DNA from: an uncultured virus (IMG/VR IMGVR_UViG_3300042879_004569)
Taxonomy: Duplodnaviria > Heunggongvirae > Uroviricota > Caudoviricetes
Virus record (IMG/VR): IMGVR_UViG_3300042879_004569
Length of the DNA: 22,210 nucleotides
Strand: one strand, 5' to 3'
A program made the translations under genes and the position numbers. Of the stretch, positions 1-22,210 are shown in pieces. The notes under the pieces are model-generated. The model made no database searches, had not been told where the DNA came from, and saw only the letters and a list, made by a program, of their open reading frames with translations. How positions within the stretch are numbered: the stretch's first letter is position 1; each line of letters begins with the position of its first letter.

Positions 1-403
1 CATGGATATCATTGGGTCTAACCCTTGTACATGAACCACGCAGCAATGCTGTCTTAAAAGTGCTATTAGGATTTTCGCAAATAAATTCTTCGGGTTGAAT
101 TAGTTTCCCACTGTGCGACAAACGTAATTCTCCGCCTACATAAACTTCAATACTGTCAACGTTTGGATGCGTATGTTCAGGGACAATAACCCCTGGTGGA
201 CCCATAAACAATTGAGTTTGAAATGGTGGTCGTCTATGCACAACCAAAGAAACAATATTCTCAACACTCCAAAATGGATTTTGAAAAGGAACAAAACCAA
301 TCAAAGGAACTTCATTTAAAACCCAAAGAGCATAACGCTCCAGTTCATCCATTTCATCTAATGGAGTCCCTGGTGAAATGTAATTAACAAATTCTTTGTT
401 CAT
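1..403 (-). CDS. Cupin-fold protein (3' end runs off the window)
   Basis: Not in the ORF track. Manual translation from ATG at 403 is open to position 1: MNKEFVNYISPG...MGPPGVIVPEHTHPNVDSIEVYVGG...RVRPNDIH. It has the cupin-like HxH...E motif 1 and the His of motif 2. It starts 4 nt after the polymerase stop. Confidence 0.7.
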   Translation of the reverse strand, partial: MNKEFVNYISPGTPLDEMDELERYALWVLNEVPLIGFVPFQNPFWSVENIVSLVVHRRPPFQTQLFMGPPGVIVPEHTHPNVDSIEVYVGGELRLSHSGKLIQPEEFICENPNSTFKTALLRGSCTRVRPNDIH

Positions 404-407
404 AGTA

Positions 408-2273
408 TTAATGTGTTTCAGCCCATGTCGATCCTACGTGGGCATCGCCTTCAATTGGACACTGGAAACCAAAAAATTTCTGTGCCTTTGGAAACGAATC
501 CAACGCCGTTTGTTTCAACGTTTCAACCATGGAGTGTGGGCAAGAGATTTGGATTTCATCATGGATCATGGCGTGTTGTTGCCAATCCATTCCATAAACA
601 AAACTTTTTTCATCCATTGCTTTATGTAGTTCAATAACTACTTGTTTCATAATCAATGCACCAGATGATTGTAATAAAACATTTAAACCTTTGAATTCGG
701 AACGGCAGTAAAGAATACGCCCGTCTAATCCTTTTAAATAATTCCTATCTTGAATGGTACCCTCAAGCATACGCTTTAATTGACGCAGAGCAGGCACACC
801 ATTCATGAATGAATTAATAGCGTTACTTCCCATTGAACGTAGAACTTCTTGATCTTTTTCATTCGGATCAATAATTGTGCCAGCTTTTAATGCACCACAG
901 CCATACAACAATCCATACAACAAACGTTTACTAATGTCTCTGGTAGCCACACCAAAACGTTCTTGATTGTATGTATGGATATCAATGTTTTCGTTTGTAA
1001 CAATTGAAGCGTATTCACCTTGATCCCAGAACGCCAGATATCCTGCAAGGCAACGAAGTTCTAATGCCTTTGCATCAACACCGATTAAAACTGATCCTTG
1101 CGGCGCGTGAAAAAGATTCCGGCATTCTTTTCCGTAAGGCGAATAAGACGCTGGAACTTGACCCATATTTGGATTACGATGTGCGCAGCGCCCAGTAATG
1201 CAACCGTTAGTAATAAGGTCGCCATGAATACATAGATCGTCATTGTTGACAAGCTTGAGCCAGGCGTTGTTTCCATCTGCTATTTGGCCAAGTCTTTTCT
1301 CAACGAGCATGTATTCCGCAAGGGACTTTGCCTCAGGATATGGAAGTGCTTCAAGTACATCGTCATTAAGAACCGGGTTGCCTTTATCAGTAGTTTTTTC
1401 TGGAGTCCACCCGTACTTCGACTGTAAACGTTCAACAATTTGCGTGCGAGAACCAGGATTAAATTCCCGATATGCAACTTTAGTGAAGGGTTGGCCTTTA
1501 ATATATCCACGTTTTGAGTTGTTAACCTTTGGTACAAATATAGTTTCATTTTTAATAGGTGGAAATAATTCTTTTAAATGGGCTTCAAGTTCTTTTTGTT
1601 TTGCTCTGAGATCATCCACCAAATCAAGACATGCATCAATATCAAAAGGAAAACCTGTTCTAATTTGTTGGTCAATTGCCAGAGCAAAGTCGTGCTCAAG
1701 TTTGAGAGCGGATTCACCATAGTTTTCTTTTTGGATGAGCTGGAATAATTTGTGAGTGACGTTGACATCCTGGACGCAGTAGTCCAACATTTCCTGCGAG
1801 TACTCTGTGAAATCTTTAAATTCAATTTTGTGATCAGCCAAGCGATACCCCCATGCCTTAAGGCTCGCGGACCCCTTAAGCTTCGGTGGAATATCCGAAT
1901 ATTGTTCATTGTCAAGGTCATTTAGAATCTCCTTGGGCCAGATGAGTCGAGTACAAATGAGTGTGTCGATAATTCGTGCGGCACGAAATGTATAAAACGG
2001 ATATAGCTTTTTAATTACCGGAATGTCATAAAACAAAACATTGTGCCCAATGAGCACGTTACCTTGAGCCAGATGCTCAAGAGCAGCATTAATGCTGTCA
2101 GGCCCGTAAGTAAAAGTTTTGTTTCCGTAGATATCATGTATGACAATGCAGTGGATCTTTGTAACATTGTCATACAGGTTATCAGTTTCTATATCAAAAA
2201 TAAACCAGCGTTCATTTTCTGAAACGCGCTTCATCGCAAATTTGGAGTTCTTCACAGGAGAGGACTGGGTCAT
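408..2273 (-). CDS. polA: Family A DNA polymerase, T7 gp5-like, with 3'-5' exonuclease
   Basis: ExoI FDIETD, ExoII GHNVLFYD, ExoIII YCVQD; motif A GVDAKALELRCLA, motif B RDISKRLLYGLLYG, motif C HDEIQ. The true start may be ATG 2234 (MKRVSE). Confidence 0.97.
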   Translation of the reverse strand: MTQSSPVKNSKFAMKRVSENERWFIFDIETDNLYDNVTKIHCIVIHDIYGNKTFTYGPDSINAALEHLAQGNVLIGHNVLFYDIPVIKKLYPFYTFRAARIIDTLICTRLIWPKEILNDLDNEQYSDIPPKLKGSASLKAWGYRLADHKIEFKDFTEYSQEMLDYCVQDVNVTHKLFQLIQKENYGESALKLEHDFALAIDQQIRTGFPFDIDACLDLVDDLRAKQKELEAHLKELFPPIKNETIFVPKVNNSKRGYIKGQPFTKVAYREFNPGSRTQIVERLQSKYGWTPEKTTDKGNPVLNDDVLEALPYPEAKSLAEYMLVEKRLGQIADGNNAWLKLVNNDDLCIHGDLITNGCITGRCAHRNPNMGQVPASYSPYGKECRNLFHAPQGSVLIGVDAKALELRCLAGYLAFWDQGEYASIVTNENIDIHTYNQERFGVATRDISKRLLYGLLYGCGALKAGTIIDPNEKDQEVLRSMGSNAINSFMNGVPALRQLKRMLEGTIQDRNYLKGLDGRILYCRSEFKGLNVLLQSSGALIMKQVVIELHKAMDEKSFVYGMDWQQHAMIHDEIQISCPHSMVETLKQTALDSFPKAQKFFGFQCPIEGDAHVGSTWAETH

Positions 2274-2445
2274 TTGCGTTGATCCACTTCAGTATTGACT
2301 GAGCCCCAGAAAGATAGGGCGAAGAAAAGATTTGGCCAAGAGCCATATCCGATACTAGCGGAATAAGCTGAAAAGAATTAGAACTTTTATCAGCAGTAAC
2401 ACCGTAAGGAGTTTTGTTTTTCCAGGTTGCAATTACATACGCCAT
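2212..2445 (-). CDS. Hypothetical protein (77 aa)
   Basis: MAYVIATWKNK... fills the gap upstream of the polymerase and overlaps its start. Confidence 0.65.
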   Translation of the reverse strand: MAYVIATWKNKTPYGVTADKSSNSFQLIPLVSDMALGQIFSSPYLSGAQSILKWINANDPVLSCEELQICDEARFRK

Positions 2446-2472
2446 TAGTAATAAACCATTAGATAAGAAGTA

Positions 2473-2506
2473 TCCCCCTGGTAGTCCCGCAAGGGGGTCA
2501 GGGGGA
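2473..2506. terminator. GC-rich intergenic stem-loop (terminator or processing site)
   Basis: TCCCCCTG/CAGGGGGA outer stem with inner CCC-GCAA-GGG. The minus-strand tail TACTTCTT is only weakly U-rich. Confidence 0.45.
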
Positions 2507-2541
2507 GACAAATGGACGTACAGATACTACTAATTTTTTAT

Positions 2542-3324
2542 TCAAATGCAAGCTTTTTGTTTCGCTTGTGCATTTGATTTGCCGTAACCAACAAATTTAC
2601 CTTGAGACTTACGTTGAGATATTGCTTTGCTTGCGGCTGAGCCTGCCCTCTGGGATCCATGGACCAATAGTGCGAATGGCTTGTCACCAAAGCAATGGCT
2701 GTCATCGTGGTCAATCTCCAGGTACATGCCTTTGGCTTGCTCCTCTGAGTAGACCACGTATGCAATCCGTTTAAAAATCTTAGTGTGTTTGGGGATTAGG
2801 TAATCGAGTGTACCACCCCACGACGCTGTCAAATACAGATTGTCAGGCAACTCCTGGTACAGAGATACCCACATTCCCAATGACTTGGTGTAGGCATAAA
2901 ACTTAATGTCGCGATTGTTACGAGCAACATTAGCCCATGCCTTCATGTAGTTCTCAGTCCAGAAGTCGCCTGACTCATGGATGCGGCACAGATCAAGTTG
3001 AGGCTGAACAGCGAGTGACAGCTCGATGAGTGCAGTCAGATTTTCAAGTTGATCATCTGATTGATACATTGCTTCACGCAGCAAATCCCAGTTGTGCCAA
3101 CGTGAGTCACGAACTGCAGGCCGAGTTTCTGCCATGGCTGCAAAGCAACGGAACTTAGCAGCATCCGTGCCGTTGAGCTGAGGCAGATCAGTAATCTCAC
3201 CTGTGGTGCGGTCAGCAAATGTTTTGCACACACCAGCGTTAGGACAAGAGTAGCCAGCTGGCAAGTTAAAGATTAAACGCTTGCCAAGCTTTGCATTGCC
3301 TGTGGAAAATTTGAGTAGTTTCAT
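2542..3324 (-). CDS. Gp88-like (gene product 88) phage protein
   Basis: MKLLKFSTGNAKL...FNLPAGYSCP...C...CFA...RIHESGDF...FYAYTKS pattern, recalled from the Gp88 family. The ORF-track extension MTLNC... comes from an upstream repeat. Confidence 0.8.
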   Translation of the reverse strand: MKLLKFSTGNAKLGKRLIFNLPAGYSCPNAGVCKTFADRTTGEITDLPQLNGTDAAKFRCFAAMAETRPAVRDSRWHNWDLLREAMYQSDDQLENLTALIELSLAVQPQLDLCRIHESGDFWTENYMKAWANVARNNRDIKFYAYTKSLGMWVSLYQELPDNLYLTASWGGTLDYLIPKHTKIFKRIAYVVYSEEQAKGMYLEIDHDDSHCFGDKPFALLVHGSQRAGSAASKAISQRKSQGKFVGYGKSNAQAKQKACI

Positions 3325-3372
3325 GGGTTGAATTGAATTGAGTAATGACACATAAGTAAAACTTATATGCTG

Positions 3373-3400
3373 TAAGCAGTTTAATGTCATGCTCAGGACA
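3373..3400 (-). repeat. Pseudoknot repeat family 1, copy 1
   Basis: UGUC CUGAGCAU GACA UUAAAC UGCUUA; P1 UGUC/GACA, P2 UGAGCA/UGCUUA. Confidence 0.85.
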
Positions 3401-3419
3401 AGTGATCTTACTATGAATT

Positions 3420-3545
3420 GGGGCGTAGAAGAGCAGCGTCAGCCCCGAGGGAATCAGAGTTTCTGCTGCTTCCTCTGGTTGGTAACTGAATGACCTTGCG
3501 GCTTGATCACCGTGAGGTCACACCCTCATTAAGCAGGGGTGCAGA
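3420..3545 (+). ncRNA. Candidate four-hairpin antisense sRNA
   Basis: TACTAT -10-like box at 3409-3414, followed by four consecutive hairpins whose G-U pairs mostly favour the plus strand. Confidence 0.45.
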
Positions 3546-3618
3546 TATGGATAAATCCACCGATTAATACCAAAAGAAATAATAATGACAACAATGAAAT
3601 TAACTTTTCATCTGTCAT
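3529..3618 (-). CDS. 29-aa hydrophobic micropeptide
   Basis: Manual translation MTDEKLISLLSLLFLLVLIGGFIHICTPA; single predicted TM segment. Confidence 0.5.
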   Translation of the reverse strand: MTDEKLISLLSLLFLLVLIGGFIHICTPA

Positions 3619-3665
3619 TAGCTTATTAGGTAATAAGAACAATTACCTAGTTTAACGTCTGCCTA

Positions 3666-3986
3666 CTAATTCTCGTAGGAAACTTTATCTTTAGCCCTTG
3701 GTTTGTATGAATCAGTTTTAACAACTCTCCGCAGATAAGCTGATGCTTCTTGATATCCTTCCTTGGATAATTCACTGGCGATTGCTTCGATTGTTCTCAC
3801 GGCTCTATCCGTTTGAAAAATCCAATCACGTTCTGATTGCCAATCGCTAATAGCACGAGCTGCTTTTTCAATAACAGGATGAGATTCTTTTGCATTTTTT
3901 AAGATTTCATTTTCACGAATCTTGTGATTGTTGCGACGTAACATTGTGCTCATTAAATTGATGTTTGCAAAATCAGAATCAATCAT
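3666..3986 (-). CDS. Hypothetical protein
   Basis: ATG 3986 overlaps the end of thyX; alternative start at 3953. Helical, charged sequence. Confidence 0.7.
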   Translation of the reverse strand: MIDSDFANINLMSTMLRRNNHKIRENEILKNAKESHPVIEKAARAISDWQSERDWIFQTDRAVRTIEAIASELSKEGYQEASAYLRRVVKTDSYKPRAKDKVSYEN

Positions 3987-4611
3987 TAGTTTCAAAAGCA
4001 GCTTTAGCAATAACAGGGAATTGCGATTGGAAAATGTTTTTAATAGATTCCGCAATCCATCGGTGTTCTAATTGCGTTGACTCATGGGTTCGCAATTCAA
4101 TGTAATGAATCCAGCTTCTCAAACTTCCGTTCATATACAAGGTTGTTTTTGTACACAAGGGAAGTATACGCCTAGCCGTTTCCTTGGCGATTCCCTGTGC
4201 CAACATTTCGTCATAAATTTTTTGAACGTAAGTCAAAGCTAATGTTGTTTTATCGGTAAGGTCTTCGATGAGTTCAAGGGATAAATCATCGATTGAATTT
4301 TGTCTATTTTTAAAGTCTTGCCTACGGAATAAAGGCATGGTGTAGTCCTGCGCTTCTGCGTAGCGCGTACTGTATTCTTGAAAACTAAATGAACGATGCC
4401 TAAGTATTTGTGCCGATATGTCACGTTCAGTTTGAATCTCAACGCACATGTTTGCCATTTCAAATGGCGACCAGTGCTTATGTTTAATCAGATACCTGAG
4501 AAGCCTTGGTGCTGTATCAAAGTTGTCTTGGTTTTGCGGAGCAGATACTCGCGCCATTTTGACAATCAGTTCTTCTGCCCTGGGAGTAGACCAAACAAGT
4601 GTGATGGACAT
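3979..4611 (-). CDS. thyX: Flavin-dependent thymidylate synthase ThyX
   Basis: ARVS, HWSPFE, the signature RHRSFSFQEYSTRY (RHRx7S), ETARRILP, NGSLRSWIHYIELR and QLEHR. Confidence 0.97.
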   Translation of the reverse strand: MSITLVWSTPRAEELIVKMARVSAPQNQDNFDTAPRLLRYLIKHKHWSPFEMANMCVEIQTERDISAQILRHRSFSFQEYSTRYAEAQDYTMPLFRRQDFKNRQNSIDDLSLELIEDLTDKTTLALTYVQKIYDEMLAQGIAKETARRILPLCTKTTLYMNGSLRSWIHYIELRTHESTQLEHRWIAESIKNIFQSQFPVIAKAAFETND

Positions 4612-4613
4612 GT

Positions 4614-4919
4614 CTATTCGTGTGCGTTGAAGAAATCGTTGATGTGATAGTTTAAATCTTTTTCAAAACAAATTCTGTTTTGTGAATGAACTGATGGTGA
4701 TGCGGCATGATCCCAGATGATTTTGACATATGGTACACGCCTTCCTGTAGTTGTTTTTTGGTATACCGTTTCAACTACCGTTCCGTAACGTTGTGTTGTA
4801 AACGGTTTGATGCGATCACGAACTGAGGCACGCACTACGGTGTGCAAGCGAGGCTTTGGTTTCTCAGCAACGCGATCACCTGTTTTGAATAATGGATCTT
4901 GTTGTTTCTTTTTAGACAT
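4614..4919 (-). CDS. Hypothetical protein (possible SH3-like beta barrel)
   Basis: FKTGDRV...YGTVVE...YVKIIWD pattern; tightly packed with its neighbours. Confidence 0.7.
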   Translation of the reverse strand: MSKKKQQDPLFKTGDRVAEKPKPRLHTVVRASVRDRIKPFTTQRYGTVVETVYQKTTTGRRVPYVKIIWDHAASPSVHSQNRICFEKDLNYHINDFFNAHE

Positions 4920-5259
4920 GAGCCCAGAGTTTACGTTTTACAATCCGATAAACAGTTGATTTATGTATGCCAAAAACTTTGGCAATTGAGACATAAGTGT
5001 GATTAGTGGCAGCCAATCGTCTTATTTCAAGAACGTTAGTTTTTGTAAGAATTGAACTGCCATTGTTTAACCCTTGACGTAAACAATTAACATGTTGTTT
5101 TACACCTGGGATTGACCCACGTTTTTTAATGGCGTAAGTCTCAATGGTTTTAAACCTTGCATTACAATCAAGACACCGACAGTAACGCCAAGTTTCATTT
5201 CCTTTGTGACTTGTTGCAGTTACTCGTGTGCTGATTGAATTGCATTGACGGCATTTCAT
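4912..5259 (-). CDS. Zinc-ribbon (NrdR-N/Ogr-like) plus C-terminal HTH protein
   Basis: MKCRQC...TRV...YCRCLDCNARFKTIE, followed by ILTKTNVLEIRR...IAKVFGIHKSTVYRIVKRKLWAHV. Confidence 0.75.
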   Translation of the reverse strand: MKCRQCNSISTRVTATSHKGNETWRYCRCLDCNARFKTIETYAIKKRGSIPGVKQHVNCLRQGLNNGSSILTKTNVLEIRRLAATNHTYVSIAKVFGIHKSTVYRIVKRKLWAHV

Positions 5260-5411
5260 CTGTCATTTAATTTGTTTGACTGTTGTTCTTGAATGTTAAT
5301 TAGTGTTTTGTAAATGACACGGCAATCAGAATAAAAAAGTTCTTTATTAGATGAACCCATGGCAATACGCTTAATGGCTTCAAGGGCTTCTGTAATTAAA
5401 CCCGGTGTCAT
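5256..5411 (-). CDS. Hypothetical protein (51 aa)
   Basis: Manual translation MTPGLITEALEAIKRIAMG...KLNDR; ATGA overlap with the downstream gene. Confidence 0.6.
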   Translation of the reverse strand: MTPGLITEALEAIKRIAMGSSNKELFYSDCRVIYKTLINIQEQQSNKLNDR

Positions 5412-5418
5412 TTTAAAT

Positions 5419-5757
5419 TTAATTTTTAGATTGAATTTTAGTTAACCGAAGAGAATCAAGTGCGTAACCAGTTTGATCTGGGCCAAGAATATTAAAACAA
5501 TCAACAATAAGTTGACGGTTCATATCGGGACTTTTATAGAAATCATCAAGAATTTCCAATGCACGATCATCATTTTGTGGATCACCAGTAATACTTTCAA
5601 TAATGTTTGATGGCATTGCATCAACAATTTGAGTTACTAAATGTTCTTTGACAATTAACCAAGTGCTATCTGGAATTGCATCAACAAACATATCAATTAA
5701 AGAATCAATGTTTGATTCATTGGTATTTGGTTGTTCAATAGAATCGTTGGTTTCCAT
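5419..5757 (-). CDS. Hypothetical acidic protein
   Basis: METNDSIEQ...; this start was chosen because it lies downstream of the terminator hairpin. Confidence 0.7.
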   Translation of the reverse strand: METNDSIEQPNTNESNIDSLIDMFVDAIPDSTWLIVKEHLVTQIVDAMPSNIIESITGDPQNDDRALEILDDFYKSPDMNRQLIVDCFNILGPDQTGYALDSLRLTKIQSKN

Positions 5758-5781
5758 ACGTTGGCGAAGTTTCATAGGCGT

Positions 5782-5810
5782 AAGAAAATCCCCCCGGATA
5801 ACCGAGGGGA
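5782..5810 (-). terminator. Rho-independent terminator
   Basis: TCCCCTCGG-TTAT-CCGGGGGGA followed by TTTTCTT on the minus strand. Confidence 0.75.
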
Positions 5811-5832
5811 ACATCCACCATGCTGACGTATC

Positions 5833-6198
5833 TTAAACAGCCTGGGCCTGGGTGTCAACGATGTTGTCCAGAAGCCCAGCCTCTCTCAAACGATCAAGCA
5901 TTCCACACATGATGGTGGCATGACTTTGTGTTTGCTCCATGAAATGCTTAGCACGCTCAGCAGACATGGTATGGATACGCCCATCTGGCTCGACGTAACG
6001 CCAGCTGCCATCAGGCTGCGGATCTCCCTGGAGCGCAAGACGCTCTGAGTTACACACATACTTGAATTCCAAATTGTGGTAATCCTGGAGACCATCAGCT
6101 GCTGTCCAAGTAGCGCCAATGTTGTAACGCTGGTCAGCATCAGAGAATGCGTGGAATTCAGGAACAAGATGTTTGAATGCGTTAAAGATTTGAATCAT
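5833..6198 (-). CDS. Hypothetical protein
   Basis: MIQIFNAFKHLVPEF...; leader CTCAACTCAAATCATG. The longer ORF-track start lies inside the tRNA. Confidence 0.75.
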   Translation of the reverse strand: MIQIFNAFKHLVPEFHAFSDADQRYNIGATWTAADGLQDYHNLEFKYVCNSERLALQGDPQPDGSWRYVEPDGRIHTMSAERAKHFMEQTQSHATIMCGMLDRLREAGLLDNIVDTQAQAV

Positions 6199-6221
6199 GA
6201 TTTGAGTTGAGTAATTGAAAT

Positions 6222-6297
6222 TGGTACCCGAGGTGAGATTCGAACTCACGCTAGAACGATTTTAAGTCGTTTGCCTCTTCCGCTGGGCTACTCAGGC
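6222..6297 (-). tRNA. trnL: tRNA-Leu(UAA), 76 nt, short variable loop, CCA encoded
   Basis: Acceptor GCCTGAG/CTCGGGT, anticodon arm AACGA-CTTAAAA-TCGTT, T arm GTGAG-TTCGAAT-CTCAC, discriminator A, then CCA. Confidence 0.92.
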
Positions 6298-6620
6298 GTA
6301 CTTGGACTTACGTTTACATCAACTGATGTTTGCCGCCAAGTGTGGTCATCAGGCAATGGCTCAGTGCCATACTCCCATGTATCGTAGTCATCCTCATTGC
6401 GAGGATCATCTTCAATTAAAACATAATGCGGTGAATTGTCATGAATGTATTCACCAAGATTAGACATGGCCATGGCAAGAAGTTGTTCTTCTGTGAACGT
6501 GATGTCACGGTGTTCAAACTGTTGATCACCATGTTTGATAAACGGAACAGGTTCATCAGCTGCTTCGTCTGCCATAGCCCGAACTGAATTCAGATAAATC
6601 TGTTGTTGTTGAAAATCCAT
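6288..6620 (-). CDS. Hypothetical acidic protein
   Basis: 110-aa ORF whose last codons and stop lie inside the 5' end of the tRNA. Confidence 0.75.
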   Translation of the reverse strand: MDFQQQQIYLNSVRAMADEAADEPVPFIKHGDQQFEHRDITFTEEQLLAMAMSNLGEYIHDNSPHYVLIEDDPRNEDDYDTWEYGTEPLPDDHTWRQTSVDVNVSPSTPE

Positions 6621-6626
6621 AGTTGT

Positions 6627-6657
6627 GACCGGCCCTATTACGAGGATAGGACCGGCC
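6627..6657 (-). promoter_or_regulatory. 12-bp intergenic hairpin
   Basis: GGCCGGTCCTAT-N7-ATAGGGCCGGTC, ending 6 nt before ATG 6620; no U tail. Confidence 0.5.
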
Positions 6658-6669
6658 AGCCTGTGGGGG

Positions 6670-8385
6670 CTACGCAGATTTTAGCGCATTTTCACGGGCC
6701 TGGAGTGCAAGCTTGAATACTTCTGTGTATTCATCCTTTTGCTCTATTGTCAAAGTAGCATTAGAAAGTCCACGGATTTGATCAACGGACATCATGCCGT
6801 TACTTACTTTAAGTTGTATGGTGAATTGAGGTTGACCATCAATCATGCACAACACAATGAAGTGTTGTTTCTTGCGTACGCCTTTGGCATAACTAGATGC
6901 AGAGCCAACGCAGTTGCGTACAGCTTTACCCCACATTGCCAGCTGATGCGTGTCATGTGGTTGAAAGAATGACCATGTTTTTTCGTCTTGTTTAATCTTG
7001 ATTGGTTCTGGAAACAAATCTTGAGATAACAACTCATTTGGATTAGAGATTTTCCAGGCTTCAGCCTGAACATGGTCATGGAACTCAGTAAGGCGCCAAC
7101 GCTTTGGCGGATCAATAGTTTTATCGTTGTCAAAGATTTTAGAAAGCATTGATACAGTATCACTCCAATCTGAAAACCAATAAACAGGAATGCCAAGTTC
7201 TTTGCTTATAGTTTTTAAACCGCCTTTAACTTGTTCTTGCTCACAATACTTATCAAGTATTCCGAAAAATGAACCAACAGGCATATGTTGATTAAGCCAT
7301 TGCACTGTTTTGTCATTGCGTAAAATAACAAAACGAATGCTCAACAATTGTTTGATGTGATTTTGATAATAATCAATAGGGCAACCAGGCCAAATGCGTT
7401 GAACATAACAAATGTTTTCTGCAAGTTTAAGGATTCGCTTGAAGCCTTGCATTACTTCAGAATGCAAGCAGTTATTTGGATTGTTGTATGCGTTAATACA
7501 AGTATTAAGTTCTTCTTGCATCCATTTACGAAAAAATGGAGTGCATAAAATATGTGCAGTTTTAATTACATATGCATATTCATAATCACGGTAACTATCC
7601 AAGCCATAGACTTCATCTCGTCTTGCAAATACGTGCAGCAAATTATCTACGGTCAATTCCCAATTAACATATTGGTGTTCTGGAATTAAGTCTTTGTTAA
7701 TTTCAAGAGCAGTATAAATTTCCTTGCAACAAATGCGTGAAAACATTTCACGACTATCATCCCAAACGGGAATTGTTTCTTGCAATGCTTCACGAAATGA
7801 ATCAATAGCCGGTGTTATCTCGCGAGCTTTATCATAATAAGAAGCTATATGATCAGCCCTCCATTTTTGCTGGGTCAAACCAGCTTGAATGTCAGCTTCA
7901 GTTACAAGCTTCCTATATACCAAAAACGTGGTACGACCAACAGCTATTTCTGTGCATTCTGAAATATTTTCAATAATGGAACGAGTAAGAGTTTTACGCG
8001 TAGAAGGCGTATTCCTAAATGCAGTTGCAAAGCCATACACATAATCTTCGCCCTGTTGTGGAAGCCATGCGGCATACCAACATTGCTCGTAGTGATAAAG
8101 AATGGCTTTTGTAATAATACGAGCTTGCGGAGTAGCAACATCTACAGGTTTAGTAAATTTCTGAAACCGATATTTAGCTTGATTGCCATTAATATTATCA
8201 ATAGTTTCTTGCTGCATTGATTCTCTCACCACGGAGTAAGGAATAAGGTGAGGAATATTACCAAGAGGATATTTAGATTTCTTAACTGATTTGTTATTTG
8301 CTTTTTGTTGACGAGCCAATGCTTTAAGTTGAGGATCATAAGCAATTAACTCAGTTTGAAGATTAGTTGGCAGTCGAAATTCCAT
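6670..8385 (-). CDS. PcfJ-like domain protein
   Basis: C-terminal FHDHV...PEPIKI...QLAMWGKAVRNCVGS..SY...FTIQL...QIRGLSN resembles the PcfJ domain. Start MEFRLP. Confidence 0.75.
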   Translation of the reverse strand: MEFRLPTNLQTELIAYDPQLKALARQQKANNKSVKKSKYPLGNIPHLIPYSVVRESMQQETIDNINGNQAKYRFQKFTKPVDVATPQARIITKAILYHYEQCWYAAWLPQQGEDYVYGFATAFRNTPSTRKTLTRSIIENISECTEIAVGRTTFLVYRKLVTEADIQAGLTQQKWRADHIASYYDKAREITPAIDSFREALQETIPVWDDSREMFSRICCKEIYTALEINKDLIPEHQYVNWELTVDNLLHVFARRDEVYGLDSYRDYEYAYVIKTAHILCTPFFRKWMQEELNTCINAYNNPNNCLHSEVMQGFKRILKLAENICYVQRIWPGCPIDYYQNHIKQLLSIRFVILRNDKTVQWLNQHMPVGSFFGILDKYCEQEQVKGGLKTISKELGIPVYWFSDWSDTVSMLSKIFDNDKTIDPPKRWRLTEFHDHVQAEAWKISNPNELLSQDLFPEPIKIKQDEKTWSFFQPHDTHQLAMWGKAVRNCVGSASSYAKGVRKKQHFIVLCMIDGQPQFTIQLKVSNGMMSVDQIRGLSNATLTIEQKDEYTEVFKLALQARENALKSA

Positions 8386-8412
8386 AGTAAGTTCAGAGTA
8401 AGTTTGTAGTGT

Positions 8413-8440
8413 TGAGCAGTTTAGTGTCATGCTCAGGACG
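8413..8440 (-). repeat. Pseudoknot repeat family 1, copy 2
   Basis: CGUC CUGAGCAU GACA CUAAAC UGCUCA. Confidence 0.85.
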
Positions 8441-8445
8441 TAACA

Positions 8446-8676
8446 TTAACGAGTAGATTTCAACTGATCAAGAAGATCTTCATCAGTTTCGTCTTCATTC
8501 CAATCATCTGCAAGAATCGCAGAATGACTGTCGTCAATGTAATCATTAACGTTGTAAGTACCCGTTGGTGTAATCACGGGTAGATGTTTTGCAAACCCAA
8601 AGGCAAGATAAGTTCTGCCCCTGGGCCCACGCACAATCACATACCAACGTTTGAATTCAAGTGAGAAGCCAATCAT
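8446..8676 (-). CDS. Hypothetical protein
   Basis: MIGFSLEFKRW...; TAATG coupling with the upstream gene. Confidence 0.7.
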   Translation of the reverse strand: MIGFSLEFKRWYVIVRGPRGRTYLAFGFAKHLPVITPTGTYNVNDYIDDSHSAILADDWNEDETDEDLLDQLKSTR

Positions 8677-8933
8677 TAATCTAGATCCCAATCGGAGGTG
8701 TCCACTGGTTTCCACTCCAAGTCGAGATCAGTAAGATAACTGCAGAAGCTATCTTCGTCAGCAGGGACTTGTGTATCGTCATCCAATTCGAAACTTGCTG
8801 AGCATAATGCTGGAGCATATTCAGCAGGCTCGAAGTATGTTGCTGGATAAAGCAACCGGATGTCTTCAACAATTGCAGTAACTGTGACACGATTGTTCTC
8901 AATAGAAGTTTCTTCAATAGCAAGTACAGACAT
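8676..8933 (-). CDS. Hypothetical acidic protein
   Basis: MSVLAIEE...YPATYFEPAEYAPA...; tightly packed with its neighbours. Confidence 0.75.
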   Translation of the reverse strand: MSVLAIEETSIENNRVTVTAIVEDIRLLYPATYFEPAEYAPALCSASFELDDDTQVPADEDSFCSYLTDLDLEWKPVDTSDWDLD

Positions 8934-8935
8934 AG

Positions 8936-9133
8936 TCAAACCTCAGTAAGTTGCTTTGGTTTCATGAATGCAGATGCTGGACCATACTTTTCGACAAGGT
9001 CGGGAAACGCGTCAAGCAAACGTTGACGATTTAATGGATCCGCATATCGCAATGCTTGAGCAATTGATGAAACAAAGGAACCGCCATGTGATTGCATGAG
9101 ACAAATCATGGCAGTGAATTGAGATGAGTTCAT
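8936..9133 (-). CDS. Small conserved-type phage protein
   Basis: GGSFVSSIAQALRYADPLNRQRLLDAFP pattern recalled from small phage hypotheticals; leader CTCAACTCATG. Confidence 0.75.
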   Translation of the reverse strand: MNSSQFTAMICLMQSHGGSFVSSIAQALRYADPLNRQRLLDAFPDLVEKYGPASAFMKPKQLTEV

Positions 9134-9154
9134 GAGTTGAGATGGAATAGAACG

Positions 9155-9182
9155 CAGACAGTTTAACGTCATATCTAGGACG
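9155..9182 (-). repeat. Pseudoknot repeat family 1, copy 3 (compensatory variant)
   Basis: CGUC CUAGAUAU GACG UUAAAC UGUCUG. Confidence 0.85.
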
Positions 9183-9187
9183 TATCT

Positions 9188-9385
9188 TTAAATTATCTTT
9201 ATGTTTCGCTTGCTTAAGCCTGTGCCAGGAATACTAATTGATCCATGGACACCGGAGCCACGAACATTGAAGGTGACCTGGAACGGACCAAAGCCTATCG
9301 ACTTGGTGTAACTTTTGATGCCACGTTCAGTTACGTTGAACCCGGCAATTGTTTTGTCAAAGTTAAAAGGTGATTTGTCAGTCAT
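9188..9385 (-). CDS. DUF4236-like small protein
   Basis: C-terminal ...GSGVHGSISIPGTGLSKR resembles the DUF4236 IPGTGLS motif. Confidence 0.6.
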   Translation of the reverse strand: MTDKSPFNFDKTIAGFNVTERGIKSYTKSIGFGPFQVTFNVRGSGVHGSISIPGTGLSKRNIKII

Positions 9386-9677
9386 AACAAGAATCAGATT
9401 CGGCTAATGTAAATCTCAATTGAAAATACTCGTCCTGATCATCGACCTTGGGATAGTAACGAGCTTCAAATCCACCAGAGCCAACCACTTTGTTCTTGAT
9501 GGATTCTCTAAGCAAGCCACGAGCCATTGCTTTAAGTTTGGCTATGGATGGAAGTTCGTAACCATTACCGTTAGTCGTTTGCCACTGCCAGTCAAGCGCT
9601 GTCATGGCGATGTGAACACGTTCAAAGTTAAACGTGTCAATTACGCCATCAATTAATTTCTCTCGATCATCAGTCAT
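9378..9677 (-). CDS. Hypothetical protein
   Basis: FNFERVHIAMTALDWQW...SGGFEA; its stop overlaps the next gene's start. Confidence 0.75.
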   Translation of the reverse strand: MTDDREKLIDGVIDTFNFERVHIAMTALDWQWQTTNGNGYELPSIAKLKAMARGLLRESIKNKVVGSGGFEARYYPKVDDQDEYFQLRFTLAESDSCYD

Positions 9678-9748
9678 CGTTTAATTAAATAGTTGGATAA
9701 AATAAATCCAAAAGCAAAACAAAAAATAAAGATTAGAAATGTACTCAT
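9674..9748 (-). CDS. 24-aa hydrophobic micropeptide
   Basis: MSTFLIFIFCFAFGFILSNYLIKR; ATGA overlap with the downstream gene. Confidence 0.55.
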   Translation of the reverse strand: MSTFLIFIFCFAFGFILSNYLIKR

Positions 9749-9755
9749 TAATTCA

Positions 9756-9830
9756 TTAGTTAAGTTTGACAATTATTACTGTGACACAAATAATTGCCAC
9801 AGCATATATCAAAGCTTCAGCAATTGTCAT
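9756..9830 (-). CDS. 24-aa hydrophobic micropeptide
   Basis: MTIAEALIYAVAIICVTVIIVKLN; ATGA overlap with the upstream gene's stop. Confidence 0.55.
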   Translation of the reverse strand: MTIAEALIYAVAIICVTVIIVKLN

Positions 9831-10045
9831 TGAAGATTTTCAGGAAGAAGCATGTTGGTATCTTCGTCTGACATGTTGGTCATGACAAACTTTTCTCCGT
9901 CAGGGCTTACAAAGCCGCCAACAAAACCAATACCATTGCGATCTGCAGCTTCTTTCATCTTTGCAACAATTTGCATTGCTTGAAGACGTTGGAAGTCCAA
10001 GGCATCAGGGATGCGAGGCTTGGGAGATTCGTTGAGTGCAGACAT
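9827..10045 (-). CDS. Hypothetical protein
   Basis: 72-aa ORF with leader TTCAAATCATG. Confidence 0.75.
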   Translation of the reverse strand: MSALNESPKPRIPDALDFQRLQAMQIVAKMKEAADRNGIGFVGGFVSPDGEKFVMTNMSDEDTNMLLPENLQ

Positions 10046-10069
10046 GATTTGAATAGGAATGAAAAGTTG

Positions 10070-10122
10070 AGTCTATCAAGTATGTCAAGAGCTAGACAAC
10101 GCCTTTGACATATGGTTACAAT
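10070..10122. promoter_or_regulatory. Overlapping divergent sigma70-like promoters with an 8-bp inverted repeat
   Basis: Plus strand TAGACA-N18-TACAAT (10093-10122). Minus strand TTGTCT-N18-TAGACT with an extended TG. Inverted repeat TATGTCAA...TTGACATA. Confidence 0.5.
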
Positions 10123-10126
10123 AAGT

Positions 10127-10222
10127 GGGTCTCCTGCAGGGACCCACTGGCCAGTGGTTTAAACCAGTTAATTCTGGTACTCGTTCAAAGGGATTCCGTT
10201 GGTTGTAGGCCCAACGGTTTTT
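10127..10222 (+). ncRNA. Candidate ~95-nt sRNA
   Basis: Follows the TACAAT box. Begins with hairpin GGGTCTC-CTGCA-GGGACCC and ends with CCGTTGG-N8-CCAACGG-TTTTT, a terminator-like structure. Confidence 0.5.
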
Positions 10223-10314
10223 CTGGCTTTTGCCAGTCTCACGTAAATGAAGCAAAGGGCGTCTGGCCGCACCAGACTTAGGATCTAATGCGAACCAGCC
10301 CTTCGCTTTACTAT

Positions 10315-10515
10315 TTAAATACCTGCAAGGTGTTCAGGATATTGAGGAGTTGGGTCATAGTCCAACTCATTTTCAAGTAGTGGAATCACTTCATCTTCGA
10401 GAAGTGCAAGCGTTGATGGAGTCAAATGTTGATCCATTTCATGACGTTTTGATTCACGCTCACGAACTGCAATGAGTTCTTTGAGTATGTTTTTGAGAAC
10501 TGCGTATTCATTCAT
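10315..10515 (-). CDS. Hypothetical protein
   Basis: 66-aa ORF with leader AATCAACCATG. Confidence 0.7.
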   Translation of the reverse strand: MNEYAVLKNILKELIAVRERESKRHEMDQHLTPSTLALLEDEVIPLLENELDYDPTPQYPEHLAGI

Positions 10516-10576
10516 GGTTGATTCAGTGATTGTTGTAGTTGAGTAGTTTTAAAATAAAAGCAAATGAAATACATAA

Positions 10577-11008
10577 GTGGAATTCGCTGGTAAATTAGCA
10601 AGCTTTTTGTCACAGCCAACAAGCGATGCACTGTTAGACTTTCAGTTTTACAATCCAAATAGTCCAGAAGGTGTCCAAAAACTTGGCAACGTATTTGGCA
10701 GCCTTCTTGGCAAAGGCTCAATGCAGTTTGGTGATGATACTGGTAGAGCAGCTATTAATCCATTGACTGGACAATTTGAGTTAATGGGAAAAAACTTTGG
10801 TATTGAAATTAATCCAAACCAAATGGATCCCAGTGCACAATTTAAATTCCAATTTGGCAAAGCTGCAGAAAAACCTTCACCTCCTGTAATGATGTCTCAG
10901 TTTTTAAGTGAAGGAATAAAAGAACCTTCACTATCAGCAGGACGACAAGAATTAGAACAGCAACTGGAAAGATACCGTTCTACCAATCCTTATTGGTATC
11001 GTCCTTAA
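10577..11008 (+). CDS. Hypothetical protein, lone plus-strand gene in the minus-strand arm
   Basis: 143-aa ORF (GTG start) with upstream TAAAATAAA and a downstream hairpin. Confidence 0.75.
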   Translation: MEFAGKLASFLSQPTSDALLDFQFYNPNSPEGVQKLGNVFGSLLGKGSMQFGDDTGRAAINPLTGQFELMGKNFGIEINPNQMDPSAQFKFQFGKAAEKPSPPVMMSQFLSEGIKEPSLSAGRQELEQQLERYRSTNPYWYRP

Positions 11009-11017
11009 GAAAAGAAC

Positions 11018-11042
11018 AAGTGTATAAATTGGTATACACTTT
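11018..11042 (+). terminator. Hairpin after the plus-strand gene
   Basis: AAGTGTATA-AATTGG-TATACACTT. Confidence 0.4.
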
Positions 11043-11095
11043 ACAGTAATAAGTTGCGCTGGGTGTGGTCAGAATTAATCTGTCATTTGATTGAT

Positions 11096-11133
11096 AAGAA
11101 ATAATGCCCAACCCAAGATATTGAGTTAGGCAT
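11096..11133 (-). terminator. Probable terminator of the leftward early cluster
   Basis: ATGCCTAACTCAA-TATC-TTGGGTTGGGCAT (G-U pairs on the minus strand) followed by TATTTCTT. Confidence 0.6.
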
Positions 11134-11162
11134 ATAACTGTAGAACAAATGAATTGCATAGT

Positions 11163-11501
11163 TTAGATCATGCCAAGAATCCTAAGCCAGCTGTCTGGAT
11201 GGTCCGGTTCGACCTCGTCTTCACTTGGGGTGAACGCGATTGAGTCAAAGCACCACTCCTCGATTTCTTCGTTGGTTGGGATGTCGTACCAACCTTGGAG
11301 TTCTTTGTCCCCGTAGACGGGGATCCAATAACAACGGAGGATTCCTTGCTTATTTCTGTAGACGTTACCGGTGCAAGGGATTGCACCTTTGGGAGCGTCT
11401 TGGAAGTCACACTCCGCCTGGTACTGCTGCTGCCCTTCTTCTTGGTCGAAGGGTTCGTAACCAAAAGTTGCAGCGATTTCTTGGGTAATGGGGTGAAGCA
11501 T
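11163..11501 (-). CDS. Hypothetical acidic phage protein
   Basis: Protein-like C-terminus PTNEEIEEWCFDS...VEPDHPDSWLRILGMI. Confidence 0.7.
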   Translation of the reverse strand: MLHPITQEIAATFGYEPFDQEEGQQQYQAECDFQDAPKGAIPCTGNVYRNKQGILRCYWIPVYGDKELQGWYDIPTNEEIEEWCFDSIAFTPSEDEVEPDHPDSWLRILGMI

Positions 11502-11602
11502 GAAATAAACTCCGTAATAATGATTGAAATAATGGCAATGATTAAGACGATTAACTCGTCAATTGAATCGAGTTGAATTTGTTTAGTTTGAGTTGTCGTC
11601 AT
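11168..11602 (-). CDS. Putative membrane-anchored Ser/Thr/Lys-rich protein overprinted on 11163-11501
   Basis: N-terminal TM LIVLIIAIISIIITEFI lies in otherwise unoccupied DNA; the start overlaps the upstream gene's end. Confidence 0.45.
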   Translation of the reverse strand: MTTTQTKQIQLDSIDELIVLIIAIISIIITEFISCFTPLPKKSLQLLVTNPSTKKKGSSSTRRSVTSKTLPKVQSLAPVTSTEISKESSVVIGSPSTGTKNSKVGTTSQPTKKSRSGALTQSRSPQVKTRSNRTIQTAGLGFLA

Positions 11603-11723
11603 AAACGACGCCCTCCCAATCTTGTTGATCAGATTCCATCATTGCCTGTCGTTGTTCATATGCAAGATCTGCCATTGCATCAAGCAGATCTGCATTATAG
11701 TTTTCGTCGAGTGTTTGATGCAT
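11583..11723 (-). CDS. Small acidic hypothetical protein (46 aa)
   Basis: MHQTLDENYNADLLDAMAD...; leader CAAATCATG. Confidence 0.65.
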   Translation of the reverse strand: MHQTLDENYNADLLDAMADLAYEQRQAMMESDQQDWEGVVYDDNSN

Positions 11724-11753
11724 GATTTGCGGTGATTTGAATGTAGTATTTGT

Positions 11754-11781
11754 CGAGCAGTTTAATGTCTTACTCAGGACA
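11754..11781 (-). repeat. Pseudoknot repeat family 1, copy 4
   Basis: UGUC CUGAGUAA GACA UUAAAC UGCUCG. Confidence 0.85.
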
Positions 11782-11860
11782 GGCCATACGCAATTCGCAA
11801 ATAGCGAATGTAAAACCACTCATATGTGGGGTGATACCACCCATTAATTAAGTGGTCCTA

Positions 11861-12298
11861 TCAAATTGATTTCCAAGCGAAGCCCTTATCTATGCCACGG
11901 ATAGTGTGCTGGCTCACACCATACGCTTGGCCAATTTGGATATAGGCTTGATTCCGAGAACGGAATTGAGACATGATGCTCTTGTCTTTCAGCATCTCCT
12001 TGATTTGAGACGCTGTTGATTTAGTGAGCTTTGCATTAAAACGCGCAGCTCTTTCAAGACAATCAGACGTAGGCAGTGCTGGTTTACTATTACCACCAGT
12101 TCTAGTAATAGATTTAATTACTGGTACTGGCTGTTGCAGCGGGGGCCTGGGGGTAGTGTTGAAGACCTTGCCATCGATGGGAAAGCCGACAGTTACGTCA
12201 GCTCCATCTTTACGGACAGAGATCACAACACGCCCCTGCTTAGTAATAACGGATACATGATCCGGGTTTGCTACGTCAAGTTGAGAGAGAAGTTCCAT
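11861..12298 (-). CDS. Putative DNA-binding protein with C-terminal HTH
   Basis: NAKLTKSTASQIK...IGQAYGVSQHTIRGIDKGFAWKSI. Confidence 0.7.
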   Translation of the reverse strand: MELLSQLDVANPDHVSVITKQGRVVISVRKDGADVTVGFPIDGKVFNTTPRPPLQQPVPVIKSITRTGGNSKPALPTSDCLERAARFNAKLTKSTASQIKEMLKDKSIMSQFRSRNQAYIQIGQAYGVSQHTIRGIDKGFAWKSI

Positions 12299-12323
12299 GA
12301 ATTGAAGGTGGGAACGGTAAGAG

Positions 12324-12361
12324 ACTAGCTAGTAGCTGGCAAAGCACAACCACTAACTAGT
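12324..12361 (-). promoter_or_regulatory. 15-bp intergenic hairpin (possible RNase III site)
   Basis: ACTAGTTAGTGGTTG-N8-CAGCTACTAGCTAGT with three G-U pairs on the minus strand. Confidence 0.55.
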
Positions 12362-12371
12362 GTAAAGATTT

Positions 12372-12719
12372 CTAAAGATACAGATATCCGCCAGCCCAGT
12401 CAGCACGTTTAAGGCATTGCTCAAACGATGCGTCGTCCAGCAGTTGATAGCGCACATGCTTTGCAGGCGCACGCCAGCTGGCTGGTTTGTAAACGCACCC
12501 AGTCTGGCGATGAACAAACGCATGGACTGACTTGGAGCCGTGGTCACTCATTACGATCTTCAAGTATTTAGTCCCAGGAACCACTTCAAATGTAAGATGG
12601 TCTTTGTGGTAGTACTGTGAATTTCCGTTACGACTGGCGTAGTTCTTTACTAAAACGTCCAACAACTTGTTGATACGTTCATTAAGTAAAGCAGTGTGTT
12701 CTTTAAGAGATGTTGTCAT
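12372..12719 (-). CDS. Conserved-type phage hypothetical protein
   Basis: KYLKIV...SVHAFV...TGCVYKPASWRAPAKHVRY...ADWAGGYLY motif recalled from cyanophage hypotheticals. Confidence 0.8.
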   Translation of the reverse strand: MTTSLKEHTALLNERINKLLDVLVKNYASRNGNSQYYHKDHLTFEVVPGTKYLKIVMSDHGSKSVHAFVHRQTGCVYKPASWRAPAKHVRYQLLDDASFEQCLKRADWAGGYLYL

Positions 12720-12910
12720 TTGGTGCGTTGAATAGTTGGTGAACTGACATTGGTAATGTCAACGCCAAGCATGGCGCCAACAGTGATAGATGCAATGGCA
12801 ATGACAAAGAGTGTGCCCACGAAAGTGAGCAACGGATGAGTCTCATAAGACTCACCGTAAGAGTCAAGGTGAACGTATTTACCTTCACCTGTTTTGATAA
12901 CGTGTTTCAT
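12716..12910 (-). CDS. Small membrane protein
   Basis: MKHVIK...LLTFVGTLFVIAIASITVGAMLGV; ATGA overlap with the downstream gene. Confidence 0.7.
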   Translation of the reverse strand: MKHVIKTGEGKYVHLDSYGESYETHPLLTFVGTLFVIAIASITVGAMLGVDITNVSSPTIQRTK

Positions 12911-12937
12911 AAGTTGAGATGTTGAGTAACAATAGTG

Positions 12938-12997
12938 TGCAGGAAGTAAATCCTGCAAGAAAGCCTGGTGTTACTCAGGCCTTGATGCAGGAATTAA
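12938..12997 (-). repeat. Switch-hairpin repeat family 2, copy A
   Basis: stop-UUAAU-UCCUGCA...[GGCCUG/CAGGCU]...UGCAGGA-UUUACU-UCCUGCA. Confidence 0.75.
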
Positions 12998-13399
12998 TCA
13001 GAGTTCAACGGGCTCTAGCGTTGGCTGGGCCTTAGGTTTCTTGACAACAGCTTTAGGTTCATCCTTCGGTTGAGGCTTGGAACCAAAGGCATAGTCAATA
13101 ACCTTGAGTTGAAACTCTGGTTGCTTGAGCGGAATAAGTTCGTCATCTTTGAGATAAAACGAACGAATGCCCTGGATTTTACCGGTAACATGCAACTCTT
13201 GTCCAACGACAAGGTTGTTGTTCTTGTACGCAGTCAGCAATCCGTTCGAGTTAAGAAACCGAACAGTGATTGTGGAATCTTGAGTGATTCGATGGTACAA
13301 GGTAACAGCCAGGCAATCCCGCTCGTCTTCTGTTTGCAAGACTTTGAGGTCTGCAATGCGACCAACGAGAGTCAGTGATTGAAGGTCAGCGTAAGCCAT
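12998..13399 (-). CDS. SSB-like OB-fold protein
   Basis: SLTLVGRI...AVTL...TVRF...LVVGQELHVTGKI pattern; lacks a classic acidic DF tail. Confidence 0.6.
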   Translation of the reverse strand: MAYADLQSLTLVGRIADLKVLQTEDERDCLAVTLYHRITQDSTITVRFLNSNGLLTAYKNNNLVVGQELHVTGKIQGIRSFYLKDDELIPLKQPEFQLKVIDYAFGSKPQPKDEPKAVVKKPKAQPTLEPVEL

Positions 13400-13428
13400 A
13401 AGTTGAATTGAATTGAATGCAATGAATA

Positions 13429-13504
13429 GCAGGATGTTGAGTCCTGCAGTAAACCCACCGTCCGATACGAATTCGTATCAAAACGGAAGGGTTAAATGCA
13501 GAAA
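13429..13504 (-). repeat. Switch-hairpin repeat family 2, copy B (contains a 16-bp palindrome)
   Basis: stop-UUUCUGCA...[AACCC...GGGUU]...UGCAGGA-CUCAACA-UCCUGC. Confidence 0.75.
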
Positions 13505-13744
13505 TCAATCGAGGTGATCCAATTCCCATTTAATCAGTGCCTTATTAGCTTGAACTTTGCGTTCAATCACAGCACAGAAAGGAATTAGATCTTTGAACTC
13601 ACACATGTGATCCTGCCATTGAAAGAAGATTTCCAGCGCAGCTTGACGCTGTGCTTCGAGTTCTTGATCAATGACAGGGGCATCTCTCCTGGCAAGCAGG
13701 CGAGCTTCTTGTGTGAGCAGATGTTCAACGGCTTTAGGAGTCAT
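13505..13744 (-). CDS. Hypothetical protein
   Basis: MTPKAVEHLLTQE...; leader CTCAATCATG. Confidence 0.7.
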   Translation of the reverse strand: MTPKAVEHLLTQEARLLARRDAPVIDQELEAQRQAALEIFFQWQDHMCEFKDLIPFCAVIERKVQANKALIKWELDHLD

Positions 13745-13775
13745 GATTGAGTCCAGTTGGAGTTGAGTTGAATTA

Positions 13776-13826
13776 GCAGGATGAATCCTGCAGAAACCCA
13801 TCAGTAACGATGGGTAGTTGCAGAAA
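13776..13826 (-). repeat. Switch-hairpin repeat family 2, copy C
   Basis: stop-UUUCUGCA...[ACCCAUC/GAUGGGU]...UGCAGGA-UUCA-UCCUGC. Confidence 0.75.
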
Positions 13827-14024
13827 TCACAAGTAATGTTTGTCGACGCAATAGTAAGTATCACCAAGAAAACCGGTGATCATTACTAATTGATGCGTCG
13901 CCTTTGACGGACAATGTTTAATGTAGTGCTGGTTGATTAGCTTCTGACAGGCAACTGCCAAAAGCATGCCAACACCTGTGCCAAGTACCATGGCAAGCAC
14001 TGGAGACATTGATAGATTTCTCAT
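13827..14024 (-). CDS. Small membrane/secreted protein
   Basis: Hydrophobic VLAMVLGTGVGMLLAVAC; TAATG coupling with the upstream gene. Confidence 0.65.
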   Translation of the reverse strand: MRNLSMSPVLAMVLGTGVGMLLAVACQKLINQHYIKHCPSKATHQLVMITGFLGDTYYCVDKHYL

Positions 14025-14257
14025 TAGACGTTAACCAGTTCCATGCACTGGCAGTAGTTGTAGTAGTCCACAAGTTCAGCTTGAAGTTCACTGACTCCTG
14101 ATGGAATGCCGCAGCCAAGGGTGCGGACAGTACGATCAATCCACTTGGGATTGCCATACTCATCAATGGATTCAGTTTCGTAATGAAGCTGAGTAGACTC
14201 ACCGCCATACCAAACGACACGGTCGTTGGAATAAATGTTCGGTTGATAAATGAACAT
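14024..14257 (-). CDS. Hypothetical protein
   Basis: MFIYQPNIYSNDRVVWYGG...; leader CCTCAACCAATG. Confidence 0.7.
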   Translation of the reverse strand: MFIYQPNIYSNDRVVWYGGESTQLHYETESIDEYGNPKWIDRTVRTLGCGIPSGVSELQAELVDYYNYCQCMELVNV

Positions 14258-14294
14258 TGGTTGAGGTGAAGCCAGGAGTAATGCACCTGGCAAT

Positions 14295-14341
14295 AACTGG
14301 ACCAGGGTTTGCACCTGGTCACCCGCTTTTACGGATCAGTT
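14295..14341 (-). ncRNA. tRNA-mimic repeat family 3, copy X
   Basis: AACUG AUCCGU-AAAA-GCGGGU GACCAGG-UGCAAAC-CCUGGUC CAGUU. Confidence 0.7.
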
Positions 14342-14488
14342 GCAAACTAATTCCTCACTAACAAGGAACCGTTCACCTTCCTCTGGTTCTTGAGATTGAA
14401 CATATTTGTCAGCCGCTTCACGGCTAGCAAATACACCCAAGAAGTGATCCTGGTACAGATCACAGAGGATAACAACGTAAACCAACAT
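14336..14488 (-). CDS. Small hypothetical protein (50 aa)
   Basis: Manual translation MLVYVVILCDLYQDHFLGVFASREAADKYV...; AGGAG 6 nt upstream of the ATG. Confidence 0.75.
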   Translation of the reverse strand: MLVYVVILCDLYQDHFLGVFASREAADKYVQSQEPEEGERFLVSEELVCN

Positions 14489-14531
14489 GGTTTACTCCTG
14501 TTGTGCGGTACCCATCTCCGCTGAGGGTAAT

Positions 14532-14578
14532 AACTGGGCAGGGGATTGCACCCTGCCTCCCGCTTTAACGGATCAGCT
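14532..14578 (-). ncRNA. tRNA-mimic repeat family 3, copy Y
   Basis: AGCUG AUCCGU-UAAA-GCGGGA GGCAGGG-UGCAAUC-CCCUGCC CAGUU. Confidence 0.7.
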
Positions 14579-14770
14579 TTTGACAATAGAGAGGAAGGTT
14601 GTGTTGACCTGGGACATGCACTGACTTACTTGTAGCTTCGGCATGATTGCCTGAGCTACTGCAATGCGTGCGGCAATAACTGCCTTGTTCAACTTCTCCC
14701 TGCTCTTGTCGTTCTCAACTGAGACTGCTGCATTGTGCAGTTGCTTTGCAACGAACTGACGAATAGCCAT
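14573..14770 (-). CDS. Hypothetical protein, first gene of the leftward cluster
   Basis: 65-aa ORF whose stop lies in the first stem of repeat Y. Confidence 0.7.
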   Translation of the reverse strand: MAIRQFVAKQLHNAAVSVENDKSREKLNKAVIAARIAVAQAIMPKLQVSQCMSQVNTTFLSIVKS

Positions 14771-14915
14771 TGGTAAAAATGCAGATGAATACTTGCGTTT
14801 AACGGATGCGCAACCCCCGAACTAGTGAATAACAGTTCTATTTCAAGCGTCCGCGAGTGCGGAGCGCGACCCAAAATCAGGCGCGAAGTGGGCTATAATC
14901 ACCCAAAGAACGGTC

Positions 14916-14961
14916 GATACGAATTCATATCACGCGATTGACAGTGATACGAACTCTCATC
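14916..14961. promoter_or_regulatory. Tandem operator-like palindromes
   Basis: GATACGAATTCATATC (14916) and GATACGAACTCTCATC (14946) flank TTGACA. A perfect version lies at 13464-13479. Confidence 0.55.
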
Positions 14962-15246
14962 AACGTAGTTAGGGGCGTTCCCGCTCCTCCTCGTTGTTAC
15001 CTTCGCTTCTCAAAGGTATAATCTCCATCCCGTTCTCCTCCTTTAAAATTGAGCTTCGCTTTACCACCACCCCCCTCCTTTCTTTTTTTCTATACAGGAA
15101 CTCCTTCGGGTGGGTGGGTGGAGAAGAGTCAGGTAATTCTGTACCCTATTCGGGATATATAGGGCCGATCTTTGTATAAACACAAACATTTTAAGTAAAA
15201 ACCAATTTTTGTAATGGTTTTACCTAGTTAGCCCAAATTTTTAAAC

Positions 15247-15270
15247 AAAAAAGCCGGGGTCTTTCCCGGC
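15247..15270 (-). terminator. Rho-independent terminator
   Basis: GCCGGG-AAAGAC-CCCGGC-TTTTTT on the minus strand. Confidence 0.8.
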
Positions 15271-15297
15271 GTTTATAATTTAATTTTTAAAAAATTA

Positions 15298-15513
15298 TTA
15301 TTTTTCCCCAACCGAGGTCTTAAATAGCTTGGCGGCTTCCGCTGCTTTCTTAAAAGCATCAACATCAGGTAGGGCAAACGCTAATTCCTTGGCGCCTTCC
15401 TGCACAAAATTGCGAACTTCCAGGGCGTCAGCCCCTTGATCCGCCATTGACAAAGCACGTTCTTTAATTTTTTCCAGTGCTTCGACTTTTTTAAGACGTT
15501 CTTCGGCTTTCAT
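15298..15513 (-). CDS. Small helical hypothetical protein
   Basis: MKAEERLKKVEALEKIKERA...; followed by a terminator. Confidence 0.7.
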   Translation of the reverse strand: MKAEERLKKVEALEKIKERALSMADQGADALEVRNFVQEGAKELAFALPDVDAFKKAAEAAKLFKTSVGEK

Positions 15514-15622
15514 TGGTGTTGAGTTGGATAACACCGTTACTTCAACTACTATACATCTAATATTTTTAAGTTTCTTCGCCATAAAATAACCATAAGGCTC
15601 ATAAAAATAGAAAAATACTCCC

Positions 15623-17878
15623 ATGCCCCTTTCTCCAGCCGATTTTTACGCTTACAGTCGTGCTACTGGGGCGCCATTAGCCGATACTCCTGAAAAACGG
15701 GCGGAACAAGCGCCTGAAGTTGTGGCATTCCGCCAAAATCAACTTAAAGCCCCTGAAAACCAGTCAGATATTTTTAGTGTTATAGGTAATGCAGCCCTTG
15801 TGGGCGCTACTGCAGCTGGAGGTTTTCTTGGTGGCCGTGCCTTGGCTCGTGCCGTCCGAAATCGGGGTGCGGCTCAGGGTGTGAAAAAGGCCATGGTCCA
15901 AGATTTGTCCCCAGAAGCCGTTCAAAACGTTCGTCGCGCAGCTTCTTACCAGCAACCAGCCCCTTCCAAGGTAGTTTCTGAGATTGTTGAGGAGGTCAAA
16001 CCAAATCTTGGCGTTCAAATGGTTGACTTGGCGGCAATGAACAAGCCTGCCACCATTCCTGAAACACCAATCCCACAAGCAACGAAAGCTTTACCAGCAG
16101 CTCGTAAGGCCCCTGGGCAAGGTTTGACTGAATATCTCAGCACAGCTGGGTATGTGAAACCAGAAATTGACACGGGCACTCCGTACGCAGCTCGTGAAGT
16201 AGCTCAAATGACTTACGACGCCATGGAAGTGGCTCCTGAGTTAGATGTAGCAGATCGGTTGCTCCGTGAATACGAAGAAGGTCGCCAATATCGTGCTGTT
16301 GCTAAAACCAAAGAAGCAATGGCGGGCGATGTAATTGAACAACTTCGTGGTGAAAGTTTAACTGCTCAACAACAGCAGTCAGCTATTCAGCAAGTTGATC
16401 ATGCACTTGAAGCGTTTGGTTCTGCAGAAGACCAAATGACTGGTCGTGTTCGTCAGCAATTACAACGCAACGAAGATTACGACTTAAGTCAAATTGATTT
16501 ATTGGAAGATCTTGCAAAAGAAGATCAACGCTTGATGCGACAACAGGCTCAACCAAGTCAAATGATTGGTTACGAAGCCAATCCTCAACCACAAGAACTT
16601 TTTATTCCAGGACATAAAGATATTTATGATTTAGAAGAGTATTTGCCTGCTAATTATTCTCCTGATAGTGCAATTAATCAAATTGCTTCTCAGTTGCCCG
16701 ATGGCGTTCCTGTTGATCAGGTGGAAGAAACGGCAAGGACTAGCGCACAAAATTATTTGACCAGGGCACGGGAAGAAATTGCTTCTCAACTTGGGGAGCA
16801 AGGTTTGCCAATGTCTCCTTCTCGAATTGAAGCGGAACTTGCGAATCGTTTTGGTTCTAAGGCTTATGAGTATGGCTCCAAGCAAACAGGACGCCGTCAA
16901 GCCCTGGAACTCTATGCACAAACAGGTGATCCTCGTTTACTGGAAAACATTCGCCAAGAAACCGTTAAAGTTGGTCAAATGGGTGAAGTGCCCGTTGCTG
17001 AACTTAAAAAGCCAGTTGCAATTCCTGACGTTGTTGAGCGTTCCGAACAACAATATCAAGAGAAAGTTGGCAAAGCCCAAGATTGGCTTGGTAACTTACG
17101 CTTGAAATTAGAACCGAAACGAAATCAAATTCTTCAAGAGCGTCGCCAACTTGTTGAGCAAACAGCATCTGAATTGAAACCTCAACTTGAAGATGCTCGC
17201 GCTCGCAATCAAATTGGACGGGTTAATCTTCTGGAAAAACAGTTAAACAACTTGCGTACTGTTTGGAAAACCCCTGAGCTTGGCATGCACCGCAAAGAAG
17301 AATATGATCAATTAACAAGGCAGATTGAAGGGGCTCGCCAAACAATTAATCAAACCATTCAAGGAATTGAACGCAAAACTCCCACAACTTTAAGGGAGTG
17401 GTCTGGTGAACCTCTCGTCGCAATTCCCGTTGCTGGCCAAGAAGAACCAATCTTGGGTTACGCAAAACGTGCTTCCGTTGAAAATCTGGAATTAGATCCC
17501 AATACAGGTGAGCGCTTAATGCAAACTCTGCAAGGTCGTTCTATCCGTGGTATTGGTGGACGACCAGATAGAGAAGCAGGGATGGGTGCAGGAGTTGGAA
17601 TTTACGGCATCGAAGCAAAAGGCTGGGGTCCTAGTGCCATGGAGCGTGGCGAAGGTGAAATGCAGTACACCGAAGCTGCAACTTTGCGCCCCACTAAAGT
17701 TGCCCCAAGCCGTACTCCTTTAACGCAAGAAGCTACTCCCCAACGTTTAGCATCGGTAGAATTATCGGAAGGCGTACGTAAAGCAGCTGATCCCCAATCT
17801 TATTTGAAACAAAAAATGGCTGAGCTTGGAATTTCTGCTATTGGAGAATCATCCCCTTGGCCCCGTAGGAAAGTTTGA
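15623..17878 (+). CDS. Large hypothetical protein (751 aa), Gln/Glu/Ala-rich, possibly virion-internal
   Basis: Long ORF with one Gly/Ala hydrophobic segment near the N-terminus and coiled-coil-like stretches; no recognised domain. Confidence 0.85.
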   Translation: MPLSPADFYAYSRATGAPLADTPEKRAEQAPEVVAFRQNQLKAPENQSDIFSVIGNAALVGATAAGGFLGGRALARAVRNRGAAQGVKKAMVQDLSPEAVQNVRRAASYQQPAPSKVVSEIVEEVKPNLGVQMVDLAAMNKPATIPETPIPQATKALPAARKAPGQGLTEYLSTAGYVKPEIDTGTPYAAREVAQMTYDAMEVAPELDVADRLLREYEEGRQYRAVAKTKEAMAGDVIEQLRGESLTAQQQQSAIQQVDHALEAFGSAEDQMTGRVRQQLQRNEDYDLSQIDLLEDLAKEDQRLMRQQAQPSQMIGYEANPQPQELFIPGHKDIYDLEEYLPANYSPDSAINQIASQLPDGVPVDQVEETARTSAQNYLTRAREEIASQLGEQGLPMSPSRIEAELANRFGSKAYEYGSKQTGRRQALELYAQTGDPRLLENIRQETVKVGQMGEVPVAELKKPVAIPDVVERSEQQYQEKVGKAQDWLGNLRLKLEPKRNQILQERRQLVEQTASELKPQLEDARARNQIGRVNLLEKQLNNLRTVWKTPELGMHRKEEYDQLTRQIEGARQTINQTIQGIERKTPTTLREWSGEPLVAIPVAGQEEPILGYAKRASVENLELDPNTGERLMQTLQGRSIRGIGGRPDREAGMGAGVGIYGIEAKGWGPSAMERGEGEMQYTEAATLRPTKVAPSRTPLTQEATPQRLASVELSEGVRKAADPQSYLKQKMAELGISAIGESSPWPRRKV

Positions 17879-17880
17879 TC

Positions 17881-18096
17881 ATGGCTGAAAAAAAGAAAGC
17901 AAAAAAATGGATTCAAGGAATGGAGATGAAGGAGGGCGCCTTCACGGCAAAAGCAAAAAAGCGCGGGATCACAAGCGCCCAGCTACAAGAAAATGTTCTT
18001 GCGGAACCAGAAAAGTATGACGAACGTACCATTAAACAAGCACGTTTGCGCCAGACGCTGGTAGGATTACACAAGAAGAAAAAAGAGAAAAAATAA
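17881..18096 (+). CDS. Small basic phage protein
   Basis: KKWIQ...GAFTAKAK...QARLRQTL pattern; very Lys-rich. Confidence 0.8.
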   Translation: MAEKKKAKKWIQGMEMKEGAFTAKAKKRGITSAQLQENVLAEPEKYDERTIKQARLRQTLVGLHKKKKEKK

Positions 18097-18099
18097 TCA

Positions 18100-18702
18100 A
18101 TGCCTCGCGATTCACGGCTTGATTTAGATCAATATTTTGGTGACGAATTTAATCGTCGTACCAAGTTAAATTTTGATGATTTATTTAGTTCTTCAGTTAC
18201 AAGTGATCAATACCCTTGGACGCCTAATAGATTTACTGCCGACAAACTTTTAACTTACGCAGAATCAAGAAAACGTAATTTAAACAAACGACTTAATACA
18301 GTGGATCCAAATGATCCCCAAAATTTTGAGCTGTTTGATGGGCTAGGTCGGTTTAATAAAGATGAATCATATGATTTCAATACAGGTGTTGCAAAAACAA
18401 AACACAAACCTGAAGAACAAATTAATTACAACCCAACTTGGATGGAGTTATATCGTTTAAGCCCGACTATTAAGCCTGGGGATCGCATTAAAAATCCAAT
18501 GCCATCTGCTACAAATCCAGATCCCTATGGATATTTATTGTCAACCGTGCAAAATCAAATCAATAAAGAAGAGGAAGGAGTAGTTTCAATTTCTGAACTT
18601 GTTTCTAATTCTTCTACTCCTCCTACACAAAAAGAAGAAGAGCAAGGTGAGGAAGAAATTAAGAAAGCTGAGGAAGAAGAACCTGCGCCTGTAAATACAT
18701 AA
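18100..18702 (+). CDS. Hypothetical protein with acidic tail
   Basis: 200-aa ORF starting 3 nt after the previous stop. Confidence 0.8.
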   Translation: MPRDSRLDLDQYFGDEFNRRTKLNFDDLFSSSVTSDQYPWTPNRFTADKLLTYAESRKRNLNKRLNTVDPNDPQNFELFDGLGRFNKDESYDFNTGVAKTKHKPEEQINYNPTWMELYRLSPTIKPGDRIKNPMPSATNPDPYGYLLSTVQNQINKEEEGVVSISELVSNSSTPPTQKEEEQGEEEIKKAEEEEPAPVNT

Positions 18703-18743
18703 GAAATTAAAACGGTTAAAATAAAAATATTAAGTGAATAGAT

Positions 18744-19352
18744 ATGTCTCGGCTATCTGCTGCCGCTAAACTTATTGAAGAACAGCTTTCCAAAATTGGA
18801 ATGCTGGGCAAAGGAGGCGTTACTGCGGCCGAGCGTATTCAGCAAGTTACAAATGCACCGGCAGCTCAGCGGTTAAAAAATTTATCTGTTGAAGATCGCA
18901 ATCTTTTACAGCAGGCCGTTCCAGGTGCTGTGATGGCTGGTGCCTACACGCTGATGGGTGGTGGCGGTCTTCCAGTGGCTGGTTTATCCGCCCTGGCTGA
19001 TGTTGGACTTAGTTACGGCGGAATGAAGCTGGCGGGTAAATTTGCCCCTGGTCAAATGGCAACCGTTCGTACCATGAAGAATGGCAAGCCCGAGTACAGC
19101 CAGCGTTATATCACTTCCATGCCACAAGATATTGCAGGTGGTCTTGGAACAGTTGGTGCAGCTTTGGGGACAGCGGCATTGATGCCTATGCCACAAGAAG
19201 AAAGTCAAGCAGCTACAACGCAACAACAAAATCAACAACGTGCTGAAGTTAATGAATTAGAAAACCAAATTGTGGCCCCAGGTACAAATTTTCAGTTACA
19301 AGGTATCCCGTATCGGGATTATCTTGCCGACATGGGTGTTAGGCCTTACTAA
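18744..19352 (+). CDS. Gly/Ala-rich hypothetical protein, putative virion/ejection protein
   Basis: Hydrophobic Gly/Ala segments and a Gln run. Confidence 0.8.
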   Translation: MSRLSAAAKLIEEQLSKIGMLGKGGVTAAERIQQVTNAPAAQRLKNLSVEDRNLLQQAVPGAVMAGAYTLMGGGGLPVAGLSALADVGLSYGGMKLAGKFAPGQMATVRTMKNGKPEYSQRYITSMPQDIAGGLGTVGAALGTAALMPMPQEESQAATTQQQNQQRAEVNELENQIVAPGTNFQLQGIPYRDYLADMGVRPY

Positions 19353-19363
19353 GGAGTAAAACC

Positions 19364-20410
19364 GTGATTCCTGTACAACTTCGTTTTACTCTTCCTAAAC
19401 AAGTCACTTCTGTTGTAGAAGGCCTTAAGACCGGCTTTAAAGCGGGAGAAAATGTGATTGCCGAAATGGCGTCCCAAGGTAATACTGATTACACCGTATT
19501 TAAAAATAAAAAGTTTCTTCAAAATCTTCAGCAAGGCGCTCCAGCTAAATCGGTGAAAGGACCGGGCGGTTCGTCAACGGTCAATCCTCCTCGCCCGCCA
19601 ATTTCTTTTCAAGAAACTCCGGCTGAATTTTTAGGCGCTTATGCAGCGCGAGTTGCGACTGATGTTGGGAGTAAATCCACCATGATGCATTGGTGGCGCA
19701 ATAATACTGCTCCTGCAGTGGCCGATCAATTAACCGAAAAAGCAATTGATGCTCACGGCATGCAGTTAACACCGACGCAAAAAGCCGTAATTTCAGCTTC
19801 TGTTTCTTTACCCTTCTTTGTAAATACTGGAACAATTGACGTTACGAATCCAGGGGAATTTTTTAGGCCAAAAGGGTACGCTCAAATGCACCCGGAAGTT
19901 GGTGCGGAGGATCGCCGCGAAACAGCTCAGCCAGGCCTTGAGTTATTTGAACGTTTGGTTCTTCAACGCCAAGGTCAACCATTAAAGTACGAAACAGCAA
20001 AACAAGATATTCCTTCTTTGACGCCGCAGGCTTACGGAGAAGCAATGCGTAGTTACTACCAAGACAAAGGCTTGTTTGGTCTGGGCGTTCTCAAAGGAAC
20101 AACTTCAAATCTTCAAGGTGTTCCTGAAGTTCGCATGCTTGGTTTCCCCGTGGGAATCCCCGCAGTTACCTCTCTTGCTGGTGGTGTTGCAGGAATCAAA
20201 ATGGCAGCTGCTCAACCAAAGCCACAAGCCAGGAAGTTGGCGGCAGGTGGTTTACTGGGCTCCCTGGCTGGTATGGCGGTAGGCAATGTTGCTAACAAAA
20301 TTATTTCCGCCGTCAATCGTTCTGGAGAGCCATCTTATCCGGAACGTTTACCTCAAACACAAGAGGTTAAATATCCATATGAAAAAGATGGCGTAGTTTA
20401 TTGGTCTTAA
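19364..20410 (+). CDS. Hypothetical protein, putative virion protein
   Basis: 348-aa ORF with C-terminal glycine-zipper-like helices (AGGVAG, AAGGLLGSLAGMAVG). Confidence 0.8.
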   Translation: MIPVQLRFTLPKQVTSVVEGLKTGFKAGENVIAEMASQGNTDYTVFKNKKFLQNLQQGAPAKSVKGPGGSSTVNPPRPPISFQETPAEFLGAYAARVATDVGSKSTMMHWWRNNTAPAVADQLTEKAIDAHGMQLTPTQKAVISASVSLPFFVNTGTIDVTNPGEFFRPKGYAQMHPEVGAEDRRETAQPGLELFERLVLQRQGQPLKYETAKQDIPSLTPQAYGEAMRSYYQDKGLFGLGVLKGTTSNLQGVPEVRMLGFPVGIPAVTSLAGGVAGIKMAAAQPKPQARKLAAGGLLGSLAGMAVGNVANKIISAVNRSGEPSYPERLPQTQEVKYPYEKDGVVYWS

Positions 20411-20455
20411 ATGTATAGACTGATAAAATTAACTTAAATAAAAGTATTTTTACAG

Positions 20456-21340
20456 ATGGCATATACAGGTTATCCGGCGGGATCTCCCCAGGCGCCTCAG
20501 TCAGGTATGCCTCCTGGCGGTGCGCTTGTTCCTTATACCGGTGGTCCTGCCAGTGTGATGGCAACCAATCTGACAGGTGTTGGCGAACAGCAAAAAGCAA
20601 ATCCCAAGTTCTTTGAGAACTTGATGAATACTTTGAACCTTGGCTTAAATAGTAACGCTGGAAGCAAGTTTTCCCGTTACGCCCCAGGTGGTTTCATGGC
20701 CGCACAGATGTTTGCTGGTCAAGACATCGCTGGTGGTATTGGTGCCACAGTCAGTACCATTGCAGCTGGAAAAGCTTTAAAGGGAGCCGCCGCTGCTATT
20801 CCTAATCCCCTGCTCCGTGGGGCTGCAATGCTGGGCGGCAGCGCACTGGCGGCTGGTGCTGGCGGGATGGTCGGTCGCGGCGTTAGCGGCCTACTAAGCG
20901 GCATGGGACAAGTCGGTAACCAATTGGTTGGTGGCGCTCAAGCTGCTGTTGGCGATGTTGCTAATACCGTGGCAGGTGTCCAGCGTGAAGCAGGTGTTTC
21001 AGCTGGAACAGGTAAAGAAGTTGGCCTGGGCGGTGTTACAGATAAAGAAACCATTCAACGCATGGCTCTTCTCAATGAGCTGGGCGTAAACATGCCGACT
21101 CGTGCCCTGGAGAATCAATACCAGATTCAACAGAAATACAAGAACGCTGACTTTGCTCGCTTCATGCAAGCTCAACAGCAAAATGCACAGCTTGCCGGAC
21201 AGCTTCAGCGTCAGCTTGGCACAATGCAACTTGCTGGTATGGGTCTTCAAGAGACAAGTGCAACAGCACGCACAATCATGACAACTAACCCATACGAAAA
21301 CGCTGTGCTTAATCCGGCAGCCGTTAGGGGGATTGTATGA
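20456..21340 (+). CDS. Gly/Ala/Gln-rich putative ejection protein
   Basis: Glycine-zipper-like middle region and Gln-rich helical C-terminus. Confidence 0.8.
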   Translation: MAYTGYPAGSPQAPQSGMPPGGALVPYTGGPASVMATNLTGVGEQQKANPKFFENLMNTLNLGLNSNAGSKFSRYAPGGFMAAQMFAGQDIAGGIGATVSTIAAGKALKGAAAAIPNPLLRGAAMLGGSALAAGAGGMVGRGVSGLLSGMGQVGNQLVGGAQAAVGDVANTVAGVQREAGVSAGTGKEVGLGGVTDKETIQRMALLNELGVNMPTRALENQYQIQQKYKNADFARFMQAQQQNAQLAGQLQRQLGTMQLAGMGLQETSATARTIMTTNPYENAVLNPAAVRGIV

Positions 21341-21756
21341 GCGAACTAAACCCAATCCCCGGCTTTACTCCTGGCAAAATGCCATTGGCTGGAGCTTTTG
21401 CTGCTCCCATGAACCAGGCCTATGGTTATTTCAATCCTTCTGATGTTGCGCTTGCTGGCGTGCTTGAAAAAGCAGGTCAACGCATGACACCGGAATATGA
21501 AAAAGAAAAATTTGATCGTGAATTAAAAGCAGCCAAAGAGTTCTACAAAGAACAAGGCGATCAAATGATGAAGTATCGCATGACAAACGACATCATTTCT
21601 AATCTTGGTTTAGCAGCTCGCGCAGCCTTTAGTCCGTACAGCACTCCGGATAGGATTTATTCCGCCCAACAACAAATCCCAGGTACCATTTTGGCTGGTA
21701 CCCAGCAAATTCCATTCCCAACGGAACGCAATGTTGGGATTCGTTATTTTTCTTAG
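21337..21756 (+). CDS. Hypothetical protein
   Basis: ATGA overlap with the upstream gene. Confidence 0.8.
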   Translation: MSELNPIPGFTPGKMPLAGAFAAPMNQAYGYFNPSDVALAGVLEKAGQRMTPEYEKEKFDRELKAAKEFYKEQGDQMMKYRMTNDIISNLGLAARAAFSPYSTPDRIYSAQQQIPGTILAGTQQIPFPTERNVGIRYFS

Positions 21757-21791
21757 GTTAAAATAAACTCAAGAGATGCGGTAGTTTAATT

Positions 21792-22210
21792 ATGTGGCCT
21801 TTAGCAGTAGCTTCACTGGGATCCACCGCTTTAGGTGGTATCTTTTCAGGCATGCAAGCTCAGCGTGAAGCTGAAAAGATGGCTCAAATTGAGTCCATTC
21901 GCATGCAAGAAGCAAGCCGCGCCCGTGGCGTTGCTGGTATGCAGGGCTTATTTAATACAGCCGTTGCCCCTGAGTACGATTATCTTTTACAATCAAAAGC
22001 AAAAGAAAAAGAATTAAGGGAATTTCGTCCTTGGGAAGGCCTTCTTGATTCCGAAGGCCGTCGTCGCCAAATGCGCGAAATGCTTTCTCCAGAAGCGACT
22101 GCTCTTTTCCAGCGAGAAAAGAAAGCAGCTTTAAATCAGGCTTTGGTTGAACGCCAGGCCGCAATGGCTGGTATGTTTGGCCCAACTAAAACATTTGCCA
22201 AGGCTTTTGG
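21792..22210 (+). CDS. Putative DNA-pilot/ejection-like protein (3' truncated)
   Basis: Not in the ORF track. Manual translation MWPLAVASLGSTALGGIFSGMQAQREAEKMAQ... is open to the window end: a hydrophobic Gly/Ala N-terminus followed by a helical region. Confidence 0.75.
   Translation, partial: MWPLAVASLGSTALGGIFSGMQAQREAEKMAQIESIRMQEASRARGVAGMQGLFNTAVAPEYDYLLQSKAKEKELREFRPWEGLLDSEGRRRQMREMLSPEATALFQREKKAALNQALVERQAAMAGMFGPTKTFAKAF

What the first reader, a model, noticed from the sequence alone, without database searches (positions are those of the whole stretch)
3373..11781. Dispersed 28-nt H-type pseudoknot RNA repeat with compensatory changes in early-gene leaders
Seen: four minus-strand copies at 3373-3400, 8413-8440, 9155-9182 and 11754-11781, consensus YGUC-CURRRYAW-GACR-YUAAAC-UGYYYR. 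P1 swaps U-A for C-G at its base (copies 1 and 4 vs 3). The loop/tail helix P2 changes from UGAGCA/UGCUCA to UAGAUA/UGUCUG in copy 3, so several paired positions change together, while the unpaired UAAAC is invariant. All copies are intergenic, sense-oriented and 21-48 nt upstream of an ATG; two begin 5 nt after a stop. They create the spurious MTLNC N-termini in three track ORFs. Inference: selection acts on RNA structure rather than a DNA site. Possible roles are a 5'-exonuclease block, a processing or translation element, a ligand- or protein-binding aptamer, or a decoy. The layout (4-bp stem, 8-nt loop, UUAA-type linker) recalls the ToxI type III antitoxin pseudoknot, which phage phiTE is known to mimic.
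Basis: partly seen in the sequence, partly recalled or inferred. Interest (0 to 1): 0.9.

Follow-up and report, generated by a model that had tools for sequence, protein, structure and literature searches.

The report
Widespread small pseudoknot between phage genes
The four repeats are real copies of a tiny knotted RNA fold that turns out to be shared by phages of many bacterial groups and by some bacteria, is in no RNA catalogue I could search, and most likely marks and protects the boundaries between neighbouring messages, though its job is still inferred.

Summary
All four minus-strand copies exist exactly as described (4 matches, 0 in shuffles). The window is a relative of Synechococcus phage S-EIVl, which has 7 copies, three at matching positions.

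The proposed H-type pseudoknot holds. In scans that left each helix free, P2 and P1 both covary strongly. G.U outnumbers A.C 107 to 19, so the sense strand folds.

The motif is far wider than this phage. It occurs in Staphylococcus, Lactobacillus, Geobacillus, Mycobacterium, Arthrobacter, Vibrio and cyanobacterial phages, and in bacteria of many phyla. No Rfam 15 family matches it.

Only the helical junction and a linker ending AAAC are conserved. "UAAAC invariant" is true only locally.

Context: it lies at least 5 nt after the upstream stop, with a pile-up at exactly 5, about 20 nt before the next ATG, sometimes 1-10 nt before tRNAs.

Best reading, inferred at about 0.4: a compact junction-stabilised pseudoknot that stays folded beside terminating ribosomes and defines or protects mRNA ends, like the T4 gene 32 leader. 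The ToxI analogy and a promoter reading are not supported.

The parts
11754..11781 (-). Copy 4 of the 28-nt pseudoknot (UGUCCUGAGUAAGACAUUAAACUGCUCG). P1 is nt 1-4 with 13-16; P2 is nt 6/7-11 with 23-27/28.
   Evidence: 41.3 bits. The next ATG is at 11723, 30 nt downstream.
9155..9182 (-). Copy 3 (CGUCCUAGAUAUGACGUUAAACUGUCUG), the copy with the most divergent P2.
   Evidence: 39.8 bits. It starts 5 nt after the stop at 9188-9190. The next ATG is at 9133, 21 nt downstream. The S-EIVl copy at the matching position has P1 C-G changed to G-C and a different P2.
8413..8440 (-). Copy 2 (CGUCCUGAGCAUGACACUAAACUGCUCA), with a perfect 6-bp P2 and an unpaired P1 outer pair (C/A).
   Evidence: 42.9 bits. 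It starts 5 nt after the stop at 8446-8448. The next ATG is at 8385, 27 nt downstream, and opens a 571-aa PcfJ-like protein. A 151-nt contig from a lake RNA library covers 8387-8537.
3373..3400 (-). Copy 1 (UGUCCUGAGCAUGACAUUAAACUGCUUA).
   Evidence: 42.5 bits. The next ATG is at 3324, 48 nt downstream, and opens a GP88-family protein (PF17338). The S-EIVl copy at the matching position shows U-A changed to C-G and G.U changed to A-U in P2.
8385..8412 (-). G-poor, C/A-rich unstructured leader between copy 2 and its start codon. The other three copies have similar leaders.
   Evidence: Across 113 copies, G frequency is 0.08-0.18 in the first 20 nt after the motif.
3650..3660 (-). Degenerate remnant (AGACGUUAAAC) that lacks both helices. 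It is probably a decayed copy and is not counted as a member.
   Evidence: (9.3 bits, model positions 12-22 only).

Best explanation
SHOWN.
- The four repeats belong to a large family of 26-34-nt H-type pseudoknots formed by the sense strand, so presumably by the mRNA.
- P1 is a 4-bp hairpin stem. One invariant C (L1) follows it. The hairpin loop pairs over 5-6 bp (P2) with the sequence that follows an A-rich linker ending in AAAC. One nucleotide (mostly U) sits at the junction.
- Only the helical junction is conserved in sequence: C4-G13, C5, U6, Y10-G24, A11-U23 and AAAC. The distal base pairs of both helices vary freely but stay complementary.
- The element always lies outside coding sequence in phages.

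INFERRED (about 0.4).
- The conserved junction may form loop-helix base triples, as in luteovirus-type pseudoknots. That would make a very small fold unusually resistant to unwinding. This structural reading is recalled and inferred, not tested here.
- Placed between cistrons, it stays folded while ribosomes terminate just upstream. This would explain the hard 5-nt minimum spacer, which is also the shortest spacer I recall for frameshift pseudoknots.
- It then acts as a boundary element of the message. After endonucleolytic cutting in the flanking single-stranded spacer, or RNase P cutting at an adjacent tRNA, it blocks exonucleases and 5'-end-dependent RNases. This would stabilise the downstream cistron's 5' end and/or the upstream cistron's 3' end, and keep the following G-poor leader free for ribosome loading.
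- The closest worked example is the T4 gene 32 leader. RNase E cuts 4 nt upstream of a pseudoknot that heads the most stable T4 mRNA.
For: Structure.
- P2 was tested on 122 distinct 28-mers: 4 from the window, 7 from S-EIVl and 111 from IMG/VR, with chance hits kept in. Paired cells were 89.9% against 79.7% in shuffles (0/500). Cells changed on both sides were 154 against 58.6. Slid controls gave 23-47%.
- Pair types were: 7-27 GC49 AU27 GU16 CG4 UA4; 8-26 AU69 GC40; 9-25 GC79 AU24 UA7 CG3.
- P1 was tested in a scan that did not constrain it, on 84 distinct rows. Paired cells were 91.1% against 57.3% (0/500). The covariation score was 0.760 against 0.181. Pair 2-15 was GC46 CG28 AU7 UG2, and pair 3-14 was AU43 UA34 CG5. 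Across the 119 contexts, pairs 3-14 and 4-13 were paired in 119 of 119.
- Sense-strand folding: 107 G.U/U.G cells against 19 A.C/C.A cells.
- The three copies at matching positions in the window and in S-EIVl differ by compensatory changes.

Boundary behaviour.
- Of 113 copies, 86 have an upstream ORF stop within 40 nt. The gaps are 0 at 0, 1 or 3 nt; 1 at 2 nt; 2 at 4 nt; 25 at exactly 5 nt; then 7, 7, 6 and 5 at 6-9 nt. The 25 five-nt spacers share no sequence by my reading of the output.
- The distance to the next ATG peaks at 19-23 nt (28 of the 81 with an ATG found). The leader is G-poor.
- Eight motif-tRNA adjacencies lie 1-10 nt upstream of a same-strand tRNA. Arthrobacter phage Molivia has the order SSB stop, 6 nt, match, 2 nt, annotated tRNA-Gly start. 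RNase P cutting there would leave the upstream RNA ending in the pseudoknot.
- Multi-copy phages carry 7-8 copies, all on one strand within each genome, about one per cistron or two. I recall T7 RNase III sites being laid out this way.
- In Firmicutes phages the motif heads the scaffold and capsid genes.

Precedent. In passages of PMC3014915, the T4 gene 32 pseudoknot lies 67 nt upstream of the start. RNase E cuts at -71. The RNA upstream of the cut is degraded rapidly, and gene 32 mRNA is the most stable T4 mRNA.

Transcription hint. One contig from a lake RNA library covers 8387-8537, across copy 2. This is weak, because it may be DNA carry-over.
Against: - No 5' or 3' end mapping exists. 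The RNA-library contigs are single-read length and may be DNA.
- Nearest-neighbour energies of the separate helices are modest: -2.9 to -5.6 kcal/mol, with z-scores of -0.7 to -2.2. Any barrier strength would have to come from untested tertiary contacts.
- A plain hairpin would protect an RNA end. The deep conservation of the junction across phyla could instead mean a specific partner, a ligand or catalysis.
- In about half of the bacterial copies (at least 54 of 116) the stop codon of a conserved micro-ORF lies only a few nt before the motif, or inside it at positions 12-14 or 18-20. Ribosomes must unfold it there, so the keep-it-folded rule is not universal.
- One locus has the order motif, tRNA-Ile, motif, tRNA-Asn. 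The second copy has no mRNA to protect.
- Large phages carry a single copy, in two cases with no gene close behind.
Confidence: 0.4

Rival explanations
1. A ribosome-directed element. The folded knot just 5' of the ribosome footprint acts as a standby or loading platform. Alternatively it is a roadblock that uncouples neighbouring cistrons, by stopping post-termination ribosomes from sliding on or by insulating the start region from upstream sequence.
For: - The distance from the motif to the ATG peaks at 19-23 nt, which is the edge of a 30S footprint.
- In hosts with Shine-Dalgarno sites the motif can abut the site within 0-2 nt, as in L136, L228 and L086.
- The leaders are G-poor and unstructured.
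- The 5-nt rule after stop codons.
Against: - Eight motif-tRNA adjacencies lie 1-10 nt upstream of tRNA genes.
- At least 14 of 116 bacterial copies are followed by a terminator rather than a gene.
- Firmicutes phage copies sit 55-60 nt from the start codon with another hairpin in between.
Confidence: 0.15
2. A nascent-RNA element that acts on RNA polymerase, giving put- or EAR-like processive antitermination or anti-pausing. It would be renewed after each point where the transcript is cut.
For: - It lies inside long operons and before untranslated tRNA genes.
- In at least 14 of 54 micro-ORF loci a terminator follows within 100 nt. The micro-ORF's stop sits in or next to the motif, an arrangement that would let translation switch the fold on or off.
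- The host range is very broad, which fits a conserved target such as RNA polymerase.
Against: - Up to 8 copies in 7 kb is far denser than the known antitermination sites I recall.
- No consistent terminator lies downstream in phages: 4 of 115 viral copies.
- It shows no similarity to put or EAR in Rfam searches.
Confidence: 0.12
3. A self-contained catalytic or ligand-binding RNA. It could be a very small self-cleaving ribozyme, or the recognition fold for a conserved endonuclease such as RNase P. It could also be an aptamer whose pocket is the conserved junction.
For: - The conservation pattern, a fixed junction core with freely covarying helices and a variable-length linker, is the pattern I recall for ribozymes and riboswitches.
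- It is phage-associated and occurs in many genetic contexts, as passages of PMC4604425 report for pistol RNAs.
- The layout of P1, loop pseudoknot and A-rich linker resembles the 5' part of the pistol ribozyme. That architecture is confirmed in passages of PMC4604425; the pistol sequence itself is recalled.
- Theta ribozymes show that phages place small ribozymes beside tRNAs (section 7 of PMC10879173).
Against: - At 28 nt it lacks pistol's P2, P3 and cleavage junction. It also lacks the P3/L3/P1.1 elements and the J4/2 catalytic-cytosine layout of HDV-like ribozymes.
- No Rfam ribozyme or riboswitch model hits it at E up to 5-10.
- The junction has a single unpaired nucleotide, which is variable (U, A or C), so there is little room for a ligand pocket.
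- No expression platform is consistently attached.
Confidence: 0.1
4. A DNA-level signal: a promoter for the host or a phage RNA polymerase, or a protein-binding site.
For: - It is a repeated, oriented, intergenic motif in front of genes and tRNAs.
- BPROM was used by the depositors to annotate a promoter over the copy in Staphylococcus phage B166.
- Part of the motif resembles the -35/-10 hexamers and the SP6 promoter core as I recall them.
Against: - Two interleaved helices covary, with 107 G.U against 19 A.C cells. A duplex site would not do this.
- The flanks carry no -10 or -35 signal: information content is at most 0.33 bit per position, and -10-like hexamers show no sharp peak.
- The linker length varies from 6 to 12 nt, which would break any fixed hexamer spacing.
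- No sigma-70 region 2 match was found in S-EIVl, in a complete 79.8-kb relative or in phage B166. No T7-type RNA polymerase match was found either, but that search's control rang nowhere, so it is inconclusive.
- Promoter-like sites in the window are not enriched: 24 against 33.8 in shuffles.
- Many bacterial copies lie between a micro-ORF and its terminator.
Confidence: 0.05
5. A ToxI-like antitoxin or decoy RNA against a type III toxin-antitoxin defence.
For: Only that it is a small pseudoknot with an A-rich single-stranded stretch.
Against: - The copies are dispersed rather than tandem.
- No ToxN, AbiQ or other PADLOC family was found among 37 window ORFs. The only hit was the DNA polymerase to a polymerase-like model.
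- It occurs once per genome in bacteria and in large phages.
- Its positions are tied to cistron boundaries.
Confidence: 0.02

Closest known systems
Bacteriophage T4/T2 gene 32 mRNA leader pseudoknot
   Same: - It is a compact H-type pseudoknot at the 5' edge of an unstructured leader upstream of a phage gene.
- It lies 67 nt upstream of the start codon, and RNase E cuts 4 nt before it.
- The RNA upstream of the cut is degraded, and gene 32 mRNA is the most stable T4 mRNA (passages of PMC3014915).
- A one-nucleotide first loop spans a long second stem (recalled from the T2 NMR work).
- One S-EIVl copy precedes the phage's SSB gene.
   Different: - The gene 32 knot is a single-gene operator bound by gp32.
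- The present motif precedes many unrelated genes and tRNAs, and occurs across phyla and in bacteria.
- Whether the two share sequence was not tested.
Luteovirus-type (BWYV) frameshift-stimulating pseudoknots
   Same: - Same size (28 nt) and same strand order.
- A short first loop containing C, a one-nucleotide junction and an A-rich last loop.
- A similar junction architecture. In those pseudoknots the junction forms base triples; whether it does so here is untested.
   Different: - Here there is no slippery heptamer upstream that I could see in the two window copies I read.
- The motif follows stop codons, and one of its three reading frames is closed by its own stop codons.
- The downstream gene is not consistently in frame with the upstream one.
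Pistol self-cleaving ribozyme (5' domain)
   Same: - It has a short P1 hairpin whose loop forms a roughly 6-bp pseudoknot.
- It is phage-associated and found in varied contexts (passages of PMC4604425).
- Its A-rich linker after P1 is recalled.
   Different: - Pistol has P2, P3 and a GU cleavage junction, and its pseudoknot partner lies between P2 and P3.
- The present motif has none of these.
- The Rfam pistol model gives no hit.
ToxI and other type III antitoxin RNAs
   Same: A small pseudoknotted RNA with A-rich single strands.
   Different: - ToxI is a tandem array next to a toxN gene and is cut by ToxN.
- Here the copies are dispersed at cistron boundaries, and no ToxN-family gene is present.
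Theta (minimal HDV-like) ribozymes beside phage tRNAs
   Same: A small structured RNA placed directly beside phage tRNA genes (section 7 of PMC10879173).
   Different: - Theta ribozymes lie at the 3' end of tRNAs and have the nested double-pseudoknot HDV fold.
- This motif lies 1-10 nt upstream of tRNAs and is a simple H-type knot.

Membership tests
Any Rfam 15 family | A covariance-model match at or near the family's threshold. | tested here: not met
   At gathering thresholds the window gave only a tRNA. With E up to 10 on 6 viral loci and E up to 5 on 16 bacterial loci, nothing overlapped the motif.
ToxI / type III antitoxin | A tandem repeat array adjacent to a ToxN/AbiQ-family toxin gene. 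| tested here: not met
   The copies are 0.7-5 kb apart. No defence family was found among 37 window ORFs against PADLOC, and no ToxN was found against Pfam.
ToxI / type III antitoxin | Processing by, and inhibition of, the cognate toxin. | not testable with these tools
   This needs biochemistry.
Pistol ribozyme | P1 hairpin loop forms a pseudoknot. | tested here: met
   The pistol architecture was taken from passages of PMC4604425.
Pistol ribozyme | P2 and P3 stems, with the pseudoknot partner between them and a GU cleavage junction. | tested here: not met
   The pseudoknot partner follows the linker directly. The downstream leaders are G-poor and unstructured. The Rfam pistol model gave no hit.
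HDV-like / theta ribozyme | A nested double pseudoknot (P1, P2, P3, P1.1) with a catalytic C in J4/2, and a cleavage site at a tRNA 3' end. | tested here: not met
   Only two helices are present, with 1 nt between P2 5' and P1 3'. The motif lies upstream of tRNAs, not downstream. There was no Rfam hit.
preQ1-I riboswitch | An H-type knot with an A-rich tail and a multi-nucleotide L2 carrying the ligand-pairing C. | tested here: not met
   The A-rich tail is present, but L2 is a single variable nucleotide. There was no Rfam hit. The preQ1-I features are recalled.
Sigma-70 or phage-polymerase promoter | Fixed -35/-10 hexamers or a fixed polymerase recognition sequence, with no need for base pairing. 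| tested here: not met
   See, with the covariation. There was no sigma region 2 match. The T7-type polymerase search was negative but its control did not ring.
Frameshift or readthrough stimulator | A slippery site or leaky stop 5-9 nt upstream, and an open downstream frame fused to the upstream ORF. | tested here: not met
   Among the gap-5 copies, the downstream ATG is in frame in only a minority by my reading of the output. The two window copies I read have no slippery heptamer.
T4 gene 32-type leader pseudoknot | An H-type pseudoknot heading an unstructured leader, with an endonuclease cut a few nt upstream. | tested here: inconclusive
   The architecture and position match. The cut site and the stability effect cannot be tested here. 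Sequence relatedness to the T4 element was not tested.

The most novel reading that the evidence does not exclude
The motif is a self-sufficient, cross-phylum RNA device. It could be a bacterial and phage counterpart of the exoribonuclease-resistant RNAs of flaviviruses, halting RNases from either side through a 28-nt junction-stabilised knot. Or it could be the smallest natural self-cleaving or processing-directing RNA. Phages of Firmicutes, Actinobacteria, Cyanobacteria and Proteobacteria would use it to cut polycistronic messages into separately stable units.
Probability: 0.2. Interest if true: 0.9.

Novelty: new variant of a known kind. Interest (0 to 1): 0.78.

Why it matters
If this motif is undescribed, it is a new and very widespread class of structured RNA.

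Both helices are proven by covariation. The motif is only 28 nt long, and it is shared by phages of at least four bacterial phyla and by chromosomes of many uncultured bacteria. An element that small and that conserved points to a basic, portable solution to a general problem of polycistronic messages.

It is also directly testable in harmless phage-host pairs. It would be useful as a minimal insulator or stabiliser part in synthetic biology. Finally, it corrects gene calls, because its internal AUG creates false N-termini (MTLNC...) in three ORFs of this window.

Tried and rejected
- Promoter reading. It was my first guess, from recalled similarity to the SP6 core and to TANNNT. I rejected it for the reasons given under rivals.
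- TSS at motif nt 1. By eye, five Firmicutes loci have -35/-10-like hexamers just upstream. The spacing would start the RNA inside P1, and an inverted repeat overlaps them, so I dropped the claim.
- Recoding (readthrough, frameshift, bypass). Frames and flanking sequences do not fit.
- XerCD dif-like or IS200/REP-like single-stranded DNA site. I considered this from recall only. Interleaved helices with G.U pairs, and positions tied to cistron boundaries, argue against it.
- Limitation to hosts with RNase J. A Vibrio phage carries a good copy with a flipped P1 pair, so I dropped the idea.
- E. coli genomes. blastn of one 31-nt variant found nothing. This is a weak search that would miss helix variants, so it is not evidence of absence.
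- Nearest held record G001. This is an 8.6-kb fragment, and it has no copy at up to 2 mismatches.
- Literature. Full-text searches for five sequence strings gave 0 papers. Three topical searches found nothing describing this motif.
- Fremin et al. 2023 (PMC10690425). Passages only were read. The paper lists 10,006 unnamed phage RNA candidates from IMG/VR. Four strings were absent from the 6 supplement files that could be searched, but files 1, 2 and 4 could not be searched. The motif may be among those candidates.
- A 2026 preprint (10.64898/2026.09.22.753630), passages only: nothing relevant.
- RNA evidence. Six lake-water RNA libraries hold parts of 7900-9400. Eleven short contigs were laid from four runs, ten of them 100% identical to the window. 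They show presence only, with no ends, no strand, and possibly DNA.
- Micro-ORF peptide. It matches no Pfam or NCBIfam family.
- Earlier notes of this scan. There is none on this sequence or genome. A word search listed other phage intergenic pseudoknots, none of them the same element.

Full report
**1. The observation**

The stated pairings are correct. One omission is that copy 2 has C opposite A at the outer P1 pair. Copies 2 and 3 begin 5 nt after the stop codons at 8446-8448 and 9188-9190. The next ATGs lie 48, 27, 21 and 30 nt after copies 1 to 4. Three listed ORFs begin at the AUG inside the motif, so their MTLNC N-termini are artefacts.

**2. What the window is**

It is phage DNA. The minus-strand genes include a family A DNA polymerase, ThyX, an HNH/HTH protein, a GP88-family protein, a PcfJ-like protein and a tRNA-Leu(UAA).

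It is syntenic with Synechococcus phage S-EIVl (KJ410740.1) at about 70% identity. The window's own assembly is not held.

S-EIVl carries seven copies, all on the strand of its replication-module genes. Three of them lie at positions matching window copies 1, 2 and 3. These matched pairs differ by compensatory changes:
- P1 C-G becomes G-C.
- P2 U-A becomes C-G.
- P2 G.U becomes A-U.
- P2 C-G becomes U-A.

**3. Is the fold real?**

I tested each helix on scans that left it unconstrained.

P2:
Nearly all hits had the conserved loop, although the loop was free in the pattern.
- I analysed 122 distinct 28-mers and kept the chance hits in. The structure was 89.9% paired against 79.7% after shuffling (0 of 500 shuffles as high). 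Cells changed on both sides numbered 154 against 58.6. Slid controls gave 23-47%.
- The three central P2 pairs each show three to five Watson-Crick or wobble pair types.

P1:
- A scan fixed P2 and the linker and left P1 free. It gave 119 contexts.
- Pair 2-15 was GC 63, CG 43, AU 10, UG 2, with 1 unpaired.
- Pair 3-14 was AU 60, UA 50, CG 7, GC 1, GU 1.
- Pair 4-13 was CG 115, GC 3, UA 1.
- Pair 1-16 was paired in 88 of 119.
- On 84 distinct rows the helix was 91.1% paired against 57.3% shuffled, with covariation 0.760 against 0.181.
- So GUC/GAC is not invariant. Only C4-G13 nearly is.

The linker:
- A scan left the linker free. It is 6-12 nt long and ends in AAC in 111 of 112 contexts, mostly as AAAC.

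Which strand folds:
- G.U cells outnumber A.C cells 107 to 19. The sense strand folds, not the complement and not a duplex palindrome.

Energy:
- Nearest-neighbour folding of the separate helices is weak, at -2.9 to -5.6 kcal/mol. The case therefore rests on covariation, not on energy.

The conserved positions cluster at the helical junction: C4-G13, C5, U6, Y10-G24, A11-U23, the single junction nucleotide, and AAAC. From recall, this layout matches the luteovirus-type pseudoknots. In those, loop 1 lies in the deep groove of stem 2 and the A-rich loop lies in the shallow groove of stem 1.

**4. How widespread it is**

The motif is not specific to this phage lineage.

- Phage database: blastn of a 31-nt copy against 50,697 phage records found 164 records.
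  - 85 are Staphylococcus phages. There P1 is CGAC/GUCG, and the motif lies between the gp7-like head gene and the scaffold and major capsid genes.
  - Lactobacillus phage phiEF-1.1 and Geobacillus phage D6E carry it before the scaffold and capsid genes.
  - Mycobacterium phage Labelle and Arthrobacter phage Molivia carry it after an ORF and before tRNAs.
  - A Vibrio phage has P1 as CUC/GAG.
  - Nostoc, Microcystis, Paracoccus and Moorella phages also appear among the hits.
They come from Bacillota, Omnitrophota, Desulfobacterota, Planctomycetota, Patescibacteria, Zixibacteria and others. P2 is 5/5 paired in 104 of the 120.
- Copy number:
  - Five bacterial genomes that I checked have one good copy each.
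  - Four large phages of 150-241 kb have one copy each.
  - S-EIVl has 7 copies, a complete 79.8-kb relative has 7, and a 62-kb contig has 8 within 7 kb. Within each genome all copies are on one strand.
- Catalogues and literature:
  - No Rfam 15 family matches, at gathering thresholds or at E up to 5-10.
  - I found no paper describing the motif.
  - It could still be one of the 10,006 unnamed candidates of PMC10690425, whose largest supplement files could not be searched.

**5. Context rules**

These counts come from 113 copies with the conserved loop.

- Upstream stop. 86 copies have an upstream ORF stop within 40 nt. The gap is never 0, 1 or 3 nt. It is 2 nt once, 4 nt twice, exactly 5 nt in 25 copies, and then tails off (7, 7, 6, 5 and so on). 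The 5-nt spacers share no sequence by my reading of the output.
- Downstream start. The distance to the next ATG peaks at 19-23 nt (28 of the 81 copies with an ATG found).
- Leader. It is G-poor, with G at 0.08-0.18.
- Promoter signals. The flanks carry no -35 or -10 signal.
- tRNAs. Eight motif-tRNA adjacencies lie 1-10 nt upstream of a same-strand tRNA. They include a locus with the order motif, tRNA-Ile, motif, tRNA-Asn.
- T-runs. A T-run directly follows the motif in 9 of 115 viral and 15 of 116 bacterial copies.
- The bacterial micro-ORF.
  - At least 54 of 116 bacterial copies follow a conserved micro-ORF (M..YMLRPVAHCKEGC..). Its third-codon positions vary synonymously, so it is coding.
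  - Its stop lies a few nt before the motif or inside it.
  - A terminator hairpin, or an Rrf2 regulator gene with hcp, desulfoferrodoxin and flavoprotein genes, follows.

**6. How it most likely works**

Shown: a sense-strand H-type pseudoknot with a conserved junction, placed at cistron boundaries.

Inferred: the 5-nt floor equals the shortest spacer I recall for frameshift pseudoknots. At that spacing a ribosome can hold its last codon in the A site without unwinding the structure at the entry channel. A pile-up at exactly that value in compact genomes implies that the knot must stay folded while the upstream gene is translated.

A small fold that must stay intact, sits between cistrons, and heads an unstructured leader or abuts a tRNA's RNase P site fits a boundary element. 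It would define and protect RNA ends.

The T4 gene 32 leader is the worked precedent. RNase E cuts 4 nt upstream of a pseudoknot. The RNA upstream of the cut is degraded, and the mRNA downstream is the most stable in T4 (passages of PMC3014915).

I put this at about 0.4. The main weaknesses are:
- there is no end mapping;
- the secondary-structure energies are modest;
- ribosomes must enter the motif in the bacterial micro-ORF class;
- the junction is conserved so deeply across phyla that it would equally suit a specific partner or catalysis.

**7. Rivals**

- Ribosome-directed element (0.15).
- Polymerase-directed antitermination (0.12).
- Ribozyme, nuclease-recognition fold or aptamer (0.10).
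- DNA promoter or protein site (0.05).
- ToxI-like decoy (0.02).

The evidence for and against each is set out in the Rival explanations section. The promoter and ToxI readings fail tests run here.

**8. RNA evidence**

Six lake-water RNA libraries hold parts of 7900-9400. Eleven short contigs from four of them were laid on the window, ten of them 100% identical to it. One covers 8387-8537, across copy 2. This shows that the phage is present in RNA libraries. It does not show transcript ends, and DNA carry-over is not excluded.

**9. Verdict**

The ToxI analogy is rejected, and "invariant UAAAC" is corrected.

The element appears to be an undescribed, cross-phylum pseudoknot family. Its function is inferred, not shown.

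Noticed in passing
L148, L145, L186, L192, L207, L213 and others (bacterial loci); neighbourhoods in L270-L274: A conserved micro-ORF of about 20-27 codons (M..YMLRPVAHCKEGC..) with its own Shine-Dalgarno site lies directly upstream of the motif in at least 54 of 116 bacterial copies. Its stop falls just before or inside the motif. It matches no Pfam or NCBIfam family. In Omnitrophota and Planctomycetota it precedes an Rrf2 regulator with hcp, desulfoferrodoxin and flavoprotein genes. A palindromic GATAC..GTATC box overlaps the likely promoter in the loci I read by eye.
   Followed up: partly
L144, L220, L184, L060, L105; L264:2527-2590 (Staphylococcus phage B166): In Firmicutes phages the stretch between the motif and the scaffold gene's start holds a second hairpin with compensatory changes (UUCUG/CAGAA against AUCCG/CGGAU). 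It is followed by GGGYAAA and the Shine-Dalgarno site. This may be a larger scaffold and capsid leader RNA.
   Followed up: no
L115 (IMG/VR contig): Tandem units in the order motif, 6 nt, tRNA-Ile, 36 nt, motif, 5 nt, tRNA-Asn. Each tRNA has its own copy.
   Followed up: partly
L044, L045 (IMG/VR contig 3300028603_001776): Two or three motif copies lie within about 40 nt of each other. One is a shorter-loop variant (UGUCCUGGCCGACAUUAAAAGGCC) in which a 4-nt self-complementary loop segment pairs with the tail.
   Followed up: no
window 11828-11842 (-): A hairpin, GGGUGGUAUCACCCC, lies about 45 nt upstream of copy 4. Similar GGGGUG..CACCCC hairpins precede the corresponding copies in the relatives L032, L046 and L107.
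   Followed up: no
window 3621-3660 (-): A degenerate motif remnant (AGACGUUAAAC) sits 5 nt after the stop of ORF 3666-4055. A stem-loop, UAGGUAAU..AUUACCUA, follows it. This is probably a decayed copy beside a terminator-like hairpin.
   Followed up: partly
window 5789-5810 (-) and 15253-15270 (both strands): A strong terminator-like hairpin with a T-run lies inside the leftward gene array. A GC-rich bidirectional terminator-like hairpin lies in the divergent region between the leftward and rightward gene blocks.
   Followed up: no
window 6222-6297 (-): A tRNA-Leu (anticodon UAA) lies among the replication-module genes. It has no motif copy next to it.
   Followed up: no
L140 (241-kb phage), motif at locus position about 2043: The single copy lies after an integrase-like ORF. 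About 45 nt downstream there is a terminator-like hairpin and no ORF, so it may be a small stand-alone RNA.
   Followed up: no
L275:701-727 (Vibrio phage D456): A good copy with a flipped P1 pair lies where the deposited annotation places small genes on the opposite strand. Either those gene calls are wrong, or this copy is not sense-oriented.
   Followed up: no

What the first reader, a model, noticed from the sequence alone, without database searches (positions are those of the whole stretch)
10127..10222. Promoter-and-terminator-bounded sRNA whose 5' loop is complementary to the family 2 switch core
Seen: a ~95-nt non-coding plus-strand unit between a TACAAT box and a hairpin-UUUUU. Its first hairpin displays UCCUGCAG (10132-10139), complementary to (C/U)UGCAGGA, the central strand of all three family 2 repeats. 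Established: P4 CI RNA and P1 C4 RNA act in trans by pairing with short repeated targets in phage leaders. Inference: one sRNA could co-ordinately flip several early-gene switches. Caveat: the match is only 8 nt and CCTGCAGG is self-complementary, so chance is possible.
Basis: inference. Interest (0 to 1): 0.7.

Follow-up and report, generated by a model that had tools for sequence, protein, structure and literature searches.

The report
Conserved structured small RNA of cyanophages
The flagged stretch is the first half of a roughly 180-base folded non-coding RNA gene shared by a lineage of lake cyanophages, but its proposed pairing with repeats elsewhere in the genome is not kept in relatives.

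Summary
The sequence features exist as described: TACAAT 10117-10122, hairpin 10127-10145 holding UCCUGCAG, hairpin plus U5 at 10196-10222, and three (C/U)UGCAGGA repeats. But the unit is mis-bounded. It is the 5' half of a larger element (about 10128-10306) conserved in Synechococcus phage S-EIVl and in more than 90 viral and metagenome contigs. The element has a TAnnnT box (63 of 65 distinct sequences), two 5' hairpins, variable inserts and an almost invariant 3' three-way junction. Covariation is strong: 97% of cells are paired against 30-46% in slid controls, and 12 of 22 pairs show compensatory changes. No Rfam family matches. There is one copy per genome.

The "terminator" U-run is peculiar to this window (a hairpin plus U-run in 3 of 65 sequences, a true U5 only here). 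The CUGCAG apex occurs in only 12 of 65 relatives; the others carry UUGCAA, CUCGAG or UGAUCA. Their genomes nevertheless keep CUGCAG-core repeats, so loop and repeat do not co-vary. Pairing is also not favoured energetically (ddG 0, 0 and -2.4 kcal/mol).

Verdict: this is a real, undescribed phage small RNA family of unknown function. The trans-pairing "switch-flipping" idea is not supported. The strand (+) rests mainly on the promoter and on G-U patterns; expression is not shown.

The parts
10093..10098 (+). -35-like hexamer TAGACA, 18 nt upstream of the -10 box
   Evidence: Consensus scan, (10 of 12 matches). Relatives of types a and b have TGGCCA at the same distance (read). Weak evidence.
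10117..10122 (+). -10 box TACAAT of the RNA gene
   Evidence: TAnnnT in 63 of 65 distinct relatives (TACAAT 18, TATACT 17, TACGAT 16, TACAGT 5, TAGACT 3, TACATT 2, others 2). It lies 5-6 nt before G(G)UCU in 61 of 63. T, A and T are invariant or nearly invariant in A3.
10127..10145 (+). H1, the 5'-terminal hairpin GGGUCUC-CUGCA-GGGACCC. It holds the flagged UCCUGCAG (10132-10139).
   Evidence: Fold. RNAalifold pairs 22-38, 25-37, 26-36 and 27-35 show compensatory changes. The apex sequence differs among five types. The U-G pair, present in 40 of 58 sequences, would be a C-A mismatch on the minus strand.
10144..10157 (+). H2, palindromic hairpin CCACUGGCCAGUGG with an invariant GGCC centre
   Evidence: All 4 of its pairs show changes on both sides; 98.3% of cells are paired. 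Six sequence variants exist.
10163..10178 (+). Small hairpin ACCAG-UUAAUU-CUGGU in the variable region
   Evidence: Folds. It is not alignable to most relatives.
10190..10197 (+). Conserved block GGGAUUCC, partly the 5' strand of H4
   Evidence: Conserved columns in A2 and A3.
10196..10222 (+). It is an internal hairpin of the RNA.
   Evidence: The stem covaries in relatives (CCAUUG/CAAUGG, CCAUCG/CGAUGG). A hairpin plus U-run before the junction is found in only 3 of 65 sequences, and a true U5 only in the window.
10223..10236 (+). Hairpin CUGGC-UUUU-GCCAG in the variable region
   Evidence: A similar UUCUGGCUUUUGC is seen in L050 and L051.
10252..10306 (+). 3' three-way junction. P1 is 10252-10260 with 10298-10306. 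P2 is 10261-10277 (loop CCGCA). The junction strand is UUA. P3 is 10281-10296 (loop UAAUGC).
   Evidence: P1 95.5%, P2 96.3% and P3 99.7% of cells paired, with compensatory changes in all three helices. Loops and junction are invariant in all sequences found. Model R1 scores 84.5 bits here, and the next best hit in the window is its own reverse strand at 15.6 bits.
10070..10088 (-). Divergent promoter-like block of the neighbouring gene: TTGACA (10088-10083) and extended -10 TGATAGACT (10078-10070), about 25 nt before the ATG at 10045
   Evidence: Read. AGTCTAYCA-N4-TGTCAA recurs in relatives. It was not called by the scan. Inference.
12911..13000 (-). Family 2 repeat C (UUGCAGGA ... UCCUGC), a claimed target
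13400..13510 (-). Family 2 repeat B (CUGCAGGA ... UCCUGC), a claimed target
13745..13830 (-). Family 2 repeat A (CUGCAGGA ... UCCUGC), a claimed target

Best explanation
Window 10127-10222 is the 5' half of a single-copy, independently transcribed, structured non-coding RNA gene of about 180 nt (about 10128-10306, + strand). The gene is shared by the S-EIVl lineage of freshwater and some marine cyanophages.

Shown: conservation, secondary structure with covariation, a conserved -10 box at a fixed distance, one copy per genome, and no Rfam family.

Inferred: (1) Transcription starts about 6 nt after TACAAT, so H1 is a 5'-terminal hairpin. Its lower stem (GUCU/AGAC) is kept and its apex is free to change, which fits a 5' stabilising or structural arm rather than a conserved antisense seed. 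(2) H4 plus U5 is an internal arm, at most a leaky stop peculiar to this phage. (3) The business end is the three-way junction. Its loops (CCGCA, UAAUGC) and junction (UUA, A) never vary. I take it to be a docking platform for a conserved partner: a protein, another RNA, or further copies of itself.

The RNA does not act by pairing its H1 loop with the family 2 repeats as a conserved mechanism. The confidence given is for this whole statement except the nature of the partner, which is open.
For: Homologs: S-EIVl; 15 IMG/VR contigs; 76 metagenome contigs; 1 MAG contig. These give 65 distinct full-length sequences.

Structure: 97.2% of 1272 cells paired against 30-46% when partners are slid. 12 of 22 pairs have changes on both sides. 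0 of 500 shuffles reach the observed covariation score. RNAalifold finds the same helices on its own: 29 pairs, 19 with compensatory changes.

Promoter: TAnnnT in 63 of 65 sequences, at a fixed spacing.

Strand: G-U cells on + number 41, against 26 A-C cells, which would be G-U on the minus strand. In addition there are U-G at H1 pair 27-35 in 40 of 58 sequences and at P1 pair 216-268 in 19 of 58.

Single copy: in the window and in 5 of 5 whole relatives' records.

No Rfam match on either strand.

H1 apex types and repeat cores do not co-vary. The hairpin plus U-run is found in 3 of 65. A mini-ORF across P2 is broken by TGA in the UCAGG/CCUGA variants (read).
Against: No expression data were obtained. 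The strand is not settled by structure: RNAalifold energy is -32.0 on + against -31.6 on - for A3, and the junction alone is slightly better on - (-25.0 against -23.2). Single-sequence MFE favours the minus strand in 41 of 58 sequences. 26 A-C cells would be G-U on the minus strand.

No conserved terminator follows the junction: a hairpin plus U-run lies within 150 nt in 14 of 65.

All homologs were found with a pattern that fixes the loop letters. 'Invariant loops' is therefore partly by construction, although a pattern leaving the loops free found no new variant in IMG/VR.

Function is inferred only. The -35 element is weak or absent in type c.
Confidence: 0.6

Rival explanations
1. One reading: a ~95-nt sRNA ends at the U-run, and its H1 loop (UCCUGCAG) pairs in trans with (C/U)UGCAGGA in the three family 2 repeats and flips them together.
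For: The 8-nt complementarity is real. In type-a relatives the longest Watson-Crick match to their own repeats is 6-9 nt (at least 7 for 9 of 10 elements), and 9 of the 10 repeat cores found in their loci read GGA after CUGCAG, which suits the RNA's UCC. The window does have a hairpin plus U5.
Against: Only 12 of 65 distinct relatives have the CUGCAG apex. Records with other apex types keep CUGCAG-core repeats: G009, G008, S-EIVl, G011, G012 and G015, which is 6 of 9 such records examined. There the longest match is 4-5 nt. The association within type a is confounded by shared ancestry. Three of the eight seed nucleotides and the whole target core lie in stems. ddG by cofold is 0, 0 and -2.4 kcal/mol in the window. 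The terminator is not conserved. CCTGCAGG is a palindrome, so 'complementary' cannot be told from 'same motif'.
Confidence: 0.06
2. The folded element works on the minus (gene) strand, as a structured intergenic module or 3' UTR of the early polycistronic message, like the other intergenic modules of this lineage. The + strand promoter would be incidental or secondary.
For: The element lies between two co-directional minus-strand genes, starting about 10 nt after the stop codon at 10315. Helices are strand-symmetric and fold energies are equal or slightly better on the minus strand. 26 A-C cells become G-U there. Other gaps of this phage hold sense-strand structured repeats (earlier notes). 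The minus-strand junction is followed by U-rich sequence (UUUGCUUCAUUU).
Against: The TAnnnT box at fixed spacing makes sense only on the + strand. H1 would carry a C-A mismatch in 40 of 58 sequences, and the innermost P1 pair in 18 of 58. The downstream gene has its own promoter-like block beyond the element. Unlike the repeat families, the element is single-copy.
Confidence: 0.2
3. The point is the act of transcription or the perfect antisense overlap. A convergent + strand transcript meets read-through from the upstream gene (10515-10315), or forms duplex RNA with it, and so insulates the next gene, which then depends on its own promoter.
For: The geometry fits: the RNA gene is convergent with the upstream gene and divergent from the next one, whose promoter-like block lies back to back with the RNA promoter. 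No conserved terminator follows the RNA, so it may run antisense into the upstream gene.
Against: This does not explain invariant loops, or helices kept by compensatory change over 65 sequences. In L002 a terminator-like hairpin for the upstream gene already precedes the element.
Confidence: 0.08
4. DNA-level element: the spacer-less palindromes (CCTGCAGG, CACTGGCCAGTG) are operators for a dimeric DNA-binding protein, perhaps the adjacent 72-aa protein, or belong to a replication origin.
For: H1 and H2 are perfect palindromes lying at +1 to +30 of the promoter. The 72-aa neighbour stays next to the element in at least 42 of 65 loci, and on the other side of it in the L004 group. Its model resembles MADS-box DNA-binding domains, weakly: Foldseek E 0.18, and VIA Z 5.3, 5.1, 5.1 and 4.5 for the top four chains.
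Against: Half-sites change in step while the protein stays 71-86% identical in the 37-row alignment. An asymmetric U-G variant of H2 occurs in 9 of 58 sequences. P1 and P3 are separated arms, not palindromes, and covary. There is no GC-skew turn near 10.2 kb. Fold matches with Z under 8 may be only a common arrangement.
Confidence: 0.06

Closest known systems
Antisense immunity RNAs of phage P4 (CI RNA) and P1 (C4 RNA).
   Same: A small phage-encoded RNA proposed to pair with short repeated targets in leaders of the same genome.
   Different: Here the complementary 8-mer is present in only 12 of 65 relatives and does not co-vary with the repeats. Seed and target are both in stems. The RNA has its own promoter on the strand opposite to the target transcripts, rather than being cut from the leader.
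phi29 packaging RNA (pRNA). Features are recalled, not from a call.
   Same: A phage RNA of similar size, built on a three-way junction. Two of its hairpin loops carry 4 nt complementary to each other (here CGCA in the P2 loop and UGCG at the P3 loop), closed by a 5'/3' helix.
   Different: No Rfam family, pRNA included, appears in any cmscan. The host phage is an ~80-kb cyanophage with unrelated genes. There is no evidence for a role in packaging. The loop-loop pairing cannot be tested because both loops are invariant.
Self-assembling natural RNAs: manA motif of cyanophages, ROOL, GOLLD (bioRxiv 10.64898/2026.07.01.735769, abstract and section 7 read; PMC12286853, start of abstract in the search listing)
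   Same: Phage-associated structured RNAs without known function, some under 200 nt. Self-complementary exposed sequences here (UGCA, UCGA or GAUC in H1; GGCC in H2) would allow copies to join.
   Different: No sequence or structure match by cmscan. Oligomerisation here is only an inference from loop sequences.
CyVA-1 RNA motif (Weinberg et al. 2017, PMC5737381, one passage read; accession RF02965 taken from an earlier scan note)
   Same: A small RNA motif that an earlier scan note links to cyanophages; I read no function for it in the one passage seen.
   Different: Not listed by cmscan at E up to 10 on the window stretch, or up to 5 on 12 relatives. The paper says CyVA-1 averages 78 nt; this RNA is about 140-280 nt.
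Rho-independent terminator (general knowledge)
   Same: 10196-10222 has a 7-bp stem with 5 G-C pairs, followed by U5.
   Different: It lies upstream of the most conserved domain of the RNA and lacks the U-run in relatives (3 of 65 by a lax rule).

Membership tests
Trans-acting antisense sRNA with repeated targets (P4 CI / P1 C4 kind) | Seed complementary to each target copy | tested here: met
   In the window the longest Watson-Crick match is 8, 8 and 7 nt to repeats A, B and C.
Trans-acting antisense sRNA with repeated targets (P4 CI / P1 C4 kind) | Seed and targets conserved or co-varying in relatives | tested here: not met
   The apex is CUGCAG in 12 of 65. Records of types b, c and e keep CUGCAG-core repeats, with only 4-5 nt matches to their own H1.
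Trans-acting antisense sRNA with repeated targets (P4 CI / P1 C4 kind) | Seed accessible, and duplex favoured over the intramolecular folds | tested here: not met
   Only 5 of 8 nt are in the loop. Cofold ddG is 0, 0 and -2.4 kcal/mol in the window. This comes from a thermodynamic model only.
Trans-acting antisense sRNA with repeated targets (P4 CI / P1 C4 kind) | RNA made, and binds the target in vivo or in vitro | not testable with these tools
   Needs Northern blot or RNA-seq and gel shifts.
Any Rfam 15 family | Covariance-model score at or above the gathering threshold | tested here: not met
   Only tRNA-Leu at 6225-6297 passes in the window. On 10040-10330 at E up to 10 there is one chance-level hit, outside the RNA proper. 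On 12 relatives at E up to 5 there is one chance-level miRNA hit.
Sigma-70-type promoter | -10 hexamer TAnnnT conserved at a fixed distance from the transcript's first structure | tested here: met
   63 of 65 sequences; spacing of 5-6 nt in 61 of 63.
Sigma-70-type promoter | -35 hexamer at 16-18 nt | tested here: inconclusive
   TAGACA at 18 nt in the window. TGGCCA in types a and b, and nothing similar in type c (read).
Sigma-70-type promoter | Mapped transcription start | not testable with these tools
   The RNA runs available were contigs only, which cannot show starts or strand.
Intrinsic terminator at 10196-10222 | G+C-rich hairpin directly followed by a U-run | tested here: met
   7 pairs, 5 of them G-C, then TTTTT.
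Intrinsic terminator at 10196-10222 | Kept at the 3' end of the conserved unit in relatives | tested here: not met
   3 of 65 sequences have any hairpin plus U-run before the junction. Conservation continues for another 85 nt.
phi29-type pRNA | Three-way junction with two loops of mutual 4-nt complementarity and a closing 5'/3' helix | tested here: inconclusive
   The architecture is present. The loop-loop pairing cannot be tested because both loops are invariant.
phi29-type pRNA | Homology to pRNA, and a phi29-like packaging system | tested here: not met
   No Rfam hit. No phi29-like gene was named by PHROGs or Pfam among the ORFs scanned: 37 ORFs and 15. Most of these had no match at all.
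Self-assembling RNA (manA / ROOL / GOLLD kind) | Homo-oligomer formation | not testable with these tools
   Only loop self-complementarity was seen. Needs native gels, SEC or cryo-EM.

The most novel reading that the evidence does not exclude
The RNA is built to stick to copies of itself. Every exposed loop is self-complementary or complementary to another loop. The H1 apex is a different but always palindromic tetramer in four sequence types (UGCA, UGCA, UCGA, GAUC). The H2 loop is GGCC in 64 of 65 sequences. It would then be a small phage RNA that forms rings, cages or filaments, as recently shown for the cyanophage manA motif, perhaps together with the adjacent conserved 72-aa protein.
Probability: 0.12. 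Interest if true: 0.85.

Novelty: new variant of a known kind. Interest (0 to 1): 0.55.

Why it matters
S-EIVl-like phages are widespread in lakes. The family was found on more than 90 contigs, and this window's DNA is held nearly whole by 15 lake metagenome runs. Their genes are almost all of unknown function. A strongly conserved, single-copy RNA with invariant loops is one of the few features of this lineage that can be attacked directly, and the GenBank record names a cultured phage-host pair. If it binds a host factor or self-assembles, it adds a new class to the short list of phage structured RNAs.

The negative result also matters. The attractive picture of one sRNA flipping several switches rests on a palindrome shared by chance or ancestry. 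It should not be carried over to the family 2 elements, which are real and still need their own explanation.

Tried and rejected
1. Rfam: gathering scan of the window, permissive scans of 10040-10330 and of 12 relatives. Nothing relevant came up.

2. tRNA/tmRNA scan: only tRNA-Leu, elsewhere in the window.

3. Near-identity search of the phage collection: no match. Exact search for H1 in IMG/VR and for the H2 block: no match.

4. The window's own assembly is not held. The nearest record, G001, is an 8.6-kb fragment without the region.

5. Expression: four lake metatranscriptome runs were laid as contigs. Six contig pieces at depth 2-2.8 lie on neighbouring stretches (9000-9093, 9852-10041, 9854-10004, 10366-10516, 10494-10644, 10527-10797). 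None lies on 10092-10343. Contigs at this depth, from libraries not made for small RNAs, cannot show absence, starts or strand, so this says nothing either way.

6. Mini-ORF across the junction (AUG ... UAA, 13-14 codons in types a and b): rejected. The P2 variant UCAGG/CCUGA puts TGA in frame, and type c has no AUG.

7. Replication origin: no GC-skew turn near 10.2 kb.

8. Targets for the invariant loops inside the window: no exact complement outside the locus for the P2 or P3 loop. There is one for GGGAUUCC, inside an ORF at 20153.

9. RNA.duplexfold energies were unrealistically large and were discarded. Cofold on H1 against each repeat was used instead.

10. Loop variants: a pattern with free loops found only the 12 contigs already known.

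11. Literature: no paper holds 16-17-nt strings of the junction. Searches on S-EIV1 plus cyanophage and on cyanophage small RNA listed nothing on this RNA. Only listings and abstract starts were seen.

12. Earlier scan notes by place and by sequence: nothing.

13. Strand by folding energy: undecided.

Full report
**Observation.** TACAAT lies at 10117-10122. A hairpin GGGUCUC-CUGCA-GGGACCC lies at 10127-10145 and holds UCCUGCAG at 10132-10139. A second hairpin, CCGUUGG/CCAACGG, is followed by UUUUU at 10196-10222. The consensus scan lists both TAGACA-18-TACAAT and the hairpin plus U-run. The stretch lies in the gap 10046-10314 between two minus-strand ORFs. YTGCAGGA occurs 7 times in the window against 1.86 expected. 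Three of these are the family 2 repeats at 12951, 13442 and 13786 on the minus strand. Each is a hairpin GCAGGA-loop-UCCUGC (3 found against 0.01 expected), preceded by a stop codon, (U)UCUGCA and another hairpin. Because CCTGCAGG is a palindrome, one search also lists 10132-10139 as a minus-strand copy, so "complementary" and "the same motif" cannot be told apart here. Three further copies elsewhere in the window are about what chance gives. The 96 nt alone do not fold unusually well (z = -1.52).

**The unit is larger.** The window is a cyanophage. It encodes a DNA polymerase, a thymidylate synthase and an HNH nuclease. Its only relative in the phage collection is Synechococcus phage S-EIVl (annotated region). 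In S-EIVl the same gap holds blocks nearly identical to the window, although the flanks have diverged. These blocks extend to window 10306, well past the supposed terminator. A 20-nt block found 9 IMG/VR contigs. A looser pattern found 15 IMG/VR contigs, 1 MAG contig and 76 metagenome contigs.

Of the loci held, I dropped 10 before analysis. L079 is G+C-rich with no P2 pairing and is probably a chance match. Five loci are cut by contig ends (L006, L017, L060, L085, L094). Four lack the 5' part (L056, L071, L082, L099). This left 65 distinct full-length sequences. For alignment A3 I used 58 of the 65. The 7 left out were L007 (first hairpin replaced), L050, L057, L059, L086 and L107 (about 120-nt insert) and L083 (contains N).

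**Structure.** On A3, the helices I named (H2, P1, P2, P3; 22 pairs) are paired in 97.2% of 1272 cells, against 30-46% when partners are slid by 1-3 columns. 12 of the 22 pairs show changes on both sides. 0 of 500 shuffles reach the observed covariation score. RNAalifold, run independently, returns the same helices plus H1 and an extension of P1: 29 pairs, 19 of them with compensatory changes.

In window coordinates the plan is as follows:
- -10 box: 10117-10122.
- H1: 10127-10145.
- H2: 10144-10157 (CCACUGGCCAGUGG).
- Variable middle: small hairpins at 10163-10178, 10196-10217 and 10223-10236, and the conserved block GGGAUUCC at 10190-10197.
- Three-way junction: 10252-10306. P1 is 10252-10260 with 10298-10306. 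P2 is 10261-10277 with loop CCGCA. The linker is UUA. P3 is 10281-10296 with loop UAAUGC.

Loops and junction never vary in the set. This is partly because the search pattern fixed them, but a pattern with free loops found no new contig in IMG/VR. A covariance model of the junction (R1) finds one copy in the window (84.5 bits; the next best hit is its own reverse strand at 15.6 bits). It also finds one copy in each of 5 of 5 whole relatives' records. No Rfam family matches on either strand.

**Strand and promoter.** A TAnnnT hexamer precedes H1 in 63 of 65 sequences, and by 5-6 nt in 61 of those 63. The hexamers are TACAAT 18, TATACT 17, TACGAT 16, TACAGT 5, TAGACT 3, TACATT 2 and two others. 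This pattern has meaning only on the + strand. G-U cells on + number 41, against 26 A-C cells. In addition, H1 pair 27-35 is U-G in 40 of 58 sequences and P1 pair 216-268 is U-G in 19 of 58. All of these would be C-A mismatches on the minus strand.

Against this, folding energies do not choose. RNAalifold gives -32.0 on + against -31.6 on -, the junction alone is slightly better on -, and single-sequence MFE favours the minus strand in 41 of 58. I put the + strand at roughly three in four. Expression is not shown.

**The 3' boundary.** The hairpin at 10196-10217 is an internal arm. Its stem covaries in relatives. A hairpin followed by a U-run before the junction occurs in only 3 of 65 sequences, with a true U5 only in the window. 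It may be a leaky stop in this one phage. No conserved terminator follows the junction either: a hairpin plus U-run lies within 150 nt in 14 of 65, and the first 14 nt after P1 are 45% U. The true 3' end is unknown.

**The pairing hypothesis.** The H1 apex falls into types:
- CUCGAG: 30 sequences.
- UUGCAA: 16.
- CCUGCAG(G/A): 12.
- UGAUCA: 6.
- Replaced: 1.

Family 2-like elements are present in relatives with the same plan: stop codon, YYCUGCA, hairpin, UUUnCUGCAG-NN-loop-NN'-CUGC. The NN part changes in a compensatory way (GA/UC, AC/GU, GG/CC, AGU/ACU, GAU/AUC). That search required GCAG, so the constancy of that core is by construction.

The informative point is that records whose RNA lacks the CUGCAG apex still have such elements. 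These are G009 and G008 (type b), S-EIVl, G011 and G012 (type c) and G015 (H1 replaced), which is 6 of 9 such records examined. None was found in G007, G010 or G013, and for G007 the relevant side is off the contig. The longest Watson-Crick match between H1 and the phage's own repeats is 6-9 nt in type a and 4-5 nt in types b and c. In the window, cofolding H1 with repeats A, B and C gives ddG of 0, 0 and -2.4 kcal/mol, because both partners are already in stems.

Within type a, 9 of the 10 repeat cores found read GGA, which would suit the RNA's UCC. This cannot be separated from shared ancestry.

**What it is and how it may work.** Shown: a conserved, single-copy, structured element with a conserved + strand -10 box. 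Inferred: it is a small RNA gene. H1 is a 5'-terminal arm whose lower stem (GUCU/AGAC) is kept and whose apex drifts. The invariant junction is the functional surface.

Three observations bear on the partner, and none is decisive.
1. All exposed loops are self-complementary or mutually complementary: UGCA, UCGA or GAUC in H1, GGCC in H2, and CGCA against UGCG between the P2 and P3 loops. This allows self-association. It recalls phi29 pRNA (recalled knowledge) and the self-assembling manA motif of cyanophages (bioRxiv 10.64898/2026.07.01.735769, abstract and section 7).
2. The 72-aa gene at 9827-10045 stays beside the element in at least 42 of 65 loci, and in the L004 group it lies on the other side. 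The protein is highly conserved (297 relatives; 71-86% identity in the 37-row alignment). Its model (pLDDT 77.6) resembles MADS-box DNA-binding domains, but weakly: the top Foldseek rows have E 0.18-0.8, and the top four of 48,161 chains by VIA have Z 5.3, 5.1, 5.1 and 4.5, below the level the tool calls safe.
3. The RNA promoter lies back to back with a promoter-like block (TTGACA ... TGATAGACT, minus strand, 10088-10070) in front of that gene.

**Earlier scan notes** (unchecked leads). Other agents described, in related cyanophages:
- a conserved folded RNA antisense to early genes, with loops "built to stick copies together" (e1-6023447);
- a two-state module starting at the stop codon (e1-6097943);
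- a system of intergenic structured modules (e1-6097927 and others).

The by-sequence look-up found no look-alike of my RNA, so I cannot say the first is the same family.

**Not in print.** No paper in the library holds junction strings of 16-17 nt. Searches on S-EIV1 plus cyanophage and on cyanophage small RNAs listed nothing on it; only listings and abstract starts were seen. Supplements were not consulted.

Noticed in passing
window 9827-10045 (-): A 72-aa protein of unknown family lies next to the RNA in at least 42 of 65 related loci, and on the opposite side in the L004 group. It has 297 relatives and is very conserved. Its AlphaFold model looks weakly like a MADS-box (SRF/MEF2) DNA-binding domain: Foldseek E 0.18, and VIA Z of 4.5-5.3 for the top four chains.
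   Followed up: partly
window 10070-10088 (-): A conserved block TTGACA-N4-TGATAGACT (extended -10-like) lies about 25 nt before the ATG of the 72-aa gene, back to back with the RNA promoter. AGTCTAYCA-N4-TGTCAA recurs in relatives.
   Followed up: partly
window 12911-13000, 13400-13510, 13745-13830 (-); L026-L040: Family 2 elements are conserved across relatives with one plan: stop codon, YYCUGCA, hairpin, UUUnCUGCAG-NN-loop-NN'-CUGC. The NN pairs change in a compensatory way. UUCUGCA upstream could pair with UGCAGGA as an alternative to the local hairpin. This is a real RNA-level module whose role is open.
   Followed up: partly
window 3370-3399, 8410-8439, 11751-11780: A three-copy 30-nt repeat reads GUCCUGAGCAUGACACUAAACUGCUC on the minus strand, just before gene starts. 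Relatives have GACGUUAAACUGC there. Earlier scan notes call a similar element coremin-like. I did not test this.
   Followed up: no
window 14289-14339 and 14526-14576: Two copies of a 51-nt repeat, 80% alike. Their inner hairpin differs by compensatory changes (CUGGACCAGGG...CCUGGUC against CUGGGCAGGGG...CCCUGCC).
   Followed up: no
window 6222-6297 (-): A tRNA-Leu (anticodon UAA) lies among the early and replication genes (57 bits to Rfam tRNA).
   Followed up: no
L007 / G015; L050, L057, L059, L086, L107: Modular variation of the RNA. In L007 the first hairpin is replaced by a roughly 55-nt insert behind the same -10 box. In the L050 group about 120 nt are inserted between H2 and the junction. 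The junction is unchanged in both.
   Followed up: partly
window 9000-9093, 9852-10041, 10366-10797: Contigs from four lake metatranscriptome runs match these neighbouring stretches, which include the flanking small genes, at 99-100% identity and depth 2-2.8. Near-identical sequence is therefore present in RNA libraries from lakes.
   Followed up: partly
window 10250-10288 (+): A 13-codon reading frame (AUG AAG CAA ... AUC UAA) runs through the junction in types a and b. It is broken by TGA in the UCAGG/CCUGA variants and has no AUG in type c, so it is not a conserved peptide.
   Followed up: yes

Follow-up and report, generated by a model that had tools for sequence, protein, structure and literature searches.

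Among the systems that come closest to the element described here, the RNase III signals of the early genes of phage T7 (R0.3, R0.5, R1, R1.1, and R1.3) were reportedly described by Dunn and Studier in 1983. The T7 early sites consist of a lower stem, an internal loop, and an upper stem. For the hok-family mRNAs, the folding pathway is said to have been shown in 1997 by Gultyaev, Franch, and Gerdes by means of ‘coupled covariations’. In phage P4, seqB acts from a processed small RNA and stops the transcription of one operon. The PeSLs of T4-type phages, on the other hand, are defined by a sigma-70-like promoter together with a terminator stem-loop (excerpts of PMC2839356 and PMC4122927). Finally, by occluding one strand, a ribosome on an upstream frame can determine which of the alternative hairpins forms, as an excerpt of PMC12548453 has it.

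The window, by which we mean the whole stretch of 22,210 nucleotides that was analysed, is phage DNA encoding a family A DNA polymerase (408-2273, minus strand), ThyX, a GP88-family protein, a PcfJ-like protein, and a tRNA-Leu; a tRNA is also the sole match to Rfam 15 that passes threshold. The polymerase is 74.2% identical over its full length to that of Synechococcus phage S-EIVl, and a 133-aa ORF (12998-13399) shares 68.5% identity with an S-EIVl frame and has homologues in six viral contigs. A DNA-level search for near-identity among phage records returned one match only (95 nt, in S-EIVl). By these comparisons, the window belongs to an uncultured relative of that phage. Judged by sequence, the source is a lake cyanobacterial virus, namely an S-EIVl-like cyanophage. 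S-EIVl itself is the single cultured member of the lineage, which is widespread in freshwater. On the minus strand, small and mostly orphan ORFs run from about 15513 down to 8446, and a divergent plus-strand block begins at 15623, a layout that suggests that the minus-strand run is an early operon.

Three consecutive spacers between co-oriented small ORFs of this run each contain one copy of the element, which confirms the repeat noted in a preliminary description of this DNA. All three are on the minus strand, a point on which that description is silent. The copies and the frames around them are as follows (scores in bits from two covariance models, R1 and R2).

13827 to 14024, minus strand: 65-aa ORF that ends in copy 1, without a Pfam or PHROG match
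13776 to 13829, minus strand: copy 1, whole (59.3 bits, R1; 57.6 bits, R2)
13819 to 13829, minus strand: strand a of copy 1 (TGATTTCTGCA; as RNA UGAUUUCUGCA), whose first triplet, 13829-13827, is the TGA of the 65-aa ORF
13815 to 13796, minus strand: inner hairpin of copy 1, ACCCAUC-GUUACU-GAUGGGU
13786 to 13792, minus strand: strand b of copy 1, UGCAGGA
13785 to 13782, minus strand: loop of copy 1, UUCA, containing the UCA that pairs with UGA
13776 to 13781, minus strand: strand a' of copy 1, UCCUGC, followed by a 31-nt G-poor leader and the ATG at 13744-13742
13505 to 13744, minus strand: 79-aa ORF (MTPKAVEHL...), between copies 1 and 2
13427 to 13507, minus strand: copy 2, whole (64.1 and 64.0 bits)
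13507 to 13497, minus strand: strand a of copy 2, beginning with the TGA (13507-13505) that closes the 79-aa ORF
13496 to 13449, minus strand: long inner hairpin of copy 2, containing the palindrome GATACGAATTCGTATC
13448 to 13442, 13441 to 13435, and 13434 to 13429, minus strand: strand b, loop, and strand a' of copy 2, with the downstream ATG at 13399
12998 to 13399, minus strand: 133-aa ORF, between copies 2 and 3
12937 to 13000, minus strand: copy 3, whole (60.7 and 59.9 bits)
13000 to 12998, minus strand: the actual stop at copy 3, a TGA 4 nt before the paired TAA
12996 to 12986, minus strand: strand a of copy 3 (TAATTCCTGCA; UAAUUCCUGCA), whose UAA pairs with UUA
12985 to 12958 and 12957 to 12951, minus strand: inner part and strand b of copy 3
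12950 to 12945 and 12944 to 12939, minus strand: loop and strand a' of copy 3, with the downstream ATG at 12910
12716 to 12910, minus strand: 64-aa ORF, starting 28 nt 3' of the a' of copy 3

Read in order, copy 1 consists of UGAUUUCUGCA, ACU, the hairpin ACCCAUC-GUUACU-GAUGGGU, UUC, UGCAGGA, UUCA, and UCCUGC, and copies 2 and 3 share its ends around differing inner hairpins. The succession of a, hairpin, b, and a' given in the preliminary description is thus present in three of three copies. Its placement after three consecutive stop codons holds for all three spacers, except that the stop at copy 3 lies 4 nt upstream of the triplet that pairs. The pattern TGCAGGA-N3-9-YCCTGC matches four times versus 0.00 expected from 100 shuffles; these four matches are the three copies, as the palindromic copy 3 is counted on both strands. 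A covariance model likewise finds exactly three sense copies in the window and no others. For the small ORFs that flank the elements, Pfam and PHROGs give no function, the sole match being DUF7717/phrog_818 to the ORF at 12372-12719. The start of the MTPKAVEHL... gene is also found 3' of elements in many relatives.

The element is not confined to this DNA. In six viral contig stretches with homologues of the 133-aa ORF, it flanks the gene on one side or on both, and a strict pattern scan of IMG/VR returned at least 117 stretches, many with true copies and some by chance. As circularity was to be avoided, further stretches were chosen independently of the element, namely 20 kb around the PcfJ-like gene in nine relatives and the whole S-EIVl genome. 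Two covariance models, one for the long form and one for a two-hairpin form, were built on 72 seed copies, after three of 75 candidates had been removed by eye as chance matches (L009:2128, L064:1501, and L112:37). In this search, which had been proposed at the outset as a check, each model returns the same 41 copies at E <1e-5 in 16 stretches (306,890 bases): three in the window, one in L125, two in L126, three in L127, two in L128, three in L129, five in L130, two in L131, three each in L132 and L133, one in S-EIVl, three each in L001, L003, and L004, and four in L005. All 41 lie in gene orientation and cluster within about 2 kb upstream of the PcfJ-like gene. Additional hits up to E = 1 comprise thirteen opposite-strand shadows and one divergent sense copy, all at 26.6 bits or less.

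In 100 pattern-derived viral stretches, the model finds 111 copies scoring 31-72 bits. By comparison, no member occurs among 80 loci from the bacterial and archaeal stretches with the strict pattern (at least 120), where the best score is 29.2 bits versus 31-73 bits for true copies. The pattern is also absent from the nearest virus record (G001, 8.6 kb). A scan for the anchors only (TGCA...TGCA plus a hairpin) was abandoned for its excess of noise. The single S-EIVl copy occupies 42661-42717 of the record, and its first triplet (42715-42717) coincides with the end of the annotated CDS AHV82199. A dispersed repeat of the REP or MITE type is not what is seen: there are one to five copies within about 2 kb, in sense orientation only, and the S-EIVl genome has one.

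In the structure predicted by RNAfold to be of minimum free energy, the long form, strand a pairs with strand b (-33.8, -41.3, and -31.4 kcal/mol for copies 1, 2, and 3). The resulting helix has 11 positions, UGA-Y-YYYUGCA facing UGCARRR-Y-UCA. Its stop triplet pairs with bases 2-4 of the b:a' loop (UGA with UCA, UAA with UUA), and one pyrimidine-pyrimidine mismatch separates these pairs from those between YYYUGCA and UGCARRR. The alternative helix of the preliminary description is present, but it is longer than described, as it includes the stop triplet. On this lower stem follow a 3x3 internal loop, which reads UUC on its 3' side in 26 of the 41 copies, and an upper stem of at least 7 bp. 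This irregular hairpin, which spans about two turns, has an internal loop, and is backed by covariation, agrees with the earlier remark that the predicted long form resembles an RNase III substrate in shape. The inner hairpins belong to a few recurring types, and their stems vary between copies of one genome; the apical loops predicted by RNAfold are UNCG in 19 and GNRA in 9 cases, that is, 28 of 91 distinct sequences.

When the first 13 nt are masked in RNAfold, the predicted fold flips to the inner hairpin plus b:a' (-29.7, -34.7, and -26.8 kcal/mol for copies 1-3), just as had been anticipated for a covered strand a. The predicted gap between the long and the masked form is small, with a mean of 4.6 kcal/mol. 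Strands b and a' are spaced by 3-14 nt.

We consider it highly probable that this two-state fold is real, and the support for it is good. The outer a:b helix was scored in an alignment that had been fitted to the other structure; it is 96.4% paired, and both sides are changed in four of its ten pairs. For the whole long form (outer plus inner helix), 94.4% is paired versus 79.4% after shuffling, a value that none of 500 shuffles attained, and 46.2% was the highest among slid controls. In helix b:a', 99.5% is paired, and three of the six pairs are changed on both sides; for the last of these pairs, 16 of the 40 cells counted as gaps and were left out, the short loops being misaligned. MAFFT and model alignments misplace a' at short loops, and it was therefore parsed as the six bases that finish where a' ends in the model, with a as the first 11 bases and b as the model columns, so that a' was not chosen by complementarity. 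In this parse, 373 of 390 long-form cells and 227 of 234 short-form cells are paired among 39 distinct copies, and neither value is reached in 2000 shuffles. Together with 31 distinct copies from the flanks of pattern-derived stretches, which themselves do not match the pattern, there are 70 (three rows were left out as truncated or mis-parsed: L072:1831, L070:1016, and L014:1991). For a:b, 652 of 700 cells are paired in these 70 copies (shuffle mean 605.7, maximum 622), and for b:a', 411 of 420 (shuffle mean 366.1, maximum 383), with 0 of 5000 shuffles as high in either case. Because the copies share descent, the shuffle counts overstate independence.

Stronger evidence comes from the compensatory changes that run through three strands. 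At a5/b7/a'1, the triplets are UAU in 44 copies, CGC in 5, and GCG in 5, and five further copies have GCA, in which a:b is kept and b:a' broken. At a10/b2/a'6, CGC occurs 51 times, CGU 12 times, and UAU three times. Larger three-strand changes are GAC-UGCA / UGCA-GUC / GACUGC (L131:5742 and L130:5990), GGUUACA / UGUAGCC / GGCUACA (L001:4401), and UGUA / UACA / ..CUGU. The stop triplet takes part as well. In the 70 copies, UGA faces UCA 42 times and UUA 5 times, UAA faces UUA 5 times, and UAA never faces UCA; at its second base, 39 copies show G-C 27 times, G-U six times, and A-U six times, and A-C never. The proposal that b has two mutually exclusive partners is thus upheld by compensatory changes that keep both pairings in relatives, and a', on whose conservation in homologous elements that proposal had been staked, is conserved in them. 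From covariation, tolerance of G-U pairs, UNCG and GNRA loops, and gene orientation, all read from sequence, we take the element to act at the RNA level.

In this respect, the hok mRNAs are alike: one strand pairs with two partners in turn, three strands coevolve, and refolding follows the removal of a partner. However, hok stands for one toxin mRNA that pairs end to end and has an antisense RNA, whereas the element is a short, repeated spacer module without a toxin gene. The parallel with seqA, seqB, and seqC of phage P4 is a purely formal one, in that a middle sequence has one upstream and one downstream complement. In contrast to P4, the strands of the element lie within 60-80 nt and are repeated between genes, and a small RNA or terminator is not evident.

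The anchoring to stop codons is likewise borne out among relatives. The longest upstream frame ends exactly on the first triplet of the element in 70 of 95 distinct copies; in eight, the stop lies 4 nt before the element, and in the remainder 3 to 59 nt before it or, in two copies, 13 nt after it. Copies with the actual stop 15-29 nt upstream still have a perfect a', and one pair of them shows a three-strand change. On the other side, the next start codon follows a' by 19-31 nt in 34 of 41 copies. For four further copies, the script halted at a TTG overlapping a', and by eye the ATG is 20-31 nt off; the remaining three have 76-195 nt to the start, with further structure. The leaders between a' and the start contain 5.6% G (49 of 876 bases).

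The same phage operons contain a second spacer motif, a structurally unrelated three-way junction that is not an RNase III substrate. It embeds the stop codon in its closing helix, as CUG-CAG in 37 of 41 copies, with UUA facing UAA and GUG facing CAC as variants. A GCGGAGAU...CCGC motif was named next to it as another motif.

Nothing in Rfam 15 overlaps the elements at the gathering threshold, and up to E = 5 the only overlap is a 15.6-bit match to a microRNA model (E = 4.3). Excerpts of the literature on cyanophage RNase III and stem-loops, on coupled covariations and metastable hairpins, and on intercistronic stops held no such element. It is uncatalogued in that it is absent from Rfam 15 and from the literature surveyed. 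There is no sigma-70-like promoter at the three elements, since the five sites in 3.4 kb (versus 5.3 expected) all lie outside the element-bearing spacers. No U-tract was found after either hairpin in the window copies, and the tails of relatives are A/C-rich. A lenient terminator scan flags b:a' of copies 2 and 3 (tails TATTCATTGC and CACTATTGTT) and leaves copy 1 unflagged; the sole clear terminator of the region is at 15270-15253. Without a promoter and a U-tract, the element is neither a PeSL in the defined sense, which would bring a sigma-70-like promoter and a terminator stem-loop, nor an intrinsic terminator or attenuator. Like PeSLs, it sits between small orphan early genes, where related genomes differ (excerpts of PMC2839356 and PMC4122927), but in place of a promoter or U-tract it has a covarying three-strand RNA fold.

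Coupling by unmasking of the downstream start can be rejected too, as predicted access is equal in both folds. For 36 copies, the mean unpaired probability of the start site (-18 to +12) is predicted to be 0.62 in the free and 0.63 in the a-masked form, and openness shifts by more than 0.1 in one of the 36 in each direction. On this prediction, the earlier suggestion that the switch sets downstream expression finds no support. With equal openness, the element also lacks what defines coupling by RNA unfolding in the excerpt of PMC12548453. Unlike ribosome-dependent coupling systems and attenuators, its alternative hairpins hold neither the downstream RBS nor a terminator.

The reading that we put first, though tentatively, is that of a putative intercistronic processing and stability module of the type known from T7 early transcripts, extended by a strand hand-over. 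From the observed RNA fold, both pairings, stop anchoring, and spacing, we infer a cut, an enzyme, and a capping role in the following way. By default, the RNA would fold into a long helix of about 20 rungs that is interrupted in places; at its base, the stop triplet and a pair with b and the first loop bases, and a 3x3 pyrimidine internal loop and a very stable variable hairpin follow. This long form would arise first in transcription, because a' is made last, and a double-strand-specific endonuclease would have it as its target. Two agents might remove strand a, namely a ribosome that covers it during termination or the cut that parts the two messages. Once this happens, b would be handed to a', and the small hairpin would then stand 19-31 nt before the next start codon. 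After the cut, the upstream message may be capped at its 3' end by the variable hairpin and the downstream message at its 5' end by b:a'. Ribosome and cut might also act together: a cut in a single strand would leave the messages joined by the 11-position a:b duplex, from which a terminating ribosome and a' may release them. That b:a' is under selection implies that a is regularly removed.

The T7 signals are similar in that several copies lie between consecutive early phage genes, each an irregular hairpin of about 20 rungs with an internal loop, and in that a hairpin is left to protect the message end. The T7 sites are not known to possess a third strand able to re-pair the 3' arm or a stop codon in the lower stem, whereas the element has both. 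Furthermore, the host here is a cyanobacterium, and the likeness considered is one of anatomy.

A hint of processing, albeit a weak one, comes from RNA libraries. Contigs from two studies end at 12990 and 12988, inside strand a of copy 3, and another begins at 12946, the first base 3' of the long helix, while a DNA contig spans the whole place. These libraries are three runs with 5-9% of the sampled words and gave four read-sized contigs of 151-220 nt at a depth of 2.7-3.9, in which gaps are uninformative and which say nothing of expression, strand, or true RNA ends; a stable hairpin can give the same pattern during library making, and the ends lack the 2-nt stagger of RNase III. In our view, an endonuclease cut explains more of the anatomy than the ribosome does. 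Several points nevertheless speak against processing. With a stop codon in the lower stem, an RNase III substrate would be open to disturbance by ribosomes, and the model does not need a stop there. The second motif, which is no such substrate, also buries its stop, and this points to a reason related to ribosomes or cassette boundaries. The small predicted energy gap between the two states counts against processing as well.

The next reading in order, although one we hold to be rather unlikely, is a translation-sensing switch without an obligatory cut. A terminating ribosome with the stop in its A site covers about the next 10 nt with its mRNA channel, which would be all of a. On the embedded stop, such a ribosome would leave b to pair with a'; upon its departure, the freed UGA would use the UCA of the loop as a toehold, and a would displace a'. 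The switch would report translation of the upstream cistron and could gate decay, the handing on of ribosomes, or the insulation of the next cistron. Stop anchoring (70 of 95 distinct copies exactly, eight more at 4 nt) is explained by a terminating ribosome, a case strengthened by the paired stop of the second motif family in the same operons. The pairing and covariation of the stop triplet with loop bases, and the flip to the b:a' fold, on average 4.6 kcal/mol less stable, when 13 nt are masked, are also as such a switch would have them. Yet it has no visible output, as the next start is equally open in both predicted states (a shift in one of 36 copies each way) and neither a U-tract nor a promoter offers a transcriptional one. 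Copies with a stop 15-29 nt upstream, which puts them beyond the reach of the ribosome, still have a perfect a', and the stable tetraloop hairpin and the fixed spacing are left unexplained. It is the geometry that suggests the ribosome as a trigger.

More speculative, and in our opinion doubtful, is a combination in which the stop codon serves as the toehold of a strand-displacement switch. Each spacer module would then sense ribosome occupancy of the upstream stop: where a ribosome is absent, b would return to a, and the helix that marks the RNA for cutting would form. If true, this would give the phage operon an RNA-only polarity or quality control, in a cyanobacterial host that is not known to have Rho, and the stop buried in the unrelated second motif would hint at a principle that is general and convergent.

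We judge it improbable that the element is a static structural insulator or barrier, which would keep the spacer folded, with a' as a stand-in partner, and block exonucleases, scanning RNase E, or post-termination ribosomes between cistrons. In its favor, b is always covered by a or a', which leaves the G-poor leader as the only long single strand, and structure just 3' of a stop is reported to lower translational coupling (in an excerpt of PMC12548453). A simple hairpin would suffice for this purpose, however, and this reading does not account for the conservation of the internal loop, of the Y-Y mismatch, and of exact complementarity among three strands.

Still less probable is that the element is chiefly a recombination module in the manner of PeSLs, with a, b, a', and the leader as homology patches that shuffle small early genes and the fold as a secondary matter. 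It is true that the same downstream gene (MTPKAV... or MAYAD...) is preceded by elements with differing inner hairpins, that one hairpin type recurs before different genes, and that copy number ranges from 1 to 5. In a lake metagenome, moreover, the match of short contigs from other strains is confined to the element or the second motif, and the sequences on either side of it diverge. Such element-only matches and swapped hairpins and genes indicate that the modules are also junctions of genome mosaics, like PeSLs. Homology patches, however, need no compensatory changes, tetraloops, or fixed orientation, and the sigma-70-like promoter that defines a PeSL is missing at the elements; recombination is compatible with the other readings as a by-product and is not a rival mechanism.

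A DNA-level site, be it an operator or a cruciform with three half-sites, is scarcely credible: b and a' do form a palindrome containing CTGCAG, but half-sites differ within one genome (e.g., GGA, GAG, GGG, and GUC), stems covary with G-U pairs tolerated and UNCG or GNRA loops, and the spacing from b to a' varies from 3 to 14 nt.

Whichever of these functions applies, two exclusive folds that are both kept by three-strand changes are direct evolutionary evidence, of a kind rarely seen, of a working RNA switch, and here that evidence spans dozens of natural variants. Because the switch is short, repeated, and tied to stop codons, it offers a tractable test of how termination, refolding, and message processing are linked in cyanobacterial phage operons, for which these links are little known. 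With this finding, moreover, a widespread lineage of freshwater phages gains at least one uncatalogued RNA motif and probably three.

The spacers of the window hold a second stop-anchored motif besides the three-strand element (strand a, inner hairpin, strand b, loop and strand a'), and it is listed here together with the other features to be discussed.

Features of the window and of two related stretches of viral DNA
14500-14586 and 14257-14345, minus strand: second stop-anchored spacer motif
14505-14521, minus strand: motif GCGGAGAURGGNACCGC
13463-13480, 14915-14932 and 14945-14962: palindrome GATACGAATTCGTATC, at the tip of the inner hairpin of element copy 2 and in two recurrences
15253-15270, both strands: intrinsic terminator, GCCGGGAAAGACCCCGGC then TTTTTTGTTT
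6222-6297, minus strand: tRNA-Leu with UAA as anticodon, amid the replication genes
13449-13638 and 14340-14503: stretches affected in contigs of run X1
L033:1491-1511 and L056:1491-1511: partly duplicated strand a

The second spacer motif, of which 41 distinct copies were counted in the fetched loci, runs from nCUGA through UCCGUnnAAGCGGG, a 7-bp stem and the loop UGCAAAC to CAGUUAUURC. The stem covaries freely (GACCAGG, GGCAGGG, CCGGAGG, GGCUAGG, and UGGGAGG are among its variants), and the loop is near-invariant. In 37 of the 41 copies, the UG of the stop codon and the base preceding it pair with CAG; UUA:UAA and GUG:CAC occur as variant pairings. A search of Rfam returned no family matching this motif.

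Directly 5' of start codons, downstream of either the element or the second spacer motif, 36 of the 135 loci carry GCGGAGAURGGNACCGC. Since the pairs formed by its flanking YACC/GGUR cross those of GCGG/CCGC, as judged by eye, this motif may be an H-type pseudoknot. The replacement of UACC:GGUA by UGCC:GGCA, likewise read by eye, looks compensatory.

Within the element itself, the long helix (the pairing of strands a and b, including the stop triplet) contains a conserved mismatch between the fourth base of strand a and the first loop base, namely U-U (25), C-C (24), U-C (12), and C-U (0) among 70 copies. This pattern could reflect either lineage structure or a structural rule. In the homologues L033 and L056, UGACUCCUGC is followed by UAACUCCUGCA or UGACUCCUGCA, a partial duplication of strand a with the real stop in the first of its two copies, and UAA/UUA versus UGA/UCA is a clean double change between them.

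The palindrome of copy 2 is also the tip of elements from five related stretches (L010, L022, L025, L130, and L131) and recurs, with 94% and 78% identity, in the non-coding 14771-15240, about 470 nt heading the small-gene run. It is a possible protein site. The terminator, the only clear intrinsic one in the region, lies directly after a 71-aa ORF (15298-15513) and before this long non-coding stretch.

In contigs from lake metagenome DNA (run X1), 188 and 162 bases that lie between spacer motifs are skipped, and other contigs of that run match the window only over 45-50 nt of a motif, with both flanks unlike it. The difference between co-occurring lake strains appears to lie in gene cassettes that have these motifs as their borders.
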